A stretch of DNA of 64,000 nt from Leucoraja erinacea. Its lineage: Eukaryota. Both the position numbers and the translations under genes were made by a program. The notes under the pieces were generated by a model, which did not search any database, was not told the DNA's origin, and worked only from the letters and a program-made list of their open reading frames with translations. This document shows, one piece after another, positions 1 through 64,000 of this stretch; the first letter of the stretch is position 1, and every line of letters starts with the position of its first letter. Where the stretch lies: contig NC_073388.1 in the NCBI RefSeq assembly GCF_028641065.1, positions 56,668,001 to 56,732,000 of the forward strand, read 5' to 3'.

Positions 1-151
1 ACTTGCAGCAGCACAACAAAATATGTAAAATCCCGATTCTATAACATCTATCCATGTACTAGAGGTGCTGCCTGATCTGCTGGACTACTCCAGCACTTTG
101 TGTCCTTTTTTTTTAAGCCTGCATCTGCATTTCCTGGTTTAGACTCTGGAC

Positions 152-403
152 TTCAGAAATACAGCATGGAAACAGGTCCTTCAGCCCACCAAGTTCGCAC
201 TGACCAGCGATCACCCTGTACACTAGGGACAATTTATAAATGTTACCAAAGCCAATTAACCTACAAATTGGGAGGAGTGTATGAGAGGAAACCGGAGCAC
301 CCGCAGGAAACTCATGAAGTCATAGGGAGAACATACAAACTGTACAGACAGCATCTGGTCTCGATCGCTGTAGGTAGCAACTCTACTGCTGTGCCATCAT
401 GCC
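152..403 (-). mobile_element. HE1-type V-SINE (degenerate)
   Basis: Matches the other V-SINE copies (aagccaattaacctacaaa...ggaaaccggagcacccg...gagaacatacaaact). Confidence 0.8.
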
Positions 404-869
404 ACACCATAAGTGTGTTTAATCACTTTTGTGCTGGATCTTAATCCAAGACAAAAATGTCTATAAGATTTTTTTGTCCTTGAGACCCTTGAAAGGCGCC
501 CATAAATAAATTTATTATAAGATAAAAGAATTGTGGATAGAAGAAGAAAATAAGTTGTGGCTATGACTGTCAGGGAAGGAATGGAATGAGGAGAGTGTGG
601 TCCTACCAAAGTGGACAACAGGAGAGACATTGAAGGGAATCTCATTTCAGTAGCTGTAGGCAGCCTTTGAACACAGAAAGTCGAGCTGGAGCCAGCGTCA
701 TCCCCATGCGCTGGCTTCAAGCCTGGGCCGACACCTCCTGCTGCCCCTGGATAGGGACGGGGCACCTGGGAGGGGACGTGGACGGCCCAGCAGCAACTCA
801 ACAGCGTCTGCAGCGCGGAGACCCAGGGCCTGACCCCATGCAGCAGCACGATCTCGCTCACTCACCGGA

Positions 870-1475
870 TGAAACAGTAGACAATAGGTGCAGGAGTAGG
901 CCAATTGGCCCTTCGAGCCAGCACCGCCATTCAATGTGATCATGGCTGATCATCCCCAATCAGTACCCCGTTCCTGCCTTCTCCCCATATCCCCTGACTT
1001 CGCTATTTTTAAGAGCCCTATCTAGCTCTCTCTTGAAAGCATCCAGAGAACCTGCCTCCACCGCCCTATGAGGCAGAGAATTCCACAGACTCACCACTCT
1101 CTGTGAGAAAAAGTGTTTCCTCGTCTCCGTTCTAAATAGCTTACTCCTTATTCTTAAACTGTGGCCCCTGGTTCTGGACTCCCCAACATCGGGAACATGT
1201 TTCCTGCCTCTAGCCCTTAACAATGTTATATGTTTCAATGAGATCCCCTCTCATTCTTCCAAACTCCAGAGTTTACAAGCCCGGCTGCTCCATTCTCTCA
1301 GCATATGACAGTCCCGCCATCCTTGTAAACCTATGCTGCACTCCCTCAATAGCAAGAATGTCCTTCCTCAAATTAGGGAACCAAAACTGCACACTATACT
1401 CCAGGTATGGTCTCACTAGGGCTCTGTACAACTACAGAAGGACCTCTTTGCTCCTATATTCGATTCCTCTTGTTA
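870..1475 (-). mobile_element. CR1 LINE 3' fragment
   Basis: Minus ORF 960-1238 (TRGHSLRI...FFSQRVVSLWNSLP) is the CR1 ORF2 C-terminus, followed by the CR1 3' UTR. Confidence 0.9.
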
Positions 1476-1599
1476 GAAACGAAGGTCTGATAACAGCAGA
1501 TCCGCTCCTGCAATGTTTATGGTGAGTGCCCGATGACCTGGGCATGCGCAGTTGGAATACTGAACTCGCTTACAGCCCGCCGCACGGAACGTGTTAAGA

Positions 1600-1670
1600 G
1601 ATTGCTGCGGGCCAGATAAAACTGCGTAGCGGGTCGGATGTGGCCTGCGGGCATAGTTTGGAGACCCATG
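1600..1670. mobile_element. One terminus of a hAT/Charlie-like DNA transposon
   Basis: cggatgtggcctgcgggcatagtttggagacccatg resembles a hAT end (reverse complement of CAGGGGTCTCCAAACT). Partner end not found. Confidence 0.55.
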
Positions 1671-2550
1671 GACTAAACTATAGTCCCCGCACAACTTCTG
1701 CCAGGGTCTTCTCTATTTTACTGGTCCTTAACTATTATTTATGTTATTTCTATTTCTTGATCCTCTTCACTGAAGTTCCTTTTTTACTGTGGAAATTACA
1801 GCCGCTACCAGTAGTGCTACTACTCCTTCCCATTTTCTCAATTATTTCTAAAGGTTTTAATAGTCTGTAAGATTTAGTCCGCTATCACGTTAGGTTTGTA
1901 ACCAGGTTTTGTTAATGACTACAAAATGCAATCTTTGAGGCTGATTTTGTGGTTCTAACACGTTTTATTGCTTGATTAGGATTATTCCAACAAATAGCTT
2001 GCCTACACAGTGGGTAGTTTGATTCCTTCTCTGCTGGAGATTTCACCGTTTCATTGGATTCTATAATGATATTTGACAAATTCTCTATAGGATGTAAACC
2101 TGAAAGTAACTGTTTGTTCTGCACTGTAATTAATTGTTTTGTACGCTTCTACAGGACAACCCTGGGCTCTGAGCACACGACTTATGGACACTCCTACATC
2201 TGAGCGACCTCCCACAATACTAAATGCAAAAGTCTGATGTACATACATACATTCATTCCTATAAGCAACAGAATTAGTTTCCCTCTCTCTCCACTGTTAG
2301 TAATTTTCTTACCAGACTTATGTGCTTCTGACACGATTCATTATAACACAGATCGTGTCCAACATATGAACACGATTGACTTACAGAGGTCTGTAAAATT
2401 GGAACATATTCAAATGTACAGACCTCTGCATGAATGGGGTAGAATATCAAAGTATTACTTGTTTACAGGACAAGTCTGTACCAATCATGATGCCAGACTA
2501 AACTAATCTCATCTGCCTGAACATGGTCCATATCCCTCTATTCCCTGCCA

Positions 2551-2853
2551 GTTTAGTTTAGACATACAGCGCGGAAACAGGCCCTTCGGCCCACCGAGTC
2601 CACACCAACCCGCAATCACCGCATAGTAACACTACACCACACACACTAGGGGCAAGTACATTTATACCAAGCCAATTAACCTACAAACCTGTACGTCTTT
2701 GGAGTGTGGAAGGAAACCGAAAATCTCAGAGAAAATCCACGCAGGTCACGGGGAGAACATACAAACACCATACAGACAGCACGCGTAGTCAGGATCGTTC
2801 TCGGGTCTCTGGCGCTGTTATGCAGTAGCTCTACCATAATGGCACCGTGTCGC
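2551..2853 (-). mobile_element. HE1-type V-SINE, near full length
   Basis: tRNA-like head, V domain (GTTCTCCCCGTGACCTGCGTGG...CCACACTCCAAAGAC on -), CR1-like tail and (TAAAC)n end. Confidence 0.88.
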
Positions 2854-4219
2854 CACTTTGACAATGGAGTAACCAAAAGAGACAGTATAGAGAATGCTGT
2901 ATAAGCAAATGCTCGCCTCTAATTCACAGCCAATTGTTTATTTTCTTAATTCTTAAATGGTGCTATCATATCTGAAATTGCCATCCCCCCCTGGCAGTGC
3001 ATTTCACGCACCTACCACTCCTCCCCATTGAGAGATGAAACAATGCAATATTGGATAAGTGAGTGAAGTACTAATTTAGAAGTCTGGATTAACAATACAA
3101 AGAATTGGATTTTGATTCCACCAGAACAGATGGTCTTCAGTTAATCAAAAATCTGGAATTTTTAAGGAAAACATTTCTTATCTCAGCATAAATCATCACA
3201 GTCTAAGGAGATTGCGCAGGCTTTGGCATAGGCACAGAAGAGCTTTCCTGGAATGGTGTGGGGATGAAGAATTAGGAGATCCTGTTGCACGGATAAGTTT
3301 GAGATGCCATGCTTGTTCATCATGCAGAAATGAAATGATTCAATCCAATGAGAGAAGGCTAACTGGTGTTTTGGTTTGAAATGTTTAAACCATGAATTGG
3401 TTAGGCAGAAACTGAGATTCCAAGAGAGCACAGATTTAAAGTGATTGGCAGAAGAAACGGGTGAAATATCGAATATATATTTTTAATACAATGCGTGCTT
3501 AGGCTTTAGAATGCACAACCTGATAAAGTAGATGAAAATTCAGTTGTTACTCAAAAGACACTTAGAATAAATACTTTGGAGGGAATGGCAATAAAGTATG
3601 GGGGGTAGGAAGAGCAGCCAGTTAAGACTATGGGTCAGATAGCTGCCTCAAGTGCTGTACAGTTGTAGAATTCAATTTACTTATTTAAAAGGAAGAAAAC
3701 ATTTAGGAAATGTTACAAATAGGACAACAAATTCATCAGTGTTTGCAAGGAGAGAATATTAATAAATTGTTCATGGCCCATCTTGCACTAAATTAATGGA
3801 CATAGTATTTTACAAGGACTGTATTACACCATGAAATGCCCTGCTAAAATGTAATTTTGTATAATTTGTCTGCCACTTAGAGAATGCAGGCACTTAGTCC
3901 GATCCTGAGCGACCAACTTTCTATTTTGCTTTGCAGACCGCCAGACAAGAACACTAGAAAATATGTGCTTAAAGTGTGATGAACAGATTTGATAATTTAT
4001 CTGTTTAAAAAATTGTACAACAAAACGTGCACTATGACATAGTTCTTAAAGATTTAAGGCACGTTCCTTTTGAAGAATTCATGTGGACAGGGATCTTGAG
4101 ACTTGGGCAATTGAGGAAAATGTGGAATATGAATTCTTGCTTTACCACTTGTCAGCATGAGTGTCAAAGTTTTATATTAGGAATTACACGTATACCAATC
4201 TCTACAGCCCACCTATTGA

Positions 4220-4720
4220 AAGGATTCTGTCAAGATGCATCTCAGCTTGGTGTGGCAACCAATCTGCTCAAGAAATTGTACAGTTGTGGACACAGCCAAG
4301 TCCATCACACAAACCAGCCTGCCCTCAACCTCCCCATTGACTTCATCTGCACCACGTTGCATCAGGAAGACAGCCAATGTAATCAAGGACCACTCACACC
4401 TCAGTCATTTTCTCTTCTCCCCTCTAATGTCAGGAGAAAATTCAAAAGCTTGTAAGCACGTACCACCCATTCAAGAACAGTTTCTTCCCTGCTTGTATGC
4501 TAAGGAAGTATTCTGTTCTTTATCAGTGCAGTCCTTGCGCCTTTTTCCTGCACTTCCTCTGTAGCTGTAACACTATAGTCTGCACTCTGTTTCCCTTCTC
4601 ATTTTGCACTACCTGTTATACTCCTGTATGGTATGATTGCATTCATGTATGATATGGTCTGCTGAATAACATATAAAACAAAGTTTTACACTCTATCTCA
4701 GCCATTTGTAATTAACAGCA
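4220..4720 (+). mobile_element. Decayed Rex1/Babar-like LINE 3' part
   Basis: SITQTSLPS...RKTANVIKDHSHLSHFLFSPLMSG resembles the Rex1/Babar ORF C-terminus. Confidence 0.6.
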
Positions 4721-4726
4721 TTTCTT

Positions 4727-5180
4727 ATGTGCCTGGGTTTCAACAACTAAGTTACAGAGAAAGGTTGAATAAGTTAGGTCTTTATTCTCTGGAGCGGAGT
4801 AGGTTAATGGGGGACTTGATAGAGGTCTTTAAAATGATGAGAGGGATAGACAGAGTTAATGTGGATCACCATTTCCCTTTGAGAATAGGGAAGATTGAAA
4901 CAAGAGAACATGACTTCAGAATTAAGGGACAGATGTTTAGGGGTAACATGAGGGGGAACTTCTTTACTCAGGTAGCGGTGTGGACTGAGCTTCCAGTGGA
5001 AGTGGTGGAGGCAGGTTCGTTGGTATCATTGAAAAATAAATTGGATAGGCAAATGGATGAGAAGGGAATGGAGGGTTATGGTATGAGTGCAGGCAGGTGG
5101 GACTAAGGGAAAAAAGTTGATCGGCACGGACTTGTAGGGCCGAGATGGCCTATTTCCGTGCTGTGATTGTTATATGGTTA
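4727..5180 (+). mobile_element. CR1/HER1-type LINE 3' fragment
   Basis: ORF 4729-5106 (PGFQQLSYRERLNKLGLYSLE...GRWD*), then the tail ttgttatatggttat. Confidence 0.92.
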
Positions 5181-5309
5181 TATGAATGAAAAGCTGTCAT
5201 CTATAATCATCTACGAAACGTTACACTTACTGATGGGAGATATTACGAGTCCAACAGAAAGCAAGAACTTATTTCCCCTCTTTTCCAATTGGCAAAGTTG
5301 CAGAATCCC

Positions 5310-5545
5310 TATAATAATAATAATAATAAACTTTATTACGGACTCAAGGTCCAGACAAGGGGCAACATTACATTAAAAATGCATTGTATATCAAATATCA
5401 TAAATATATATAAAATCATGGTATATCACATAAAAACATCATATTTTATATTTAACAAAAACCCACAATACTTAAGTAAAAAATCCAGATTAAAAGATGA
5501 TCAATGTCTTACAACGAGACAACGATACCAGTGTCTCCACAACTG
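5310..5545 (-). mobile_element. Unclassified non-LTR retroelement 3' end with (ATT)n tail
   Basis: On -: ...TRYESQLWRHWYRCLVVRH*, AT-rich UTR, AATAAA, then (TTA)n. Confidence 0.5.
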
Positions 5546-6085
5546 GGATTCGTAGCGTGTAGTGCTAACCCTTATGTTTGTCAAGGCCACAATAAGCATT
5601 TCCTCGGAACCCACTTCATCTTTCCAATTGAGAGCTGTAAGAGTACAGAAGAGCATATAGAACAAGGATGGGGAGCTAGGTTTGCAGGAGGAAAAAGCAA
5701 GATAAAAAATTTGATGTTATTAATATTTCCAAGAAGTGCATATAATGCCCAAGATTTTAATACTATATTAAAGGATGTCTGATTTCCTTTCCTGTAGGGT
5801 GATTAAAGATGTGCTGATTATAAACTTAATCGGTGTACATCATATGTTGAAATTAAAACAAAAAAAAATCTTGCACTCTAAACTGGGGATCACATCTGCA
5901 GTGGTTCCATCTTAAATGATCAGTTTGTAGTGGCTGGGTAATCGACAAGAAGCCCGTGATTTCCTCTTATGTTCTTTCATGCATGTCCCTTTCTGCAGGA
6001 GTTCAAAAACTTTTAAGTTAGATAGAGTAAAATTGTGGAATACAGAAAAGCTTTTGGTAATTGAATTTCCATATCAGAAGTCATT

Positions 6086-6388
6086 AGGGCGGCACAGTGA
6101 TGAAGCGATAGACTTGTTGCCTTACAGCACCAGAGACCTTGGTTCGATCCTGACTACAATTTCTATGTGCACAGAGTTTACACGTTCTCCCTATGACCAC
6201 GTGGGTTTTCTCTGAGTGCTCCGGTTTCCTCCCATTTTTCAAAGGCATGCTGGTTTTTACTTTAATTGGCCTCTTTAAATTGCCCCTAGTGTATAGGGTA
6301 GAACTAAATTACGAGTGATTGCTGGTCGGCGCGGACTTGGGTGGGCCAAAGGGCCTATTTCTACGCTGTATCTCTAAACTAAACTAAA
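6086..6388 (+). mobile_element. HE1-type V-SINE, full length
   Basis: gggcggcacagtg head, B-box-like ggttcgatcc, V domain, tail ctctaaactaaactaaa. Confidence 0.9.
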
Positions 6389-6689
6389 AGTCCAGTAGTT
6401 AATATAATGTTAACTTCTGGACTCAAAGAATCAGGCTGAAATCAAATTATTTACCTGTGAAAGAAACAGGTTCACAAAATAGGTACATTTAAAGTCCAAT
6501 TTTAGAATGCACAAACCCCACTCAGTCTGGAGTGCTAAGGCTTGAACTGACTCAGGTAAAAGGAACACAGGATGGGTGATCGAAAATGTAGTATGAGAAT
6601 CAATTACAATATCTGGTGGCATTTATTATACAAATACCATATTGAGCATTACAGTTTCTAGCATGACAACTAAAAATAAATTGCTGTGT

Positions 6690-7257
6690 GGTTATAACAA
6701 AAATAGGTGCGACAGTAAAATGTCAATTTCCCCTCTCATCCACTTTCTACCTTCCACAGGGACCACTCTCTTTGTGCCTCCCTGGTCCATGCAGCCCTTC
6801 CAGTCCACTCCTGACAACCCCCTGGCACTTTTCCCAGCAAAAGTAGGTGTAACATCTGTTCCTTCTCCTCCCTCACCATCATACAAGGAGCTAAACACTC
6901 TTTCCGGGTGAGGAACAGGTACACCTGCAATGTGGTCTCCTGTACATTAATGAAATCAAGTGTAGACTATACAGCACCTGCACTCTTGACACCTCAACCA
7001 TCTTGAGCTTCCAGTTGCACGTCATTTTAACCCTCTTTCCCACTCCCACGTCAATTTGTTTATCCTCAGTCTTCTCCATTGCCATAGTGAAACCAAATAC
7101 AAACTGGAAGAATGGCATATTTTATTCTGCTTGGGTAATTTACAACCCCATGGTATGAACATTGATTTTACTAGGTTGTTAACCCACACCTCTTTTCGTA
7201 CACACACTCACCCATCCTCTTGATTTTCTTCTATGTTTGCTCATCTCCCCCCCCCCC

Positions 7258-7288
<31 letters not shown>

Positions 7289-7380
7289 ACACACAAAATC
7301 CTGGTTCTAACAGGGCATCATCTCCACTCCATTGGATTCCATCTATCACCTACCAGCCACTGTCCTACCCTCCTTGTACT
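6690..7380 (+). mobile_element. Decayed Penelope-like element 3' part with poly-C/(CA)n tract
   Basis: Similar to the 41262 copy (ttgggtaatttacaaccccatggtatgaacattga). C-run plus (CA)n at ~7247-7294. Confidence 0.6.
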
Positions 7381-8003
7381 ATGTACTTAAAATATTTCCA
7401 TGTATTATTGCCATTTTTCAATTTAATTGACTTTCGCTGAATGTATGTGTTTAATTTTACCTAATTGATATGCCTAGTCCATGTACCACTATTAATTCTA
7501 ACAGTAGTTTACTTATAGAGCCTTTACAAGTTCTTAAATTGAAACATTTTCTACAAGGTTCAAATTATTATATTTCATCTTTGTGCACTGTCATTTTTTT
7601 ATTTTCCTGGAAAGATCAGATGATGTCAAAACAAGCGAGTTTCAACATTAACATTCGAAAGGGGGTGTATTAATATACCTGACTGTCTAAAGTGACTGAA
7701 CCATTTTGTGTTTTTGGTAAAAGTTTTATTACAAAACTGTTAAGTTTGTAACCCAAACTTTGTTTCAGATTGAAATATGATTTTAGAAAAAAGTTACAGG
7801 CCATTTTCCATTTTATTGATAGTTACCAGAGGATATTTACACACATTCTATAGTGATTTGATGAAATAACCTTGAAGCTGATTATTTCAAATAGCAAAAA
7901 AGTATTTGGGATTATAACAAACAACAGAAGAATGGAAGTTAGATAACCATATACTGTTGATTTTGTTACTTGCCACTGCTCACATATTATCATGCATTTA
8001 CAG

Positions 8004-8134
8004 GCAACGGATGCAAAAGTCAACTATGTATAATCTTTGTATGGAAATGCAGCATCTATCCCAGGAGTTTCAGTGGCTGCAACTCTCACAGGATGAGTTC
8101 CTTTGCATGAAAGTGTTGCTACTGTTTAGCATCA
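8004..8134 (+). CDS. ar: Androgen receptor exon 6 (LBD)
   Basis: Flanks tttacag|G...ATCA|gtaagt, 131 bp (as I recall, the size of human AR exon 6). Translates (E)[43 protein letters not shown] vs human [43 protein letters not shown]. Confidence 0.96.
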
Positions 8135-8451
8135 GTAAGTATGGACAGTTTTATTTGAGATGCCAGAAAAATTGATGTATCTTAATTGTAATTTTTGGGA
8201 GGCTTAAAGATACCAAATTACCACCCAATATTAGCTCAATCTAGTTTCTAACTATGAGGGTTATGTTCATACCATTACTCTATTTTTCTTCCATTTTTCA
8301 ATGTGAAAATAGAGTAGGTTAAAGCAGAAGCAAAATACTGATCTATTAAGCAGGTACGCAGCATACTTGAAGGGAGAAACCAAGTTATTTTTCAGATCAG
8401 TGCCCCTTCAGCACTACTTGGAAAAGAGAAAGGTAAACAAAATTGTTTTTA

Positions 8452-9060
8452 GGAATAGGAACACTTCATTGTCACATGTGACCAGGCACGGCGAGGTTCT
8501 TTGCTTGCATAAACAATGTATACAAATAGCAGCCACCTACGACACTGACAAAGTTACAAAGCAAGCTGGCTTCCCCTTTTGTCCCCACCCCCACCAACAG
8601 TTCCCCCACGCCGGGTCCCCATTGTCCATTCCCCCCTCCCCCCTCATGACCGTCCCCCCACGCCAGGTCCTCCATTGTTCTTCCCCTCCCCCCTCACGGT
8701 GATCCTCCACGCTCTCATCGAACGTCGACCATGGGTCGACCCGCGAGGCATCGCCGCCGCCATGAGGCTTCATCACTTCCGAGGCCCCATTGTCGTGAGG
8801 CTTCAATGCTGCCGCTGTCGACGCCCCACTTCACCTCTCCGTGATGTCGACCCGGGCCCCAGCCGCGAGCTCCGTCAGCCACTTCGCCCGACCCGGCTTC
8901 ATCCCGGCCGGGCCCCGACCCGGACTTCTATGCAGCGATCTGGGAGGCATCGGGACCACGGCGCCTCGATAAAGGCCTCTGGTTGCGTTCCCAGTCCACA
9001 GCCGCGTGGGCTGTCGGGAAGCCTTAGGAGAAGAGAAAGTAGATAGAAGAGAACAAAAAG
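8452..9060 (-). mobile_element. GC-rich non-autonomous retroposon-like element
   Basis: On -: CpG-rich body ending gtcacatgtgacaatgaagtgttcctattcct, a Rex1/Babar-like tail. No credible ORF. Confidence 0.5.
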
Positions 9061-9066
9061 AATGTA

Positions 9067-12000
9067 CCGTATTTCCCGGCAATGAAGACGCACCTGCGTC
9101 AAAGACGCACCGCCATTTTGAGTTGCTAAATTTTGAAATAAGGCTGGTAGGACATTGAATTTCTCACGCTCAAAAAAATAAAAAAATAAAATAAAGAAAG
9201 TAAGTATTCAATTTGCCCAAGGCTTCCAGATCTCCTCCATTCTGAATGGGTGGAAGGTGACGGCAGGTGGAGAGATGGTGAGGAAAACAGGAGCACACCG
9301 GGATAAGTTGAATCAGTTGTGATCTTATTGAATGACAATACTAGTTCAAGGGGCCAATTGGGGGAAGAGTTCCTTTCACAGCGTATGGGGAGTCTGGCCC
9401 GGGTCAGCATGGGCAGCAGCGTTGAGAATGAGGGGTCGGGTATCATGCCAGCACTCACTCACTCTCCGCTGCCGCGGCCCTCCTGGTGAGGTCCCACCCC
9501 ATTTTGGCTGGGGGGGGGGGGGGGGGGGGGGGGGGGGGAGTAACTCGGGTGGCTGCGAGCGGACAGCGGAACCGGCCACCACCTCTGCGCCTTCTGCCGG
9601 CCCGCTCATCTCTGGCAGTGCTCTCCGTCTGAACACCTCTCTCCTGCCGCTCGCCGGCCTATCTCATGTCAGCTAATTCCCGCAAATCCTTAAATTCCGA
9701 CTGCCGCCGGGAGCAGGACATGGCCATACTTGCTGCGCTGGGTGACACTGCATGGTATTCACTGCCCGGTCCCGTGTCTTTCAAGATAAAAGATCATAGA
9801 GCGGAGTGGGCGGTGGAGCAATTGGTCCCTTGATCGCACTGACATAGGAGTAAGCTCCACCGCCCGCTGTCCTGTTATCCTTTACCCGCTGACCCGCTCC
9901 ACTCTATGAACTTTGGTCTTGAGCTGGTCCCCTCACTGTCCGATCCTGACGGCCGCTCGCAGCCACCCTAGTTATTTCTCTCCCTGGCCACAATGCGGTG
10001 GCTCTACGCCTGGAGCGCCGCGGCAGCAGTGAGTGAGCGAGTGAGTGAGTTGCTGGCATGATCCCCCGACCCCCTCGTTCTCAACTCTCCTGCCAGTGCT
10101 GACCCGGGCCAGACTTCCCACATGCTGTGAAATGAACACTCCTCCCCAGCCTTTTACACCCGCTTCCAACTTTACAGCCACATCCCATTGGCTACCAGCA
10201 ATGAGGGATAGGCTTGGCTATCATAGAAACTTAGAAAATCGGTGCAGGAGTAGGCCATTCGGCTCTTCGAGCCTGCACCGCCATTCAATATGATCATGGC
10301 TGATCATCCAACTCAGTATCCTGTACCTGCCTTCTCTCCATACCCCCTGATCCCTTTAGTCACAAGGGCCACATCTAACTCCCTCTTAAATATAGCCAAT
10401 GAACTGGCCTCAACCACCTTCTGTGGCAGAGAATTCCACAGATTCACCACTGTGAACGAGATGAGAAAAATGTTTTTCTCATCTCGGTTCTAAAATAATT
10501 CCCCCTTATCCTTAAACTGTGACCCCTTGTTCTGGACTTCCCCAACATCGGGAACAATCTTCCTGTATCTAGCCTGTCCAACTCCTTAAGAATTTAGTAA
10601 GTTTCTATAAAATCCCCCCTCAATCTTATAAATTCTAGCGAGTACCAGCCGAGTCTATCCAGTCTTTCTTCAGATGAAAGTCCTGCCATCCCAGGAATCA
10701 GTCTGGTAAACCTTCTCTGTACTCCCTCTATGGTAAGAATGTCTTTCCTCAGATTAGGAGACCAAAACTGTACACATTACTCCAGGTGTGGTCTCACCAA
10801 GGCCCTGTACAACTGCAGTAGAACCTCCCTGCTCCTATACTCAAATCCTTTTGCTATGAATGCTAACATACCATTCGCTTTCTTCACTGCCTGCTGCACC
10901 TGCATGCCTACTTTCAATGACTGGTGTACCATGACACCCAGGTCTCGTTGCATCTTCCCTTTTCCTAATCGGCCACCATTCAGATAATAGTCTACTTTCC
11001 TGTTCTTGCCACCAAAGTGGATAGCCTCACATTTATCCATATTATACTGCATCTGCCATGCATTGCCTACTCACCCAACATATCCAAGTCACCTTGCAGC
11101 CTCCTAGCATCTTCCTCACAGCTAACATTGCCCCCCAGCTTCGTGTCATCCGCAAACTTGGAGATGTTGCATTCAATTCCCTTGTCCAAATCATTAATAC
11201 ATATTGTAAATAGCTGGGGTCCCAGCACTGAGCCTTGCGGTACCCCACTGCTCTTTGCTTTTTGTCTGCCAGCCAGTTCTCTATCCACATCATTATTGAA
11301 CCCCCAATACCGTGTGCTTTACGTTTGCATACTAATCTCTTATGTGGGACCTTGTCGAAAGCCTTCTGAAAGTCCAGATATAACACATCCACTGGTTGTC
11401 CCTCATCCACTCTACTAGTTACATCCTCGAAAAATTCTATAAGATTCGTCAGACATGATTTACCTTTCATAAATCCATGCTTACCAATGATTTCAACACT
11501 TTCCAAATTTGCTGCTATCCCATCTTTAATAACTGACTAGCATTTTCCCCACTACCGATGTTAGGCTGATTGGTCTGCAATTCCCCGTTTTCTCTCTCCC
11601 TCCCTTTTTAAAAAGTGGGGTTTCATTAGCTACCTTCCAATCTTCAGGAACTACTCCAGAATCTAAAGAGTTTTGAAGAATTATCACTAATGCATCCACT
11701 ATTTCTGGGGCTACTTTCTTAAGGACTCTGGGATGCAGCCTATCTGGCCCTGGGGATTTATCGGCCTTTAATCCATTCAATTTACCTAACACCACTTCCC
11801 GACTAACCTGGATTTCACTCAGTTCCTCCATCGCATTTGACCCCCGGTCCCCTGCTATTTCCGGCAGATTATTTATGTCTTCCTTAGTGAAGACAGAACC
11901 AAAGTAGTTATTCAATTGGTCTGCCATGTCCTTGTTCCCCATGATCAATGCACCTGTTTGTGACTAAGGGACCTACATTTGTTTTAACTAATCGTTTTCT

Positions 12001-12586
12001 CTTCACATATCTATAAAATCTTTTGCGGTCAGTTTTTATGATCCCTGCCAGTTTTCTTTCATAATCTATTTTCCCTTTCCTAATTAAGCCCTTTGTCCTC
12101 CTCTGCTGGACTCTGAATTTCTCCCAGTCCTCTGGTAGGCTGCTTTTTCTGGCTAATTTGTATGCTTCATCTTTTGTTTTGATACTATCCCTGATTTCCC
12201 TTGTTATCCACGGATGCACTACCTTCCCTGATTTATTATTTTGCCAAACTTAGATGAACAATTGTTGTAGTTCATCCATGCAGTCTTTAAATGCCTTCCA
12301 TTGCATATCCACCGTCAACCCTTTAAGAATCAATTGCCAGTCTAACTTGGCCAATTCACGTCTCATACCCTCAAAGCTACCTTTCTTTAAGTTCAGAACC
12401 CTTGTTTCTGAATTAACTATGTCACTCTCCATCCTAATGAAGAACTCAACCATATTATGGTCACTCTTGCCCTGAGTGCTACTGAGGCTATCCCTCAGTA
12501 CAGCAACATCAAGAACCAAGACGCAGGTAAATTTTCGTGCCTTATTTTTGGGTAAAAGATTGCGTCTTCATTGCCGGGAAATACGG
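9067..12586. mobile_element. Non-autonomous Tc2/pogo-type (Kanga/MER104-like) DNA transposon with nested CR1
   Basis: Perfect 26 bp TIRs CCGTATTTCCCGGCAATGAAGACGCA (9067-9092 / 12561-12586), TA on both sides (9065-66, 12587-88), subterminal AAGACGCA repeats, no transposase. Confidence 0.9.
10221..12472 (-). mobile_element. CR1 LINE, 5'-truncated, nested in the Tc2-type element
   Basis: Minus ORF pieces: [49 protein letters not shown]. Disrupted by frameshifts and stops. Confidence 0.95.
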
Positions 12587-13315
12587 TAATTGACGAATTT
12601 GGAAATTGATCAAATGAGCGAAGATTAATAGAATAATTAGATAATAGAATAATCTGGTTAAGATTTTGAGTTATAAAATTCAATAAAATGTACCCCCCTC
12701 CCCCTTGGTAAGGATTACCCTTACATAAGATTCATAAAGGTATATTCATGTGTGAGGCTAGTAATATCTTCTCTAGTTACGCTGGGAGCACCATACATTC
12801 ACTACCAACATTTTATGTACTATTCACAACTACTATTTTAATACTTGTTCTCTATTGGTTGACTTTTTCATTAATTCAGGTACACATTTCTTGACAGTTT
12901 TCATCTAGAAAAGACAAGATTTTTATTTTTAATTAACAAAATTATTCTAGATTTGTACCACATTTTTGTATGTGTGTGAGATTTAACAACAAAGGGTTTC
13001 CCCTGGAAACCACTTTCTGCAATCTGGGATAAATGCGCACAGCAACCAAGGATGTTATTATTTGCACAACCATCCGAACATCAGCCATGCTGAGGTGAAT
13101 CATACCTGAAAGCACACAATTTAGATTTTTATTTTAATTGTCATTTTTTGATTGATTTTCATAATTTTAGCATTATAATTTATATTGTCTTTATGTTTTA
13201 TGTAAATGTTGTGTTTTACATGGCAGGCATTTGAAATAGGACATTTTCAATTTGCATTACAATAATGTCAAGCTTGTAAACGTTTGTAAAACAAGTTTCC
13301 CTCTTCGTTTGTATT

Positions 13316-13839
13316 CAATTATAGGAAGGATGTCAACAAAATAGAGAGAGTACAGGGGAGATTTACTAGAATGTTGCCTGGGTTTCAGCAACTAAGTTAC
13401 AGAGAAAGGTTGAACAAGTTAGGGCTTTATTCTTTGGAGCGCAGAAGGTTAAGGGGGGACGATAGAGGTCTTTAAAATGATGAGAGGGATAGACAGAGTT
13501 GACGTGGATAAGCTTTTCCCGCTGAGAGTAGGGAAGATTCAAACAAGGGGACATGACTTGAGAATTAAGGGACAGAAGTTTAGGGGTAACATGAGAGGGA
13601 ACTTCTTTACTCAGAGAGTGGTGGCTGTGTGGAATGAGCTTCCAGTGAAGGTGGTGGAGGCAGGTTCGTTTTTATCATTTAAAAATAAATTGGATAGTTA
13701 TATGGACGGGAAAGGAATGGAGGGTTATGGTCTGAGCGCAGGTATATGGCACATGGGGAGAATACGTGTTCGGCACGGACTAGAAGGGTCGAGAAGGCCT
13801 GTTTCCGTGCTGTCATTGTTATATGGTTATATATGGTTA
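13316..13839 (+). mobile_element. CR1/HER1-type LINE 3' fragment inserted in the AR exon 7 acceptor
   Basis: Colinear with the 4727 and 42362 copies. Tail (atatggttat)2 ends within ~10 nt of the exon 7 start. TATT on both flanks. Confidence 0.93.
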
Positions 13840-13849
13840 TATTTGGCAG

Positions 13850-14007
13850 TTCCAGTTGAAGGCCTGAAAAATCAGAAATACTTTGATGAGCTGCGTTTGA
13901 ACTACATACAAGAACTGGACAGAGTAATTTCCTTTCAGGGGAAGGATCCTACACATAATCCACAGCGTTTTTATCAACTAACCAAGCTCCTAGACTCCCT
14001 GCAAATA
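13850..14007 (+). CDS. ar: Androgen receptor exon 7 (LBD)
   Basis: Flanks ttggcag|TTCCA...CAAATA|gtaagt, 158 bp, phase matches exon 6. Translates [53 protein letters not shown] vs human [27 protein letters not shown]...[15 protein letters not shown]. Confidence 0.96.
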
Positions 14008-14419
14008 GTAAGTTGAGATTCTATTTAAAAGTACTTACATTTATTTCACTAGTAGCAATGCACATTTCTTGTGCTGACATTGACACGTTTATATTGTTCT
14101 TTATATCTCTATCCTTTCTATGTTGTACGTTGTGTCTGAAAACAAATTAAAATGTTGAATTTTGTGATACAATCAGGGCTACGTACAGGGTGTAAAATAA
14201 TCTAACCATGCATTTGTACAAAATATATATATATACATATGGATAAGTAATTAAAATTGAAAGTAGGAGATTTACCAGCTGATTCTTGCTTTAACAGGAT
14301 TGTCCTAAGGCAAAACTAATTGGGTTATATTCTTTGGAATTTAGAAAATAACATCTGTGCTTTTTGAGACATACAAGGTCCTGAGGGAACTTGACAGACT
14401 TGATATCAAGAATGAAGAA

Positions 14420-14790
14420 AGTTTAATTGTCATATACCCTGGGAACGAAATAATCAAATTTGTACTTGCTGCAGCTTTATAGACATATTAACAACACAAC
14501 AAAACAAATAAATATACAATTATCAATAATACTAGGTAACCGGACTACTGATAGTAGCAGCAAGATGAGAGTGTGGCCAGGATGATTTGTGTCTTTGATA
14601 TTATTTGCTGTGTTTTATTTTGAGGTAGCACTTCTTGTCGATCCCTTCGATGGTGGGCATGTCATTACCTACAATGGACCTAGTAATGTCCACCACTTTC
14701 TGCAGCCTCCATCGTTCTTGGGTGTTCGAGTTACCAGACCAAGCAGTGGTGCAACTAGTCAATATGCTTTCTATGCTGCAAGTTAGATGA
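14420..14790 (-). mobile_element. Decayed Rex1/Babar-like 3' fragment
   Basis: tttaattgtcat tail plus gtccaccactttctgcagcctcc-type coding remnant. Confidence 0.5.
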
Positions 14791-14864
14791 ACTTCACTAT
14801 TTTCAAACTGAGATATTGTTTGAATGCCCTCATGTTAAGGAAATACAGTATAACAATAGGCCAA

Positions 14865-15350
14865 ACACAAAGTGCTGGAGGAGCTCAACGGGTCAGGCAG
14901 AATCTTGGAAGGGAATGGACAAGTGATGTTTCGGGTCGCGACCCTTCTTTAGACTGATTGGAGTAAGTGGTAAAGAGCTGGAAAAGAGAGGTAGGGGTGG
15001 AACAAATCCTGGCAAGTGATAGGTGGATTGGCAGATGGTTAGAGTAAGTGCTAAAGGTGAAAATGAGACAAAAAGGTGACAGATAAGGAGAGGAGTACAA
15101 TGTAAAGCTGGAGGGAGGGATGTATGTGGAAGAGAACAGGGCGAGGAGATAAAAGGAGGATTAAAGAAAAATGGGGGACTCTGGATTGGGAGATGAGAGG
15201 AGAGAATAGAGCAGAGTGACTGCAGAGGGTGGGAGATGTTGGAGTACCGAATGCAGTAGACAAGATTTGAAGAGGTGCACTAAACTGTCTCATGTGGAAG
15301 AGCTGCTGCGGTCCCTAGATGGTAGTGAGAGGGGAGGGGTAGGTACAGGT
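14865..15350 (-). mobile_element. Decayed Penelope-like 3' fragment with degenerate hammerhead motif
   Basis: On -: cagtctaaagaagggtcgcgacccgaaacatcact plus a pyrimidine-rich UTR. Confidence 0.65.
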
Positions 15351-15485
15351 TCATAAGTTAGAGCACAATTAGGACATTCGGTCCATCAAATCTACTTTGC
15401 CATTCTCTCGTGGCTGATCTATCTTCCCCTCTCAACCCTATTCTCCTGCCTTCTCCCCATAACCCCTGACACCCCAACTAATCTC

Positions 15486-16300
15486 CCCAGGCCCGCAACC
15501 TTGGGGTGATCTTTGATTCCACCCTCTCCCTTGAGCCTCACATCCGCCATGTCATTAAAACCTCCTTCTTTCATCTCCGCAACATCGCCAAACTGACACC
15601 TACCGCTGCCGAAAAACTCATCCATGCCTTCATCTCCTCCCGACTGGACTACTGCAACTCACTTCTCCTTGGCATCAGCTCCACCTACATCAACTGACTC
15701 CAACTGGTCCAGAACGCAGCCGCCCGACTCATCACCCACACCAAATCCTGGCATCACATCACTCCAGTCCTCAAACAACTTCACTGGCTTCCCATCTCCC
15801 ACCGGATCAACTACAAAATCCTGATCCTCACCTACAAAGCCCTCCACCATCTGGCCCCCCCATATCTCACTGACCTCCTCTCCCCCTACCAACCTTCACG
15901 GTCCCTCAGATCCACATCAGCCGGTCTCCTCTCCATCCACAAGTCCAACCTCCGCAGTTTTGGGGACAGAGCCTTCTCCAGGGCAGCTCCCAGGCTCGGG
16001 AACTCCCACCCCCAACTGATCCACAATTCCGTGTCCCTCACCATCTTCCAGTCCCGCCTCAAGACCCATCTCTTTACCTCTGCCTATCCTTAGCCCCACG
16101 TCCCCCTCCCTTTTCATCTGTGCTTGATTTGCCTCATATTGTGTTTTGAATTGAATTCTGTCTTTAATTTGTGTACTAGTCATGTCTCTACTATTTATTT
16201 CATTCCCATTACATGTTTTTCCTCTACCTGCTAAATCTTTGTAAGGTGTCTTTGAGACTCTTGAAAGGCACCCATAAATAAAATGTATTATTATTATTAT
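15486..16300 (+). mobile_element. L2 LINE 3' fragment
   Basis: HAFISSRLDYCNSLL and VQNAAARLIT...HITPVLKQLHWLP motifs, tail ataaataaaatg(tat)n. Sits inside an older CR1 tail. Confidence 0.92.
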
Positions 16301-16600
16301 TAATCAAGAACTTGTCAATCTCCACCTTAAATCTCCTCAAATGTTACATCTTCTGTGATTGCATGGGAAAGCATCTGAGGAATCTGGTGGGCATATATTA
16401 ATATTTAATAACTGAATGTTGATTTAATTGTCTAATCTTGATGAATGGGGAAGGGCAACCTGCATGGTATGTTATTTGATTCCAGTTTCTTAAGTTTGCT
16501 TACAATTGTGTTCAATAGAGTATAAGAACATTAAAAAAGGAACAAAAAACGTTACGGCCCGTATTTACTACTTTTACCAGTTTATTTTTATATTTTACAG

Positions 16601-16756
16601 ACAGTGAGGAAACTTCACCAGTTTTCATTCGATCTCTTTGTTCAGTCTCAGTCTCTCAGCGTACAGTTCCCTGAAATGATGGCAGAAATAATCTCTGCCC
16701 AGGTACCAAAGATCCTCGCTGGTATGGCCAAACCGCTTCTTTTTCATGAACAATGA
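16601..16756 (+). CDS. ar: Androgen receptor exon 8, coding part (helices 11/12, AF-2, stop)
   Basis: Acceptor ttttacag|ACA. Translates [51 protein letters not shown], colinear with human IARELHQFTFDLL...[32 protein letters not shown] at 16754-16756. Confidence 0.97.
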
Positions 16757-19700
16757 CATTCATTGCTTATATATGTTATACTGCCTGTAACTCTGTACTA
16801 CCTAGAGTTTATCTTGTTTTCAACGTCTTCAGTTCAGTCAAATGCAGAATGATCTGATTTAGAAATGAAAAATCTTTTGCGAAATCTACCTTTATTTCCG
16901 GTGTTCGATTGACCACCTCGTTACAAAGTTGGTCATGTTATACCACCAATGTGGTAGGCAGGTTATAATCTTATTAACCAGTTGTTATGTTGGACCACAC
17001 AAATTACTGGATAATAATCTGGTTATATTTAGAAAAAAAAAGAACAGTTGCATTTACCTCTTCATCGGTCCATCAGAGTAGTTTCATTTTCTGATTTTTA
17101 CTTAAAGCTACCTACATTTGTTTTTGTTATTTTGAAACTACCTAGTGACCTGTTTTTTTTATTTTACATATCAGATATTAGTTTAGCCTGGTGTTAAAAT
17201 AGTGCCTCACATCATGTTACATTTATCAAATTATTTTTGTTAAATGCAAAATTTGATGTAAATTGCATTTTTTTTAAATTGCACTATGAATTTACTTTTC
17301 CTGAATACCAGAAAAAATGTATGTTATAGTAGTTGTGAGATGTTCCAAAATTCATAAATATTTTTTGAATTTCCAAAGAGGTACATAATATGATGGGCTT
17401 TTACATGCAATGATTTACTAGAATTCTTCCTCTCAGTTGAAACGCGTACGTTTGTAAATTAAAAATCATAGAATTTGTGCTTCTGAATCCCAACTATATC
17501 ATGTTTCACTTTTGAGGATTGCATAAGTTGTGGGTGCACTACGCTGCTTCTGTGCAAAATTTAGTATCTGACAGACATGTTCTGTTGATGGATTTGAACT
17601 TCCACCTGGTCAACAACATGCAGTAGTATTCCAAATTTGATATGTACCAAAGCCATTTTATACTTAAACTAGGATCCTGTGGTACCTTTTTTAAGTAACT
17701 ATGTAGTGCAATACCAACTGCATGTTTGGAACTTAAATCTGATTTATAATTCTTGATCATCAAGCCACAGTTGTTTTATTCTATACATACTTAATCAGAA
17801 ATAATATTTAGTGATTGAGCATCTTACCTTTAACTAAGACAGGTAAGTCCCACGAGGCAATACAATCCACACACTACTTAACTATGCAAGCATGCAAAAC
17901 ATTTTTCGTTGGTACGACAGTCTTTCGGGCTGTTGTTTGTATTTTCATTAGCACATCTTTGCCATATTTGTACTTGTCCCTTTTTTTAAATCTGTGCAAA
18001 AACACAAACAACATACTATAAAAACACTTCTGAAAATGTCCTTGTACATTTATCTGTAGCATGCCACATATTTGTGCCAGTTTGGTTTGCTGCAAACCAT
18101 TGAAATTCTTGCTCTTCTACAAAAATGAAGTATGAATATAGGTCACATGGTGAAAGCGGCTTGCATCTAAAGAAGGAAGACTTTATGCCAGTAAAAGCAG
18201 TTCAAAAGTAGAGTTTAAATAGTCCTTTTTTATTCTAGATATGAGCATGTTACTAATCATTTAGAGTTAACAAAACAAAACTGATGTAAATTTCCAAACT
18301 TCATTAATGTAGAGTAAAAGTATAAAGATAATGCATTTCTCCATTGGCAGTATTTTCAAAATTAAATGTCTTGTGTAAAAATGTTACTGTAGGCTTCACA
18401 GTTTTAAAAATAATACTTATTTCCGTCATCTGTGAATAGCACCAATGTACTGCGTACCTTGTTTGGACTCCTTTTGGATTTTTTTTTGTTCAGTGCAGCC
18501 AAAAGACAGGCTAAAGCTAGATGTACAATTCTATAAGCATATTCTTTAACAAAATATTGTATTTTTGAGGGATGGGAAGGATAGAGGAATGCACTTGTTC
18601 ATATTTTTAAGCATATTAAAAGGACTTGCTACTTATTTTAAAATGACTTAGTTTTTGCTTTCTTTGGGTGTGCAGGAAAGAGAATATTCTCTTGCCAGTG
18701 CAGGCTTAATTATTGTTGAGTTTGAGTTGCAATGTATCATAAAAGCCTTGAGGACTTGGTCATTGAATCCATGACTTTCAGTAACCTAGGTGGTTGTAGA
18801 TCTGGGAGCAAATAAAATCCTAAAACTTTTTTGTTTCACTTCTCTCACCAAAAATATAAATGGAATAGTTTTAGTTCTCCCAGAGAAAGAGATGTAAACT
18901 TCGAGACTTATGGGATGGACCAGTGTTTATTTTTTAAGTAAATAAATACTTAATGTTTACTCAATTTATCTTGCCAATTTTTTGGCTTCTAACACCATAA
19001 TCTTTGTAGTTTCAGCCATAATTTACTGCAGTTGATATTGTAAATCAAGAATAAATATAATGAATTCCTGTGTTAAATTCGAAAATATATCTTTTTCATT
19101 AGCCTTTTCTGGCTATGAAAGTGTTATGCAAAATTTCCAAATGTTGATGGTGAGTGCTGATATTTCAAAAATAGGGTTATGCTCAGTTAGGATGAATAAA
19201 TTGTTATGTAAATGTACAAATCTGTGTTACAGTGGTAATATGTTGCTAGTACTGCAAAAATAATGCATAGAATAGATATTTCTTGATTGAAGCACCACTC
19301 TGGCAATTAAAATGTTTCATTTATCTAGTCATTCCTGTGAAGTAGATGACACCCAATGTATAGGAAATAAACAGTTATTTGCCATGATGTTCCCTTAAAA
19401 AGCTATCCTTATTGATATGTCCGTTAATATGCATATGTTTGTGTTCCAATTTTTTTAATTTTTGGAGTTTATTCTTTTTGGAAAATTATTCCCAAGTGCT
19501 TACAAATACCTGTATATATTTCCCCTGCCTTAGCTGCCACAAATTTGGAGATACATTTGTAAGTGCCTTCACATATCTCTTAAAGTTAACAGGGAAAAAA
19601 TAGTCTATTGTGTTAGAATGCTACCAGACACTCATTAAAAATTAGTTTTAAAATATGTTTAACTGGAATAATGGCATTAGGTTTCTTTATCTGGGTGAAT

Positions 19701-20141
19701 TTTGCAGGGTATTTTCAGATTTTTTGTTCCATTTTAAAGTTTTCATTTCATGTTTCATTTTATGTTAATGACACCTACAGATTCATAAATCAAGACTATC
19801 ATTTTATAATTTTAGGTACAATGATATCAGTAAGCAAGTATTTCTGTTTTGGTGGTGACTTTGTAAGAGATGACCATAATGAAAATCAAATATCATTTGT
19901 TTTTTTCATTCCCAGTAACCTGCAGTGAGATTAGTTACCCCACAAGTCACATGAAACACTAATTTACCATTCACATCAATCCACCTTGATATGTGCTACC
20001 AGCAAAGAAATTCCCAGGCAAATTAACTTGGCGATCTCCTGCCAATTAAACACATGTATATTACAAATAATGACACTAAATAATATGTATCACAAGGCAA
20101 TAATACACGTTCAATGTAGAATAATAATACCATATTTTATA

Positions 20142-20238
20142 TGTCTGAAGAAGGGCCTTGACCCGAAACGTCACCTATTCCTTCGCTCCATAGATGCTGC
20201 CTCATCTGCTGAGTTTCTCCAGCATTTATGTCTACCTT
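20142..20238 (+). mobile_element. 97 bp Penelope-derived mini-element with 12 bp TSD
   Basis: TSD CCATATTTTATA at 20130-20141 and 20239-20250. Sequence matches the PLE 3' UTR. Confidence 0.85.
20143..20174 (+). ncRNA. Minimal type I hammerhead ribozyme motif
   Basis: GT-CTGAAGA-A-GGG(ccttga)CCC-GAAA-CG-TC-AC: core boxes intact, palindromic ACGT in place of helix III. Activity untested. Confidence 0.65.
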
Positions 20239-20962
20239 CCATATTTTATAATGTAATTTCCACGTGCATTATTGCCTTGTAACATATTTCCGTGGTAATT
20301 AATTCCCTATATGTTGTGACTAAAATGATTTTTCCTGAAGTGACATCACTATTGAAATAGCCATAATTGGGGAGTGTTAGGGGTACTTGGCAGTTGGGTG
20401 GAAAGGATGATAAGAGATCAGTTTAAAAGCACGTCCTTCGGAAAAATAAAGCTCAAACTTTGAAACTCAAGAATTATAAAATCATCTTTTAAAACCTCTT
20501 TGCAAATACAGCTTCAGATCTAAGTAGTTCCCGTATTTTGTTGTTTTATATTTCCAACATCTGCAGATGTTAGTTTTTGTTTTAAAATAGTATATTCTGT
20601 ATCTCACAACGTATAAAGGCCAAAATCTTTCTACTTGGCCTGTACTTTTACCAGTCATCTCAAATATGTTTCATGGTCCTTGAATAAAAGTTTACCAGAG
20701 AAGTATAATATTACATCCCTTGTTTTTTTCCAGGCAAAAACAGTCACTCTCCCAATATTTTGAGGGTATAAACCACATCTGACCAATACCATGTACTGAA
20801 TGAATGTATGCATCACCCCATTTTTAGTTTAAAGTCTGTCGATATTTAGAGTCTGTTTCTTTAATGGTCTGAGGATAGAAATGTTTTGTAAGAATAAGCA
20901 CCTTATAAGTGACCATTTTTGTCAGCCTTTTTGATTCATTTTTGTATTCTTGAGCATTTGTT

Positions 20963-20968
20963 AATAAA
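20963..20968 (+). terminator. Candidate AR polyadenylation signal
   Basis: AATAAA followed by CA and a T/GT-rich tract (cttctgtatattctattattgt). One of several candidates. Confidence 0.3.
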
Positions 20969-22494
20969 AGGAATATGCACACTTCTGTATATTCTATTAT
21001 TGTAGAGCAGTATATATGCCTTACATAGTTTTTGCAATGCAGTAATGCATTGTGTTGGAAAATGTTGCTGTAACATTGATACAGTGTTTTGTCTTTGTTT
21101 TATTATTTCTGTCTAAAAGTCTGTTTAATGTTAGAATGGTAGAGACCTTCAGGTTGCCTGCATCTGAGCAGGAAAAGATGAAGCAAATTGTAGGATTGCC
21201 ACAATAAGATGCATTTGTTCTGAGTGTTAACGTTATTGCTAAAAGTTCAGGAAAAGTATTAACAAGTTCTTCTGTTGGTATCAAGTCTGATTTTTGACAA
21301 CCTAAGCTGCATATGAGATGCTAAAGCTGTTGAAAGAAACAATGTTAAGAAACACATGCAGTTTTCATCATAGGAATATAAAAGAAAATTATGTTCTTTG
21401 AATTTTCAACAGATACAATTGTTTTTATTAATAACCCATTAAACCTTTTCAGGTTCAATAGAATGGTCACTGGTTGTTGTTATTGTTTAATAGCTGTACT
21501 AGTGTAGGGTTGGGTAGCCTCAGACCAAACAATCAAAGGAGGCACACAAGCTTTTAAATCACAATTAAATGTGGATAGAGCAGGAAAGTTATGATGCAGG
21601 TGTGAAGTTTTTGTTGTCACTGAACTACAGGTTGAACCATCCATTTTAAAGCTGTACAGCCTTTGACATACTTGACAGTACTGCAGGAATTAGTCACGAG
21701 CACACTCCATTAATGAACTAAGGGATCATTGATTGTTTTTTCCTACATAGATGATGCGAGATACCAACAGATGCAGCACCAGCAAGCATTTTTCAACTAT
21801 GTTTATTTTTGTAAGATGCAGTATATCTTATCTTTACCAACAGTGACATAGTTAATTGTATTAAAAAGATACCCTCAGAAAGGATAAATGATATGTGATT
21901 TGTACAAGAAAAAAATACATTATCTGGGAAATGCCCAAGGTACTGGAAAATAGATGTTTGTATATATCTTTAAAAGAGAAGGATTGCAAGGCAATGCATC
22001 AATTCACCAGCTAATGCCAATTACAAAACTGTACAATATGCGAGTCATTGTTTTCATTTGGGATGCTGACTGTTGGCGGAAGAGCCCAAAATCCTGATGT
22101 TTACTTCATGAGAAGGTTGGAAAATTTTTAACTGCATTTTCTGCAATATTCTCATGGAACCTAGCTCATTGGAAATGAACTAAAGGAAATGAACTATGGG
22201 AGATCACAGGTGAGATTCTAATTATTTCACCTCAATGTATAGTGTAAGGATGCTTTGGCTTCCTTTTATTAAAACATGAGCTAAAATGTGGATGGCATAT
22301 AATAACCTGATTTAGGAATGCCAGAGATAGTTGTGCTCTAAGATATATGTGCTGTATATTTGCGTTTACTAACCTTATGAAATTTCAGAACCAAAAATGC
22401 ATAGGACGCTTCATTTCAGAAATCTAATCCACCCCTTGATAGCAATGCGAGTAAAGCCTATCCCTTCATGCATGGTTGGTCTTCTTTTACGATA

Positions 22495-22770
22495 AAACAA
22501 ACTGCTGGAGGAATGCAGCAGGTCAGACAGCATTTGTGGAAGGAATTGTCTGACAACGTTTTCTGTCAGGACATTTCTTCACACTGGTTAAGTCGTATGT
22601 ACCTTCCTTACGTAGGTGATGCCTGACCAGATGAGTTCCCCTAACAGTTCATTTTTTACTCAAGATTCCAGTATCTACAGGCTCTTGTACCATCATCTAT
22701 CCATTCCCACATGTGCTGTCTGGCTCACTGAGTTCCTCCAGTAGTTTGTATTTTGCTCAAGAATCCAAAA
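22495..22770. mobile_element. Cluster of decayed Penelope 3'-end fragments (inverted and tandem)
   Basis: ctgctggagg..gcaggtcagacagcat (-) followed by two gatgcctgacc..gagttcc-like units (+). Confidence 0.55.
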
Positions 22771-22959
22771 TCAACATTTTCTTATCCCTCCTTTGGTCTT
22801 CCTTTTCTCCTCAGTATACACACTAAAATTAGTTGCCTAATTTGTGGCTTATAACATACATAATAGACACAAACTAAATTGAATTGCAATACTCAAATCA
22901 ATACATACTGTACTATTCAAATACGTTTCCAGGTCTATATCTACAAGCCATATGTTAAG

Positions 22960-23630
22960 TAATGGCGGCGACCCCTGCAGTCCATCTGTCCTTTTAAAAA
23001 CATTTTGTCCAGTTGTAGTTTGTTGTGGTTTTTTTATATTGTTTTTTAACTGTGTATGGGCGGGGGCGGGGGGGGGGGGGACTTTTGAATCTCCTCCCTG
23101 CATGAGAGACCCGACCTTTTGCCTGTCGGGTCTCCATTGTCGTTGGGGCCTAGCACCGTGGAGCGGGGCTCCAGTCGCTGAGCCTGCGGACTTACCATCC
23201 TGGGTGGCTTTGGAGCTGTGGTGACGCATGGCTGCGACTCGACTCCGGAGCTTCGGAGGCTCCAGCCGCAGGTCCGGTGGATGGTGACATCGGGAGCTCG
23301 CGGGTCCCTGTGGGAGACCGCTTTTTGGAGCTCCCGCGGCAGCAGTTTCTCCCGCCTGAGTTGCGGGGCTGAAGGCGACCTGACATCGCCCAGCGCGGCT
23401 TTAACGGCCGCAGGACTTACCATCGCCCGCCGGGGGCTTTGACATCGGGAGAGGATGGAGAGCAGGGGAGAGACAAGACTGCCTTCCATCACAGTGAGGA
23501 GGAGATTCACTGTGATGGATGTCTGTGTGAATTGAGTTGGTTGTGTGTCTTGTGGAATTATTCCTTTTTGTTGTATGACTGCAGAAACCAAAGTTCCTAA
23601 CGGAAAAATAAAGTTCATTGAATTGAACTG
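22960..23630 (+). mobile_element. GC-rich SINE-like element, copy A
   Basis: Starts aatggcggcg, then G-run, hairpin gagacccgac/gtcgggtctc, 13 bp 3' stem, AATAAA and (ttgaa)n tail. Confidence 0.75.
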
Positions 23631-24511
23631 CACTGCTGGTTTATTTTCAGGCTTGTTTTCTTTTTAGAAGTTACTTCGTTCTCTTGGACAAATAAAGGTT
23701 TTATACATTAGAAATGACAAACTACTTTAAATTTATGTAATGTTTTTGTGACATTTGTTTGCAATGTACATGGGTTGGTATTAGTTTATTATTATCCTGT
23801 GAACTGAGGTGCACTGCAAGAGTATTTTTCAGGCTATCCAGGCAAATCATACCATGCACAAGTAGTGCAAATCCATACCATGCACATCAGGTAGTGCAAA
23901 ACGGAAAATATATAATCTGGAATATAGTGTTACAGCCATAGAGAAAATGCAGATAAATAAAATATGCAAGGGCCACCACAAGGTAGATTGGAATATTCCA
24001 CATCAAGGCATCCTTCGGTTGTGGTAAGATTTGCATGTTATCATGGGTTACAAAGCAAAGTCAGGCAGAATTGCTGGCAGCAACAAATTGTCCCCTCTGC
24101 CCCTTGATCAGCTCAATGCATTCTATGCTTCTTTTGAACAGCAGTTCAATGGAATGATGTCATCATGAGGTGCACCAGTACAAACGGTCAGCTTTACAGA
24201 CATCAGGTATACCTTCCTAAATGTGAACTCACGGGAAACGACTGGCACACATTACTTCCAGTCTCCGAGAGAGCCTTGATCCACTGCAATTTCACCACCA
24301 CTGCAACACGGTGCACCACACCAAATGCCATCTCCCTGACCAGTCATACATCCCTGAAATACCTGGATGCGAAAGACTCCTATTGACCAAAGCTCTGCCT
24401 TCAACACCATAAATCCAACCAAAATCAAACTCCTCGACCGATGTCTCAGCACTCACCTCAGCACTGTATCATTGATCTCCTAACCCATAGACCATAATCA
24501 GACATGATGGG

Positions 24512-24760
24512 TCTTTACTCAGAGAGTGGTAGCGGTGTGGAATGAGCTTCCAGTGGAAGTGGTGGAGGCAGGTTCATTGGTATCATTTAAAAATAAATTG
24601 GATAGGCATATGGATGAGAAGGGAATGGAGGGTTATTGGTATGAGTGCAGGCAGGTGGGACTAAGGGGGGAAAAAAAAAATTGTTCGGCACGGACTTGTA
24701 GGGCCGAGATGGCCTGTTTCCGTGTTGTAATTGTTATATGGTTATATTATATGGTTATAT
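24512..24760 (+). mobile_element. CR1/HER1-type 3' fragment inside a decayed Rex1-like remnant (~24020-24850)
   Basis: [15 protein letters not shown]..., tail (atatggtt)n. Flanks encode SSAFNTINP-like RT remnants. Confidence 0.85.
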
Positions 24761-24937
24761 GGGTGACACAAATTTGTACATGATAATTCTCAACATCGGT
24801 GCTACCCAAATCTGCATGCTCAGCCCCTTACTATAGTCACCTTCAGCTCATAATGTTTACCATGATAAACTAATCGGATCTGCCTGCACATTATCTATAT
24901 CCCTCCAATCCCTGCATATCCATGTGTCTATCCAAAA

Positions 24938-25068
24938 TGTGTAGGAAAGAACTGCAGATGCTAGTTTAATTCTAATATAGACGCAAAAAGCTGGAGTACC
25001 TCAGTGGGTCAGGCAGCATCTCTGGAGAAAGGAATACGTGACATTCGGGTTGAGACCCTTCTTCAGAC
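24938..25068 (-). mobile_element. Penelope-derived mini-element with degenerate hammerhead
   Basis: On -: gtctgaagaagggtctcaacccgaatgtcac...gatgctgcctgaccc...agcatctgcagttc. Confidence 0.75.
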
Positions 25069-25403
25069 ATACATCACTTTATAAAATGTTAAAAGTAGAT
25101 TTATATCTCTACTTCTGTATTCAATTTCCATAGCTATAACCAAAATGTTGTTGTTTACAGCTATAGGAATAACACCTCATATTCCACCATGTTCGTCTAA
25201 AACCTGGCAGCAGGTTCACCTTAACCTGCTTCCCCTCGATCTTTTTATCCATCCAGATATTCCCACTTGTGCCTTCTTTTCCACAATATCCTGCTCACAC
25301 ACAATTTCTTCCTCACTCAATCCATCTGCCCATCACCCACAAACTCCTATTGGAACCCTCTCTTCAATTTTCTTATCCGCCCACACATAGTTGGTCCCTT
25401 ACT

Positions 25404-26115
25404 CAGTTCAAGTTTGCGTTTATTGTCACATGCATCAATTAAGGTACAGTGAAGTTTGAGTTCCCATACAGCCATACTAAGTGAAAAGCAACAATATACA
25501 CAGCCACATAAAATAAAATTTTACATAAACATCCACCACAGTGGAATCCACATTCATCACTGTGATGGAAGGCAATAAAGTTCAGTGATCTACCTCCTTT
25601 GTTCACCCGTGGTCGGGGCCTTTGAACCCTCCGCAGTAGCCGCAGCCGACGGTCCGATGCCCAAGCCCTCACGTCAGGATGATCAAAATTCTGGCGTCAG
25701 GATGGATCGGAACACTCTGGGGCATGGAGCTCCTGGCCTCTTAACGGAAACCGCGGCTTCACCGTGTTAAAGTCCTCAGGCCCCGCGGTCGTGGTCCACA
25801 GGCTCTGCAATGGTTAGTCCGCGCCGCGTCCCCAGCTTGAAGCTTCAGGCCGGTCCAGGAAAGGCTGCACTAATCCACGTTGTTCGGCCGCAGGGGGGAT
25901 GGAGATATGACACGGAGAAAAATCGCATCTCCGTCGAGGTAAGTGCCTGAAAAAGGTTTCCCCAACCCCCCCCCCCCCCCACCACACACACACACACACA
26001 CATAAAACATACCAAGAAACATTAAAACATACTTTTAAGACATGCTTAAAGAAATAAAAACCGAGAAGGGACAGACAGACTGTTGACAAGGCAGCCACTG
26101 GCGTGGTGCCACTCC
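25404..26115 (-). mobile_element. GC-rich SINE-like element, copy B (inside a decayed Penelope remnant ~25150-26440)
   Basis: Same architecture as copy A: T-rich stretch, G-run, hairpin, 3' stem ccatcacagtg/cactgtggtgg, gacaataaa tail. Confidence 0.7.
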
Positions 26116-26499
26116 ACCTTCCCATCAGATTCCATCTGTAGCCCCTGGTTTCCTCCAATAATTATATCCCAGCCTCTGTTCTTATCTCTATCCCTCTTCC
26201 CCACGAGACTTCATCTACCAATCCACCTATCCTCACCTGGGTGCACCTATTGCATTTCAGCTCTTGCCCCACATACGTCACTTCTATCCTGGCTATTGCA
26301 CCTCTACTCTTAAGTCCAGAGGAAAGGTCTCGACCCAAAATGTTGATTATTCATTTCCCTCCACAAATGCTGCCTGACCCGCTGAGTTTTCCCCACCAGC
26401 TTTATGATCTAGATTCCAGCATCTGTAATATTTTTTGTCAATATTCTGTATGCTGTAATTATTGGCTGTACCTGCATGCTATGCTTTTATAAATCATGT

Positions 26500-28510
26500 A
26501 CTAGAAACTTAGAAAATAGGTGCAGGAGTAGGCCATTCGGCCCTTCGAGCCTGCACCGCCATTCAATATGATCATGGTTGATCATCCAACTCAGTATCCC
26601 ATACCTGCCTTCTCTCCATACCCCCTGATCCCTTTAGCCACAAGGGCCACATCTAACTCCCTCTTAAATATAGCCAATGAACTGGCCTCAACTACCTTCT
26701 GTGGCAGAGAATTCCAGAGATTCACCACTGTGTGAAAAATGTTTTCCTCATCTCGGTCCTAAAAGATTTCCCCTTATCCTTAAACTGTGACCCTTTGTTC
26801 TGGACTTCCCCAACATCGGGAACAATCTTCCTGCATCTAGCCTGTCCAACCCCTTCAGAATTTTGTAAGTTTCTATAAGATCCCCCCTCAATCTTTAAAA
26901 TTCTAGCGAGTACAAACTGAGTCTATCCAGTCTTCATATGAAAGTCCTGACATCCCAGTAATCAGTCTGGTGAACCTCTGTACTCCCTCTATGGCAAGAA
27001 TGTCTTTCCTCAGATTAGAAGACCAAAACTGTACGCAATACTCCAGGTGTGGTCTCATCAAGATCCTGTACAACTGCAGTAGAACCTCCCTGCTCCTATA
27101 CTCAAATCTTTTTGCTATGAATGCTAACATACCATTCGCCTTCTTCACTGCCTGCTGCACCTGCATGCCTAGTTTTAATGACTGGTGTACCATGACACCC
27201 AGATCTCGTTGCATCTTCCCCTTTCCTAATCGGCCACCATTCAGATAATAGTCAACTTTCCTGTTTTTGCCACCAAAGTGGATAGCCTCACATTTATCCA
27301 CATTATACTGCATCTGCCATGCATTTGCCCACTCACCCAGCCTATCCAAGTCACCTTGCAGTCTCCAAGCATCCTCCACACAGCTAACACTGCCCCCCAG
27401 CTTCGTGTCATCTGCAAACTTGGAGATGTTGCATTCAATGCCCTCGTCCAAATCATTAATATATATCGTAAGTAGCTGGGGTCCCAGCACTGAGCCTTGC
27501 GGTACCCCACTAGTCACTGCCTGCCATTCTGAAAAGGACCCGTTTACTCCTACTCTTTGCTTCCTGTCTGCCAGCCAGTTCTCTATCCACATCAATACTG
27601 AACCCCCAATAGAGTCAAGAGTCAATTTAATTGTCATTTGGACCCCTGGAGGTCCAAACGAAATGCCGTTTCTGCAGCCATACATTACACACAAATAGAC
27701 CCCAGACACAACATAATTACATTTAACATAAACATCCATCACATAGCTGTGATGGAAGGCCAAATAAACTTATCTCTCCACTGCACTCTCCCCCCCCCCC
27801 CCGATGTCAAAGTCAAAGCCCCCGGCTGGCGATGGCGATGGTCCCGCGGCCATTGAAGCCACGCCGGGTGGTGCGAGGTCGCACACCGGGTCTTGGTGTT
27901 AGAGCCCCCGGCGTGCGCTCGCAGAGTCCGCGGCCATTCCAGCCGCGCGGGGCAGTGATGTTAGGCCCCGCTCCAGGAGCTCTTCAACCCCGCAATTCGG
28001 GCGGGGGAAGTCGCCGTTGCAGGAGCCCCGAAAAGCGGTGTCCCTCCAGGGAGCCGCGGGCTCCCGGTGCCGCCGTCCACAGACCCGCAGTAGCAGCCTC
28101 CGCATCAGCAGCGGCAGCGCTCCTCCACCGCTCCACCCGCTCCGGACTCGGCCAGCCCCGCGACGGCAACGGTGAGTCGACACCTGAGTCCCCGGCTTCT
28201 TCCCGTTGGAGGCCGCTCCTCGTTGCGGCCTCAACGACACCTGAGACCCGACGAGAGAAGGTCGGGTCTCCAGTGCAGGGAGAGATTTAAAAAGTTTCCC
28301 CACCCCACCTCCGCCCCCCCACACACACACCCCAACATAAAATAACAAAAACTACATAAAAACACAGACAGAAAATAATAAAAACGCGGACAGGCTGCAG
28401 AGGCCGCTGCTGGCCAGAGCCGCGCCGCCTACCGGATGTACAATACAATACCGTGTGCTTTAAGTTTGTATACTAATCTCTTATGTGGGACCATGTCGAA
28501 AGCCTTCTGA
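26500..28510 (-). mobile_element. CR1 LINE (same subfamily as 10221-12472), interrupted at 27612-28445
   Basis: ORF 26903-27763 contains [18 protein letters not shown] and RPHLEYCVQFW. The LINE sequence resumes at 28451. Confidence 0.94.
27612..28445 (-). mobile_element. GC-rich SINE-like element, copy C, nested in CR1
   Basis: Splits the CR1 at cccccaata|ccgtgtgc with CAATA on both sides. Same hairpins as copy A, (TTGACTC)-type tail. Confidence 0.82.
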
Positions 28511-30464
28511 ACACCCAGATTCCGTGTATCGCAGCTCTTCAATCTCTCATCATTAAGAGAATACACTTTTATTTTTCCTGCCAAAGCATTTTACATTTCT
28601 CACAATATCCAGTGGGCAGATCTGTGTCTTCTCCAAACCTATTTATATCCTTCTTTACATCCCGTACAAGACTTATTTCTTATCTGTCTCTGGTAATGAC
28701 ATAATGTTAACAATTATATGTTTGGTGCTTTCATCCACATTGTTAATGTAAATTGTAACAATGGCCCTGCGCTGATCCCTGATGCACACCACTCATTGTA
28801 ACTCTCCAACCAGCAAAGGATGCATTAACGCTGACTCTGTCTCCTCTTAGCCAGTTGATCTTCTATCCACACCACCCTGTTCCCTCCTTCACGATGAGCT
28901 TTAATATTTCTAAATAATCTTTGATGCAGCCATTTTTGAAATGTTGATATAGCTACCAGTCCCCTATCACCCACGGCATGACCAGTCCCCTATCATGTTA
29001 GTTTTTCAGAGAACTGGTATGTTGGTCAAATATTTCAATTTTCTGTCATTTCACATAGGCTGCACAGTACTGTTTTTAGACTCAACATATGTCGCAATGT
29101 GATTAACCTTGTATTGTGTTATGAAAACCACAGTATATGTCCTAAGGCTAATGCTGAATCAAAATTCCACTCTATAAGGCAGATTACACAATTTAATCCT
29201 TAACATTACTCAAGTCTTTTAAGCACTCCAATTATTATTCCTCATTACCATTTCCAAAATGTATGCTTTTGCCTGTTATTTCCAAAAAATTCCATGCAGA
29301 ATGAACTGTACTTTGGAATATGCAAAATACGTATGACGAGTACTTTTTATTTTATAAATATATAAATCCTCAAATGTATGATTACACAATTCATTTTAAT
29401 TCTTGGATAATTAATCCTTGAATAATTAATTGTTACTCATGGCCTCATAAAGGGATGTGAATTCAGGAATTCTTGTGCTAAAAAGAAGAACATTTGTTTA
29501 CACTAGGTCATAGACGCTAAGTATGATAGCAATGATTTAGATATAATCTGATTTGATACACTATGACAGAATCAAAAATTCAGTCTGATTATATTTAAAA
29601 ATTGCTTATACCTCATGTTCTATAGCAGTTGTGTTCTCTACCCCACTATATCTAGATAACTCTAGATACTGAGTATTAAGAAGCAGTGCCGTATAATAAC
29701 ATGTAATGTCTTGTCCACGCTTGCATTTTCCATCTTGGCTGATTTTTACCTACAGTATCTTGAGTGCTTACATCAATTGCATTTACAATAGGGTCACACA
29801 GGAATGATCTACTAAACCAACAAAATTGGAATATTGAACATATTTCCTTATTCAATCATTGAAACAATCAATCAATTCAAACAATTGAGTACCAATAATA
29901 CAGTTAGGAGATTTAACTTTTTAGAATATATGGAATTAAAAAACTAGCACCATTGTGCATTTTATGAATTAACACTTGGATCAGACACTTCAATCAGACA
30001 CTCAATTAAAACACTTAGACATATGTGAATGAGTATCATGGCAATTTTATTTATCATTTTAAACAAATGGAAATTATGCTCACTAGTTTCACATTTTCAC
30101 AGCCTGTTTGGTCTGGATTTGGTAGTTTCTAATCCACTCCAAGATTGTGTCCAAATTAGAAATAAAGCACATATTACATATGAAAGTTGTCATAATACTC
30201 CAATTACCAAGGCAGACTGCCAGAATGTTTTTCTTTTGCAATCTCTGATGTTAGATAATCCACCCACTTTTATGAAAGAAATGTTCATCAGTTAAAGAAA
30301 TGGAAACCCAAGCTCCACGCTTGTGATTACATTTCTAAACTAGCTAGGATTTTGCCTGTTTTTTTTATCAGTTTTCTTCTGACAACATGCACACTGCAGT
30401 GTCAGGCCAGTCCTAATTGATAGAATATATGCCATGACATAAAAAGCAAAAATGTTTTCCACAG

Positions 30465-31275
30465 TGGTTATCAAAAATTACTGCAGGATCTTGATCAGCT
30501 GGACATGTGGGCCGAGGATAGGTTAATGGAATGGAATGCAGATAAGTGCAAGGTGCTGCATTTTGGGAAGTCGAACTAGGGCAGGACCTTCACAGTGAAT
30601 GACAGTATTGTACAGCAGAGGGATCTAGGAATTCAGGTTCCTTGACAGTGGCATCATTGGTAGGTAGCCAAAAAGACATTCGGAACATTGGCCTTCATCG
30701 GACATGGTTTTGAGTATACAAATTGGGATGTTATGTACAAGACATTGGTGAGGCCGCATTTGAAGTATTGTAATCACCCTGATATAGGAAGGATGGTGTT
30801 AAGCAGGAAAGAGTGCAGAGAAGATTTACGGGGATGGTGCCAGGACTTGGCCTAGGTTATAGGGAGAGATTGGGCAGGCAAAAACGGTATTACTTGGAGT
30901 GCAGGAGGATGAGTGGTGATCTTATAGAGATGTATAAGATCATGATGAAAATAGGTAGAGTAAATACAAATCAGAATCTTTTACCCTGACTAGGGAAATC
31001 AAGAACCAGAGGACATAGGTTTCAGTTGAGAGGGGAAAGATTTAATAGGAACCCGAGGGTCAACTTTTTCACACAGAGGACGGTGGGTATATAGAACTAG
31101 AGATAGAGATAGTTGAGGCAGGTAATATAACAACTTTTAAACGGCATTTGGACAGGTACATGGATAGGAATGTTTAAGAGGGATATGGGCCAAACACAGG
31201 CTTGTGAGACTAGTGCAGATGGGGCATCTCAGTCGGATGCACGTTGGACCGAAAAGCCTGTTTCCTTCTTGTACA
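30465..31275 (+). mobile_element. Older CR1 LINE 3' fragment
   Basis: gataagtgcaaggtgctgcattttgg, gtgaggccgcatttg, agaaccagaggacatagg and a CR1 tail. Confidence 0.85.
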
Positions 31276-31489
31276 ACTAGTGGCTGCTTTCAGTACAGTA
31301 AAGGTTCATTATGGCAGCCTAAATTGGAAAGATTCAACTCAAGTCACTGAACATAGGTTAACAATGCAAATGTTCAGCTGGTCAATAGAGGTGCTCCCAA
31401 CACCAAGGAAGGGCCCAGATAAATTTGTCCCTCATTTTTCATGATCAGGTCATGAATCGCTTTTCTTTATATGTCTGTTACCGGCAAGG

Positions 31490-32450
31490 CAGACTGCCAC
31501 CTGTCCACATCTTAATGCCTTTATGAATGTGTTAGTGAGCTGTTATCTTGAATTGCTGCTGTCATTTCAGCGAAAGAATACACAGTTTTGAAAAGGGAAT
31601 CCTACAACAGTAAAGGACTGGCAATATATTTATCTAGTCAGAATAGTTTGCGATAGAGGATAATATTCCCATATGCCTGTGACTAACATCCTTCACAAAT
31701 CAAAGTAGCAAAGCTAAGTAATGTACATTTTTTAAATAGTGCACTGCAGCTGAAGTATGCCAATGATAGATAGAGTGAATGGTCAAGGTTATGAGCTACT
31801 TATATGTTGGAACAGTGACAGGCAAGCAAAAAGTATGCTGATGCATAACAGCTTGATGCAATGTACAGTAAATAGATGGTAGATTATTTTGAGAAGTGGA
31901 GGTAAGTGCCCCCCTGCAGGATACGGTCTGTTACTTGTTTTTGTAGTCAATGCATGTAGCTGAATCAGTTCAGTTTCAGGTTACATGTGGCCTGAGATGT
32001 TCACTTTGGGAGATTCAGCAATAGTGATGTGATTACATGTTATGGGTAGGTGGTTAGAGTCTCTATTGTTGGAAGTGGTTATTTTGATTTAACAATTATC
32101 CATTTATGCAAATTATGCAAATAATCCATTTAATTTAGAGAACAGATGGGATCTACGTATAGTGACACCTTGGGCATGAGTGGTCTGCCACCCTGAAAGG
32201 GCTCAGCATAACAGTTGTGGAACTATTGGGGAAAGGAGATTTACTGGGTTTGGACCCAGAGAACATCTTCATTGACACCAGGCCAGAAAAGTGGTTTCTG
32301 GATTTTCACTTCCTCATCTTGTTCAGCTGCTCTTAATGCAGCTAGTGTAAAAGATGATCCCCCTTACACAGATGAGTTGCACTGCACTATAAACCTGTTT
32401 AACCAGAATAGTCCAGGTAGCTGATTCAGTGTTTCAGAATGCCACTAGTC
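31490..32450 (-). mobile_element. Highly decayed ancient LINE remnant
   Basis: Scattered resemblance to a common chondrichthyan LINE (cagtaaaggactggcaatatattt; gacccagagaacatcttc). No ORF. Confidence 0.35.
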
Positions 32451-34584
32451 TGTTCTGTGAGGGCTTGTTGAATGCCGGCTACAAAAGTCATGACAGACAA
32501 ACTGCATGTATGATACAATTTGCTATATTAGGAAATATCTGAAAAATCTGTATGGATAAAACTACTCATGCTAGTTTTAACACCCTCTTATGGCAAAGGT
32601 GATTTGCTTAAGAGTTAAATTATAAAGTGCTGTGCTCTTTACAGCAGGAAAAGTAATAGCCACCATGTTCAACTCATTCCTTGCAACTTCAGAAGGTTGG
32701 CTGGTTTGCTAGGAAAAACAACATTTTTGCAATGGATGTACTGGGTGTTCATTTGGAGTATATGGGATCTTCGAGTGCATTATCCTGGGAATAATCATTG
32801 TTCTGCAGTCCTTGTAGAATGGCATCTTCCCACCACACTGCAGCACTGGTCCAGTGTGTCGATCTCTAAACCTTATGGCTCCACCTTTACTTCCTGATTC
32901 ACCAACCTCACAATTTGCCACGTCCTCAATTTCCAAATTCACTCCTGTCATTTACATTCTCAGCACAATCCCTGCCCACCCACTACCTCCTACCCTATTA
33001 TAAGGAACAGGTCCATGAAGCCTCTTCCCACCCATAAACTCAGAGAACTAATGCCCTAGCACTTCATGACCTTGATTTTTGTATCATCGCCGCTTCACCA
33101 AAGGACAAAAATCATGGTGCACTTCTGTTCTTTACCAGATGAGAGGTGCTATATAAAATACAGATTTTTGATTGTCAATGGGAGTACATTTACCCTAAAT
33201 TCACCAATCCAAAATAGGGAGGTGACACTGAAGGTAAATGGGGGGTTCTCAACCCCAGGAATGTAAACAAGAGTCAGAAATTAAAACAACATTGTAACGT
33301 GGCAGCCACTTCCACTTTCTTCTTTGCACTTCTTCCCTAGCATATTGTTCACAATCCAAAAATAAAGCTATGAAAACAGCTCCTCACAATGAGCAAAGAA
33401 TGACATTAATAAATAATGTTATTACAGTATATCTAACTATATGTCCTAACTATATCCATAACTTCCATGCCTGATCCTAAAACCTACTTCCTCCAGCTTA
33501 ACAAACATACCACATCTTCAGCTTCCATCATTGAGAGAGTTCCAACAAAATACAGCAAGGAAACTATAGCTTTGGCCTAGCAGGCCAATTCCAACCATCA
33601 GTCATCCATTTGCATTGATCCATTTTTTATTCTCCACGTTCTCAACACACCTCATATTCTATATCTACACACTAGCAGCAAATTACAGCAGGCAATTAAA
33701 TTACCGATTTACATGTTTTTAGAATGTGGAAAGAAACCGGATTACCAGATGGAAACTTTATTCTTTCAACCATAGTCAAGATTGAACTTGGGTCTAATGT
33801 TATGAGACTACAACTCTACTAGCTGTGCCCATTCAGTTTCCCTTACCACCACCACCAATCACGTCATTGTTGGCATTCATGTCATTTTGTAAATTATTAA
33901 AGAGTTTAATTTTAAAATTAACATGAGACTCTGTACTTGGCGGCAAGATAGTATTCAACTAAATGTAGATTCAACTAGCCATGGGAAATTGGAAGAGGGG
34001 GGTGCAGTGGGCATTACAGAGCAGAGCCATGGTTGTTGGAAGGTGATCACAGGCCAAGGAACCACAAAACCTTGCAGCAATTCAGCTATTATGCTTACAC
34101 TGACTAAATTTAAATTGTGTCTTAATTCATTGCTTTATCCCAACTTTACCTACATAATCTTGAAAATTAATTTACTCAATTACTTTTAAACATTTAATAA
34201 TATTTCACTTATGTTGTAGCCTGTGGAATAAATTGTCTTCATTTCTTTTTTTCTAATTATTTTAAATTGTTTCATTCTTACTAATTATTGCAGCAAAAAC
34301 AACTTTTCCTTACTTGGTGTAACCTTCACTGCTCCATTGAGCACAGTTTTCCCACTAAATCTGAATGCAGCTGCAGTATCTCAAGCTCTTATCCGAATAA
34401 GTACACTGAATTGGTATTCCATGCAAAAATATATAGAGCATCCATTTTCCCCCAGCTAATAACAAACTTATTTTGGCATCCAAATTCCACAAGCATCATT
34501 CTTTGTGAGGATGAGGGCTTCAAAAGCATCGGAGCATCATTACCTCCAAGTCCTCTTACAAATTGATCACCTAATTTTGTTATA

Positions 34585-34720
34585 ACCATATAACAATTAC
34601 AGCACGGAAACAGGCCATCTCGACCCTTCTAGTCCATGCCGAACACATAATCTCCCCTAGTCCCATATACCTGCGCTCAGACCATAACCTTCCATTCCCT
34701 TCCCATCCATATAACTATCA
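34585..34720 (-). mobile_element. CR1/HER1-type 3' tail
   Basis: accatataacaattacagcacggaaacaggcc..., same subfamily as the 13316 copy. Confidence 0.85.
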
Positions 34721-34796
34721 AATTGGATATCACAACTTAATGTCATTATGAGAGTACTTTCGCCAGAAGCTAACTGTGGTTCATTTTACAGAATTA

Positions 34797-35085
34797 TAGT
34801 TTTAGTTTAGAGATACAGCGCAGAAACAGGCCCTTTGGCCCACCTAGTCTGTGCAGACCAGCAATCCCCATACATTAGTTATCTCCTGCACATGAGGGAA
34901 AATTTACAGAAGCCAATTAACCTACAACCCTGAACGTCTTTGGAATGTGGGAGGAAACGGAGCACGCAGAGAAAATCTACACGGTCACAGGGAGAATGTA
35001 CAAACCCCGTACAGACAGCACACTTAGTCAGGATTAAACCCAGGTCAATGGGTTTGCAAGGCAGCAACTATACGGCTGCGCCACC
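34797..35085 (-). mobile_element. HE1-type V-SINE
   Basis: (tttag)n tail, V domain, tRNA-like head. A more decayed copy lies at ~33560-33835. Confidence 0.85.
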
Positions 35086-36116
35086 TTTTCTTCAGCATCC
35101 AGGGAAGAACAATGAATCTTTTCATGCTTTTGATGCATTCATCCCAAAAACAAATATGAAAAAAAAATTCCAGTGACACAGAAGCAATCTTTAGCACCCA
35201 GATTTTGCTCTAAATATTTCATTCATTTGCATATGATCAAAAGATTCACTCTCCTCATGCAGGGGTCAATTGATCAGTTGAGTCATTCATGAACATAATA
35301 TATAGGAAAACAAATGCAGAATGATCTGTTAAACATCTTTGTGCTAGTGACAGAATGGAATCTAAAGGATTCAGAGGTGGCTACATTTGTAGTTTTCAAT
35401 TTTGGTTGTTCCTGTAGATGTTCCGAAACCACCCAGATAGCTCTCTTTTTACTATCCATCTGGTCTTTCATATCATTATACAACTGAACTCAAGCCCTGC
35501 ACTAAGAGGTTGTGAAAAGTTATGTGCCATTGGACCCCAGACCCTGTCAGGGCATCAGTATCGCTGTCAAGTTGTCCCCCGAACTCCAAGAACTTTGTTC
35601 ATTTTGTTCTATTCAGAAGTCTAACCCTCAAGACAGTAGGCAGCTAATGTTGCACCCACCGCCTGACAAGGGAAGAAGGATTTGAAAGGTAGGGGCGTCT
35701 CTAATTTTGGACAGATGGTGGCACCAAAGTTACCCTAGTGAGATCAACAACAAAAGCATTCTGGGGAACATAGCTTGCCCCAGAGTCATTGGGTCTGATC
35801 TTCCAATGGGTTAGAGACAATATAGACACTGCTATTTATATTACTATTTCATTTTTCGTGTGGTGAAAGCAGTGTTCCTGTGACAGAAGTCAAAATAATT
35901 GGCCCCAGATATCCACTGGTTTGTTATTTAATGAACTATACATGCAATTTTTATATGCATCATTTAAAATTGGTGAATAAATGAAAGTAGAGCTCATCCA
36001 CAAAATAATATAGAAAAAGATAATTAATTTGTAATACAAAATAGAGAGCTGAGTTGTGAAATGGACAAATTTAAATCGCAGGGAAGTATACATATTACAT
36101 TTGCATAATTGTAAGT

Positions 36117-36917
36117 CTTCTTCGAGTCCATTGCAATCTCAGATGTCGTTCTGCCAGTATCTGGCGCAGGTCACAGCTGGTCGGGTCGGTTCAGCCAGGT
36201 CCTGGGGGCTGCACTGGGGGGCGTCGTCAAACTCCAGTAGGTGGGACATTGTCTGTAATGCTCCACAGCTGCATGTGTCTTCTGCCTGGTAGTTCCATGC
36301 TTTCATAAGTGCTTTGCACCTCCCCTGCTCCACTCGTAATCAGTTGAGGGTCTTCCAGGTTGGCCATGGGAGGTCGTGCCCGCTGGCGAGGCATTCAGTC
36401 GGAATGATTCCTCTCACCATCCAGTCGTGGGCTCGTATGTTGAGCTGGTTCCATTCATCTTTCCAGATGTTGGTCCTTGCTGTTTCTTTGGTTGTTTGGA
36501 GAGGTGGGACTGTCTGCAAGAAACGCTCTAGATTTCAGTCGGGGTGGAGGTGCTGTGTGTCCGTGCAGGGGGTGACTGGTATCGATCTCCTGTGCTCTCC
36601 GCTCGTCTTGGGCGACGATGGATCGTCTGATATGGGGGGGTGGGGCAATACCAGCTAGGGCGTAGAGGCACGGGACTGGTGTTGTCTTTATGCATCCCGT
36701 GATAATGCGGCAGGTGTCGTTGAGGGCTGTGTCAACCAGTTTGGTGTGGTGGGAACGGCTCCAGCTTGAGCACGCGTATTCAGCTGTGGAGAAGCACAGG
36801 GCTAGGGCAGTTGCACGGATGGTTGGTGGATCAGTGCCCCACTTTGAGTTTACCAGTTTGCGCAGGATGTTGTCGCGAGTGTTGACCTTGGCTTTGGTGT
36901 TCTGAAGGTGGGTTTTG
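36117..36917 (-). mobile_element. Vingi/Ingi-like LINE 3' fragment with 10 bp TSD
   Basis: TSD AATTGTAAGT (36107-36116, 36918-36927). Minus strand encodes KVNTRDNILRKLVNSKWG..ALALCFSTAEYAC..NDTCRIITGCIKTTP and C-terminal CSCG..QTMSHLL. Confidence 0.75.
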
Positions 36918-37049
36918 AATTGTAAGTGATTAATCCTGTTTTTTCATTTACATAGTTTACACATAAAAAAAGACAATTCACTGTCCCACTGTGAGCCATC
37001 TTTGAATCCATTTAATGTTCTGTATTTAATAGCTATTTGTACTATTTTG

Positions 37050-39080
37050 TTTAACATTAGAAACCACCCAGGTTGTTTTACAGGGACGTTATCAAACAAT
37101 ATCTGACTCCAAGTCACAACAGGGATTAGGGTATTATGAATAGCTGATTAAAGAAGGATTTTAAGAAGAGTAGTATTTTCTTAATAAAAAAGGGTAGAGA
37201 AATTTGCAGAAGGAATTCCAAGGCTTGGGTCCTTGGCAACTAAAATGGACAGTTATTAACAGCTGTTTAACTTGGAGAAACGCAGTATAAGAATATTGAA
37301 GGGCTGAACTTTACATAAATGATAGATAGTAGGCAACACAATCAAAGAGGGATCTGAAGATAATGAACAAAGTTTTAAAGTTGAGACAATGCTTAACCTG
37401 AAACCAACTGATGTATTCAAGCAAGAATGGTGGATGAACAGGACATTTATCGATTAGGATATGGACATGGGTGTACCCAGGCTTAATATATAAGGAGGTT
37501 GCCTTGTATTATGTTAGAATAGTCATGCTACAGAGTTGGACGGATCAGGAAGAAGAATGAAGTTGTGGTAATAGTATGTAGTGCAGATAGAGACAACAGC
37601 TTCAATGTTCCAAATGCCTTGGTGGTAGGAATTCCTTCCTCCTCGTCTCGTACTGGTTGTCAACCAAGCAGTCTGGCAGTTCAGGGACAATGATCTGGTG
37701 AGGTAAGTACTGGGCACAGTCAATTTAAACATGGAAGCCTGACACTAGTGAGGTGGGTGTAAGAGTGAATACAGGAGATGGGAGAGAAACTAAAGTGTAA
37801 CAATGCAATGAGAAGAGAGGCTGATCCAGCCGATTCTATGGCCATGAACAGATGGGTAAAACTGAGACCAAGTTAAAAAGAATACTGGGCAACAGAGGAG
37901 AGAAGACCAGGAGAATGATAAATCAACCACATTAAAGGCTGCATGCAGAATTTTAGTTTAGACATACAGCGTGGAAACAGGGACAACAGGAAACAAGTCG
38001 ACCAGCGATCCCAGTACATTAACGCTACCCTACACACACTAAGGCCAGTTTACATTTATACCAAGCCAATTAACCTACAAACCTCTACGTCATTGTAGTG
38101 TGGGAGGAAACCGAAGATCTCTTGAGTAAACCCACACGGGGAGAATGTACAAACTCCGTACAGACAGCACCCGTAGTCGGGATTGAACCCGGGTCTCCGG
38201 AGCCACAAGCACTGTAAGGCAGCAACTCTACCTACTCTGGAAAGACAAGAAAGGTTAAATCAGGTTTATCACTTTTACAAAGAATTTCAGTACTTGTTCC
38301 AGGAAAGTGGGCACTTATTTGGCTATTGATTACAGGTTTAAATTTCAGGGTATAAAGTACAATTTGGGACATAAGTCTGAAGAAGTGTCATGACCCATAA
38401 CATCTGTCCTATTTTCTCTACAGATGCTGCCTGATTTACTGACTTCTGCCATGACTTTATTTTTTGATTAAGTACAAAGTAGTAGTTTATATGGATTTAG
38501 TGCGGAATTATTTATGGAAAGTTTAGCAGTTAATTCTTCCCTCTCCTCAGGCAGAGTGACAGTACCTGTGGACAGAAAAGCATTAACTGTATCAGCCTAC
38601 ACAGATCCCCAAGATTCAACTGATAGATAGCTTAGCAAGTTGGACAGTTTAAAAGACAATTTTCATTAACGAGAGAGGTTTATATTTACTTTCCAGAGTG
38701 ATGGAAAAGTAAAGGAAATGTTCTGTAATAATGGCAGGAAACAACAGGTCCCAGCAGAACATTGTTGTTTTTAGATCTGAAGATGTGTTTAATATCTTCA
38801 GATTTTAAATAGTGCTTCTTTAGTATTTAAGGGGGTAGTACTGAAAACTGTACAGGGTCATCGGCCAATGTGATAGAGTAATGGTTTTATAGTGCTTCAG
38901 AGCTGGACTTAAGTTTCTATTTGAACAGATTAGTAACTGCAAAAAAGGGGGTAAATTGAGAGGAACCGGGTACTGTGTGTGTGTGGCCCCGTCCCCAAGT
39001 GCTAACATAAGAAATAGTCTTAGGAGGTTGACGGAAGATGGGCATAGAATAACTAGCTTAATTTGAGACCAGTGTAAATG
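37050..39080 (-). mobile_element. Ancient decayed L2-like LINE, interrupted by a V-SINE (37950-38235) and a PLE mini-element (~38372-38465)
   Basis: Purine-rich + strand with L2-like motifs (ggaattccaaggcttgggtccttggcaac; caaccaagcagtctggcag). Confidence 0.45.
37950..38235 (-). mobile_element. HE1-type V-SINE
   Basis: Matches the 2551 copy. Confidence 0.85.
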
Positions 39081-39254
39081 CACATCTCAATATTTTTCCC
39101 TTTAATATTCCTATGTTTGTGTGTTTGATAATTAACTGTAAATTTACCAAGCCACAATCACAGCCCACACCCAGCTGCTGTGCTGAAATATCCACATTGG
39201 CAGAAAGATATCATTACGGAGTAAAAAGTTGATGTTTGAAATTTGCTGAATGAA

Positions 39255-39500
39255 GATGAGTGCCTCAGGAAGGCCGTCAGCATCCATAAAGACTCCTCAC
39301 ACCCTTGTAATGGACTGTTCGAACTACTACCTTCCGGCAGACGTTACAAGGCCTTCTACGCCTGCACCTCCAGACTTAGGAACAGCTTCATTCCCAGAGC
39401 TATAGCTGCTCTGAACCGGCCCTGCTGAGTGCCCCCCACCCCCCATGGACTGTCTCCCTCGGATGGTCACGTCACACAGACACATCTGCACTTTAGACTG
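39255..39500 (+). mobile_element. Rex1/Babar-like 3' end
   Basis: ORF 39243-39428: CLRKAVSIHKDSSHPCNGLFELLPSGRRY...RLRNSFIPRAIAALN. Confidence 0.8.
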
Positions 39501-41261
39501 TTTGAGGTTTGAAATGAGTAATTTGAAAGAGAGAGAGTTATTGCTGTGACCAACTAGCTCAGTGGTCAAGCAATAATGCATTTAAATGATTGTCTGCTAT
39601 TCTATTGTGGATTGATAGGGATGGATTCAACTATTGCCATGTGAAGATTTTTAATGTTATGTTGAGACAACACATAGCACAGACTCTTCAAAGATGCAAA
39701 TATGATGAAAAACATTGAAAACAGCAACTATATCTTTATCTGGAAAATGAAATTGCAGGTGATTGCAACTGTGCCAAAGTGGCCAAACTGTCTTATTGGG
39801 CTTTCTGACACATCATTCACTTTACTAGACACTAAGCTCTGAGTGGTCTGCGAAGGCGTAAAATGGATTTAATTTATATTACAAGCCCAAATTAAAAAAA
39901 ATAATAATTTTAGTGGGGATAATATGAACATAAAACATATTGTATTTAGGTATTATTGTTGTTGCATCATTACAGTCTAACTCATTGCTTCTTCCTTCAA
40001 TCACTGTACCTAATTCACAATTATGCTATTTTAGTGAATATCATCAGAATTTTGCCCAGTAAAAATTTTAACAATAGCTCATGTCTGAAAAGGTCTTACA
40101 AGGTCTACGGTAGTTCCATTTACATATCCCTCTGAACCACATCTGTCCATATATCTGTACAAATGTCTTTTAAAAGTCATAGCTGTATCCACTTCTATAG
40201 CTTCTTCTGGCAGCTCATTCTAGATATGGACTACCCTCTGATTGAAAACATTACACCTGAGGTCCTTAAATATTCCCCCTCTCACTTTAAGCCTATTCCT
40301 TCCAGTTATATAATCATCCACACTTAGAAAAAGACTGAGTGTTCACTTTATTCATGCTCCTGATGATCTTGCCCACTTCAAAAAGATCATCCCTCAGACA
40401 ATCCTGACTATGGGTGATGTCTGTACGGAGTTTGTACTTTCTCCCCGTGACCTGCGTGGGTTTTCTCCGAGATCTTCGGTTTCCTCCCACACTCCAAAGA
40501 CGTACATGTATGTAGGTTAATTGGCTTGGTAAATGTTTAAAAAAATTGTCCCTAGTGGGTATAGGATAGTGATAATGTGCGGGGAATGTTGGTCGGCATG
40601 GACCCGGTGGTCCAAAAGGGCCTGTTTCCGCGCTGTATCTCTAAACTAAAACTAAAGTGAACTCCTATGCTCCAAAGAAGAAAAATCCAGTCTATCCATC
40701 CTCTCCCTATAGCTCAAACCAATAAGCCCAGGTATCATTCTGCTGATTTTTGTCTGCACTCTTTCCAAGAACATGCTTCGTATAACTGGGTAACCAGAAC
40801 TCCACACAGTATTCCAAGTGTGGCCTCATCAACAAAATGTACAGCTGCATCATGATGTCCCAACTTTTGTATTCCGTACCCTTCCCACTGAAGGTAAGCA
40901 TGTCAAATGCCTTCTTCACCACCTTGTCAACCAAACTCGCCACTTGCAGGGTACCATGTACCTGTACTCCCAGATGTGTCTGGTCTTTGGCATTCTTCAG
41001 GGTTCTACCATGTAAGTCTTGCCTGGTTTGACATACCAAAGCCCATCTTCACACCTGATCTAAATCCTGTTGTAAATGTAGATATCCTTTGTCACTATCC
41101 ACCAATTGTGGTGTAATCTGCAAATTCACTAACAATGTTAACTACATTGCCATCCAAATCCTTAATGTAGATAACAAACAATAGTAAACCCATCACCGAC
41201 CCTTGCAGCATACCTCCAGTCACAGGCCTCCAATCAGGAAAACAACCCTCCACAACTACCC

Positions 41262-41858
41262 GTGCAACTGCAGGAGATGCAACATCTTTACCTCCCCCCT
41301 CAATTTATTTTTAATCATCAAAGGACCCTGACAATCTTTTCAGGTGAGGCAGAGGTTCACTTGCACTCCTCCAACCTCATCTACTGTATCCACTGTTCCA
41401 GGTGTCAACTTTTGTACATCAGTGAGACCAAGCGCAGGCTCGGTGATCATTTCGCTGAACACCTCCGCTCAGTCCGCCTTAACCTACCTGATCTCCCGGT
41501 GGCTCAGCACATCAACTCCTCCTCCCATTCCCAATCTGACCTTTCTGTCCTGGGCCTCCTCCATTGACAGAGTGAGGCCAAGCATAAATTGGAGGAACAG
41601 CACCTCATCTTTCACTTAGGTAGCTTGCACCCCAGTGGTATGAACATTGACTTATCTAACTTTAAATAGCCCTTGCTTTCCCCCCCTCCCCTTCCCAGTT
41701 CTCCTACCAGTCTTACTGTCTCCGACTACATTCTATCTCTGACCCGCCCACTCCCTCAACATTTGTCTGAAGAAGGGTCTCGACCCGAATCGTCAATCAT
41801 TCCTTCTCTCCAGAGATGCTGCCTGTTCCATTGAATTACTCCAGCATTTTGTGTCTAT
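41262..41858 (+). mobile_element. Penelope-like element 3' part (GIY-YIG remnant plus 3' UTR) with 15 bp TSD
   Basis: SSNLIYCIHCSRCQLLYISETKRRLGDHFAEH. TSD CCTCCACAACTACCC at 41247-41261 and 41859-41873. Confidence 0.92.
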
Positions 41859-41880
41859 CCTCCACAACTACCCTTTGACT

Positions 41881-41910
41881 CTGAAGAAGGGTTTCGGCCC
41901 GAAACGTCGC
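41881..41910 (+). ncRNA. Minimal type I hammerhead ribozyme motif
   Basis: CTGAAGA-A-GGGT(TTCG)GCCC-GAAA-CG-TC: helix II capped by a UUCG loop. Helix I is weak. Confidence 0.6.
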
Positions 41911-42007
41911 CTATTTCCTTCGCTCCATAGATGCTGCTGCACCCGCTGAGTTTCTCCAGCAATTTTGTGTACCTTCGATCTTCCAGCATCTGCAGTTCCT
42001 TCTTGAA
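41882..42007 (+). mobile_element. 126 bp Penelope-derived mini-element with 13 bp TSD
   Basis: TSD TACCCTTTGACTC at 41869-41881 and 42008-42020. Confidence 0.87.
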
Positions 42008-42361
42008 TACCCTTTGACTCCTTCCTTCAAGCTAATTTTTAATATATTCCATGTGATCTAACCTAGACTAGCCTGCCACACGAGAACTTGCCAATATGCA
42101 ATTGGATGCTGGAAATCAGAAATAATAAACAAGTGCTGGAAACATTCCAGAATCTGCAGAAAGAGAAATTATATTCCAACGGGAACATTTATGAATACTC
42201 TTGCAGTTTTACCTCTTCCGTTCCCATCACCTAGGGGCCTAAATATGCATTGAAGATCAAGCCTGGATTCACTTGCACTTCTTCCAAACACTCCATTTGT
42301 TCATCCTTGTGTAGTTTCCTGCACTTTGGAGAATCCAAACACAGAATGGGTGACAACTTTG

Positions 42362-43152
42362 TAATAACCATATAACAATTACAGCACGGAAACAGGCCAT
42401 CTCGGCCCTACAAGTCCGTGCCGAACAACTTTTTTCCCTTAGTCCCACCTGCCTGCACTCATACCATAACCCTCCATTCTCTTCTCATCCATATGCCTAT
42501 CCAATTTATTTTTAAATGATACCAACGAACCTGCCTCCACCACTTCCACTGGAAGCTCATTCCACACCGCTACTACTCTCTGAGTAAAAGGGAAAAGCTT
42601 GTCCACATCAACTCTGTCTATCCCTCTCATCATTTTAAAGACCTCTATCAGGTCCCCCCTTAACCTGCGCTCCAGAGAATAAAGACCTAACTTATTCAAC
42701 CTTTCTCTGTAACTTAGTTGTTGAAACCCAGGCAACATTCTAGTAAATCTCCTCTGTACTCTCTCTATTTTGTTGACATCCTTCCTATTATTTGTGCGAC
42801 CAAAATTGTACACCATACTCCAGATTTGGTCTCACCAATGCCTTGTACAATTTTAACATTACATCCCAGCTTCTATACTCAATGCTCTGATTTATAAAGG
42901 CTAGCATACCAAAAGCTTTCTTTACCACCCTATCTATACGAGAGTCCACCTTCAAGGAACTATGCACGGTTATTCCCAGATCCCTCTGTTCAACTGTATA
43001 CTTCAATTCCCTACCATTTACCATGTACGTCCTATTTTGATTTGTCCTGCCAAGGTGTAGCACCTCACATTTATCAGCATTAAACTCCATCTGCCATCTT
43101 TCAGCCCATTCTTCCAAATGACCTAAATCACTCTGTAGACTTTGGAAATCCA
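42362..43152 (-). mobile_element. CR1/HER1-type LINE 3' fragment
   Basis: ORFs 42439-42816 and 42788-43153 (WQMEFNADKC, RPNLEYGVQFW, GRWD*). Confidence 0.93.
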
Positions 43153-46100
43153 CTGGAAGCCCGATCTACTGGACAATTCCCCTAGCTCTAACTTGCATTT
43201 CACAACTCTTATATGTCCCTGTTTATTTTCACTTTATCTGATTAATATTTTAACCAGTTGATTTATTCAACAGTTTATAACTACGGCAACCCTAGCTACA
43301 TCTTATCAGGGATATACCTCTCATCCTGCCCATCATTCCCCACCCTCTCTGCAACTCAAAACTAACTTGTTTTCTTTCTTTTCAAGTTATCCAGAAACTA
43401 TTTGCAGCATTTTCTATTTTATTACTGATAACGGTTTGAACAAATTGCCATACTGAAATCTTACTTTAAGACATGATTCTGACAAGAGACTTGGGTTGCC
43501 TAGACATTAAATGTGGGGAAGAGTTCTGCATGGGAAATAGAATGGTAAACAGTAATTTAGAAAGTGCACTGCTGTACATCATTGGAGACCATATAAAGGG
43601 AATACGTGTGCAAATGAAATGATAGAAATGTCCATGTCATTGTTTAAGAGTTGTTTCTATGAGCAGCAAAGCACTGACCCTGTTAATAAATGTTCTCATT
43701 ATCTTCTTGCCACATCATAGGGGCACAAATCAATGAATTTTGGCCCATTGCTGTCAAGTTTCATGTATATGTTCTCAATGTATCATGGCCTGGAAACAGC
43801 AATCATAATTAAAAGCCACAAGGATTGCATATCTCCTTGCGGTACTGCTATGAATGTTCACCATGTTCGAGCATACTGTTGGAAGAATTAGTTTATGGTA
43901 TACTTGAATTAGCAGTATTTTATTGATAGTCAAAAATAGAAAAGCTTTCCATTCCGACAACCAACATCCTGTACCTCAAGCATAAAGAAAGCTTTCTCCA
44001 TGCAGTGCAGCACGTGAAAATAGTATTTTTGTACCCGGGGAGGAAACTGGTGCATTACGAGTGGATGTAATGCCAGAAATAACACAGCTAACAAGGAACA
44101 GGATAATCAAGGACATGAAGAGTTGAAATTCGCCTTGGACCAGTTACTACCACAGTGGCAGTCTATAATGCTCCATGTTTGATGTTCATTTCTAACAATG
44201 CTAAAGACACTAAATCACAGGGCAGAAAGTTTAATACTGATACTATCCATTCCTGCTCTCTCGTCCCAAATGAATACCTACCTCCATATGGACAGAGATT
44301 TCATTAACTGGGAGACAAAACTTAACTGTACTTATGATGAGAAATACCATGATTGGACAGGTTAATGACAGTTAAAGGTCAATAGTTACATGGTTCTCTT
44401 AAAAAAAAGGGAAGGACAATCCATGTGTGGGTTCCCGCCATTACTTCAACAATGTTTAACTAGGCTATTTACCATTTAGAGTTTCAGCTCCAAAAATAAC
44501 ATGTTTGCCGCTATTATCTGAGTCACTGCGCAACACCAGATAAATGCAAGTATGCCCCATTTAATCTGCTCTCTCAACCTTTGCCAAACCTCCTGAATAA
44601 AATTGCCAGGTTAAGGCATCTGGAAGCTAGATTGTATTTTCTTTTCAAATTATTTCTGAGTAGAGATGTGGACTTACAGTTCAAAGAAACTTATAAAATG
44701 ATAATTGAACGATGTTTTAGCTGTGCATATGAGGCTTCCACATCTGGAAGCCATCAGGAAAAGATGGCTGGACTCTTCAAGGGATGACCTTAAGTTTTGT
44801 AGAAGATCGGCATTGAACTTACTGTAATAAATATAATTTTTTGCTGTCATTCAGCTACCATAAACCACTTTAAGAAAGGCACACGAAATATAGTTTAGTT
44901 ATAAATCACCATTAACATTAAAGAAAACCTAAATTGTATTTTCACATGATAATAAAACTTTTATTTGGAGCCATTTGAAGATGAAAACACTCCGGAACTA
45001 ATTACTGAAATGGCACAAAGCCTATCCAAACACAAACTTGCCTTCCAGCAAATGTAATAAATTGCATAGATCTGTTTTAATTAAGATACATATAATTAAT
45101 GTAGTTTATGGAGTCTTTTAGATTTATATAATTAAATTAGTTATTTTTGATTGAGAATATACCAATTTTTCTTTACATCACAATACATTTTCTTGAGCTG
45201 GAAGCCGAAGGTTTGAGAAGATTTATGTTTTAATGTGCCAGATCTGTTCGACTGAAAAGGATCCAATTGCCTCAGAGCTATCTTCCACATACTATCTGAT
45301 CATGTGGACAGCAACTAAAATATTTTACAAAATACAATTGGCAAATGCAATTATCTTCTAGTTTATATCTTGTTCTCTTTCATAATTACTAATATTCATA
45401 TTCCACCAGTCCAAAAATGCATTTGCATCCTGTAAGAATTAATAGCGTCAATTACATTTACTGAACTCCCAGCTGCTTCATTCTCCTGAAATGTGGGGTG
45501 GGAAAGCTACAAAACATTTACTTGTATCAGTATACTTCATAATGTTTCTAGGGATTGAGTTTGAATCATTTTTGGAACATTTACCTTTTGAGAAAAATGT
45601 GGGCCATTAGAAAAGCGAGAATGGTGTTCGTGATTCACAAGATTCAGCTGATTTCAGACTCAACCTCTTTATTCAATTGGATGAAATTCTTTCATTGCTT
45701 GCATACATGTGGTTGCTCACTTTTGGGCATCAGGATTTGAATAAATGTTCCACTGTGTTGAACTCTGTCTTGTATGATGATCTGTCTGCAAGAGTTCTTG
45801 GCCAAGGACCATGCTGAGAAGAATCCAAAAGTCTTCACGAATTATTTAAACAGTCGCAGCCTTATCTGGAAGAAGGGAGATAAGGATTCCGAGTTACCAG
45901 ATGCCTACATACTTGTCAGTTCTCACATGAGTACATGCCCAGATTCACTTGCATTTCATGGAAACTGATCTAGATGAAGTGAGGCAAAGGGCACCTCGAC
46001 TGAAAGCATAGTTGAACAAACCAGAATGTTGATATTGGCAGATTTAAGTATAAATAGCAGCAAAAAGCAACAAATATGTTTGGACACAAAATGCTGGAGT

Positions 46101-46187
46101 AACTCAGCGAGTCAGGCAGCATCTCTGGAGGAATAGAATAGTCTTTTTCTACTGAGATGCTGCCTGACCCACTGAGTTTGTTTCTAT

Positions 46188-47598
46188 GGTACACAAAAAT
46201 GCTGGAGAAACTCAGCGGGTGTAGCAGCATCTATGGAGCGAAAGAGATAGGCAACGTTTCGGTCCAAAATCCTTCTTCAGACTGATAGAGGGTGGAGGGA
46301 GGTGGGGAGAAGAAAGGAAAAAGGAGGAGGAGGAGCCTGAGGGCTGAGGGAGGTAGGAAGGGGAGGAGACAGCAAGGGTTAACAGAATTGTGAGAATTCA
46401 ATGTTCATGCCACCAGGATACAGACTCCCCAAGTGTGAGGTGCTGTTCCTCCGATTTCCAGTATTGCTCACTCTGGCCGTGGAGGAGGCCCAGGACAGAA
46501 AGGTCGGATACGGAATGGGAGTGGGAGTTGAAGTGCTGAGTCACCGGGAGGTCAGGTTGGTTATTGCGGACCGAGCGGAGGTGTTCGGCGAAACGATCGC
46601 CAAGCCTGCGCTTGGTCTCACCGATATAGATCAGCTGACATCTAGAGCAGCGGATGCAATAGATGAGGTTGGAGGAGGTGCAGGTGAACTTCTGTCACAC
46701 CTGGAACGACTGCTTGGGTCCTTGAAAGGAGTTGAGGGGGAAGGTAAAGCGACAGGTTGCAAGGGAAAGTGCCCGGGGAAGGGGTGGAGCGGGAGGGAAG
46801 GGAAGATTTGACAAGGGAGTTATGGAGGGAGCGGTCTTTGCGTAAGGCAGACAGCAGGGGAGATGGGAAGATGTGGCGAGTAGTGGGGTCACGTTGGAGG
46901 TGGCGAAACTGACGGAGGACAATTTGTTGTACGTGCCGGCTAGTGGGATGAAAGATGAGGACCAGGGGGACTCTGCCCTTGTTGCGAGTGGGGGGATGGG
47001 GGGAGAGAGCAGTGTTACGGGTTATGGAGGAGATCCTGGTGCGAGCCTCATCTATGGTGGGGGATGGGAACCCACGTTCCCTGAAGAATGAGGACATTTG
47101 CGATGCCCTGGTGTGGAACACCTCATCCTGGGAGCAGATGCGGCATAGACGGAAGAATTGGGAGTAGGGGATGGAGTCCTTACAGGAAGCGGGGGGAAGG
47201 AAGAGTAGTCAAGATAGCCATGGGAGTCAATGGGTTTATAGTGTATGTCGGTCAGAAATCTATCACCTGCGATGGAGATAGTGAGGTCAAGGAATGGTAG
47301 GGAAATGTCGGAAATGGTCCAGGTGTATTTGAGTGCCGGATGGAAGTTAGTGGTGAAGTGGATGAAGGCAGTCAGTTGTGTGTGGGTGCAGGAGGTGGCA
47401 CAAAAGCAATCGTCGATGTAACGGAGGTAGAGGTCGGGGATGGGACCCTGGTATGTATTGAACAAGGATTGCTCGACATAACCGACAAATAGGCAGGCGT
47501 AGCTGGGGCCCATGCGTGTGCCCATAGCTACGCCTTGTGTTTGGAGGAAATGGGAGGAGTCAAACGAGAAGTTATTGAGGGGAAGGACCAACTCCGCT
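46188..47598 (-). mobile_element. Penelope-like element (RT + GIY-YIG + 3' UTR), 5'-truncated and frameshifted
   Basis: LQTQGVAMGTRMGPSYACLF, YLRYIDD, LPFLDL. Hammerhead-like motif at ~46252-46282 (-). Confidence 0.93.
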
Positions 47599-48299
47599 AG
47601 TGGACATTTGTTTCTATCTTTGGTGTAAAGCAGCATCTGCAGTTCCTTCTCACACAAATATGGTTGGATGCTGAGTGACCATTTGTATCATTGCCGCAGG
47701 TGTGTGCTCATCATGTACATAAACATGATTATATATGGATTGCACATAAATTCTACAAAACAGAAAATACTTAAAAAAAAAATTTGCGCAGTGATACACA
47801 AGTAGAAAACACGTCGGTGGTAACGCAAGAGGTGGTCCCTGGAGTTCTGTTCTCAATGTAGGACGTGGTTTAGGATAGATTAGAAAGGAACTGGTCACTG
47901 AAAAGCTTATTGCTATCCTGAGTTATTTGCTGTGATATTGTTGGCAGTGCGCACACTTCTAGTCGTAGAGTTGTGCTTTGAAATCCCTGTCCTGCGACAC
48001 AAACACAAACATCTGGGCTGTGTTGTTGCATGTGGCGGCTTTCAAGTGAAAGTAACTAGAGTTTGTTGGCTCTCGGGTAGAAATGAAAGATTCTATTTTG
48101 AAAAGAGTGAGGGTGTTGTCCCTGGTCGCTTGGCCATTATGTATCCCCCCTCTCAACACACAGAATATTTGGTCATCATCCCAAGCCCAGCCAGAAGAAA
48201 TCACCTGGCACAGATCATGGGAAATGTGCTCTCTGCAGGTGAAACTGAAACCATGAGGTCTCAAATCTTCCCTCCCCAACATACACATAACAAAGGTCC

Positions 48300-49990
48300 A
48301 AACTATTGAAAGCAAGCTAGATGAACCTACCTTAGGGAACTGAGAAACTGTTGTGTGCCCAATTCTACGAGACATGGCTCACCTCTGCTTTGCCTCTTTA
48401 TGCCATGCAACCCAAGAGGTTCTCGCTTCACTGGATGGACTGCACCGTTTCCCAGGCAAGGTAAAGGATGGAGGGGTCTGCTTCATAGTCATCTCATGGT
48501 GGTCCTGCTCCCCGAACCTGGAATACCTAGCAGTGAAGTGTTGTCCCTACTACCTGCTGCAGGAACTTACTCTGGCCATCCTGGAAGCAGTTTACATCCC
48601 ATCCGTTTCTGAATCTATGCTTGCACTGAATGAACTACACACCACTACCAATAACCTTGAAACAAAGTACCCCCTGGCCTTGTTCACAATAGCTGGTGAC
48701 TACAACCAGATCAATTTGCAGAGTGAGCTACCAGAATGCTACACGCACATCTCCTCTCCCACCAGAGGCCCAATCACCCTCGACCAATGCTACACATCCA
48801 TCAAAGACACCTACTGTTCCATTCCCAAATCACATTGTTTTTAATCTATCCTCCTGCTTGTAAACATAAACTGCAGCAGGATGATCTGGTACAGAAAGTT
48901 GTCCAGCGTGGGTTGGAGAAAACAGATGAGATCCTTGGCTACTGCTCTGGGTGAGTGAAATGGTCCATATTCAAGGACTCTGTGGCCAACCTAACATAGT
49001 ATATCACTGATCTCAACATGAAGTGCTTCGAGAGGTTGTTCAACTTCAGCCTCCTAGACAGCCTTAATCCACTATAGTTCCACGGCAGTTGCCATCTCCC
49101 TGCTCCTACACTCTTTTTTTTTAAACAGTTGGACAACAAGTACTCCTACATCAGACTCCTAATTATTGATTATAGTCCTGCCATCATAATCCCAACCAGA
49201 CTCTTCTCCAAACTCTTGGACCTTGGAGACAGCATCCCCCTCGGTCACTGGATACTCGACTTCTTGACCCATAGATCACAATCAGTGACGATAGGTGACC
49301 AAACATTCTCCACTCTAATTTTCAACTCCTGTGCCTCACAAAGGTGTGTTTTCAACCCCTTACTATGCACCCTGTGCTCTCAACTGCATGCCCAAATTCT
49401 GCTCTAAAATCCATTTACAAGTTTACAGATGACATCACCTTTTAGGGCTGCACAGCGGTAGGTATAAGTATAAATTGTCCCTTGTGTGTAGGGTAATGTT
49501 AATGTGTGGGGATCACTGGCAAGTGCGGACTCAGTGGGCTGAAGGGCCTGTTTCCGCGCTGAATCTCTAAACTAAACTAAAACTTAATGGGCTGGATTTT
49601 GAACAGTGATAAGAATGCAGACATGAAAAATATAAAGAGATGAGTAACATGGTCTCAAGACCACACCCGTGTCAATGTCAATAAGATGAGGAGCTAGTTA
49701 TTGGCACGAGGAAACAGGTTTGTGTACACGGCCCAGTCGGCATTAATGGTGCCAAAGTGAAGATGGTCAACAACCTGAAATTCCCAGGCATAAACATCAG
49801 CAAGAATTTATCCTGGACCATCTACATTGAAGCTACGACCAATCGTCTGATCTCCCTACCTACCTCATTGTAACCATCGCACTTTTATTTATCTTCACTT
49901 TCTCTGTAACAGTAGCACTATAATGCAGTACAGCACACTGGTATTTTTCTCTTTGCACTACCTGTCATATGTGTATATCCTCTTGTATAG
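48300..49990 (+). mobile_element. Decayed Rex1/Babar-like LINE (endonuclease and RT remnants)
   Basis: LEYLAVKCCPYYLLQE..AVYIP, IAGDYN, TLDQCY, YIRLLIIDYS, WILDFLTHR. An internally deleted SINE lies at ~49444-49582. Confidence 0.82.
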
Positions 49991-49999
49991 TATGATTTA

Positions 50000-50288
50000 T
50001 GTATAGACTGATGCCTTACAGCGCCAGAGACCCAGGTTCAATCCCGTCTATTGGTGCTGTCTGTACGTAATTTATTCCTTCCCCCATGACCGTGTGGGTT
50101 TGCTCCGAGATCTTTGGTTTCCTCCCACACTCCAAAGACGTACAGATTTGTAGGTTATTTGGCTTGGTTTAAATGTAAAATTGTCCCTAGTGTGTGTAGG
50201 ATAGTGTTAATGTGCGAGGATCGCTGGTCGGTGCGAACTCGGTGGGTGAAGGGCCTGGGTCCACGCTGTATCTCTAAATTAAACTAAA
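50000..50288 (+). mobile_element. HE1-type V-SINE
   Basis: gccttacagcgccagagacccaggttcaatcc, V domain, taaattaaactaaac tail. Confidence 0.85.
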
Positions 50289-50874
50289 CATGTTACAATA
50301 ATAAGCAAATACTGATTTGGAGGATTGCTCTGTCTAAATAGGCTACAGCATTTCCTAAGAGATAACAGGTAGGTCTGCTATAATACGTGTTTCCACAATG
50401 TGAATTGGATCAATGAATTAGTGAACACCATTTGCATTAAGCAGGCTGAATTGGTTACAAATTCACTCTGGAAATGGAGAACCATTCGAAAGTTACTTGG
50501 AAATTGGCAGGCAGAAAAAAAGCTGTCATGCAAAAAAAATGTAGCCTTCCCTGAGTAGTCTCTGAAGACCACTGCTGCTACTTTCACTACGGGAGGTCAT
50601 AGACATTAACAAGCAATTGTTTCTATTGAGACATCTGCAATGATACACTATTAAACAATGTCTTTAGTTTTTGCAGAAACAAAAGAAAATGTATAGTTAT
50701 CAAAAATACCTTTATTTTCAAAAACCCTGCAAGACAAAATAACTTTTGTTATTACGAGTCTGATACTCTCTGGCCCCGTTACATGTAGTTTCCTGATAAT
50801 GCAACTTTTGTGCTTTTGCAGCACTGTGTACACTTAAAAAAGTACTTAATTGGTGGTGAAGTAGCGGGAGACAC

Positions 50875-52900
50875 TCTGAAAGAGTTCCAGGCACCCACCA
50901 TTCACTGTGTAAAAGACTTGCCCTGCACATCTCCTTTAAAGCTACACCCTCAAGTCCTTGACATTACAACCTGGGGAAAAAATGGTCTGATTGTCTACCC
51001 TAGCCATGCCTTTCATAATTTTGTACCCCAACCTCCAACATTCCAGAGAAAACAATCCAAGTATATCCAACCTCTCCACACAGTTAATACCCTCTAATTC
51101 AAGCAACATTCTGGTAGATGTCTTCCCGACCCTCTCCAAAGCCTCCATGTTCTTTACCTACTTGTGGTGCCACATTCAAGCAGTTATAGACATGGACCCA
51201 AGATCTCTCTGCATATTAATGCTGTGAAGAGTCATTAACAGTAGAGTTTCCCATTACATTTACCTCACTAACTCAAATCAAACTCCCAATGCTATTTCTC
51301 CACACATTTCTATAGCTAATCTATATTCCGTTATATTCTTTGACAACCTTCCTCACTGTCCACTAATTTTGGTGTAATCTGCAAACTTACAATCCAACAC
51401 ATCTACATTTATGTTCAAAATGTTTATATATATATATATCACAAAGAACAGAGACTCCAACACCGATCCCTGTGGAACTCTACTGGCCTTGGACCTCCAG
51501 CAAGAGTAACACCCTTCTATCACAACCCACTATCTCCATGAATAAGCCAGTACTGAATCCAAACGACCAAGTCACCATTTAATCTTCTGGATCTGCCTAG
51601 CATGAGGGACCTTATCAAAAGCCTTACTAAAGTCCATGTAAACAACATCCACTATCTACCTTCATCAGCTCCTCAAAAAACACAATTGTTTGGAAGACAT
51701 GACCTACAATGGACAAAACAATGCTGACTGTCTTTAATTAGCCCATTCTCTTCCAAAGGCGAGTAAATCCTGTCCTGAAGAATCCTCTCCAATTGCTTCC
51801 CTATCACTGATGTGAGGCTCACTGGCCTATTTATATTTTCTTGGATTATCTCTATGCCTCTTCTAAATCCAACTCACCCATGACATTTCATGGCCCATAC
51901 TGGCCCTTCTAATTGCCCGCTTGAGTTTGTCCTACTTGCTTTTCAACGACCCTGTCTAATTTAATCTTTTAAATTTAACATACATTTATTTTTTCATCCA
52001 AGGTTCCCTTATCCTTTCTCCTTACTGGAACATGCTGCTCCTGAACTTTGATCAACTCCCACATGTCAGATGTGGACTTATGAATTAACAACCGCTCCCA
52101 ATACACTCGCCCTAGCTCTGCCTAATAATGCTGTAATCTGCCTTATCCCAAGTTAGTGCCTTACCCCAATTCAATACCTTCCCCCAAGATCCAGACTCAC
52201 CCTTATTCACAACTATCTTATAGCATAACTTTGTAGGAGTGTAGAAAGGAACTGCAGATGCTGGTTTACACCAAAGATAGACACAAAGTGTTGGAGTAAC
52301 TCAGCGGGTCAGGCAGCATCTCTGGAGAAAAGGAATAGGTAAGGTTTGGACCCGCTGGGTTAAAACATAAGCAGTTGTGACCGCTGTTCCCAAAGTGCTC
52401 TTCTACTGCAGTTAATGTTCAGGATACGTTGAAGTCACCCACCACTACTATATTGAATCTTTCCAAAATCTGTCTATATATGTGTTCCTCTATTTCCTGA
52501 TGGAGGGGAGTTTAAAACAAGAGGGCATAGGTTTAAAGTACGTGGGTGTTGGGACACCTATGATACAATCCCACTCAACTGTTTGTACTTTCTCTTGTTT
52601 TTGAGCTCTATCCACATTGCCTTTGTGGCTGAATCTCCAGCATGCCTCTCTTAGTGTCACCGTGGTATCCAGCCTGATGAGGAAAGCAGCTTATACCTTC
52701 CACCCTATTACGTCTGCTGCATCGAAATCCTGGAACATTCAGCTACCAGTTGTGTCCCTTTTCCAACCACATGTCTGTAATGGCCGCAGCGTTATAGATC
52801 CAAGCACTGATCCAGACTACGCTCATCCATGAATCTCATTGTGACGAAATAAACACACTTCAGTTTCCCCATATTTCTTAACCTCTCCCTGTCTGCTCTT
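50875..52900 (-). mobile_element. Old fragmented CR1 LINE with a PLE tail at ~52240-52360
   Basis: ERLDILGLFSLE remnant, and ggaccttatcaaaagccttactaaagtccatgta (YMDFSKAFDKVP on -). Confidence 0.75.
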
Positions 52901-53629
52901 CCTTTGTGGCTCACTGGGCTATCCTAGACATCTTGGATACACAAATATAAACAAACATCTTGGATACGAAACATATGCATTAGTACAAATATTTCTGCAG
53001 TAACAGCTTTGTAACCAGACACTGGCTCTGCCTGGTTTAATAATGGTTTGGCTGCTGAATCCTCCATGTCCACCTTGTGTTGAAGAAATGAGCAGACGAT
53101 TATTCAGAAACCACTGCACTAATTTAACATGTCCTTAATCCCTTAATCTATAAAGAAGATGGACTGAATGTTATAATTGCAACACTGTATTCATATTGCT
53201 TCAAATGTGAAACTGGCAATGAATCTGGAATTTCCATCTTTGAGTAGTTTAAAATAGAAGTCCAGATGCAGCAATAATGATACCAGCTTCAAAAGTAGCA
53301 ATCTTCCCCAATGCATGTTTCAAATGGTTCAAAATCTCAGGGTCCTTTGGAGATCCTTTACCATTGTAGTAACAAGTTTAGTTCCGCCAAGATACAACAC
53401 AGGACACCACAAGTGATCTGTTTTCTCTGTGGCTATCAAACTGTACAACTGCTCCCCCTTCAGTCATGAGGTAGACTGACTACCCCCCCCCCCCCCCCCC
53501 CCCTCCCAATCTTTGCACATCCCCAATGACTTCCCACTCATCACTTTAATGTCATGTATCTTGTTGTGTTTATGACTGTTGGCAGACTAATTTCCTTCTT
53601 GGTATAAATAAAGTTCTATCGCATTGTTC

Positions 53630-53932
53630 AGATTAGTTTAGAGATACAGCGTGGAAACAGGCCCTTCGGCCTGCCGAGTCCGCACCTACGAGTAATCCCT
53701 GTATACTAGCACTATCCTACACACTGGGGACAATTTACCATTTTACCTAAGCCAATTACCCTACAAAACGTGAAGTCTTTGGAGTGTGGGAGGAAACCGG
53801 AGCACCCGGAGAAAACCCATGCAGGTCATGGGGAGAATGTACAAACTCCGTACATACAGCACCCTTAGTCAGGCTGAAACCCGGGTCTCCGGCGCTGTAA
53901 GGCAGCAACTCTACCGCTGTGCCACTGTGACA
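53630..53932 (-). mobile_element. HE1-type V-SINE, preceded by a Rex1-like tail (~53410-53625, +)
   Basis: Complete tail, V domain and tRNA-like head. Confidence 0.87.
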
Positions 53933-54289
53933 ACTGCCAAGTGGTCAACTGGTTTGATTGAATGCTTGTGATATAAAGTAACAGCAGAGAGCACTGGATA
54001 GAGCAAAGACTATGAGACCAGACAAAGATAGGGAAGTATTATTTGAACAGAACAGGGCAATAGTGAGGCGACACTTGGAGAACTATGACCCCCTTATTTA
54101 AGAAAGGATATACTAGCATTGGATGGGAATACAAAAGAAGTTCACTGGCTCACCCTTCTGTGATTTTAGCTTAGCTTTTCCATATTCTCACAAGTTTGAC
54201 CTGTTGGGAGTGTCTTACAGCTCCGCATTTTGTAACATTTGGAGTCATAATTATACGTGCCTTTTGAAGCTAGTTGCATGTGCCTGCAG

Positions 54290-55060
54290 TTTCCCTATAT
54301 CCTTCGTAACCTTGCCTGTCCATGAACGTTCAATATGTATTTTAAAGTTGTAATTGTATCCCCCACCTTGAGCACTTCTTCAGACATCTTGTTCCATATA
54401 CCCACCAGCCTCCGTATGAGATTCTTGCCCCTCAGGCACTTTAAACCTATGCCCTCTTGTTTTAGACACCCCTCCACCAGGAAACACACTGTGGCCATCC
54501 GCCATGTATTTTTACAAATGAAAATCATGAGGTTTATACATCATTTTATAAACCTCTATGAGGTCACCCCTCTGTCTTCTTTGATTCAAGGGAAATAGCC
54601 CCAAGCTATCAAATATAACTGAACCTTCCTGTCCCAACAACTTCACTGTGGATTGCTTCTGCTCTCTGTAGCTTCATCACATCCTTCTATGTGTAGCAGT
54701 CGACCTGAACAGTCTCACCAACCTGTTGTACAGTCCCTACTCTCATACTTAATACTCCATTCAATAAAGGCAAGTGTGGCATATACCTTCCTCACCCATC
54801 TTGTCTACCTGTGTCAACGAGCTATGTACCTGTAGCTTTTGTCTCCCTGTTCTATTACATTCCTCAGGGTCCCGCCATTCACTGCATACATCCTGCCCTG
54901 CTGTATCTTCCCAAAATACAACAGCTCACACTTGTCTGAGTTGAATTCAAGCGGTCAATCCTTTGATCACTTCCCCAGCTGAACAAGATCTTATCGTGAC
55001 CTGAGCTGTCATCATACATCCACGACACCACCTATCTTGGTATCACCCACAAGCCAATTG
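54290..55060 (-). mobile_element. Old CR1 LINE remnant
   Basis: RRLVGIWNKMSEEVL remnant, and ctcacacttgtctgagttgaattc (EFNSDKCE on -). Confidence 0.65.
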
Positions 55061-55461
55061 ATCATTCTCATTTTATGTTCCTTTAGTTTGTGTTCTCATT
55101 ACTCTCATAGGTTGTATATTATTTTGTGTAGATTCCATCGTCATTGTGCAGATAGCCATTGAGTGGAGAACCATCAATTCCAATGGCAATCAGTACTATT
55201 CCCTTCATCCTGTCCATCCACCTCACACAACCCCACCCAGCCTCCCTCTCTGCAATCTTTCTCTCATTCCCATTTGATAAAGATCCTTCAACCTGACATA
55301 TGAACTGCCTTTCTTTCCACAAACGCTGCCTGATCTATTCAATGTCTCTGCCAGTCATCGACTCCATTTTTTCACAGTTGCCTGCATTTGTTCCCATATA
55401 CGAAGCTTAGGAAATTCCACAATAGCATTAAAAGCTGAAATCCACTGAACTGCCATTCTGT

Positions 55462-55930
55462 TCATAAGGCCATAAGTGACAGGAACAGAATTAGGCCATT
55501 CGGCCCATCAAATCTACCCCGCCATTCAATCATGGCTGATCTATCTTTCTCTCCTAACCCCATTCTCCTGTCTTTTCCCCATAACCTCTGACACCTGTAC
55601 TAATCAAAAATCTATCTATCTTTGCCTTAAAAATATCCACTGTCTTGGCCTCCACTGCCTTCTGTGGCAAAGAATTCCACAGGTTCACCACTCACTGACT
55701 AAAGAAATGTCTCCTCATCTCCTTCCCAAAAAAATGTCCTTTAGTTCTGAGGCTATGATCTTTAGTCCTAGACTCTCCCACTAGTGGAATCATCCTCTCC
55801 ACATCCATTCTATCCAGGTCTTTCACTATTCTGTATGTTTCAATGAGGTCCATCCTCATTCTTCTAAACTCCAGCAAGTACAGGCCCAGTACAGGCCGAC
55901 AAACACTCATCATGGGTTAACCTACTCATT
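55462..55930 (-). mobile_element. CR1 LINE 3' fragment
   Basis: LGLYLLEFRRMRMDLIETY...ESRTKDHSL. Confidence 0.88.
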
Positions 55931-58900
55931 CCTTTTTACAAGTTCCTTACATTTGATGCTGACCATTCGTGAAGATAGCACGTTGTCCATTCTCCTCTCA
56001 AGGGCAACTTGTTGCTGGAATCATCCCACTGCCCTTGAGGAGGAATAGTGGATGATCAGCAAAGAAACAGGACTGTTGCTCCCTGTCACACACTAAGTGC
56101 ACTGCTTGCTTGATTCACACAGTTGAGAAGTGTTGCATTAAACTAGCTGCATGACGTTTGCAAGTGCTACCTCAATGTGATGCTGTAACTGTGACAACTG
56201 ATGTGTCTGAGGTGACCAAGATAATTTGTCATCATTAAATTTCAAGGCTGTCGTTACCTTCAAAGCCAGTGATAAAACCTCAGCATGGAATAACCTTGCC
56301 TCATCAAGGATGCAACAAGGTGCTAGGCGATGTGGGTGACATGTTCATTTTTCAATCAAATGAACAAGTATGGCTGTAACCACCAAAGTCAGCACTGCTG
56401 TTAACTTCCAGTCATAGTCACCCACTGAATAAGATTTATTTTTCTACAAGGAGCCAAGGAGACATTTTGTGCATAATGGTCCATTATCACTTCAGCCATC
56501 CCAAATGGCAGCAAGACAAGGCTAATATATTACGTGTTTTCAAAGGTCACGGAGATGTCATCCACATTGTAATGCACAACCAATGATTTCCTCAGTAGAT
56601 AGGAATGATATCCTCTCATAGTTCAACACAAAAAAAAATCAAATCTAGTAATAGAAATCCTTCAGCAAAAATATGAAGAGGTTGTTACAGTATGCTTGTT
56701 GTAGGAAATTCCCATTTCCCATATTTATTCATGGAACACAATGTATTGGCAGAATAGCTTCTATGATCCTGGCACCATTTCAAAATCCAATCCCAGCAGT
56801 AGATCTTGGCTTGAACAAAAGCCAAACGTTCACTAGGCAGGTCATTGAAAAGGCCATCGGATGATCTTATTAGGCCAGAAGGGGCTGAGCAAAGCATGGT
56901 ATCCCAGATGCATGTTGTACTCTTCAAAGGATCACATTGTAAGACCAAGTGATGGGATGACTGCAGGAGATAGTACTGTTGGCCTGCAGCACCCACTGAC
57001 GGTCAATACTTCAATTAGTTTTTTCACGTTTTATGCCAGAACCGTTTTTTACCTGAAGCTCTAATTAACCTCCCTCCTTTCAACTCAATCCTGCCCTCTA
57101 CAAACACCTTGAGTCATTAATAAACAAGGACCGCCTCAGAAGACCTGACAAAATGGAACGTTATTTTCATTTTGCTTCAGTTTCAGTTCAGTTTATTGCC
57201 ACGTGTACTGAGGGTTCAGTGAAAAGCTTTTGTGCTATTCAGTCAGCAGAAAGACAGTACATGATTACAATCGATCCATTTACAGTGTAGAGATACATAC
57301 AATATGATACGATACAACTTTATTTATCCCAGGAGGGAAATTGATCTGCCAACAGTCATAAAACAAAAGAAACATGAAATTCAAGTGACTGGAAAGGATT
57401 GGGAATGTGCAAAGATTGGGAAGCGAGGGGGGAGACAACATCCCAATCTCTGCTCTAAAAAAGGCTCTTGGGAGAGAGTTGGCTGTCAACTCATGTGACT
57501 GAGCATTGGGCCGGCTGCAAAACCAGTGCATGTACGTACTTCTGCCCTGTATCTGACCTGCTCTTTAAATAGCTTAACCAGAGACTAACTGAGAGGACTG
57601 AACTGTCCTGTAATTATGTGCAAAGTAGTTTTACTTTGGTCAGTCCCAGCTCAGCCTCTGTAACTTAGTTTGGGATCAGAAGTCCCCAATGGGCAGATAC
57701 AATGGTCCAAATAACAGACAATGTCATTGTTATGAGTAGCTAAAGAGAGCCAAAATGTTGAGTTATTATCACTATCTTGGTCATCCACCTGTAATTAGGT
57801 CTGCAGTAAGTTATGGATACCACACAATGACTTCAACACAGCTCGCTAGTCAAAAAATGAGTCTTGGGCTGCTCTAGTACTCAATATCATGACTGAAATT
57901 TTACATCCATTCCACCTTTTCACCCTACCCCAAAACTCTTTCATTTCCCATCTCTTACACATGCAAACTAGATGCCAATGGAATTAAAGGCCTTGTGATT
58001 CATGTGAGAGGCAATGCATGTGTCGGAATATGGTCTGCACAAAATTGAGAGTTTGTTATGGTGCACATTCTGGTTTTCTGAGAGCTTTACATCTAATTTT
58101 ACTTCGGAGTCACGTGACGCATGCGTGTCATATCGCTTTCACGCTTGCGAAACGACAGGCGGGGTGGAGCGTTCCCCCGCAGCGGTAAGTTTGAAACCGC
58201 GACCTGCAGGTAAGTGATTTACTCTGCGGTAGTTTTTGTCCCCGCGCTGTTTTACACAGGGGGGGGGGGGGAAGCTGGACAAAATAGTGTCCACAAGTGC
58301 TGCGAGTGAAGCTGGCTGGGGAGGACCGCAAAGTTGCGGGAGCCAGCAGCAGCTGAAGGCACAAGGTAAGGGATCAGCTGTGCCGACTTTTGGCCCCGCG
58401 CCGGCCAGAACACCACGGCCGGGCGGGAGACTATTCAGAATGGGGCCATCGACTTTTGACAAGTCGATAACGGCAGGAGGCGGGGTGGAACGACGTTCCC
58501 CCGTAGCGACAATTTAAACCAGGACCTGCAGGTAAGAACTGCGGTCTTTTTGTGTTTTCCCATGCTGATTACAGGTGGAGAAGACAAGGTCTGCGACAAA
58601 GCTGGTGAGGGAGGACCGTGGAGCAGCGGGCAGCCAGCAGCAGCCAGCGGCACTTGGATCACCGATAGTGGAATCAGCTGTGCCCGACGTCGCCTCCGCA
58701 CTGGCCAGATCCACGCAGGCGGGTGGAAAGGCTAGACACAAAACAAACAAGGTCGTGGACTCGGAGGAGTCCGACTTTGAACAACCGCGGGCTGCCAGCG
58801 ACCGAGAGCGCTGGAGCCGGATGGAGCGGTGTATGGAGCATTTGCTCCAACGTGACAGACTCCGGGAGATGGAGTCGGGTCACTGTGGGCCCTATGATAA

Positions 58901-59341
58901 ACCCACAGCAGTACCTCTTGAAGGGCTGCACAGTGCTTCTACCTCATCAGAGGGGAGCACTGCGGGTCAGTTCTGGGCTGACCTGGAAGAGGGGTCCGCA
59001 GAAGGAAAGACAAGAATGCAAGGGGTGCAGGAACAAGAGAACCTACTGGACTAGTAAAACGGACCTCCAATGCCAACCAAACCGAAAATCCAGACACCAG
59101 CGCAACAACAGCAGCGAAGAACCTACAAAAAGAAGTAAACCTGCCACTGGTAACTATGGAGGTAGGTGGGTCTGGTTCCCTACAAAATACGGGGAGCATG
59201 GAGGTTGGGTGGAGATTATCCTCTTTTCTGAATGCATGGAGCATGTTAACAACCGATACTTACATCTTAAGCAGTATCCAGGGATATACAATAGAGTTTA
59301 AACACAAGTACAGCCCTCCAGTTTAACATATACCGAACCGA

Positions 59342-60127
59342 ATGTTCGTGCTTTCTGAAAAAGAAAAATCAAAAGCGCAAGCTGAACTGGAGCGGCTTTA
59401 CGCAAAAGGTGTAATTGAGAAAACTCAACACGAACCATTAGAATTTGTGTCCAATATATTTACCAAAAACAAAAAAGATGGTGGTTGTCGCATCATCATT
59501 ATATTCACTTCAAAATGGAAACCTTTGTTACTGCTAAACAATTGATTTCCAAAGGTTACTTCATGGCTAGCATCGATTAAACAATGCTTACTATTCAGTG
59601 CCTATATGAGGTGACCACAGATGTTACTTAAAATTCAACTGGATGGGACAGCATTGGCAGTATAAAGCACTGCCAAATGGGTTATCATCGGCCCCCGGCT
59701 GTTCACAAAAATTTTGAAATCAGCCCTAGCGTTTCTACGGAAACGTAAACACATGGTCATGGCATATTTCGATGACATACTCATTGTGGGCAAAACTTTG
59801 GAATTGGCCAAACAAACTGTAACAGCCACAAAACAGTTATTTGAAAAACTGGGATTTATTATCCATCCAGTTAAATCTAAACTAACGCCTTCCACTACTA
59901 TGGACTATTTGGGTTTCACCATTGACTCAGTTCACATGTCGGTGACTCTGCCCAAGGGAAAGGCTAGAGATTTAATAGAGGCTTGCAATAACCTCATTGA
60001 CATCAGCAAACCATCCATCAGATTGGTAGCAAAAGTAATTGGCAAAATGGTGGCTGCCTTTACAGCCACACAATTTGGACCTCTACATTACCAAAACTTA
60101 CAGAGAGCCAAAATACAAGCACTCTAA
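59342..60127 (+). pseudogene. DIRS reverse transcriptase (frameshifts and stops)
   Basis: FVSNIFTKNKKDGGCRII, LPNG..PRLFTK, AYFDDILI, LGFIIHPVKS, YLGFTIDS. Confidence 0.92.
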
Positions 60128-60154
60128 ATTAATGCAGGTCACTTTGACAGACCT

Positions 60155-60912
60155 ATGAAACTACCAATCAAAGCTAAAATTGAACTAAAATGGTGGATAG
60201 ATAACATCTGGCTTTGTTCCAATCCAATCATTGTCAGAAACCCTTCCATGGTACTACAAACTGATGCCAGTGCACTTGGTTGGGGTGCCACCAATACCAT
60301 CACCAGCTGTGGAGGTAGATGGACTGCTCAGGAGGCATCATTATTACTCACACTGGGCATAAACTACCTGGAAAGGTTGGGTGCATTCCATGGCCTAAAG
60401 TCATATTGTTCTGGGTTATATCACCAGCATGTTAGACTACAGATAGACAATACCACCGTGGTAGCATACATTAACCACATGGGTGGAAACAAATCAACAT
60501 CATGTGACAATCTGGCTAATACAATTTGGCAATGGTGTATCCAGAGAGATATTTGGATATCAGCCACTTACCTACCAGGAAGACTAAATTTAGTGGCAGA
60601 CACCAGGTCACGCAAATTTAATGAAAACACCGAATGGATGTTGAATAAAAAAGTATTTGCTGATATTACAGCAACATATGGAACACCAGATATCGATCTA
60701 TTCGCATCCAGACTTAACCACCAGTTATCAAATTATGTTTCATGGGAACCAGACCCTGGGGCCGTGGCGACAGATGCATTTTCGCTGCATTGGGGGAAAT
60801 TGTTTATTTACGCATTCCCTCCTTTCTGCCTCATCAGTCGGGTATTAAGGAAAATACAACAAGACTCTGGGTCTGGTATTTTGGTAGTACCCGATTGGCC
60901 TACTCAACAATG
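60155..60912 (+). pseudogene. DIRS RNase H plus N6-adenine methyltransferase-like domain
   Basis: LQTDASALGWGA, INYLE, DNTTVVAYINHMGG, NLVAD; then PDIDLFAS...DAF...YAFPPF...VPDWPTQ. Confidence 0.9.
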
Positions 60913-60914
60913 GA

Positions 60915-61790
60915 AGACAGTCAACCAAAAAACAGTATCTGGTCTATATCAGGAAGTGGGAGATGTACTGCCATAAAAACAACATCACCTACAAAGACAC
61001 GAACATCCCGTCTGTTCTGGAATATCTGGCAGGCCTCCACTATGACGAGGGGCTCAGTTATAGTGCCATCAACTGTGCCAGAAGTGGCCTATCGACTTAC
61101 CTATGGCAGGGGACAGAGCGTTACACTGTTGGGACTCACCCACTGGTAACAAAACTTATGAGGGGAATTTTTAATACTAATCCCCCAAGAACCAGGTATT
61201 CCCAAATATAGGATGTAAGTATTGTCCTGAAGATGCTCAGGAATTGGTCTCCAGCAACAGCTCTGCCCCTACACAGACTGACATTAAAAACAGTCATGCT
61301 AATGGCATTGGTCACGGCACAGACGGTACAGTCACTGCATAAACTAAGACTGGACAACATGACTTCCTCAACAGAAAATATTACGTTTCATATCTATGAG
61401 TTAGTAAAGCAGAACAGACAGGGATCAGCAGGCCTCAATATATAATTTAGGTCATACCCAACAGATGACCGTCTGTGTATAGTAAGACATCTGTCGTTAT
61501 ACATGGAGAAAACGAAAATCCTAAGAGGCAATGAGAAGGCACTTTTTGGTCAGCCACAAGCAACCACACAAAAGAGTGACAGTCCAGATCATCTCAAGAT
61601 GGCTGAAACAGGTGCTAACACAGGCTGGGGTGGATACTAATATTTTTAAATCTCATTCCACCAGGGCTGCAGCTACATCGGCAGCGATACAGTTGGATGT
61701 ACCAATGGACCAAATCCTCAAGGCAGCAGAATGGTCTGGGGGGAAAAAACATTCCAATTATTTTACAACAAACCTGTAATGAAACCTGGA
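60915..61790 (+). pseudogene. DIRS tyrosine recombinase (disrupted)
   Basis: RQSTKKQY..YIRKW, LSYSAINCARSGLS, HPLVTKLMRGIFN, LTLKTVMLMAL, ISRWLK, HSTRAAATS. Several stops and frameshifts. Confidence 0.92.
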
Positions 61791-62003
61791 ACGTTTGCAG
61801 AAACAATTTTAAGTTTTATAAATTAATTTAAACCCATAAAAAGGGGTTATAATTTTGTGTTAATAAATGTTATGATTTCAATGTCGAATTCATGTCCAAA
61901 TTATGTTAACACAATTCCTCCTACAGTCATCAAGGCAGATGTGATGCATGGACTCGTTTCCACGGCATGAAATCACAGAGCTTTAAAATCTTCACGTAGT
62001 CAC

Positions 62004-62303
62004 TCACGTGACTCCGAAGTGAAATAGTAAGATTAAACGAGAACTTACCAGTTTGAAGTTTGATCTGTATTTTATGAGGAGTTACGATGAGGGATTATGT
62101 GCCCTCCGCTCCCACCCTGATCATATCTCTTCTCTAATCTTACCATGTTTAGTCATTACAGTTATCTGTGATTTCACACCGTTGCTTTGAAGAATGACAC
62201 GCATGCGTCGTGGCGGGCTTCTTCACGTAATCCCTCATCGTAACTACTCATAAAATACAGATCAAACTTCAAACTGGTAAGTTCTCGTTTAATCTTACTA
62301 TTT
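62004..62303. repeat. DIRS ICR / right-end inverted repeat
   Basis: 62022-62101 is the reverse complement of 62224-62303 (78/80). 62004-62024 is the reverse complement of 58097-58117 (20/21). Confidence 0.95.
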
Positions 62304-62474
62304 TGTTCATCTACCTTTTCACATTTACAAATACATATTCCCTTGAATTTTCAAAGGTACATTTTTTAGATAAATAATTGCACTAAAACTCTGTTAATTA
62401 TTACAATATATTTCCTTAAGACATAAAATTGGATGTAAAATTATAATCAATACCTCATCAATCTTTGGTCTAGG

Positions 62475-62850
62475 TACATATAGATACATAGAAAATAGTT
62501 GCAAGCCATTGGGCCCATCGAGCCAGCACCGCCATTTAATGTGATCATGGCTGATAATCCACAATCAGTACCCCGTTCCTGCTCCCCAAATCCCTTGATT
62601 CCGTTAGCCCTAAGAGCTCTATTTAACTCTCTTTTGGATGCGTCCAGTGAATAGGCCTCCACTGCCTTCTGAGGTAGAGAATTCCACAGATTCACAACTC
62701 TCTGGGTGAAAAGGTTTTTCCTCATCTCAGTTCCAAATGGCCTGCCCCTTATTCTTAAACTGTTGCCCCTGGTTCTGGACTCCCCCAACATCGGGAACAT
62801 CTTTCCTGCATCTAGCTTGTCCAATCCCTAAATTATTTTATATGTCAATG
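62475..62850 (-). mobile_element. CR1 LINE 3' fragment
   Basis: ORF 62447-62824: GESRTRGNSLRI...FTQRVVNLWNSLP. Confidence 0.9.
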
Positions 62851-62859
62851 GAATGGTGG

Positions 62860-63300
62860 AATTTTATATGTGATGTTCTGGGCTACGTCCACAACTCTCA
62901 TGCATGGATGGAGCTGTTCCCAAACCAGGTTGTGATGCATCCCAATAGATGCTTTCTACACTGCATCTGTAGAGGTTGATGAGGTGTTGGGGATATGCCA
63001 AACTTCCTGGTGAATGTCAAGGCCATTTAACGGTAGTCATTCAGGCATGAGATCTTGCATTTCTTTGGATGATGTAGTGTTTTTGAAGCAGATGGGTACC
63101 TCAGGACAGAGTAGAGAGAGATTAAAGTTGTCCGTGAATACTCCCGCTAGTTGGTCTAACACAGTTAATAATGACACGGATAGCATTCCATCCAGTTGCT
63201 TTCTGTGGGTTCACCGTCAGGAAGGCCAAACTAACTTCTGCAACATTGATCCTGGGAACAAGCACATTGGAGTCTGGTGGGACCAATATCGTCTAGACTT
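62860..63300 (-). mobile_element. Decayed Rex1/Babar-like fragments
   Basis: On -: LAFLTVNPQKATG and LAGVFTDNFNLSL remnants. Confidence 0.65.
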
Positions 63301-63794
63301 CTGCTGAATGCATTGTTCAGCAGGGACGGCCATACTATTGCCAACAATGCTGCCTGACTTCACTTTGTATTAGAGTATTCAAGGCTTGCCACAGTCGGTG
63401 GGTGATTACACTGAACTCAAGATTGCTCCGCTATTGTCTTTTGGCCTTCCTGTTCCTTCTTTACTTGTTTTGGGTAAACATACAAATGGAGACTTTTATC
63501 AGATGATACGAGAAAGGCAAATGATTATTACTGACACAGTGCTGGAGTTGATCCTGAGACATTTAGGTTCTTTGTCTCCAATATCAGATCCCCAGCCGTG
63601 ACCCTTTGAAGCCTGTGAATGGCAAATGCAGACCCACACATGCAACTTCAAGTTCTAGCGACAGAATATTTTGAATTCCTGGGAACTTGTTAGGTTTCAT
63701 GATTTATATTTCATAATCTGTTGAAATCCAGAAAATCCCAACGTTTTCTGACATGCAGAATGACCCAGAAAGACAAAATAAATTGGTGGCCATT

Positions 63795-64000
63795 AGATTC
63801 AGATTCAGATTCCGATTCAGATTCAATTTTAATTGTCATTGTCAGTGTACAGTACAGAGACAACGAAATGCATTTAGCATCTCCCTTGAAGAGCGACATA
63901 GCAAACGATTTTAATAAAAAATAATAAGTGGGGGGGTGGTGATTGGCAGTCACCGAGGTACGTTGTTGAGTAGAGTGACAGCCGCCGGAAAGAAGCTGTT
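63795..64000 (-). mobile_element. Rex1/Babar-like 3' end with (GATTCA)n tail, runs off the window
   Basis: (agattc)n at ~63795-63824, then ttttaattgtcattg. On -: NSFFPAAVTLLN. Confidence 0.75.

What the first reader, a model, noticed from the sequence alone, without database searches (positions are those of the whole stretch)
13296..13849. CR1 LINE inserted inside the AR exon 7 splice acceptor, separating the pyrimidine tract from the AG
Seen: a 524 bp sense LINE fragment (13316-13839) with TATT on both sides. Removing it restores a textbook acceptor, gtttccctcttcgtttg-tatt-tggcag|TTCCA. The true AG (13848-49) is now preceded only by the LINE tail (ctgtcattgttatatggttatatatggttat), which is U-rich and AG-free for ~50 nt. 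The original tract (13296-13315) now sits just before a new LINE-derived AG (13323-24). Inference: either the LINE tail has been co-opted as branch point/pyrimidine tract of an essential exon, or splicing to 13325 gives exon6-RRMSTK-stop, an LBD-truncated AR or NMD target loosely reminiscent of truncated human AR variants.
Basis: partly seen in the sequence, partly recalled or inferred. Interest (0 to 1): 0.8.

Follow-up and report, generated by a model that had tools for sequence, protein, structure and literature searches.

The report
LINE tail now feeds AR acceptor
In a skate's androgen receptor gene a broken jumping gene sits 6-10 bases before a hormone-binding exon, yet the exon is still spliced correctly, so the splicing branch point is likely now borrowed from the jumping gene's tail.

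Summary
The insertion is real. A young, 5'-truncated, sense CR1-type LINE (13316-13839/42) lies 6-10 nt before exon 7 of the single-copy androgen receptor gene of a skate. Its tail abuts the acceptor in DNA contigs of two other labelled organisms and is missing in a more distant third (the empty-site letters were not shown beyond 9 nt). RNA contigs of 4 of 4 runs splice 8134->13850->16601 unbroken; no joint to 13325 was listed (depth 2-9, rare isoforms invisible). With 58 AGs between the old tract and the exon, the branch point is likely LINE-derived. The 51-nt AG-free, U-rich tail is a family trait, not an adaptation, and leaves a weak but in-range acceptor. Best reading: passive tolerance, held by exon definition through the strong exon 7 donor. 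The truncated-AR idea has no support but is not excluded at low level. The TATT duplication alone is not beyond chance. The scan noted similar LINE/SINE-at-acceptor cases in four other shark or ray genomes (unchecked leads). A neat variant of known TE-supplied splice signals.

The parts
8004..8134 (+). AR exon 6 (131 nt), donor at 8135
   Evidence: RNA joint 8134->13850
13296..13315 (+). Displaced ancestral pyrimidine tract, ending in TATT
   Evidence: single-copy flank; 16 of 20 pyrimidines when rejoined in silico; ancestral role inferred
13316..13842 (+). 5'-truncated sense CR1-type LINE: end of ORF2, 3' UTR and short-repeat tail (3' boundary 13839-13842)
   Evidence: family ORF2 has RVT_1, about 50% identical to bird and turtle RT proteins
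13323..13324 (+). LINE-derived decoy AG behind the old tract; use not seen
   Evidence: rank 2 of 315 intron-6 AGs in a home-made matrix; no joint listed
13684..13689 (+). AATAAA inside the LINE, a possible cryptic poly(A) signal; untested
13771..13812 (+). Predicted LINE 3' stem-loop enclosing the last four upstream AGs
   Evidence: z -1.84, 8 of 200 shuffles as stable; 0 of 14 pairs with compensatory change
13797..13847 (+). 51-nt AG-free zone; candidate branch adenosines 13815 (-35), 13821 (-29), 13829 (-21), all in LINE sequence
   Evidence: branch use inferred, not mapped
13840..13849 (+). Remnant of the native acceptor with the AG that is used
   Evidence: joint, GT..AG; X13 contig fits from 13841
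13850..14007 (+). AR exon 7 (158 nt, ligand-binding domain) with a strong donor at 14008
   Evidence: donor score 10.0 in a native range of 4.0-11.2
16601..16756 (+). AR exon 8 coding part

Best explanation
A young CR1-type LINE fragment sits 6-10 nt before AR exon 7, the exon is still spliced at its original AG, and the branch point and most of the U-rich tract are likely now supplied passively by the LINE's own tail. Steps: (shown) sense insertion, shared by organisms A, B and D, absent in C; (shown) exon 6-7-8 mRNA is intact in 4 runs; (shown) the family tail is AG-free for about 40-50 nt and repeats a GTTAT motif with U at -2 of an A; (inferred) U1 at the strong exon 7 donor recruits U2AF/U2 across the 158-nt exon to the nearest AG with a clear zone, and U2 branches at A13815, A13821 or A13829; (inferred) the stronger-looking decoy at 13325 is ignored because it has no good donor at exon distance, like other decoys in this intron. 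The insertion was tolerated, probably near-neutral, rather than selected.
For: Joints 8134->13850 and 14007->16601 on one contig with 0 differences in X3, X6, X8, X5 (3 studies, 2 organism labels); depth over 13920-14220 equals that one contig in each run. Tail-acceptor junction in X12 and X19; X13 fits only from 13841 and runs 798 other letters upstream. Flank divergence B 0.4%, D 1.5%, C 3.1% and copy-to-family divergence 1.5% fit an insertion between the C and D splits. 58 AGs block the old tract from acting as a distant branch point (PMC1431707 passages). AG-free 3' ends of 38-50 nt in 28 of 29 other copies. Acceptor score 4.1 lies inside the native range 3.4-14.7, and one native OPHN1 acceptor has the same GTTAT at -21 as its best branch motif. 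Best LINE donor after 13325 scores 6.0 and is 417 nt away; an ancestral-intron decoy at 12880 scores 11.9 and is also unused in the listed joints.
Against: No lariat or branch mapping. The acceptor is poor: 11 of 20 pyrimidines and a longest run of 3, tied lowest among 23 native acceptors; only 2 of 23 score lower; 25 of 315 AGs in the intron outscore it. All branch candidates have G at -3. The matrix is home-made from 23 sites of two genes. Contigs drop rare isoforms, 13 joint rows were hidden, and the runs are RNA only by guess (their joints at GT..AG argue that they are). C's empty-site letters were not shown and its fit starts one base short of the prediction.
Confidence: 0.72

Rival explanations
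1. Leaky acceptor: most mRNA is normal, but a minority uses the old tract with the LINE AG (13325) or skips exon 7, giving stop-containing transcripts that NMD clears; the insertion slightly lowers or tunes AR output.
For: 13325 scores 8.8 against 4.1 for the used AG; a candidate donor lies 417 nt on; both 6->13325 and 6->16601 hit early stops; contig depth 2-9 cannot show isoforms of a few percent.
Against: No such joint among 15 listed; contigs do not break at the end of exon 6, whereas X3 does break exactly at the start of exon 6, where an exon-5-skipping form probably competes. Skipping exon 7 would end in the last exon and should escape NMD, yet is not listed.
Confidence: 0.17
2. LINE-derived terminal exon: splicing to 13325 plus cleavage after the LINE's AATAAA (13684) makes a stable mRNA for an AR that ends after exon 6 with RRMSTK and lacks the last LBD helices.
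For: Tract, AG, stop and AATAAA are all present in order; LINEs are known to give cryptic splice and poly(A) sites (PMC6108849, passages).
Against: Such an mRNA would escape NMD and should be the easiest to see, yet no joint was listed; the AATAAA is ordinary ORF2 sequence followed by purine-rich bases; the product keeps most of the LBD, unlike human AR-V7 (recalled).
Confidence: 0.05
3. The old branch point and tract still work: the LINE is looped out by RNA structure, bringing them next to the AG.
For: An antisense CR1 of another family in the same intron is 61% identical to the insert over 417 nt (10324-10731).
Against: No pair spanning more than 300 nt reaches probability 0.5 in 13250-13900; the old region has only poor branch motifs in -44..-18; 58 AGs intervene.
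Confidence: 0.04

Closest known systems
Canine merle SINEC_Cf in PMEL, intron 10/exon 11 boundary (PMC7349775, passages)
   Same: Retroposon lodged in a splice acceptor of an existing exon, pushing the old branch point away; element sequence takes over the tract.
   Different: Merle is an antisense SINE whose poly(T) is the tract, has a 15-bp duplication, is polymorphic and causes mis-splicing; here a sense LINE with a non-poly(A) repeat tail, shared across organisms, with normal splicing in all runs laid.
Branch points inside exonised inverted Alu elements (Mercer et al. 2015, PMC4315302, passages)
   Same: A retroelement consensus carries a ready-made branch motif and tract (154 mapped branch points).
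   Different: Those serve new Alu exons in antisense; here the element would serve an old constitutive exon in sense, and the branch point is not mapped.
TE under-representation zones at splice acceptors (Zhang et al. 2011, PMC3088655, passages and section 8)
   Same: Same class of site: a TE under 20 nt from an acceptor.
   Different: In mammals sense LINEs there are depleted and usually harmful; this is a surviving exception. The paper covers human and mouse, not CR1 in fishes.
LINE-derived exons and splice sites (Attig et al. 2018, PMC6108849, passages)
   Same: CR1 and L2 sequence supplies splice sites; hotspot at the ORF2/3' UTR end.
   Different: There old LINEs creep close to exons and young ones are excluded; this copy is young (1.5% from its family) and adjacent to a constitutive exon.

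Membership tests
Androgen receptor (NR3C4), exon 7 | Best similarity to AR over PR/GR/MR | tested here: met
   PDB best hits ancestral AR 89.5 bits and AR 70 bits, GR 45-51; 100% to a little-skate AR protein, P0001
Androgen receptor (NR3C4), exon 7 | Single eight-exon gene next to OPHN1 | tested here: met
   8 exon matches on C12, no second copy listed (stricter first look); OPHN1 exons downstream on the other strand
CR1-group non-LTR retrotransposon | ORF2 with reverse transcriptase domain | tested here: met
   RVT_1 at E 1e-32 and 1e-34 in two longer copies; the fragment itself lies behind the domain and has no Pfam hit
CR1-group non-LTR retrotransposon | 5' truncation, intact 3' end with short-repeat tail instead of poly(A) | tested here: met
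   that this is typical of CR1 is recalled; PMC13343379 (passages) says poly(A) tails mark Zenon only
CR1-group non-LTR retrotransposon | 3' UTR stem-loop | tested here: inconclusive
   folds in 5 of 5 copies, z -1.84, no compensatory pairs
Canonical CR1 clade (versus L2, Rex1) | RT phylogeny groups with reference CR1 | not tested
   No named reference set; top named hits are bird and turtle RT proteins at about 45-52%, which fits CR1 since bird LINEs are mostly CR1 (recalled)
L1-type insertion with target-site duplication | Direct repeat beyond chance at both ends | tested here: inconclusive
   4-nt TATT; 17 of 55 ends versus 19% of mismatched pairs reach 4 nt
TE-supplied branch point | Lariat branch mapped inside the element | not testable with these tools
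   only contigs were available
TE-supplied branch point | Downstream AG used while the AG-free zone plus 15 nt lies wholly in the element | tested here: met
   joint to 13850; zone 13797-13847, all but the last 5-8 nt LINE
Truncated AR splice variants (AR-V type) | Expressed transcript joining an AR exon to a cryptic terminal exon | tested here: inconclusive
   none among 15 listed joints, 13 hidden, depth 2-9

The most novel reading that the evidence does not exclude
Chondrichthyan CR1 tails are portable acceptor cassettes: about 45 AG-free, U-rich bases with repeated UNA motifs behind a hairpin that hides the last AGs. Sense insertions into splice acceptors would then be tolerated far more often than in mammals, and LINE tails would have replaced the branch points of many old constitutive exons in sharks and rays. 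The AR intron, with filled and empty species at hand, is a direct test case.
Probability: 0.2. Interest if true: 0.62.

Novelty: new variant of a known kind. Interest (0 to 1): 0.38.

Why it matters
Insertions between tract and AG are the textbook harmful class, and young sense LINEs are the most depleted there in mammals. A young one in front of a ligand-binding exon of AR, a gene that drives clasper development in skates (PMC4403318, passages), with normal mRNA, shows how little native sequence an acceptor needs when the exon is well defined, and offers a natural filled/empty pair for minigene work and a presence/absence marker for skate phylogeny. One survivor is not surprising in itself: with 38,229 tails, 20-26 would fall within 15 nt of an acceptor by chance (assuming 150,000-200,000 acceptors). 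It would matter more if such cases proved systematic.

Tried and rejected
Genome screen for further cases: 177 sites have the tail followed by an acceptor-like motif; I examined the 100 listed, dropped 67 (repeat downstream or no open frame of 24 aa), and scanned 43 peptides of 33 sites against Pfam: 0 credible hits, one at E 0.048. About one true acceptor was expected without selection and Pfam saw only 2 of 3 AR exons, so this only argues against massive enrichment. A second AR copy or haplotig with an empty site: none listed. Organism E (X21) did not cover the junction. No holder was on record as RNA. The loose-end table was filled by an unnoticed repeat at about 14380-14780, so C's upstream letters were not seen; the length of C's contig (to about 12515 if empty) only roughly fits the next repeat edge (12472). 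Adaptive improvement of the tail: rejected. Looping out by long-range pairing: not predicted. Assembly artefact: rejected. Look-alike notes in relatives: none. Paper searches for this locus or for a CR1 tail serving an old acceptor listed no such report; the library lacks most subscription journals, and no supplements were opened.

Full report
The gene. The exon at 13850-14007 reads as androgen receptor: best solved-structure hits are ancestral AR (89.5 bits) and AR (70), with GR at 45-51, and it is identical to a little-skate AR protein, P0001. P0001 maps as eight exons on one contig with no second copy listed, with OPHN1 downstream on the other strand. Exon 6 is 8004-8134, exon 7 13850-14007, exon 8 starts at 16601; joined they give the intact end of the ligand-binding domain.

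The insert. 13316-13839 matches the 39 best other places in the genome at 97-98% (40 of 2808 candidates scored). Longer copies carry RVT_1 and are about 50% identical to bird and turtle reverse transcriptases, which with the truncated 5' end and short-repeat tail makes it a CR1-type LINE; no tree against named references was made. The tail motif occurs 38,229 times. This copy has 9 substitutions and one 2-nt gap against the majority of its 29 nearest copies, 1.5%, the same as their mean. TATT flanks it, but TAT also continues the tail, and 4-nt duplications are reached by 19% of mismatched end pairs against 17 of 55 real ones, so the duplication is plausible, not proven.

Is it real and shared? 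DNA contigs were laid on 13822-14800. In X12 (organism B, 3 differences) and X19 (organism D, 11 differences, 16 gap letters) the contig includes the tail and ends 8 and 5 letters further on, as expected at a high-copy repeat. In X13 (organism C, 23 differences, 22 gap letters) the contig fits only from 13841 and continues for 798 other letters at single-copy depth: the site is empty there. Those letters were not displayed, and the fit starts one base short of the predicted 13840. X21 did not cover the junction. Divergences (0.4%, 1.5%, 3.1%) and the copy's own 1.5% agree with an insertion after the split from C and before that from D.

Is the exon spliced? In 4 of 4 runs laid (X3, X6, X8, X5; three studies; RNA by guess, but with GT..AG joints) one contig joins 8134 to 13850 and 14007 to 16601 with no differences. 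Depth over the end of exon 7 equals that contig alone. No joint to 13325 or straight to 16601 is among the 15 listed; 13 rows were hidden. The contigs do not break at the end of exon 6, while X3 breaks exactly at its start, where an exon-5-skipping form seems to compete (X5 contig; annotated isoform P0122), so an abundant alternative can show up this way. At depth 2-9 a rare or NMD-cleared form cannot.

What serves as the acceptor? 58 AGs lie between the old tract and the exon, the last at 13795. Verified distant branch points need an AG-free path, and the branch lies in that zone or up to about 15 nt before it (PMC1431707, passages); here that whole range is LINE. Candidates are A13815, A13821 and A13829, each with U at -2 and G at -3. 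The AG-free end is a family trait, 38-50 nt in 28 of 29 copies, and this copy's two changes there add an AG and weaken one motif: no sign of adaptation. A predicted hairpin at 13771-13812 encloses the last four AGs (weak support). Against 23 native acceptors of AR and OPHN1 (one placed by hand between two AGs), the present acceptor ties for fewest pyrimidines and scores 4.1 in a leave-one-out range of 3.4-14.7; the in-silico empty site scores 6.5, the decoy at 13325 8.8. The empty site has the better tract but poorer branch motifs. Decoys are common: 25 of 315 AGs in the intron outscore the real one. What sets 13850 apart is a donor scoring 10.0 (itself in the training set) 158 nt away, while the best donor after 13325 scores 6.0 at 417 nt. 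Exon definition therefore explains the choice; this step is inferred.

Rivals. Low-level use of 13325 or skipping stays open (0.17). A LINE terminal exon using the AATAAA at 13684 would give a stable truncated AR and should be the easiest to see, yet was not listed (0.05). Looping out of the LINE is not predicted (0.04).

Comparison and novelty. TE-supplied tracts and branch points are known from the merle SINE (PMC7349775, passages) and inverted Alus (PMC4315302, passages); young sense LINEs within 20 nt of acceptors are depleted and often harmful in mammals (PMC3088655, passages and section 8; PMC6108849, passages). This case differs in being sense, young, without poly(A), in front of an old constitutive exon, and shared between organisms. 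My searches listed no report of it. Four unchecked notes of this scan describe similar cases in other sharks and rays. My own screen of 100 of 177 tail-plus-acceptor-like sites found no further exon, with little power, and 20-26 such landings are expected by chance. Verdict: real, RNA-supported, probably tolerated passively; new variant of a known kind; interest 0.38.

Noticed in passing
window 8001-8004 and L032/L035 (AR exons 4, 5): Signs of an exon-5-skipping AR isoform in skates: X3's contig begins exactly at 8004, X5's carries CAG plus 4 other letters before exon 6 (exon 4 ends in CAG), and P0122 (Rhinoraja AR isoform X2) is annotated as exon 4 joined to exon 6 with a frameshift and early stop. 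It would delete most of the LBD.
   Followed up: partly
window 4730-5183 (+), 24512-24760 (+), 34581-34724 (-), 42364-42792 (-): Four more fragments of the same LINE family in the window; the first lies in AR intron 5 in sense, 86% identical to the insert.
   Followed up: partly
window 10224-12472 (-): A young antisense CR1-type copy of another family in AR intron 6; 10324-10731 is 61% identical to the insert in inverted orientation, so weak double-stranded pairing in the pre-mRNA is conceivable.
   Followed up: partly
window 12855-12880: The highest-scoring AG of intron 6 (11.9) lies in unique intron sequence and is not among the listed RNA joints.
   Followed up: partly
window 13854-13855: A second AG six bases into exon 7; its use would remove two codons in frame. 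Not among listed joints.
   Followed up: no
window 7247-7274, 9510-9538, 9360-9508/9987-10146: A 28-nt C run, a 29-nt G run and a 77% inverted repeat of about 150 nt around the G run.
   Followed up: no
window 14380-14780 and 15482-16090: High-copy repeats in AR intron 7; the second has sense frames that look like the end of an L2-type ORF2 (family recalled, not tested).
   Followed up: no
L062, L098, L111: LINE tails followed directly by internal ORF2 sequence of a CR1-type element, at nearly the same point, suggesting tandem or nested insertion.
   Followed up: no

Follow-up and report, generated by a model that had tools for sequence, protein, structure and literature searches.

A Penelope-like minimal hammerhead motif in the 3' UTR of the skate androgen receptor gene, probably an inert passenger

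Described hammerhead systems and the skate element

Penelope-like elements (PLEs) carry minimal hammerhead ribozymes (min-HHRs) characterised by an extra nucleotide that lies after position 9 and before 10.1, a G10.1-C11.1 pair and a palindromic 15.2-16.2 stretch, for which monomers without detectable cleavage and dimers with low cleavage have been described (PMC4209133). The EN+ PLEs, including Poseidon of the anole, combine a reverse transcriptase (RT) with a C-terminal GIY-YIG-like domain by way of a C-X4-C-X2-C linker, and are further marked by an optional tail of 30-40 nt, inverted 5' copies, solo end repeats, target site duplications (TSDs) of ~8-16 nt and a template RNA that is apparently uncut (PMC8557442, PMC3846280, PMC11167929); these traits recur in the skate family described below, the GIY-YIG-like domain as a weak match. 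In the anole element, cleavage by the motif needed the element's protein and was dispensable for insertion, and no RNA-seq reads ended at the cleavage site (PMC11167929). Whether PLE min-HHRs cleave host mRNAs in vivo is left open in PMC4209133 and PMC8557442. The androgen receptor (AR) gene of Leucoraja erinacea provides a test case for this question, as it contains one fixed copy that is transcribed and bounded by unique flanks.

The locus lies in a stretch of 64,000 nucleotides (the window; NC_073388.1, positions 56,668,001 to 56,732,000, forward strand). As held in the original prediction, a 97-bp element is inserted in sense orientation (20142-20238, + strand) between exact 12-bp direct repeats (CCATATTTTATA; 20130-20141 on the left, 20239-20250 on the right, + strand), and contains an intact minimal type I core. 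A 12-bp repeat occurred by chance in 2 of 196,969 random flank pairs from the AR UTR. The 3' junction is ambiguous by ~4 nt, since the first four nucleotides of the right repeat also fit the continuation of the family. On the basis of family matches the element corresponds to a solo, tail-less PLE end piece (pLTR hammerhead region). Its minimal type I hammerhead motif (20143-20174, + strand; predicted cut 20172|20173) comprises CUGAAGA (20145-51), an extra A20152, helix II as GGG(CCUUGA)CCC, GAAA (20165-68), CG and UC. The CUGANGA core, the GAAA stretch and a NUH cleavage triplet are accompanied by the extra nucleotide between 9 and 10.1, the G10.1-C11.1 pair (G20153-C20164) and a palindromic 15.2-16.2 (ACGU), and the assignment to the minimal type I class with an ACGU palindrome stands on all of these features. 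The element is predicted to form a stable hairpin (20189-20230, + strand; pair probability 0.98-1.00), located just upstream of the first cluster of family 3' ends. The Rfam hammerhead models gave 0 matches at gathering score across the whole window, and none at E<=10 between 20000 and 20400; a weak Rfam match to a plastid intron (E 0.88) was discarded as chance. The element is real and transcribed and, judged from its sequence, is a PLE min-HHR in a solo end repeat, of an ordinary kind that is already known.

The helices of the AR copy are short. Helix I consists of 2 bp, a length common to this copy and the D. virilis variant, while helix II consists of 3 bp, as C20156 cannot pair with A20161, against 4 bp in the skate family, 6 in D. 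virilis and 7-8 in Schistosoma (PMC4209133). The domesticated hammerheads of the Clec2 3' UTR, RECK and other amniote introns are likewise sense motifs in vertebrate transcripts, located outside the coding part, but they are conserved across distant lineages whereas the skate motif is seen in organisms 1-2% apart and, unlike them, belongs as a single copy to a repeat of high copy number (PMC6155905). Furthermore, Clec2 is a discontinuous type III hammerhead with a very long helix I, in contrast to the 2-bp helix I and damaged helix II of the skate copy (PMC6155905); a complete monomeric fold with a long helix I, as in the domesticated kind, was not found in the AR copy. The non-LTR retrozymes similarly employ a type I motif from PLE end repeats, but the active ones are tandems of at least two complete motifs, while the AR element is a single copy with no second tandem unit at the site (bioRxiv 10.64898/2026.07.22.740005). 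The same source describes a tendency of rare exonic copies towards 3' UTRs in Xenopus. In a literature search whose scope took in few subscription journals, neither the skate element nor a hammerhead in an elasmobranch AR UTR was found; chondrichthyan motifs may appear in the supplements of PMC4209133 and bioRxiv 10.64898/2026.07.22.740005.

The repeat family and the ends of its copies

The abundance of the family was estimated from 120 stretches of 10 kb (L031-L150; 1.2 Mb) taken at round coordinates on 33 contigs, a sample that is spread rather than strictly random. A family profile built from 27 copies produced 546 matches, of which 472 were kept (at least 30 bits) and 74 dropped. These amount to 393 copies/Mb, present in 110/120 stretches, or an estimated ~860,000 copies per genome. 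An intact core was found in 45/468 scorable copies (an estimated ~82,000 per genome). The skate density is far above the motif counts of ~4,000 in coelacanth and ~9,000 in Xenopus, which were obtained with a different counting method (PMC4209133). Eleven further family matches occur in the window at E<1e-3, those nearest to the element being at 14954-14865 (-) and 22540-22500 (-). The former belongs to an older antisense family fragment in AR intron 7 (14865-15279, - strand), and longer, 5'-truncated and broken family copies with tandem or inverted end units are located at 41175-41980 (+) and 46084-47687 (-).

The Penelope-like origin that had been proposed for the element is borne out by the position of the family unit in one genomic copy (L214), where its start lies ~118 nt downstream of the stop codon that ends a 907-aa open frame, 3' of RT and GIY-YIG-like sequence. 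This frame matches RVT_1 (30.6 bits; cut-off 29.6) and, weakly, GIY-YIG (PF01541; 17 bits, under the cut-off of 22.6; residues 811-845), and several of its homologues carry both RVT_1 and GIY-YIG (PF01541). RT, a cysteine linker and GIY-YIG-like text were observed together in open frames at L214:2206-4926 (907 aa), L215:2279-4792 (838 aa) and L216:2932-5388 (819 aa); read from these frames, long open copies of the parent element persist in the genome. A C-X4-C-X2-C linker lies between RT and EN in all three, and a CX2-5CxxC linker in this position is a feature of Neptune/Nematis (PMC8557442). The RT plus GIY-YIG-like architecture is that of Neptune/Nematis, and on this architecture the parent is provisionally classed as a Neptune-type Penelope-like retrotransposon. 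The subfamily of the AR copy is sister to that of the L214 copy, and the closest relatives of the AR copy are 93-97% identical. An optional 30-40-nt tail, inverted 5' copies and TSDs are all found in the family. A separate SINE or retrozyme family was considered and rejected, with 72/243 5'-complete copies continuing into the element body. Family RNA is abundant (1,605-3,678 reads/run), with 93-99% of reads running on into other sequence.

The 3' ends of the family copies are bimodal, with 149/472 at unit positions 93-106, 31 at 107-122 and 198 at 123-133, and the AR copy is of the tail-less kind. Two internal start sites of the RT and an optional tail, as described for the anole Poseidon PLE, match this distribution (PMC11167929). 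At the other end, 254/472 copies have their start at positions 1-4, a figure partly due to where the profile itself begins. The 243 5'-complete copies with enough flank could be distinguished into those that run into the element body (72), an inverted copy (84) or a tandem unit (4), and solo copies (83, including ~5 misclassified body copies). TSDs of 8-16 nt were found in 14/83 solos, against 0-4 in each of 20 shuffles. An excess of 5' ends at the cut site was not found among the 472 copies (14 at positions 28-36 versus 34 and 18 in the neighbouring 9-nt bins). As few copies start around the cut site, the copied RNAs appear to have been mostly uncut, in agreement with the account of the anole element (PMC11167929).

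Most short and inverted copies in the 1.2-Mb sample end within a few bases of the hammerhead 5' strand, a pile-up that is absent from the descriptions of EN+ PLEs consulted (PMC8557442, PMC3846280, PMC11167929). This pattern of ends, with 5' ends at the hammerhead edge and no enrichment at the cut, is relevant to the way in which Penelope elements are copied. The common 5' edge directly follows a polypyrimidine tract and CAG/TCAGT, which fits the reading of a splice acceptor as well as that of an initiator. We take TCAGT at this edge to be an initiator-like motif, and the pile-up possibly reflects either transcription start there or stalling at the C-rich tract just upstream. Long copies have no consistent unit at their 5' start, and because of this a transcription start at the hammerhead edge is unsupported. 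A spliced origin of the common 5' end was rejected; no shared donor was found, and the 12/83 solo upstream flanks that match the body do so at differing places, ~5 of them being misclassified.

The AR insertion could have arisen by the copying route that these ends suggest. The element's RT-endonuclease would have nicked AT-rich DNA, and priming would have occurred at unit position ~100, the inner one of the two start sites, leaving no tail. An uncut RNA would then have been copied back through the hammerhead, with the RT stopping at the 5' edge that is the family's usual end point, and second-strand repair would have left the 12-bp duplication.

The AR 3' UTR and its transcripts

The AR gene controls clasper development in skates (PMC4403318). 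Within the window, AR exon 7, encoding part of the ligand-binding domain, lies at approximately 13852-14007 (+ strand; androgen receptor chains are the best matches, E 2.4e-25), and the coding part of the last exon (exon 8), with the stop codon, at 16601-16756 (+ strand). The top matches of both the exon 7 and exon 8 peptides are androgen receptor chains, and a Leucoraja erinacea protein named AR, which aligns by exon with C12:56475166-56684753 (+ strand), shows 100% identity to the exon 8 peptide. On these grounds the host gene is AR. The stop codon occupies 16754-56, and the element is located ~3.4 kb downstream of it. The main form of the 3' UTR extends from 16757 to 20982 (+ strand), and the AATAAA at 20963-20968 (+ strand) is the likely main poly(A) signal, as indicated by contig ends and single-cell depth. 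The presence of this hexamer had been correctly noted; from the stop to 22400 there are 8 such hexamers, this being the last, and 5/8 are upstream of the element.

Contigs from three organisms (X1, organism A; X9, B; X10, C) match the locus exactly from the exon start at 16601 and contain 1.5-3.6 kb of other sequence before it, which is the pattern of spliced RNA; their treatment as RNA is by guess only, and X9 is flagged as probably DNA. By comparison, the contig of a DNA-like run (X18, organism E) is continuous from 16500 across the exon start. The upstream contigs enter the element and end at 20186 (A), 20169 (B) and 20169 (C), while the downstream contigs resume within it at 20210, 20213 and 20193, respectively, with ends at 20982 in A and 21020 in B and, in C, a continuation past 22400. 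There is a longer AR 3' UTR form beyond 22400 in organism C. The organism A contig is unbroken from 18895 to 20186, across the predicted cut, but reaches only 14 nt past it, below the 31-nt bridging rule, and formally the element is bridged by 0 contigs. In a single-cell run, taken by assumption as a 3'-tag library, the highest non-repeat + strand depth (18.8) falls at 20788-20991, followed by 6.1, with smaller + strand peaks upstream and at 21808-22011. AR mRNA therefore does not simply end before 20142, as both the contigs and the single-cell depth reach beyond the element. The placement of the element inside the transcribed AR 3' UTR is thus upheld by contigs that run into and out of it in three organisms, and polyadenylation solely upstream of 20142 is not borne out. 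The bulk raw reads are uninformative on cleavage, as AR depth is 0-3x (X23, X24) or none outside the repeat (X20), and the reads on the element derive almost entirely from other family copies.

Both junctions of the element are present in the contigs of four organisms, and the insertion thus predates their split. The upstream contigs of these organisms diverge by 1-2% from the window, with 38 differing letters over 3.7 kb in organism E, and 75 and 79 over 3.6 kb in B and C. The AR 3' UTR (16757-22400) is 97-99% alike across the four organisms and, in a repeat-rich genome, is free of detected repeats but for the element. The original prediction had called this the sole recognisable insertion after the stop, and comparison with the 1.2-Mb genome sample likewise yielded no other repeat in 16757-22400.

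Predicted folding and the question of cleavage

The element, which is present in the AR 3' UTR of four related organisms and transcribed with it, is likely an inert passenger, rarely or never cut. Its inertness would follow from a helix I of 2 bp, a helix II missing one pair, a helix III that needs a partner, and a competing fold that hides both halves of the core. The hammerhead fold of the AR copy is predicted at -2.6 kcal/mol against -8.5 kcal/mol for the best fold, which pairs both core halves, and across three window sizes the pair probability at helix I is 0.000 and that at helix II 0.003-0.005. In a long family copy the hammerhead fold is likewise disfavoured (-4.5 versus -9.4 kcal/mol); these predictions ignore help by proteins. 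The 2-bp helix I appears native to the family, being found in 12/13 intact copies that are still joined to the element body, and only 3/45 intact copies have a helix I of at least 3 bp. The fourth pair of helix II is U-A or U-G in 124/132 good copies, while C-A, the state of the AR copy, occurs in 2. The caution attached to the prediction, that the monomer may have no activity, accords with the outcompeted active fold and with min-HHR monomers described as showing no detectable cleavage (PMC4209133).

Meaningful cleavage of AR mRNA, as had been proposed, is disfavoured by the helix II lesion and the outcompeted fold, and also by the genomic distribution of the family, though cleavage at a low level is still allowed. 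At the genome-wide density, a UTR of ~4,229 nt would contain a sense copy with P 0.57 and a sense copy with an intact core with P 0.08; this density overstates the chance of insertion here, since the AR UTR is otherwise free of repeats. Sense copies are thus to be expected, and no depletion of them was found in 483 kb comprising AR and three related receptor genes (L151-L198, named only by their match to AR), where 59 sense and 57 antisense copies were counted. The numbers are similarly even for copies without inverted pairs (44 sense/42 antisense), copies with the core motif (12/17; p 0.46) and fully intact copies (4/5). The AR introns contain 16 sense copies, including an intact one with a better helix II. 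This test of orientation in introns is small, and cuts within introns may be tolerated. The density of the family in the four receptor genes (116/483 kb, or 240/Mb; AR 154/Mb) was observed to be lower, on both strands, than the 393/Mb of the genome sample.

The fully intact core, a state of only ~1/10 of the sampled copies, is counter-evidence to inertness. The AR copy departs from the majority of reads at 5 sites, and 5 substitutions in 96 nt would all miss the 16-nt core with P 0.39. Also against inertness, non-CpG variation across copies is somewhat lower in the core (4.3%, 139/3237) than outside it (6.3%, 562/8974), a difference that alignment trimming together with constraint on the source elements could explain. 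The intact core and palindromic ACGU also favour a reading in which long AR mRNAs are cut at 20172 in a small proportion of cases, either by refolding of the motif by the element's protein or by a sense copy that supplies helix III in trans. Such cuts would deprive the mRNA of its poly(A) tail and reduce AR in places of element expression. Protein-assisted cleavage is conceivable because long open frames (819-907 aa) and abundant family RNA exist, and it has been demonstrated for the anole element (PMC11167929). However, it would have to overcome the helix II lesion and the competing fold, the four steroid-receptor genes display no orientation bias, and the family copies have no 5'-end peak at the cut site. 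The route in trans, which had been put forward as dimer formation with related PLE RNAs, finds little support, resting as it does on an ACGU/ACGU duplex of 4 bp and -3.1 kcal/mol. Contig depth falls across the element in organisms B (29.1 upstream versus 14.6 downstream) and C (62.7 versus 36.1), but not in A (7.64 versus 7.2), and is level in the DNA-like run (30.8 versus 31.2). The drop in B and C cannot be placed, since each value is the mean of a whole contig, over 7 kb that include five poly(A) hexamers upstream, and the depth ratios were not used as a cleavage test. Rare cleavage is considered quite improbable on this balance. If cleavage were demonstrated, the expression of a transposon would be tied to the turnover of host mRNA.

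A different kind of action in trans would treat the insertion as a repeat tag, with which antisense family copies in other transcripts pair over most of its length. Such pairing would bring the long AR form within reach of dsRNA or small-RNA pathways, among them editing, piRNA slicing and decay of the Staufen type. The analogy for such dsRNA pathways is provided by Alu repeats located in 3' UTRs. The predicted duplex with an antisense copy (-142.5 kcal/mol) is far stronger than same-sense pairing (-23 kcal/mol), and family reads occur on both strands, with depths of 458 (-) and 122 (+) in the 20176-20379 bin of the single-cell run. On these two grounds any action in trans would more likely proceed through dsRNA than through a ribozyme dimer. 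However, this would not be specific to AR, as any transcript with a family copy is equally exposed, and as an account of the AR insertion it appears quite unlikely.

The surroundings of the insertion are also predicted to be structured. A fold scan places a host stem around it, with a 5' arm at 20082-20111 and a 3' arm at 20258-20288 (both + strand), which may be proposed as the functional unit, the insertion having enlarged its loop and thereby tuning a pre-existing UTR structure. The stem is the strongest local 36-nt duplex in the UTR scan (-30.1 kcal/mol, followed by -25.3; 878 windows), the interval 20080-20295 has a z of -5.4, with the element included, and the 5' arm has a single match in the genome. 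However, the stem was found after the fact, flanks of greater complementarity occur in 5/48 other solo copies, and the flanks of solo copies in general do not exceed shuffled pairs in this respect (p 0.71); a functional role for it would be extremely improbable. Targeting of hairpin loops by the element found no support in the same comparison. In combination with protein assistance, a hammerhead in the loop of this strongest AR UTR stem would allow Penelope expression to cut long AR mRNA and couple transposon activity to androgen signalling, which is regarded as very doubtful. If true, any skate transcript that contains an intact sense copy would be subject to this switch as well. The preferred reading remains that of an inert passenger, and the insertion is accordingly of little importance for AR biology, being one tolerated copy of a huge repeat family.

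Other repeats were observed elsewhere in the window. The region 58100-61200 (+) contains RT fragments, a weak Dam-methylase match and recombinase-like text, and presumably resembles a DIRS-type retrotransposon, while 62022-62303 comprises a 280-bp self-inverted repeat with arms that are ~75% identical.
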